Notes: generated by a model from the sequence alone, not told the origin. Counted from the first letter of the stretch, positions 1 through 18,681 are shown. The stretch: 18,681 bases of DNA from Candidatus Pacearchaeota archaeon (GCA_025058615.1 JANXDM010000004.1:1-18681); one strand, 5' to 3'. Made by a program: numbers and translations.

Positions 1-1789
1 GATTTGCATGCCATGTTCCTGTAAAGTTTCCCCAAAGCTGCAATGTGCTCAAGCGCATGTTGTCTGCACATTTCAGGCTGAAGTTTATAGTCCTGCTGCT
101 GAAGAAAGAATTATTTACAGGAATTCCCAAAGTTACCAAAGGATTTGTCAAATCTATATGCAAGATTCTTGTCTCGCTCACATTCATATTTCCTCCTGTG
201 TCGTTTGCATAAACCCTATAAGTATAGGTTCCTTGTGAAAGATTTACTTTTGTAGCATTACATATTGCCCATCTATCGTATCGTGTTATATTCATGCTTT
301 CATTAACACCTTGCCATTCAAGAATGCAAGATGAAATGTTTGATTGCATGTCTGTAACATTTACTGCTATTGTAACATTTCCTATACTGATGTAAGAATT
401 GTTTGCAGGCGTAGGACTTATGAATGTTATTACAGGCAAGGACGTGTCTACATGTAATGTATAGTTGCTTGGGGCAAAAGAGCATTGGCTTGCGTTGTCA
501 CAAGCATAACAATTCCATACATAAGTTCCTTCTGCAACCCGGATCTGAAATGTTACGGGTGTTTTGTTTTGCGGCGTTGTGTTTGTTTCATTTGCATTCC
601 ATGTTCCGGTAAAGTTGCCGTATAAAGTAACATTCACTAGTTGAAAGTCATCATAAGCTGTGCATGTGAAGTTAATAATTTGAGAATTGGAAATGTGATT
701 GTTTGGTGGCGAATCTAAAGTAACAACTGGAAAATTATCTTGAATTTCTACAATTGTAAACCAAGATTCTGAAGAAGAAGTGTAATTTTGGTTTCCAGTC
801 CAATTACAAAGCCATTGGAATTTGCCTCGCACCTCTAGGAGTTGTTGCAATATAAGTGGGTCATTTTCTTCAGCTATAAGTTTCATATTGTTGTCAGGAT
901 AAGTTGTATAAAGATATACAAAACCTGTTTCAGGAACGAGCAAATCACATTTTATTTCTGCGGTCTCTCCTGGTCTGTAAGTTCTGTTGTTTCTTGTTCC
1001 ATTGAGATATAAAGCAATTTCTGAAGGAGCTTTTTCTATTGTGAAGATCCATGTGTCGCTCGAGTTCCATTGGTTGCTGGTATCTTCCGCATAACTTTTC
1101 CAGTAGTGAATTCCTGCAGGAAGCACAGAAGAAAAAACATAAATTCCGTTTGAATTGTTCATTGTATAATTTTGGGGTATTCCAGAAAAATTGCTTTCGA
1201 GCAGGACGGTGCTTACTCCATGATCGTCACGCCATTCTATAGAAAAATTAGAAAGTATTTGGGGTGAATAAATCTTTGGAACAGAAGTTGTGTTGTTGCT
1301 CCAATAAGGAGGGTTATCTCCTTGCCAAGAGCAACCTGCAAAAGAGCATGCATTACATTCTTCGAAATTGTTACATGCTTCACAACTGCCTTGATTATTC
1401 ATGCAACGCCCTTCAAGCTGGCATCCAGCATAACTCATGTATTCACACCTTTCTTCCGGCATCACCTGCTTACAGTCGGGAGAACCAGAATTCATACATC
1501 GCCTCCCTCCCCATATACAATAAGGCCGAGCCCCAAGACAACCGCTTTCATTTCCATCCCAAACACTACAGTCAAATCTTCCAGAACACATTATAAAAGA
1601 AAAAGAACATTGTGAACACGAGTTGCACAATGATTTGTTGTTATCTGCGTTATGGCAGTTGAGTTCTCCTATACAAAAACCTCGGCCTTCTGCTTCTTGC
1701 GTTGTCTTGAAAATAAAAAATACAGATAAGACTAACACAAGCAACACAAAAGCACCAATTCCTACTTTTATCAAAGATTTTTTGTTCAT
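1..1789 (-). CDS. Cys-rich, sequon-dense surface protein; N-terminal 596 aa, 3' end runs off the window
   Basis: Absent from the supplied track because it has no stop in the window. The reverse frame is open from ATG (1789..1787) to the window edge; I translated it by hand and checked plus-strand triplets for tta/cta/tca. Product starts MNKKSLIKVGIGAFVLLVLVLSVFFIF (signal anchor). A Cys-dense block follows (CIGELNCHN...CSQC...CEAC...CNAC), then repeated beta-rich modules ending LYGNFTGTWNAN / LWGNFTGTWHAN, with dozens of N-x-S/T sequons. The plus-strand track ORFs here are antisense artefacts. Confidence 0.8.
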   Translation of the reverse strand, partial: MNKKSLIKVGIGAFVLLVLVLSVFFIFKTTQEAEGRGFCIGELNCHNADNNKSLCNSCSQCSFSFIMCSGRFDCSVWDGNESGCLGARPYCIWGGRRCMNSGSPDCKQVMPEERCEYMSYAGCQLEGRCMNNQGSCEACNNFEECNACSFAGCSWQGDNPPYWSNNTTSVPKIYSPQILSNFSIEWRDDHGVSTVLLESNFSGIPQNYTMNNSNGIYVFSSVLPAGIHYWKSYAEDTSNQWNSSDTWIFTIEKAPSEIALYLNGTRNNRTYRPGETAEIKCDLLVPETGFVYLYTTYPDNNMKLIAEENDPLILQQLLEVRGKFQWLCNWTGNQNYTSSSESWFTIVEIQDNFPVVTLDSPPNNHISNSQIINFTCTAYDDFQLVNVTLYGNFTGTWNANETNTTPQNKTPVTFQIRVAEGTYVWNCYACDNASQCSFAPSNYTLHVDTSLPVITFISPTPANNSYISIGNVTIAVNVTDMQSNISSCILEWQGVNESMNITRYDRWAICNATKVNLSQGTYTYRVYANDTGGNMNVSETRILHIDLTNPLVTLGIPVNNSFFSSRTINFSLKCADNMRLSTLQLWGNFTGTWHAN

Positions 1790-1951
1790 CCTCTTTTGTA
1801 ATTGTTTGATGATTTTTACATTTATAAGTTTTTTGTGTTATTTTTTATTTTTTATTTCTCAATTGTTGAAATTTTTTATTTTTAAGTGGTATCATTTTAA
1901 GAATTATAGAAAAGTTTTTAAAGGCATCATTCTTAAAAACAATGAAGAAAA

Positions 1952-2188
1952 ATGAAAAAAAATTTAATAAAAAATACATCAAAATTAATTGTTCCTTTAG
2001 CTCTTTTCGCAACGACATTGATTGAAAGAGAAAAGGTTGGTTCAACTTTTGATAGTTTAGGTAATTTTTTAACCAATCTTTTTACGAACCAAGCTTGTGG
2101 TGCAGCTGCTTTTGAAGGACAAATACTTCCAAATCAAGGGATCTTGTTTTCATTCATAGAGTTATTGGGGGAATCGAGGATAGTTTGA
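1952..2188 (+). CDS. Signal-peptide-bearing 78-aa fragment, probably the displaced 5' part of the downstream gene
   Basis: MKKNLIKNTSKLIVPLALFATTLIE looks like a signal peptide (basic N-region plus hydrophobic core). The ORF ends inside the start of the next ORF, which itself lacks any signal peptide. A TATA-like tttttaaag lies about 35 nt upstream. Confidence 0.4.
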   Translation: MKKNLIKNTSKLIVPLALFATTLIEREKVGSTFDSLGNFLTNLFTNQACGAAAFEGQILPNQGILFSFIELLGESRIV

Positions 2189-4254
2189 TAGGATGGGCAG
2201 ATATTGGTAGTGATGGTTTTTATCGTTGTGAACTTTATGATTTGAATAGGGGAGATACAGTAAGACTTAAATTTAAAAATAATCGAGATTCTCCTTCGCT
2301 CGCAGAAATTCATTTTCCTGATGTTCGAGGAGGAATAATACCAATATTAAATTTTCCACCAACGATTCATTGCAGACGAAATTCTACTGAACCTCTTATT
2401 AATTTCACAACCTATAGGGTTGAGGATTTCTTTTTTAGAGCTAGAGCTCGTGGTCATATTTATGTTGTATGCTTTACAAAGAATAACCCAAATATTGTTG
2501 TGGACACAATTAATTTATCACCATCATATTATCAGCATGCGATGCATCTACACTTACAACTACTACCTGACCCTGATAGCGTAAAATTCATTTTTGTAAG
2601 GGATGGTGAAGATATAAATTATTGTTTAATAGACAGCATTCCGAGAGATGGTGGTTGGTTGGATGCAAGAAAAAATGGCGATGATGTAATAATGCTTAAA
2701 AAATTTTATGGTGAGCCTGGAGGAAGGTCTAATAATGTATATGACACTATTCACTTATACGGTATTTTAGTTATCAAACCACATGATATAGAAGTAAAAA
2801 GTGTAAATGCACCGCGGCAAGTTTCACAAGGTAAAATCTTTACAGCAAAAGTTCACGTAAAAAATAACAAATGGTTTAACGCACAAGTACCTTTAGTCTT
2901 GAATCTCTTTAATCCTTCAGGTGATAGTATCGAAACTGCTTTGAAAATAGACACTCTTGGACCTTTTGAACACAACATCTTAGACTTTGAAGTCAGTACA
3001 AGAAATTTGCCTCCCGGTAATTATAAAATTGTTGCCATCGCTAGAGCTAACAATGATCAAAACACTAGTAATGATACTGCTTCGACTCAGATAGAAATTG
3101 TTCCAGGACCACCACCCGGCTGGCAAGAAAGAAGTAATGTCCCTCCTGGTCCTAAAAACAAAAAATGTAAAGAAGGAACAGATGCTTGCTCAGATGCTTA
3201 TTATAATATCCACTTGTTTAAAGGAGGGACTCTCGAGTATTATGTTTATGATCCAAATCAAAATATTTGGATCCAAAGAACAGATTTGCCAGCCGGAAAA
3301 AGAGGAAAAGCAAAAAAAGGTTCTTCTATAATATACGCTGATGGCAAAATTTACTTTAAACACGGCAACAGTGAAGAATTCTATCGAAAAGACACAGCTA
3401 TCGGAGCCCCGTGGGAATCTCTTGCTAGCTTTACATTTAATAATAAAAATGTTAAAGTTAAAGATGGGACTGACTTAGTTTGGGATGGTAGAGATACTCT
3501 TTTTATGACTTGTGGTAATATTAGCTATAATAAAAAAGCAATTGTTGCGAAATATGACATTAAAAGCAATAGTTGGACATATGAATTTTTTCCTTTTGTT
3601 GATAAGTTCAAAGGGGGAACTTCGATGGCGTTTTCCCCTATAGATAGTTCAATTTGGCTTGTACCAGGAAAAACGCGATCGATATATAGACGTACACGTG
3701 AAGGAACATGGGAAAAAGTTGTAGATATTCCTGATGTACCAGAAAAAAAACCAAAAAGTATAGCCTGGCTTGATTCTTCTATTTATGTAGCAGTAGGAGG
3801 AAAGGAGGGAAGGAACTTTGTTCGATATAATCTTGCCACAAACAACTGGGAGCTGTTGCAATCATTCCCATCAATAAAGGGGAAACAACCAAAGCGTCCT
3901 GTTCTTGTATCGACTGAAGAAGAGATTTATGGTTTGGGAGGAAATAATACAAATAATTTTTTTGTATATAATCCACCACCATTGTTGAGCTTTAGCTGTC
4001 TGGAAAACAAAATCGAAAAAATAAAAAACAACAAAGAAGAAACAATAATCGTAAAGAGCAATGACTATGACAGCTATGTTATCTCTGGGAAAATACCTTG
4101 TAATGGTTATATTTACGATATAACTGGAAAAAAAGTTGGTGAAGTTAACAAGGGAGTTCTTAATATAAGCAATTTAAGACCAGGTATCTATTATTTACAA
4201 ACGAAGGATGATAGAAAAGAAAAAATTAAGAGTTACAAAATTGTAGTAAAATAA
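2185..4254 (+). CDS. Secreted-type multidomain protein: N-terminal unknown region, CARDB-like domain, Kelch-like beta-propeller, T9SS-type (Por_Secre_tail-like) C-terminal domain
   Basis: 689-aa ORF with a TTG start in the track; its frame stays open upstream to 2116. Residues ~199-306 (HDIEVKSVNAP...GNYKIVAIARANNDQNTSNDTASTQIEIV) follow the CARDB pattern. Residues ~310-600 carry repeated YDxxxNxW / IYxxGG blade-like units. The last ~70 aa (IYDITGKKVGEVNKGVLNISNLRPGIYYLQTKDDRKEKIKSYKIVVK) match the T9SS sorting-domain pattern. Confidence 0.8.
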   Translation: MIGWADIGSDGFYRCELYDLNRGDTVRLKFKNNRDSPSLAEIHFPDVRGGIIPILNFPPTIHCRRNSTEPLINFTTYRVEDFFFRARARGHIYVVCFTKNNPNIVVDTINLSPSYYQHAMHLHLQLLPDPDSVKFIFVRDGEDINYCLIDSIPRDGGWLDARKNGDDVIMLKKFYGEPGGRSNNVYDTIHLYGILVIKPHDIEVKSVNAPRQVSQGKIFTAKVHVKNNKWFNAQVPLVLNLFNPSGDSIETALKIDTLGPFEHNILDFEVSTRNLPPGNYKIVAIARANNDQNTSNDTASTQIEIVPGPPPGWQERSNVPPGPKNKKCKEGTDACSDAYYNIHLFKGGTLEYYVYDPNQNIWIQRTDLPAGKRGKAKKGSSIIYADGKIYFKHGNSEEFYRKDTAIGAPWESLASFTFNNKNVKVKDGTDLVWDGRDTLFMTCGNISYNKKAIVAKYDIKSNSWTYEFFPFVDKFKGGTSMAFSPIDSSIWLVPGKTRSIYRRTREGTWEKVVDIPDVPEKKPKSIAWLDSSIYVAVGGKEGRNFVRYNLATNNWELLQSFPSIKGKQPKRPVLVSTEEEIYGLGGNNTNNFFVYNPPPLLSFSCLENKIEKIKNNKEETIIVKSNDYDSYVISGKIPCNGYIYDITGKKVGEVNKGVLNISNLRPGIYYLQTKDDRKEKIKSYKIVVK

Positions 4255-4453
4255 CTTTACTTTTCTTGAAATTCTTCATTTTTTTGTTCACTTCTTTTTG
4301 CAGCATAGGAGGAAGTTTTTCGAATTGTTGCAACGACCAAAACTTTAAATTCCATTCATAATCAGAGTTCTGGTTTATTTTTTCTAAAATTTTTTCTCTT
4401 TCCTCTTTTGTCATTTCATTCCAAAATTTTTCTACTTCGGCACATATTTTCAT
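4226..4453 (-). CDS. Hypothetical small protein (75 aa)
   Basis: ATG-initiated ORF filling an otherwise empty gap. Charged helical composition (KFWNEMTKEEREKILEKI). Its 3' end overlaps the convergent gene by 29 nt. No motif recognised. Confidence 0.35.
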   Translation of the reverse strand: MKICAEVEKFWNEMTKEEREKILEKINQNSDYEWNLKFWSLQQFEKLPPMLQKEVNKKMKNFKKSKVILLQFCNS

Positions 4454-4518
4454 GGAGCAAATAGAAGAAATAAAAAAAATTCTAAAGAATGAAAATCAAT
4501 AGTAACTTTTTAGTAGTA

Positions 4519-4539
4519 AAAAACGAAAAATTTTTAAAT
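4519..4539 (+). promoter_or_regulatory. BRE/TATA-like promoter of the 4560 gene
   Basis: aaaaacgaaaaatttttaaat has a purine-rich BRE-like part followed by a TATA-like part. Its centre is about 25 nt upstream of ATG 4560, which implies a leaderless mRNA. Near-identical motifs occur at 7452..7472, 14250..14270 and 14288..14308. Confidence 0.5.
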
Positions 4540-4559
4540 GCTTTTAGCTTTGAATTTTC

Positions 4560-5570
4560 ATGAAAGAAAAATATAGCATAATAGCAATCCCAGAGCTTAG
4601 AAATTCCCAAGATCTAGAAGACCGTTGTGAAGGTGTTTTCCCTAAAGTAAATAAAGATTTGCTTGTTATTCTAGGGACTTTAGTTTATCCATATTTCCTT
4701 TTTGGCAAAGAAGAAGAAAAATATGGTTACTCCTCTACCAAAGAAAATTTGGATCGTACGATGAACATCTTTAATTATTATTTGAATGAACAACTTCAAA
4801 AAAAAAGACTGAAAAATTTTCCCCAATTTATAAAAGAAACAAAAGACGGGGTTTTGAGAATAGATAGAGATAAATTATCAAAAGCTGTAGAAACTTTAAA
4901 CGACATTATAGAAAAAACTGAAAAGGAAGTAAAGGAGGAATATAAGAGAATAGCAGACAAGCTTGAGAAAATGAAGACTCCTTACTTTATAGTTCCGAGT
5001 GTCTTTGATTTTGAACCTCTCTTGAGAGAATATTTCAAAGATAAAATTTTGCACAAAGAAGTCAAAAATTTAGAAGGCATTCTAATTAGTGGTTTTGGGG
5101 GTTCTCCGTATATTCCTCAAATACCTTTGCTTTTGGAAGGACCTTATCTCTTTAAAGAAGATGCTCATGTGAATGGAGGGAAAATTGAAGTTAATTACTC
5201 TGAAGCAATAGACTTTTTTAACCAAATCGAGCAACCAGATTTGGTCTTTACTTTTTGGCCTCCTTTTGGTTTTTCCGATGAAATAGAAGAATCTCTTGGA
5301 AATAAAAAATCTGTAGGAAGTCCTGGATTGTGTGTTGTTTTAGAAAATGCAAACCCAGATCTTTGGATTGTAGGAAGAGGATTCGAAAGGGATGTTAAAT
5401 ACAAGCAAATTGGAGGAACATATATTGTTTCTGGCGCTCCACAAGACGTGATTCATGTTCTTTATGATCTTGATGATAGAAATGCAGAAATTAACTTTTA
5501 TGTTGATAAGAAGCTAGTAATGCACGCAAAAACCAGCGATACAAGCCTAATGAAAGAAATATTTTTTTAG
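4560..5570 (+). CDS. Metallophosphoesterase-fold (COG2129/Icc-related type) homolog with all metal-ligand motifs degenerate; contains a coiled-coil insertion
   Basis: The motif order matches the calcineurin-like phosphoesterase fold, but the ligands are replaced: IIAIPELRN (expected DxH), LVILGTLV (GD), FIVPSVFDF (GNHD/E), SGFGGSP retained, LVFTFWPPFG (H.PP), VGSPGL retained, LWIVGRGFE (GHxHE), YIVSGAP (NPGS). A Lys/Glu-rich helical insert of about 100 aa lies between motifs II and III. Confidence 0.6.
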   Translation: MKEKYSIIAIPELRNSQDLEDRCEGVFPKVNKDLLVILGTLVYPYFLFGKEEEKYGYSSTKENLDRTMNIFNYYLNEQLQKKRLKNFPQFIKETKDGVLRIDRDKLSKAVETLNDIIEKTEKEVKEEYKRIADKLEKMKTPYFIVPSVFDFEPLLREYFKDKILHKEVKNLEGILISGFGGSPYIPQIPLLLEGPYLFKEDAHVNGGKIEVNYSEAIDFFNQIEQPDLVFTFWPPFGFSDEIEESLGNKKSVGSPGLCVVLENANPDLWIVGRGFERDVKYKQIGGTYIVSGAPQDVIHVLYDLDDRNAEINFYVDKKLVMHAKTSDTSLMKEIFF

Positions 5571-5571
5571 A

Positions 5572-5593
5572 TTTTTTGTGTTTTCCTTTTTTT
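5572..5593 (+). terminator. Oligo-T tracts (archaeal-type terminator candidate)
   Basis: T6, T4 and T7 runs lie immediately after the TAG stop at 5568..5570. Confidence 0.35.
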
Positions 5594-5684
5594 CAAAACA
5601 GATAGCTTTTAGCTTTTTGAAGTTCATTGCTTTACTTGTTTTGATTAAATTCTTCAAAATCTTTTTATATCTTAAATCTTTTAC

Positions 5685-6575
5685 GTGTTTATGAATTATG
5701 TTTTGCAAAGCGGAAAAAAATTAAGCGAGAAAAAATTTTGTTCTTACATCGAGAGAAAAGTTTTCAAGACAATTAGAAAATATAAACTCATAGAAAGAAA
5801 GGACAAAATAGCTGTTGCATGCTCCGGTGGAAAAGATAGCAATACTACTTTGTTTTTGTTGAACAAGTTTGCTTTGCAGAACAACATCCCAAGACCAGAA
5901 GCGCTTGCAATAGAAGAAGCAAAATTCAGAAAAAAATTACTTTTTGAATTAAAAAGATTCTGCGATTCTTTAGGTATAGAGTTGCATGTTTTCTCCTTCA
6001 AGAAAGAATTTGGCTTTTTTCTTGATCAAAAGCTTAGAAAAATAAAAAGTCTTGGTTTTAGCAATTGTTATGTTTGCAGTATCTTGAAAAGATACCTACT
6101 AAACAAAAAAGCGCGAGAATTAGGATTTACAAAAGTCGCTACAGGCCACTCATTGGATGATGCTGCGGAAAATTTTTTACTCAACTTGTTAAAAGGTAAT
6201 GCAGAACTTCTTGCAAAAGAAGGTCCTCTTGCAGGAGTTAGGAGCCATCCTTTTTTTGTACAAAGAATAAAACCTCTCTATTTTTGTTCAACAAAAGAAA
6301 TAATCCATTATTCAAAAATAAAAAAAATCCCTGCCAGTTTAAAAGTTTGTCCTTTGAGAACGCTAACCATTAGAGTAGAGGTAAGAAAATGGTTGGAAAA
6401 AATGGAGAAAAAGCATCAAGGAGTAAAAAATGCCATTGTTAATTGCATGTTAAAAATTTTACCTTTTTTGAAACAAACCTATAGTGATTCTGAAATTCTC
6501 GAGTGCAAAAAATGCGGCGAGCCTTCTGCTTCAGGGCAATGTAAGGCTTGCTTTTTATTAGAAAAGTTACTTTAA
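5685..6575 (+). CDS. ttuA: PP-loop ATPase, tRNA 2-thiolation enzyme of the TtuA/Ncs6(NcsA) family
   Basis: PP-loop ACSGGKDS. Also ATGHSLDDAAENFLLNLLKG, putative Fe-S ligands NCYVCSILKR and KVCPL, and a C-terminal zinc ribbon CKKCGEP...CKACF. The track start is GTG 5685; ATG 5691 (MNYVL) is equally possible. TATA-like ctttttatatc lies about 25 nt upstream. The stop overlaps the scpA stop (ttaa). Confidence 0.85.
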   Translation: MFMNYVLQSGKKLSEKKFCSYIERKVFKTIRKYKLIERKDKIAVACSGGKDSNTTLFLLNKFALQNNIPRPEALAIEEAKFRKKLLFELKRFCDSLGIELHVFSFKKEFGFFLDQKLRKIKSLGFSNCYVCSILKRYLLNKKARELGFTKVATGHSLDDAAENFLLNLLKGNAELLAKEGPLAGVRSHPFFVQRIKPLYFCSTKEIIHYSKIKKIPASLKVCPLRTLTIRVEVRKWLEKMEKKHQGVKNAIVNCMLKILPFLKQTYSDSEILECKKCGEPSASGQCKACFLLEKLL

Positions 6576-7318
6576 AGTTCCTTCGGGTTTTTTGGAAAGA
6601 TTTCAATTTCTCCAAATGGTTCTTTTTGTTCTAACCATATCCGTTTTTGATTATCGAGAAAAACCAGAGGAACGAACGTCATAATTTTTTCTTCCCTACT
6701 TTTAGTCGAGAGCAATTCAGAAAATAGAATCTTTTCTTTTTTTTCTTTGTAAAAAAGATGCTTCAACATAGACCAAATTTCTTTTATTTTTTTTGGTATG
6801 TTCAACATTGGTTTTGGAAGAACGTTTTCTAACTGTTTTCTCGCTCTTGCAAGCCATAGCTTTCTTTTTATTCTTCTTTGTTCTGTGTTTATTGCGCGTT
6901 CGAGTGCTTGCATCAATTCTTGTAAACTTATTTTTCTTGCCCGAGGAAAAGGAGTCTTCGGTATTAAGAACTCTTCTTCCAAAGTATCAGGTGTGATTAT
7001 TTGTTGTGGTTTTGCCAACTCAATCTTTTTTTCTTCTTTTTCTTTTGTACTCTTTATACTTTCTAAGAGAATTTCAGATTTCATTCTTAACAGAATTGCT
7101 GCCGCAAGCAAAACCTTGGATGTTATGAAAAAATTCTGTTCTTCCAATTTTCTTATTTGGTCTAGAAACCTATTTGCAAGCGTAATGATGTCTATGTCCC
7201 AAGGATCGAGTTGTTCCGTCCTTACAAGCTCATATATTATAGATTGCCAGCTCGGCTCTCTCGAGATTAATAAATCGTAAAGTTGCTCTTGCGTTATTTT
7301 TTCTTGAACCATGAACAA
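6572..7318 (-). CDS. scpA: Segregation and condensation protein A (kleisin ScpA)
   Basis: Typical N-terminus: WQSIIYELVRTEQLDPWDIDIITLANRFLDQIRKLEEQNFFITSKVLLAAAILLRMKSE. The C-terminal winged-helix-like region is also present. Confidence 0.9.
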   Translation of the reverse strand: MFMVQEKITQEQLYDLLISREPSWQSIIYELVRTEQLDPWDIDIITLANRFLDQIRKLEEQNFFITSKVLLAAAILLRMKSEILLESIKSTKEKEEKKIELAKPQQIITPDTLEEEFLIPKTPFPRARKISLQELMQALERAINTEQRRIKRKLWLARARKQLENVLPKPMLNIPKKIKEIWSMLKHLFYKEKKEKILFSELLSTKSREEKIMTFVPLVFLDNQKRIWLEQKEPFGEIEIFPKNPKEL

Positions 7319-7451
7319 AAAAAGATAATCGCTTTTTAAAATTTTTAAATTTTTTAAAATCTTTAATTTTTCTTAATAATACGAAAACCAGGAGTACAAA
7401 TAAAAAATTTTATTTTTAAACTTTTTATAGTTACTACTTTAAAATTTAGAC

Positions 7452-7472
7452 AAAAACGAAAAATTTATAAAT
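7452..7472 (+). promoter_or_regulatory. Orphan BRE/TATA-like motif with no protein gene downstream
   Basis: aaaaacgaaaaatttataaat differs at 1 of 21 positions from the promoter at 4519..4539. On the plus strand it points at the GC-rich stem-loop at 7505..7557, not at an ORF. Confidence 0.4.
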
Positions 7473-7504
7473 CCCAGATTACTCGTTTTTTTACACCTCT
7501 TTTT

Positions 7505-7557
7505 CCCCAGGAGAGGTCGATGCAAATCTCTTTGACTTGCTAAGGCCTCTCCCAGGG
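7505..7557. other. GC-rich imperfect inverted repeat / extended stem-loop (candidate small structured RNA or 3'-UTR element)
   Basis: Arms ccccaggagagg (7505..7516) and cctctcccaggg (7546..7557), with an inner gcaa/ttgc stem (7522..7525 / 7537..7540). Read on the minus strand, the outer stem is 12 contiguous pairs including tandem G-U. Read on the plus strand it has a 2x2 C-A/A-C internal loop but gains U-G and C-G pairs at 7517/7545 and 7518/7544. It is a GC island in AT-rich spacer, 9 nt from the rps27ae stop, and T runs follow it on the plus strand. Confidence 0.5.
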
Positions 7558-7565
7558 TTTTCTAA

Positions 7566-7772
7566 TCATTTTTTTGTTGTATATTCTGTATAGTAGCATT
7601 TCCCGCAGAATAATCTGTCTTTGTGCTCTGCAAGAAAAATTCCAGGACCACACCTCGGACAAAACCTAGGCTTTTTGCCTTGGATATATTTTTTCCATCT
7701 TTCGCTACTTTTCTTGTTTTTTTTCTTTCTTTTCCCTTTTCTTACTCTTGTTTCTTCCTTCTCTTTAGGCAT
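7566..7772 (-). CDS. rps27ae: Ribosomal protein S27ae (eS31)
   Basis: Zinc ribbon [26 protein letters not shown] after a Lys-rich N-terminus. Last gene of the conserved rpo7-spt4-S24e-S27ae block. Confidence 0.9.
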
Positions 7773-8037
7773 TTTTTTGTTTTTCTTTTTTATTTTTTTC
7801 GAATTTTTTCAAGGATTCTTGCGAATCGTAAACGTAAGCTATTATTTTTGATTCCTGTTTTCCAAATTGCTGGTAAATATGTTTTACAACAATTAGTTCT
7901 TTTGGTTTTTCTAGCAGAGAAGAAAGTTGCTCACGAATTTCTTCTTTTGTTGGTGTAATCTCTTTTTCTGCTTTTGCCAAAATTTCAGTTCTTTCTACTA
8001 ACGGCTTGTATTCTTTTTTTTCTATTGTTATTTTCAT
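7765..8037 (-). CDS. rps24e: Ribosomal protein S24e (eS24)
   Basis: [24 protein letters not shown]...[34 protein letters not shown] follows the S24e pattern. ATGA start/stop overlap with spt4. Confidence 0.9.
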
Positions 8038-8219
8038 GTTTTTATTGCGTAATCACCCGGCTGCTTTATTTTTAATTTTTGTGCTATCTCACTTTTTTCC
8101 GTGTCAAAAATAATCATTCTTCCTTTCCAGCTCTCTGTGAATTCTGTTCCTTCGCATAAAGGACATTTCTCTTTTTCTGTGATTATTTTGCATTTTTTAC
8201 ATGCTTTTTCCTTTTTCAT
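8034..8219 (-). CDS. spt4: Transcription elongation factor Spt4 (RpoE'')
   Basis: Zinc ribbon CKKC...CPLC followed by SWKGRMIIFDTEKSEIAQKL. ATGA overlap with rpo7. Confidence 0.9.
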   Translation of the reverse strand: MKKEKACKKCKIITEKEKCPLCEGTEFTESWKGRMIIFDTEKSEIAQKLKIKQPGDYAIKT

Positions 8220-8815
8220 TTTTCTTTCTTTTCTTTCGCTTTTGTTTCAGCTTTGGCTGTTTTTTCTGCTTGGATTTTTGATTTGCGTTTTTCTTCTTCT
8301 ATCCATTCTATTTTTCCCAAACCTATTTGTCTCATTGTGAGTCCTATTTTTGGGGGCAATACTTTATAACTTATTGCTATTATCCTTGCCAAGCATAAAT
8401 CTCCTTTTTTTAAGCTTCTTTTTGAGTTTCTTCCTATTAAAGCATTGCTTTTGGAAAAGGATACAAAATCGTCCATTGTTTGGCTTATGTGTATCATTGC
8501 TTCTGTTACCCCGATGTTTATAAAAGCTCCAAAGTTTGTTATTTTTGTTACTTCTCCAAAAACAAGCTCGTGAAGCAAAGGTTTGAATACGAGCAAGCTA
8601 AAAGTCGAATCATAATAAGCAGCTGGATCTTCCGGAATCAAGATTCCTTCTCCGACCCGAGAAACATCAAGAACTTTTATGACAAAACCAAGTTCTTCGT
8701 CAACGTAGTTTTGGAATTGCTTTTCTAGCTGTTTTTTTATAGCTTCTTTTGGTTGTAGCGAAAATAATTCTGGTTCTACACGAACGTAGTCATCTATTTC
8801 TAAGATATAAAACAT
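8216..8815 (-). CDS. rpoE: RNA polymerase subunit Rpo7 (E') with S1 domain and Lys-rich tail
   Basis: MFYILEIDDYVRVEPELF...GEVTKITNFGAFINIG...KGDLCLARI matches Rpo7. I place the start at the internal ATG 8815 (MFYILE, the family-typical N-terminus) rather than the track start at 8923. Confidence 0.88.
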   Translation of the reverse strand: MFYILEIDDYVRVEPELFSLQPKEAIKKQLEKQFQNYVDEELGFVIKVLDVSRVGEGILIPEDPAAYYDSTFSLLVFKPLLHELVFGEVTKITNFGAFINIGVTEAMIHISQTMDDFVSFSKSNALIGRNSKRSLKKGDLCLARIIAISYKVLPPKIGLTMRQIGLGKIEWIEEEKRKSKIQAEKTAKAETKAKEKKEK

Positions 8816-9021
8816 TTTAAAAATAAATAATACGATTTTTTCTTGCTTTTTAAATTTTTTTAATTTTTGCTTTACAGAACTCTTTTGTATTCTGCCAGGA
8901 TTTCTTCTAATTTTTCTATGCATTTGTCACAAAGTTTTTACCTTCACGACGCATCACGCTTTTTTGGTTGAAAAGATCACTTGTAAAGCACATAATAATT
9001 TTTCAAAGTTGACTCTAGATT

Positions 9022-9408
9022 TTAATATTCCTCGACAATCAACTTTTTTTGTCTTACTATAATGACTTTTTTGTTTTGTGCTTTCAATTTTTTCTTTAAT
9101 TCTGAATCCATCGTTGCTACAACAACATCATTTTCTTTGGAAAAATCTAGAATTGCTTCGTCAACATTTTTTTTTGTTTTTAAGTATTTCGCTTCCCCTT
9201 TTTTCACCCATTTTTTTATTATTTCCATTGCAAGAATCGCTGCTTCTCTGTCTTGCAATTTCTTTTTTTTGTTTTTGCTTATTCTTTCTAGTTCTACAAT
9301 TACTTTATCCAAGATGATAAATTTGTAGCCGAGAGTTTCTAGATTGTGAAACAATTTGTATTTTGCGGCGTAAACCAAAAAATTTGTGTCGAAAATTAGT
9401 GATGGCAT
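9022..9408 (-). CDS. PIN-domain nuclease, Fcf1/Utp24-like (COG1412 type)
   Basis: MPSLIFDTNFLVYAAK...ILDKVIVELERI...VDEAILDFSKENDVVVATMDSELKKKL carries the acidic PIN residues in Fcf1-like spacing. The start is trimmed to ATG 9408, leaving a 13-nt overlap with the GNAT stop. Confidence 0.7.
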   Translation of the reverse strand: MPSLIFDTNFLVYAAKYKLFHNLETLGYKFIILDKVIVELERISKNKKKKLQDREAAILAMEIIKKWVKKGEAKYLKTKKNVDEAILDFSKENDVVVATMDSELKKKLKAQNKKVIIVRQKKLIVEEY

Positions 9409-9887
9409 TTTTTTATTTTTTTTGTAAAAATTATTCCTGTTTTGTTGATTCCGAACCAATCTTTGATTTTTGCACTTTCTTTGAACCCGTTCTTGATATA
9501 GAATTTTTTTCCTGAAACATCTTTGTTTTCAAGATCCACGCACAAAAGATAATACCCTTTTGGTAGTTTCTTTTCAGCTTTTTTCAATAAAATAGTTCCT
9601 ATTTTTTTTCTTCTGTATTTTTTGTCTACCACAAAAAAATAAATCCACGCTTTTGGTTTATCGAGAACCTTAACTATTATTGCTCCTAGTAATTTCTTGT
9701 CTAGGAAGGCTCCAAAACAAATACCATTTTTTATAGCTCCTTTGATGAATTTTCTTGTGAGCCACAGCTCTCCTTCGAAGGCTTGCACCCCTAACGAGTA
9801 TACTTTTTCTGCGTCTCTTTCTTTGATCTTTTTTATTACTAATTTTTTTATTACTAATTCATCCAGTTTCGTCTTGCTTGTTTTCAT
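9396..9887 (-). CDS. GNAT family N-acetyltransferase (RimI/Ard1-like)
   Basis: Acetyl-CoA motif VVDKKYRRKKIGTILLKKAE (Q/RxxGxG/A type), then YIKNGF. Confidence 0.8.
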   Translation of the reverse strand: MKTSKTKLDELVIKKLVIKKIKERDAEKVYSLGVQAFEGELWLTRKFIKGAIKNGICFGAFLDKKLLGAIIVKVLDKPKAWIYFFVVDKKYRRKKIGTILLKKAEKKLPKGYYLLCVDLENKDVSGKKFYIKNGFKESAKIKDWFGINKTGIIFTKKIKKCHH

Positions 9888-10398
9888 TTTTTGAAAATTC
9901 GTTCCTGGGCAAATTAAAATAATCGTAGAATTTTTCAGTCAGACTTAATTCTAAAGTTCTGCCTAATTTTTTTCCTCGTACAAGACCAGCAATCATCAAA
10001 TGCTTTATATGCTCGTAAGCTTTGTTTCCCCTTATCTTTACAACCACGCTTTGCTTTATCGGCTGCTTATAGGCTATTATTGCCAAAGTTTCTTGTTCTG
10101 CTTTACTGAATTCAGCTTTTCCTGTTGCAAGTTTATTCATCAAATAATGGAATTCTGGCTCGACATCCATTTTGTAATATTCTTCCTCTTTGTCTTTTTC
10201 ACTAAATTTTTGTTTCACTATACAGATTGAAGAATCAATATTCTTGTATTTTTCTTCGAGCTTTGAAAGCAATTCTCTTATAGTTATAGGGTTTATTCCA
10301 GTAATTTTCGTTAGCTCTCCTATAGACATAAACTTTGCAGAAAGAAAAAGAACTGCTTCTATTTTTTTCATCAATTCTTTTTCTTTTGTTTCTTCCAT
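9859..10398 (-). CDS. scpB: Segregation and condensation protein B (ScpB)
   Basis: IEAVLFLSAKFMSIGELTKITG...ETLAIIAYKQPIKQSVVVKIRGNKAYEHIKHLMIAGLV reads as the tandem winged-helix ScpB pattern. Confidence 0.85.
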   Translation of the reverse strand: MEETKEKELMKKIEAVLFLSAKFMSIGELTKITGINPITIRELLSKLEEKYKNIDSSICIVKQKFSEKDKEEEYYKMDVEPEFHYLMNKLATGKAEFSKAEQETLAIIAYKQPIKQSVVVKIRGNKAYEHIKHLMIAGLVRGKKLGRTLELSLTEKFYDYFNLPRNEFSKNENKQDETG

Positions 10399-10439
10399 AG
10401 TCTTTCTTCTTTTTTAAAGCTTTAATAAATTTATCACTT

Positions 10440-10709
10440 TCACTTAGCTTTTTTTCCAAATAAATAAGCGATAAGTACCGCAATTATTGTTACAAAGATA
10501 GCTATTAATAAAAGCCAAAAATGGTTTTTTCCACCTTTTTCTATGACTGGCTTCATAACAGCCTGAACCCAATTATTCCATTGAAGTGCTGCAACAAATC
10601 CAAACGCAGAAACTACAAGCGTTGCTATTTTTTCTTTTATATGTTCCTTTAGTTCTTTTGCTTTTTCTTTTATTTTTTCTTTTATTTCTTCCCTATTTTT
10701 CATTTTCAT
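10440..10709 (-). CDS. Small membrane protein: charged N-terminus plus two predicted TM helices
   Basis: Lys/Glu-rich MKMKNREEIKEKIKEKAKELKEHIKEK, then hydrophobic segments ATLVVSAFGFVAALQWNNWV and FWLLLIAIFVTIIAVLIAYLF. Packed between scpB and aRF1. Confidence 0.6.
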   Translation of the reverse strand: MKMKNREEIKEKIKEKAKELKEHIKEKIATLVVSAFGFVAALQWNNWVQAVMKPVIEKGGKNHFWLLLIAIFVTIIAVLIAYLFGKKAK

Positions 10710-10718
10710 TTGCTTTGC

Positions 10719-11831
10719 TTATTTTGGCTTTTCTACGGCAAAACGCAAAATCGCTCCTATACCCCCAAGGTTTTTGAATTGAATTCCTTCTTGTGTTTCT
10801 TCCGACACTAGTTCTACTTTCGCTCCTGTTAGAGAAGCTTTTTCTTTCAATTCTTGTTGTAATTTTTTATCTGTGTTTGTTGATAAAATTAAAATTTCTA
10901 CTGCACCAACTTCTAACGCCTTTTTTACATGTTCTAGGCCATAGGCAGCATACATCTTGTTCTTGCTAAGCATACTGAAAAATTTGTTCAACAATTGTTT
11001 TTCTTTCATTATTTCTTCTTGCTGTAATACATCTTGGCTCGCATGTACAAGCTCTTCCAAACCTTGTTCGTTAGTATAACTGACGTCTTTTATTGCTATG
11101 ATTTTCCTTTTCAAATCAGAGACCAAGTCCCCTTCTTTTAACCATTCTTCTTTTGTTGGGCCCGGTCCTCCCAAAAGCAAGCCTTTGAGTCTTGGTCTTT
11201 CGAAAAAAAGTTCTTTTACATGTTCTGAAATACGTCTGTAAAATTCTTTTGCCATTTCTTCGGTTAACCTATCAAATCGCGCTGCAGAAGAGCCACCTGT
11301 TTTGAATTTTCCAGGAACTCCGGAAGTCAAGTGTTTTAATTTTATTATGCTTTTCCCTTCGAGAAGCCCTATTGTAGCTTCTCTTCTATCGAGCACTATC
11401 AGACCATAAACATCTTTTGCTTCGAGCATTTCTTTTAAAGGATCAAGAACAAAGACCTGGTCGCATCTGTAAAGTTTTGTCTTCAAAGGTTGTGGCGGTT
11501 CTATTACCCATAACCTTATATCACTTTCTCCTTCTTTCTTACTTATATTTCCACAGAAAATAGCAAGACCGTTCTTTGGTAATTCTTTATAAAGTTTGAG
11601 ATGTCTTATTATTCTTTCTAACGCATCTATCACATTTGTTCTTGTTGTTTTGCTTTTTATGTTTTGTGCAGTACTTTGCTCTGCAATTACTTGGGAAGCA
11701 AGTTGACTCAAACTAGATCCTGCAGAAGCATAAATAGTTATTAGTTCAGTGTGTCTTCCTTTATAACTTTCTAATTCCTCGATTAGTTCCTTTAGTTTTT
11801 GCTTTTTTTCTTCTTCCATTTGGTCATACAA
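10719..11831 (-). CDS. prf1: Peptide chain release factor aRF1 with a non-canonical GGS in place of GGQ
   Basis: NIKS (aa 57-60), YxCxxxF (YRCDQVF, aa 121-127), the conserved context VPGKFKTGGSSAARFDRL (aa 172-189) and a C-terminal GGIGAILRF. Codons 179-181 are ggt ggc tct at 11297..11289. Confidence 0.9.
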   Translation of the reverse strand: MYDQMEEEKKQKLKELIEELESYKGRHTELITIYASAGSSLSQLASQVIAEQSTAQNIKSKTTRTNVIDALERIIRHLKLYKELPKNGLAIFCGNISKKEGESDIRLWVIEPPQPLKTKLYRCDQVFVLDPLKEMLEAKDVYGLIVLDRREATIGLLEGKSIIKLKHLTSGVPGKFKTGGSSAARFDRLTEEMAKEFYRRISEHVKELFFERPRLKGLLLGGPGPTKEEWLKEGDLVSDLKRKIIAIKDVSYTNEQGLEELVHASQDVLQQEEIMKEKQLLNKFFSMLSKNKMYAAYGLEHVKKALEVGAVEILILSTNTDKKLQQELKEKASLTGAKVELVSEETQEGIQFKNLGGIGAILRFAVEKPK

Positions 11832-14211
11832 AAAAAACTTCGAAATTTCCTTTTCCTATTTCTCGCGCAGCTGTTACGGCTTTCAGATCTTGCAACATTT
11901 TTTCTTTTTCTAACACATCGTAATCTTCTTCTTTTATCTTTAGAATTATTTCAGTTCTTAGTGATTTGTTGGCTCTTGCTTTTTCTCTTCTTACTCTTTC
12001 CAAAATTTTCAAGAAGGTTCTGCCTGCTTTCAAGATTTCTTCTTCTTTTTTTCCTATTTTCTTGTATTTTGGCCATTCTGCCAGATGTACAGATTTGCTT
12101 TTTTCTTGTTCTTTGAAGTAATTTTGCCAAATATATTCTGTCATGTGCGGCAATATCGGAGCAAGCATTTTGAGAAGAGAAACAAAAGTTTCGTAAAGAA
12201 CATAACGTGCAGAATTTTTTTCTTCTTCCTTTCCTTGATAAAGTCTAAACTTGAGTATTTCTATGAAGTTATCACAAAAAGAATGCCAGAAAAATTTTTC
12301 CAAAAGAAGTTTCGCAGCAGTATAATCATATTTTTCCATGGCATCAGTAACTTTTTTTATTAATTCGTTTGTTTCTAAGAGGATAAATTTATCAAATCCT
12401 TGTAATTCTTTCTTTTTCGGTTTTTCTTTTGCATGAATTTTCAAAAATTGGAAAGCGTTCCATAACTTGATTAGCAATTTTTTTGCTGCTATAAATTCTC
12501 GTTCAGAAAACCACAAATCCTCACCTAGTTTTGCGCTTGCTGCCCAGAAATGCAACGCATCGGAACAATATTTTTCTATTATTTTTTCTGGTTCTATTAT
12601 GTTTCCTTTGCTTTTGGACATTTTCTTTCCTTTTTCGTCCAAGCACCAGCCGCTGATCATTATGTTATACCACGGAATATTTTTGTGAGCAAACCAAGAT
12701 CTTACTATTGTATTGAAAGCCCAAAAACTTATAATGTCATGTGCCTGCGGCCTTAAATCGAGTGGAAGCAATTTTTTTGCAATTTTCTTGTTTTTTTCTG
12801 CAACCAAATCTTTTACTATTTCAGGGGTTAAACTAGAAGTTGCCCAAGTGTCCATCACGTCTTTTTCTGGCACGAATTTGTTATATTTGCACTTAGGACA
12901 TTTCTTTGTGGGGGCTTCATCTTTTGAGGGATCGACAGGAAGCTGCTTTTCTTTTGCCAAAATTACTGTTTCACATCTCTTACAATACCAGACTGGAAAA
13001 GGTACACCAAAATAACGTTGCCTAGAAATGCACCAGTCCCATTGCAATCCCTTTACCCAATTTTCATAACGAGAAAACATATGTGCAGGAAACCATTTGA
13101 CCTTTTTTCCTAACTCTAAAAATTTTTCTTTCAAATCAAGGTATTTTATAAACCATTGTTTTGTGACTAAAAATTCTATTTTTGTTCCACAACGTTCGTG
13201 AACATTTACCGTGTGTTTTATCTTTCTTGTTTGTACTAATTTACCTTCTTTTTTCAGGTCCTCTATTATTGCTTTCCTTGCTTCTTCTATAGACATTCCT
13301 GAATATTTTCCTGCGAGGTTTCCAAGTTTACCCTCCTCGTCTATGATTTTCTTGTAAGGTAGACCGTATGCTTTCCACCATTCTATATCTGTCGTATCAC
13401 CAAAAGTGCAACACATTACTATTCCTGTCCCTTTGTTTATGTCCACGCGTCTGTCTTCAAGAATAGGAACAAAATGATTGTAAATAGGAACTATCGCACG
13501 ATTGTGCTTTAATTTTTTGTATCTTTCATCTTGTGGATTATAAAATACAGCAACACATGCTCCTAGCATTTCCGGCCGTGTTGTAGAAACAACAAAAGAT
13601 TCCATCTTTTCTGTTTCGAAAATTATGTCACAAAAGAAAGTTTCTTCTTCTTTGTCTTGTAGTTCTACTTGGGCAACTGCTGTTTTGCATTCTGGACACC
13701 ACATTATCGGAGCTTCCTTTCTATAGGAACGGCCTTTTTTGAAAAGTTCTATGAAGCTATACTGGGAAATTCTTTTGCATCTTTCATCTATTGTTCTATA
13801 AAGAAGAGAAAAGTCGGCGCTGAGTGCTATTTTTTTCCATACCTCTATCCATCTTTTTTCTATTTTTTCTGACTCTTCGAAGCATATTTTTTTGAATTTT
13901 TCTATTCCTATTTCTTTTGCTTTTTTTCCTAACTTCCTTTCTATGTATCTTTCTGTCGGCAATCCGTTATCATCAAAGCCAAAAGGATAAAGAACGTTAT
14001 AACCTTGCATTCTCTTGTATCTTGCAATTATGTCTTGATGTATGTAGCTCATTGCGTGGCCTATGTGGAGTTCTCCAGAAACTGTCGGTGGTGGAGTGTC
14101 TATAGAAAAAATCTTTTTTTTGGATTTTTCATCAAAAGAAAAAATTTTTTCGCTTTCCCAAAATTCTTGCACTTCTTTCTCGATGGCATGCAAATCAAGT
14201 CCTTCTTTCAT
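11824..14211 (-). CDS. valS: Valyl-tRNA synthetase (compact, 795 aa)
   Basis: IDTPPPTVSGELHIGHA (HIGH), KMSKS (GKKMSKSKGN), editing-domain motifs TTRPEMLGA and GTGIVMCCTFGDTTD, and DTWATSS. 8-nt overlap with the aRF1 start. Confidence 0.88.
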   Translation of the reverse strand: MKEGLDLHAIEKEVQEFWESEKIFSFDEKSKKKIFSIDTPPPTVSGELHIGHAMSYIHQDIIARYKRMQGYNVLYPFGFDDNGLPTERYIERKLGKKAKEIGIEKFKKICFEESEKIEKRWIEVWKKIALSADFSLLYRTIDERCKRISQYSFIELFKKGRSYRKEAPIMWCPECKTAVAQVELQDKEEETFFCDIIFETEKMESFVVSTTRPEMLGACVAVFYNPQDERYKKLKHNRAIVPIYNHFVPILEDRRVDINKGTGIVMCCTFGDTTDIEWWKAYGLPYKKIIDEEGKLGNLAGKYSGMSIEEARKAIIEDLKKEGKLVQTRKIKHTVNVHERCGTKIEFLVTKQWFIKYLDLKEKFLELGKKVKWFPAHMFSRYENWVKGLQWDWCISRQRYFGVPFPVWYCKRCETVILAKEKQLPVDPSKDEAPTKKCPKCKYNKFVPEKDVMDTWATSSLTPEIVKDLVAEKNKKIAKKLLPLDLRPQAHDIISFWAFNTIVRSWFAHKNIPWYNIMISGWCLDEKGKKMSKSKGNIIEPEKIIEKYCSDALHFWAASAKLGEDLWFSEREFIAAKKLLIKLWNAFQFLKIHAKEKPKKKELQGFDKFILLETNELIKKVTDAMEKYDYTAAKLLLEKFFWHSFCDNFIEILKFRLYQGKEEEKNSARYVLYETFVSLLKMLAPILPHMTEYIWQNYFKEQEKSKSVHLAEWPKYKKIGKKEEEILKAGRTFLKILERVRREKARANKSLRTEIILKIKEEDYDVLEKEKMLQDLKAVTAAREIGKGNFEVFFV

Positions 14212-14240
14212 TACCAGATTAAAGAGAATATTCTTTTAAA

Positions 14241-14312
14241 TTTTTTTATAAAAACAAAAAATATTTAAAGCTTGGAATTTTTTTTATAAAAACAAAAAAT
14301 ATTTAAAGCTTG
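14241..14312 (+). repeat. Tandem duplication (38-nt period) of a BRE/TATA promoter module in the valS / surface-protein divergent spacer
   Basis: tttttttataaaaacaaaaaatatttaaagcttg occurs at 14241..14274 and again at 14278..14312 with one extra T. Each copy contains aaaaacaaaaaatatttaaag (14250..14270 and 14288..14308). The TATA of copy 2 is centred about 26 nt upstream of ATG 14330. Confidence 0.85.
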
Positions 14313-14329
14313 AAAATCTCTTGAGAACA

Positions 14330-17191
14330 ATGAAGAAAAAAAGAGGAAAAAAAAGTAAAGCTTCCGGCCATATAAGTTTTGAAGATCGACTTAAGAAACC
14401 TGTTACAGAAGTACACAAAGAAAAAATAATTTTGCTTTTATTTCTTTTGTTTGTGGTTCTTGCTTTGATAATAATGTTCAAACAACCATTGGAGCAGGAA
14501 CAAATTGTGGGAAGAGCGGTTTCTGGACTAGAATTAGAAAAAACAAAATTTGATGCAGGAGAAAACTTACAAGGAAAAATAACCCTTGCATTGCATCCTG
14601 AAGATATTTTGCCCCAAAATACAACATTACTAATAACAATTTTAACAAACGCTTCTAAGTGCCCTACAAGATATGTGTGTGCAGATGGAAGCACTGTTCC
14701 TTGGTATGTTTTCAATTTAACAACACAACAATGCCAGCTCGCAAGAATTGATCCTGAAGGAGATTGTTGCATCCGCCAAGGAGCTAATTGTAAAGAAGGA
14801 ATTTTGAACAAAAATTTTAATCCTAACCCTACAGACCCAAGCAAGGTAGAAAGATGGGTAAAGCTTTTTTCACCTTCGCCTTCTTCTTTCGATTTAGGTG
14901 CGGTAGGAACAGAAGAAGTTGTGGTTGGAGCTGACGAGGAAGGAAATCCTATTTTTTCTTCTGCTGTATTTTTAGATACTTCTTTGCAGCTTGCTGATTT
15001 TGCATCTGGAAGAATAATCTTGAACCAAAATATCGCTCCTAGAAATTTCAAAATTTCTGATCTTGGGCCTCCAACAGTTCCTCCACCACAACAACCACAA
15101 CAGTATTGTGATGATTCTGATAGAGGAAGAAACTATACTTCAAGAGGAACATGCAAGGACCCGGATGGAATTTATAATGATGGTTGTACTGGTTTTAAAT
15201 TTGTGTATCTGATAGAATGGTTCTGTAACACTACAACGAACAAATGCCAGCCTGAAATAATGTTTTGTCCCCATGGATGTGTAGATGGGAGATGTCTTTC
15301 TTCACCTCCTCAGGTACAGGTACCTCCTCCTCAGGTAGTACCTTGTGATGATTCGGATGGAGGAAGAAATTATACTTCAAGAGGAACATGCAAGGACCCG
15401 GATGGAATTTATAATGATACCTGTGAAGGTCTACCAACGAGCACTCACCCTTTTTTAAGAGAATGGTTCTGTAACACTACAACGAACAAATGCCAATATG
15501 AAATAATTTCTTGTCTGTATGGATGTGTAGATGGGAGATGTCTTTCTTCACCTCCTCAGGTATCTCATCCTCAGGTAGTAACTGGTGCAGCAATCACGGG
15601 TCAAGCAATTCAATCACATATTATACCTTATCAATCTTTAAAATGGGCTGTGGCATGGCAAGATGTTCTCGGAGAAGGAAAAAATTGTGCTTTTGAGGTT
15701 ATTGTCAGAAGTAATAATAGAAGCTTGCATTATTATTACAAATTAAACAATGTATGCAGCAAACCATCTGATAATACAACAGATAAATACATAGAACTTG
15801 CTCCTCCAACAGCTACTCAAGATCCGTATGATCCGCTTTCTGTTTACTGGAAAATAGAATCTAGAGATCTTTATTCAGATTGGAAAAGCAAATTCGGAGC
15901 ACAAGAAAATGATGTTCTTGTTGAAATTCAGCTTGTTTCGCATGCAAAAAAAGTTGATACTACATACTATAATCAAAGAGTTTGGTGGGATTATATAAAA
16001 CTGAACAAGTATGGCTATACAGAACCTTCAGACAGTTGTATTGCAAGAGGTAAAAAATGTTGTGCTAAAGAAACAGGTTTTGGAAATTATTTCGGTGATC
16101 AATTGAAATGCCCGACAGAACTTGGAGAGACAGAATGTTGGTCTTCCTGTACTGATTTTGCCCACTTGACGCTTACACAATTCATTCGCAGTTCCGATGC
16201 AAGGACAAAGTACAATACAACAGAAGGAGAATGTCAATTTGTTAAAGACGGGCAAGTAATTAGCTTGAACGATTATTGTTATCCAGGTTATGCCGGAAGA
16301 GGTTATACCGCTTGCCTAAATACAGGAAGCAATGCTCCAATAAATTGCAGAAATTGGGACAACACTTATACCTTATTTTTGAATAATCTTGCTCTTAAAG
16401 CTCCGAATCAGAGCGGTTCTTATATTTTGAAAGCAGAATTTTTCTATACTAATCAGATTGGAGAGACAATAGAAATATTTTCACGATCATTGGGCTTCAT
16501 AGTAGGTGATGTTATTTTTGGTGGAGGAGGAGCTGTAGAAAATTGGGAATGCTCTCCTTGGAGTTCTTGCATAAATGGTATACAATTTACCAATTGCACT
16601 GAGATACAAACAGGAAGGCGTGAAGTAAAAAATAGAACATGCTGTTGGGCATGTAGCGAGTGGCAGCCTGCAGAATGCCCTGAAAATAGAACACAAACAA
16701 GAACATGTATATTGAGCATGATAGATGAATGTCCTATACAAAGTGCAGAGAAACCAAACGAAATGCAAAGTTGCGAACCTTCTTTACAGCCTTGCACAGA
16801 AGAAGACTGGCGATGTGTAGATGATGCCAAATGCATAAATGGAATAAGAAGAAGGATGTGTGAAAAGATAAGGCCATGTGATGAGGCAACAGGGTATGTT
16901 CCGGACACAGAAATAGAATGCAGAAAAGGATTTAGAATAGGTGGTTTGACAATTTACATAGTAATTGTTGCTGTAGCTGCTGCTGTTGCAATCCTTTTAC
17001 TTCTAAAAATTCTAAAAAAGCCAACAAAAAAACAAGAAAAAAAAGCGAGGTATCCTGAAGTTGTTTCTTACATAAAAGAGGCCCTTGCAGCAGGAGCTTC
17101 CAGGAAAGAAATAGAAACAAAGCTTCTCGAGGCAGGATGGCCTAAAGACATAATTGATGAAAGTTTTGGAGCTGCCGGTTTCTCCGTATAA
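14330..17191 (+). CDS. Large Cys-rich surface protein: N-terminal signal anchor, tandem CxDSDGGxNY repeats, thrombospondin-like W/C modules, C-terminal TM helix and a short cytoplasmic tail
   Basis: The track ORF starts at TTG 14321; I prefer ATG 14330 (MKKKRGKK). N-terminal TM IILLLFLLFVVLALIIMF and C-terminal TM LTIYIVIVAVAAAVAILLLL. The tail is YPEVVSYIKEALAAGASRKEIETKLLEAGWPKDIIDESF. The 255-aa antisense ORF at 14284..15051 is an artefact. Confidence 0.85.
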   Translation: MKKKRGKKSKASGHISFEDRLKKPVTEVHKEKIILLLFLLFVVLALIIMFKQPLEQEQIVGRAVSGLELEKTKFDAGENLQGKITLALHPEDILPQNTTLLITILTNASKCPTRYVCADGSTVPWYVFNLTTQQCQLARIDPEGDCCIRQGANCKEGILNKNFNPNPTDPSKVERWVKLFSPSPSSFDLGAVGTEEVVVGADEEGNPIFSSAVFLDTSLQLADFASGRIILNQNIAPRNFKISDLGPPTVPPPQQPQQYCDDSDRGRNYTSRGTCKDPDGIYNDGCTGFKFVYLIEWFCNTTTNKCQPEIMFCPHGCVDGRCLSSPPQVQVPPPQVVPCDDSDGGRNYTSRGTCKDPDGIYNDTCEGLPTSTHPFLREWFCNTTTNKCQYEIISCLYGCVDGRCLSSPPQVSHPQVVTGAAITGQAIQSHIIPYQSLKWAVAWQDVLGEGKNCAFEVIVRSNNRSLHYYYKLNNVCSKPSDNTTDKYIELAPPTATQDPYDPLSVYWKIESRDLYSDWKSKFGAQENDVLVEIQLVSHAKKVDTTYYNQRVWWDYIKLNKYGYTEPSDSCIARGKKCCAKETGFGNYFGDQLKCPTELGETECWSSCTDFAHLTLTQFIRSSDARTKYNTTEGECQFVKDGQVISLNDYCYPGYAGRGYTACLNTGSNAPINCRNWDNTYTLFLNNLALKAPNQSGSYILKAEFFYTNQIGETIEIFSRSLGFIVGDVIFGGGGAVENWECSPWSSCINGIQFTNCTEIQTGRREVKNRTCCWACSEWQPAECPENRTQTRTCILSMIDECPIQSAEKPNEMQSCEPSLQPCTEEDWRCVDDAKCINGIRRRMCEKIRPCDEATGYVPDTEIECRKGFRIGGLTIYIVIVAVAAAVAILLLLKILKKPTKKQEKKARYPEVVSYIKEALAAGASRKEIETKLLEAGWPKDIIDESFGAAGFSV
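15107..15580 (+). repeat. Intragenic tandem repeat, 2 x 237 nt (79 aa), mosaic of identical and divergent blocks
   Basis: Copies at 15107..15343 and 15344..15580. Three blocks are identical: acttcaagaggaacatgcaaggacccggatggaatttataatgat, gaatggttctgtaacactacaacgaacaaatgcca and ggatgtgtagatgggagatgtctttcttcacctcctcaggta. These flank a fully diverged block (GCTGFKFVYLI vs TCEGLPTSTHPFLR). Confidence 0.9.
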
Positions 17192-17262
17192 GAGAAAACC
17201 ATTACCTTTATAAATTAAAACAGGTTTAAATATTTAAATAAAATTAAATAAAATAATAAAAA

Positions 17263-17574
17263 ATGAAAAAGATAATTATTTTTACCTTTCTCTTAAGCTT
17301 GGCCTTACTTCTGGGAGGATGCAAATTTCCTTTTAGACAAGATGCACAAGACATAAAAGAATGCATTCTCGATACAGACTGTGTCAAAGTGCAAGTTACT
17401 TGTTGTCCTTGCAGCGCGGGGGGAAAAGAAGAATGTGTGAGTGCGGCGGCAAAGCCCGTATATGATAAGATTCTTTCAGAGTGCTCTCCTAATGTGATAT
17501 GCCCACAAGTCTATAATTGCAAAATACAAAAGTGTGTTTGCAAGAGAAATAGATGCAGAGCAATTATAGAATGA
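17263..17574 (+). CDS. Small Cys-rich lipoprotein-like secreted protein
   Basis: Signal peptide with lipobox-like LLGGC (Cys20), then 12 further Cys in the 84-aa mature part (DTDCVKVQVTCCPCSAGGKEEC...). A TATA-like atatttaaat lies about 28 nt upstream. Confidence 0.7.
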   Translation: MKKIIIFTFLLSLALLLGGCKFPFRQDAQDIKECILDTDCVKVQVTCCPCSAGGKEECVSAAAKPVYDKILSECSPNVICPQVYNCKIQKCVCKRNRCRAIIE

Positions 17575-17577
17575 AAA

Positions 17578-17940
17578 ATGAATTTAAAACTAAAACCAAG
17601 CTTGAGAGAGAAAAGGCATTATCTTTTGATAAAAGTCAATTCTGAAAAAGATTTGGATGAAAAAGAAATAAAAGAAAAAATAAAAAAAGCGATTTTTGAA
17701 TTCATTGGCATTCTTGGTTATGCAAATGCAGGCCCAATTTTTATAGATATAGAAGATGAAAATTTAAAAAAAGAAATGAAAAGTAAGAAAATGATTGTTC
17801 TTAGCGTTACTACAAAATTTGTCAAGCATGTAAAAGCAGCTCTTATTCTTTCCAAAGAAAAAAATTTTAGTCTAGATTGTATTCGTGTTTCCGGGACTCT
17901 AAAAAAAATCAAAGATTTTATAAAAGAGATGAAAGATTAA
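17578..17940 (+). CDS. rnp2: RNase P protein component 2 (Pop5/Rpp14 family)
   Basis: LKPSLREKRHYLLIKV resembles the Pop5 N-terminal LPPTLRDKKRYIAFKV motif, and CIRVSGTLKKIKDFI resembles the C-terminal VLGVSGTIKRLKRKF. Starts 3 nt after the preceding stop. Confidence 0.8.
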   Translation: MNLKLKPSLREKRHYLLIKVNSEKDLDEKEIKEKIKKAIFEFIGILGYANAGPIFIDIEDENLKKEMKSKKMIVLSVTTKFVKHVKAALILSKEKNFSLDCIRVSGTLKKIKDFIKEMKD

Positions 17941-18213
17941 ATGACTTCTAAATAAATTTTGAAAGTATAAGTTTTTCTAAACTTTTTTCTCAGAATTGTA
18001 ACCAACTTCTTTCAAGCGTTCTTTTCATTTTTTAGTTTTCAAATCCTTCCTACCCTATATATTGTTCTGTGTCAATACCTTCATAATTCCAACTTTAAGT
18101 TATTCTTCTTTAGAAATTTACAAACGAAACAAGACACTTCAAACATGGGAAAAAAGCAAAATCATCTAAAAGAGTCTCTTAATTTCTTAACAGAGATTAT
18201 GAGACATCATAGT

Positions 18214-18681
18214 AAGGAGTGAGGCTTTTAGTAGGCGCGTGCTGAACTCCTCGTTGCCTTGGAGCTTACACACCGCCTCTATCAACGTCCTCTTCTTGGA
18301 CGGCCTTAGTTGCCTATTTTCGCGGGCTGCTTCGCACTTAGATGCTTTCAGTGCTTATCAGCCAGAGCGTAGCTGCTCGGCGTACCCTGTAAGGATAGCC
18401 GATTGACCAGAGGCTCCCGAAGCCCGTTCCTCTCGTACTAAGGCTTCGTTCCACTCAGGCAACAACACGCCCAGTAGATATCAAACATACTGTCTCACGA
18501 CGTATTGAACCCAGCTAACGATCCCTTTTAACGCGTGAACCCCGGTACCCTTGGCTGCTTCTGCACAGCCAGGATAGGAAGAGCCGACAGCGAAGTACCA
18601 AACCGCGCCGTCAATATGGACTATCGGGCGCGACCAGCCTGTTATCCTTGGGGTACCTTTTCTGCTATCTCCAGGCCCCAT
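18214..18681 (-). rRNA. 23S (LSU) rRNA, 3'-terminal ~470 nt (domains V-VI); 5' part lies beyond the window
   Basis: The reverse complement contains GGATAACAGGCTG, TGTCGGCTCTTCCTATC, GCTGGGTTCAATACGTCGTGAGACAG, the sarcin-ricin loop AGTACGAGAGGAAC, GCACTGAAAGCATCTAAG and GTTGATAGAGGCGGTGTGTAAGC. A sharp GC rise sets the 3' end at about 18214 (+/-10 nt). Confidence 0.92.

Follow-up and report, generated by a model that had tools for sequence, protein, structure and literature searches.

[quoted passage not shown] Both the glutamine and its methylation are said to be conserved universally, in all three domains of life (PMC6144793, PMC5799190), and loss of the residue serves comparative genomics as a marker of catalytic inactivity (PMC6514570). 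The aRF1 gene of a Candidatus Pacearchaeota archaeon (GCA_025058615.1), located on the 18,681-nucleotide stretch of DNA that was analysed here as a whole (hereafter the window; JANXDM010000004.1:1-18681), reads GGS instead. An earlier note, made from the sequence alone, had pointed to this gene and had offered three explanations: a lineage that terminates with a serine-based motif, a hydrolysis-impaired paralog beside a canonical factor, or a decaying gene. We asked which of these, if any, the gene, its relatives and its surroundings favor.

Identity of the gene and of its motif

The open reading frame is an aRF1, as the earlier note had recognized. Its protein scores 423.6 bits against the aRF1/eRF1 equivalog TIGR03676 (cut-off 234.7), carries the Pfam domains eRF1_1, eRF1_2 and eRF1_3 (PF03463, PF03464, PF03465) in order and all above their gathering scores, and contains both NIKS and YRCDQVF (Table 1). 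Searches against solved aRF1/eRF1 structures gave E-values of 5e-71 and 4e-57. The 366-residue translation (MEEEKKQK...) is that of NCBI MCS7134406.1, [quoted passage not shown], from a 20,613-bp contig. An ATG start at 11819 agrees with this record and with the N-termini of homologs (MEEE...). Counted from it, the serine is residue 177 and not 181, and a 4-nt spacer follows the valS stop codon (11826..11824) where an 8-nt overlap had been described. Since the overlap rested on an over-extended TTG start, the argument against decay that was drawn from it fails.

Table 1. Features of the window around the aRF1 gene, with the 23S rRNA segment (positions counted from the first letter of the window)
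Feature	Position	Strand	Basis or remark
aRF1 CDS	10719..11819	-	366 aa, ATG start; mechanical ORF reaches TTG 11831
GGS tripeptide (G175 G176 S177) replacing GGQ	11289..11297	-	Ser codon TCT 11291..11289
NIKS, stop-codon recognition motif, residues 53-56	11652..11663	-	direct reading
YRCDQVF (YxCxxxF), stop-codon recognition motif, residues 117-123	11451..11471	-	direct reading
valS (valyl-tRNA synthetase), upstream neighbor	11824..14211	-	70-72% identity to sister valS upstream of GGQ aRF1
DUF5654-like small membrane protein, downstream neighbor	10440..10709	-	matches PF18898 gene after aRF1 in L002/L004
ScpB, downstream, closes syntenic block	9859..10398	-	tblastn to sister ScpB genes
23S rRNA 3' end, including 3' half of peptidyl-transferase center	18208..18681	-	Rfam RF02540, 436 bits

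The loop at the tip of domain 2 reads TSGVPGKFKTGGSSAARFDRL, and its minus-strand codons, ggt ggc TCT tct gca gcg cga, spell G-G-S-S-A-A-R. In a phmmer alignment (E = 5e-71) this serine falls on the glutamine of GGQ in the Halobacterium aRF1 structure 4AF1, GKQRKGGQSAQRFARL, so the codon reading and the alignment both bear out the reported replacement of glutamine by serine. With GGS where the GGQ tripeptide is expected, the protein is, judged from its sequence, an aRF1 homolog and ortholog that stands outside the motif-based definition of an active release factor. The stop-codon recognition motifs that it shares are well conserved among 150 representative homologs: N, I and K of NIKS are present in 139, 136 and 137 of 142 (96-98%), the fourth position is serine in 122 of 142 and aspartate in 15, and Y, C and F of YxCxxxF are conserved at 98-99%.

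Two other identities were considered and rejected. The Pelota profile TIGR00111 reaches 90.9 bits, below its cut-off of 177.65, with a match limited to residues 140-362, and domain 1 is eRF1_1 with NIKS, which does not fit Pelota/Dom34. Matches to the baeRF/VLRF1 families (PF18854, 50.6 bits; PF18859, 41.3 bits) both lie under a stronger eRF1_2 match (125 bits), and the loop GGSSAARF has no glutamine two residues on, unlike the GGxSQ/GxuQ loops of those proteins.

An orthologous gene in its usual place

The gene sits where its GGQ relatives sit. In the closest relatives the block runs valS, aRF1, (DUF5654), ScpB, PIN, Rpb7, the same order as in the window, and the ScpB of the window is 72-73% identical by tblastn to the ScpB genes found downstream of the sisters' GGQ aRF1. 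The arrangement valS-aRF1-(DUF5654)-ScpB is common to L001/L003, L002/L004, L005 and L008, all of them GGQ, and extends to relatives at 67-72% identity (L005, L008). Adjacency of valS and aRF1 is also seen in L005, L008, L009, L010 and L013, and more loosely in L011. Because the synteny from valS through aRF1 to ScpB is kept, we regard the window gene as the positional ortholog of GGQ aRF1 genes.

This position bears directly on the suggestion that the gene is a paralog that binds stop codons, is impaired in hydrolysis and acts in regulation or rescue beside a second, canonical GGQ aRF1. Precedent for such a protein exists, in that release factor derivatives without the glutamine are known, for example Dom34/Pelota and MRPS35 (PMC6514570). 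The orthologous valS-aRF1-ScpB slot disfavors it, however, as do the retention of every other family-invariant residue and a normal evolutionary rate (see below). In addition, no two of the best 120 matches share a large contig, among them near-complete Pacearchaeota contigs of 0.58-0.71 Mb. We consider a paralog improbable, and this is probably the only class-1 factor of its genome.

Several features of the surroundings deserve mention in their own right. The linkage of valS and aRF1 spans from Pacearchaeota to Bathyarchaeia (L056:285-4157, L020, L010, L011 and window 10719-14211), with the gene order inverted in Bathyarchaeia, where valS comes after aRF1. A 163-aa ORF of the window (9396-9887, minus strand), placed between ScpB and the PIN-domain gene, overlaps both neighbors by ~30-60 nt, and tblastn found no counterpart of it in the sister loci. 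The window also encodes three very large predicted secreted or surface proteins, at 1-1837 (minus), 2185-4254 (plus) and 14321-17191 (plus). One of them runs off the window start, with 612 aa seen, and a 956-aa one carries a duplicated Cys-rich module (CDDSD[RG]GRNYTSRGTCKDPDGIYND...). These proteins are only 30-47% identical to their sister counterparts and thus far more diverged than the housekeeping genes beside them.

Purifying selection on the rest of the protein

We defined near-invariant columns as those conserved at 95% or more among 114 other close homologs, which yielded 95 columns. The window protein deviates at one of them, the glutamine itself, and the median number of deviations in the other sequences is also one. 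Compared with its two sisters it shows a dN of 0.155-0.164 with saturated dS. To 11 outgroups it is on average 70.2% identical, and the GGQ sisters are 71.8% and 70.2%, so we see no acceleration of its rate. Conserved columns, dN and outgroup identity all lack a sign of relaxation and so lend no support to a pseudogene or a drifting paralog; the dN/dS near 1 that the earlier note had contemplated is not seen, dN being far below dS. A decaying pseudogene, for which the loss of a textbook catalytic residue might speak, is hardly credible in view of the intact 366-codon frame, the single deviation in a conserved column and the retained synteny. The earlier doubt about decay was well placed, on these grounds rather than on the overlap. 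Local compensation within the protein was likewise considered and rejected, the 12 residues on either side of the serine being identical to those of the sisters.

How private is the serine?

All 119 other proteins among the best 120 matches, down to 59% identity, have glutamine at this position. The closest two (P0002 and P0003; 79% and 78% identity) come from hot-spring Pacearchaeota MAGs, GCA_038895375.1 and GCA_038894195.1, and both carry CAA at the glutamine codon. The codon alignment confirms that TCT differs from CAA at all three bases. It also tells against a whole lineage terminating with serine, for which the earlier note had named CAA or CAG in sister genomes as the contrary observation. 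Clustering at 90% identity leaves the window protein by itself, on a single contig, in a collection of ~15 billion proteins. The serine would thus be at most a species- or strain-level private allele.

A singleton of this kind invites the explanation that TCT is an artefact, either a consensus or assembly error or a minority deleterious variant, and that the population carries CAA. The uniform glutamine of the 119 nearest homologs and the identical flanking residues of the sisters speak in its favor. A replacement of three bases, on the other hand, is atypical of sequencing error. The same three changes also count against a genuine serine, since the direct paths from CAA to TCT pass through a stop codon, proline or histidine/tyrosine. 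Further evidence on this explanation comes from other aRF1 genes.

GGQ is not universal among archaeal aRF1

The earlier note had assumed glutamine in every class-1 release factor, and metagenomic aRF1 sequences contradict this. We searched JGI metagenome contigs with a degenerate DNA pattern, PGK-x3-GG-[codon not starting with C]-S-A-x-R-[FY]-x-R, and obtained 35 loci, of which 22 are genuine aRF1 homologs (31-49% identity to the window protein); most of the full-length ones have NIKS and YxCxxxF. At the glutamine position these 22 have GGW (14), GGS (3; L017, L020, L040), GGF (2), GGE (1) or an in-frame TAG (2). A phmmer search with the window protein against 1.84 billion representatives of 50%-identity clusters gave a second view. 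Among the best 150 representatives, 147 have a residue in the glutamine column, and it is glutamine in 123 and something else in 24 (W13, M5, F3, A2, S1). Both glycines are present in 147 of 147, and the glutamine column ranks only 41st in conservation among 200 columns.

The kinds of replacement are restricted. Those in the best 150 representatives are uncharged and either bulky and hydrophobic or small; K, E, H, R, P and L were absent from this set, several of them being mutationally closest to CAA/CAG. The sole charged replacement in any of the searches is the GGE of metagenome locus L049. This pattern fits, as far as sequences can tell, a packing role for the (methylated) glutamine side chain. 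In three protein searches that together gave 390 aRF1 sequences, deviations occur at the glutamine codon and never at the adjacent glycine codons, which points to biology filtered by selection rather than to random error. Error therefore seems an unlikely general explanation for non-glutamine aRF1, and the same regularity weighs against an artefact in the window.

Some replacements are inherited. In a neighbor-joining tree of 240 sequences, glutamine is at the root and at least 17 changes occur in the column. Non-glutamine states are scattered over the tree, unlike the outcome of one deep duplication, a further point against a paralog. A GGW clade has 15 members that are mutually closest at ~67-93% identity, with the nearest glutamine-bearing neighbors at 56-62%. 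The GGW loci (L021, L024-L029, L033-L035, L042, L046-L048, L011 and L051:10001-12739) come from many metagenomes, and the clade's proteins are full-length, PGKTKAGGWSANRYAR, with NIKS and YxCxxxF kept, on contigs of up to 464 kb. One GGW protein, P0235, is found on 7 assembled contigs, including one of 464 kb. Within a second cluster (P0231, P0225, P0229, P0234, P0242) M, F and W alternate. GGW and GG[M/F/W] thus form stable clades, and the "universal" GGQ motif is, at the level of sequence, less universal than assumed.

We found no description of natural non-glutamine aRF1 in the freely accessible full-text literature, and an earlier report elsewhere is possible. A 41-aa synthetic Q-to-S profile run against a 5.8-billion-protein database returned only fragments of 37-72 aa, none of them GGS and one an eRF1-like GGP. 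Separately, P0176, a 48-aa NCBI entry from a 13,008-bp contig, is a eukaryote-like eRF1 fragment, HGRGGPTALRFSRLREEKRH, with proline at the glutamine position. Proline is the one substitution there that is reported to abolish catalysis (PMC4691834, PMC5799190).

Other serine alleles

Besides the window, six sequences carry GGS, among them L010, the two Bathyarchaeia contigs L020 and L040, the partial L017 and the intein-bearing P0332. L010 belongs to the GTDB-representative MAG CAYIBB01 ("Woesearchaeota"); it is 54% identical to the window protein, reads TSGVPGKAKTGGSSAARF with the serine codon AGT, and keeps the valS-aRF1-ScpB synteny, its ScpB being 47% identical to that of the window by tblastn. 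The 119 nearest relatives of L020 all have glutamine, four of them at 90-92% identity, and the codon change there is CAA TCA to TCA TCA at a dS of ~0.35. The nearest relatives of L040, at 86-88% identity, also have glutamine.

The serine codons differ between alleles (TCT, TCA and AGT), and because both codon and lineage set the window apart from the other cases, its GGS has an independent origin. Q-to-S has accordingly arisen several times independently, to go by these codons and lineages. The recurrence, with one instance in a GTDB-representative MAG with conserved synteny, tells against an artefact, while the remaining GGS cases, also tip singletons and on short metagenome contigs, speak for one. 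Weighing all of this, we judge an artefact or minority variant in the window unlikely. The window offers a single, candidate instance, but it opens onto a broader non-glutamine pattern that looks genuine and that those who study translation termination would not expect.

Persistence is a different matter. The tip singletons of the window, L020 and L040 have nearest relatives at 79%, 92% and 88% identity, and all of these carry glutamine. Wherever the point could be examined, GGS appears as a tip singleton whose persistence was not seen, unlike that of GGW, and this suggests that serine may be tolerated only briefly or be mildly deleterious. A GGS clade in Bathyarchaeia had seemed indicated when a sparse tree joined L020 and L040, but denser sampling gave each of them closer glutamine relatives (92% and 88%). 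We also rejected the idea that the serine codon duplicates the codon after it (TCT TCT in the window, TCA TCA in L020): the two are identical in 2 of 5 cases, which is not above the expectation from codon usage.

Inteins and stop codons at the GGQ site

Many aRF1 homologs, close Pacearchaeota relatives of the window gene among them, carry an intein exactly after the GGx tripeptide (GGQ|C, GGW|C, GGM|C, GGF|C, GGS|C). Such an intein occurs in 47 or more of the 150 representatives, and cases include L012:6001-7512, L013:5007-, L014:5578-, L015:257-1696, P0042, P0046, P0052, P0054, P0068 and P0235. The inteins are either mini-inteins of ~140 aa or of the LAGLIDADG homing endonuclease type, which gives proteins of 800-970 aa. 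Non-glutamine residues are enriched with an intein (13 of 47 versus 11 of 100; Fisher p = 0.016, a value not corrected for phylogeny). One possibility is that inteins inserted after the glutamine codon promote its replacement, through escape of the homing site or through an effect of the -1 residue on splicing. We found no description of inteins at GGQ in the freely accessible full-text literature.

Two further loci have an in-frame TAG exactly at the glutamine codon with conserved sequence beyond it: L031 (minus strand; ORF ~3000-3606 on the reverse complement) and L023:7023-8010. One base change separates TAG from CAG, and likewise from TGG (W) and TCG (S). Readthrough or autoregulation, recoding, and a nonsense mutation of recent date are candidate explanations for these codons.

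Ribosomal RNA and stop codon use

The window also contains part of the 23S rRNA (Table 1), in which C stands at the counterparts of E. coli A2503 and U2586, beside the peptidyl-transferase center; the archaeal Rfam consensus has a conserved A and U there. A compensatory rRNA change was considered and rejected for this 3' half of the center. The stretch is the same in the GGQ sister L053 (L053:2270-2754), which also has C at 2503 and 2586, and similar in L054 (L054:3270-3752), so the substitutions are a trait of the lineage and not linked to GGS. L054 additionally has C at 2504. As previously noted, each of the three stop codons is used by genes in the window (TAA 9, TGA 5, TAG 1).

A proposed mechanism of termination without the glutamine

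Published work on the GGQ loop indicates how a serine might be accommodated. The two glycines take a backbone conformation open to glycine only, and the main-chain amide of the glutamine coordinates hydrolysis (PMC6742477, PMC4691834, PMC5799190), this backbone amide being the catalyst (PMC6742477). A Q-to-P change abolishes release although the loop keeps its shape; the side chain serves to pack the pocket and to select water as nucleophile, and Q-to-E is reasonably active (PMC4691834, PMC5799190). N5-methylation of the glutamine improves the packing (PMC6742477, PMC4691834, PMC5799190). In Haloferax volcanii aRF1 the glutamine is methylated by Mtq2, for which a GGA mutant is not a substrate (PMC6144793). 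The published mechanism thus predicts that small or neutral side chains alter activity but do not remove it, and that proline alone does so (PMC4691834, PMC6742477, PMC6144793).

The window protein has intact all the parts that serve stop-codon binding and insertion of the loop into the peptidyl-transferase center, namely domain 1 with NIKS and YxCxxxF, both glycines, the start of the SAARFxRL helix and domain 3. In the model that we propose, hydrolysis would be driven mainly by the Gly-Gly backbone and the main-chain NH at the glutamine position, the glutamine side chain contributing packing and water selection. Ser177 is no target for methylation by Mtq2 and would leave a looser water pocket, and for these two reasons release is expected to be slower or less selective rather than absent. 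In our best reading the gene is the orthologous, probably the only, class-1 factor of its genome, with a private Gln177-to-Ser change, and most likely still releases peptides; we give this an even chance. Retained release is what we infer from conservation and the published mechanism, and the serine allele is probably real, still active and sub-optimal. Our confidence stays moderate mainly because persistence of GGS is not in evidence.

A less favorable view accepts the serine as real and takes the allele to be strongly impaired or dead, a deleterious mutation that arose recently in a small symbiont population prone to drift and is heading for reversion or extinction, with termination slow or achieved partly by other routes. 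GGS forms no clade, unlike GGW and GG[M/F/W]. The glutamine is reportedly essential in vivo in model-organism genetics: work by Song in 2000 and Mora in 2003 is reported to show that its substitution in yeast eRF1 and E. coli RF2 causes lethality or a failure to complement. Burroughs and Aravind treat the glutamine of classical aeRF-1 as conserved and equate its loss with catalytic inactivity (PMC6514570). Yet the rest of the window protein shows neither relaxation nor an increase in rate, catalysis does not reside in the glutamine side chain (PMC6742477, PMC4691834), and all three stop codons are in normal use. We think it rather unlikely that the allele is dead or nearly so.

Returning to the reading of an active serine factor, it is tempting to place it in a broader context. 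The window aRF1 may be a sole working factor without the GGQ glutamine or its methylation, one case of an unrecognized phenomenon of uncultivated archaea, mostly DPANN and also Bathyarchaeia, in which the glutamine is repeatedly replaced by W, M, F, A or S, stably so in the GGW and GG[M/F/W] clades. We advance this larger proposal tentatively, at somewhat below an even chance. A natural, orthologous and otherwise perfectly conserved serine aRF1, together with whole Trp, Met and Phe clades, would mean that in some ribosome contexts termination in vivo can do without the side chain, and would back a model of catalysis built on backbone amide and packing. Natural non-glutamine aRF1 proteins offer ready sequences with which the contribution of the glutamine and of its methyl group can be tested. 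They also call for caution in annotating non-glutamine release factors as inactive, and they prompt one to ask what role Mtq2 has in the lineages that carry them.

Comparison with known systems

The window protein resembles canonical aRF1 (Halobacterium salinarum 4AF1, Aeropyrum pernix 3AGK/3VMF) and eRF1 in its three domains, NIKS, YxCxxxF, Gly-Gly and the SAxRFxRL helix, and differs from them in having serine for glutamine. Unlike H. volcanii aRF1 (PMC6144793), its serine is not a substrate for glutamine methylation by Mtq2. The window protein and all its Pacearchaeota relatives also lack a ~40-aa insertion in domain 3 that canonical aRF1 and eRF1 possess.

Engineered mutants (H. volcanii GGA aRF1, release factor Q-to-E and RF2 Q253P) are substituted at the same position. 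Those are laboratory constructs, whereas the window allele is natural and lies in the orthologous gene of a free-living genome. Pelota/Dom34 and other proteins derived from release factors likewise belong to the eRF1 superfamily and have a loop without the glutamine (PMC6514570). Pelota, however, carries an Sm-like N-domain where the NIKS domain would be, and its loop is poorly conserved, while the GG loop of the window is otherwise perfectly conserved. Further parallels are the natural non-glutamine factors (GGW, GG[M/F/W], GGA, GGS), which belong to the same family and share NIKS and YxCxxxF; three of them (L010, L011, L020) adjoin or lie near valS, as the window aRF1 does. Unlike the GGW and M/F/W states, which are inherited across clades, the GGS of the window is an independent tip singleton.
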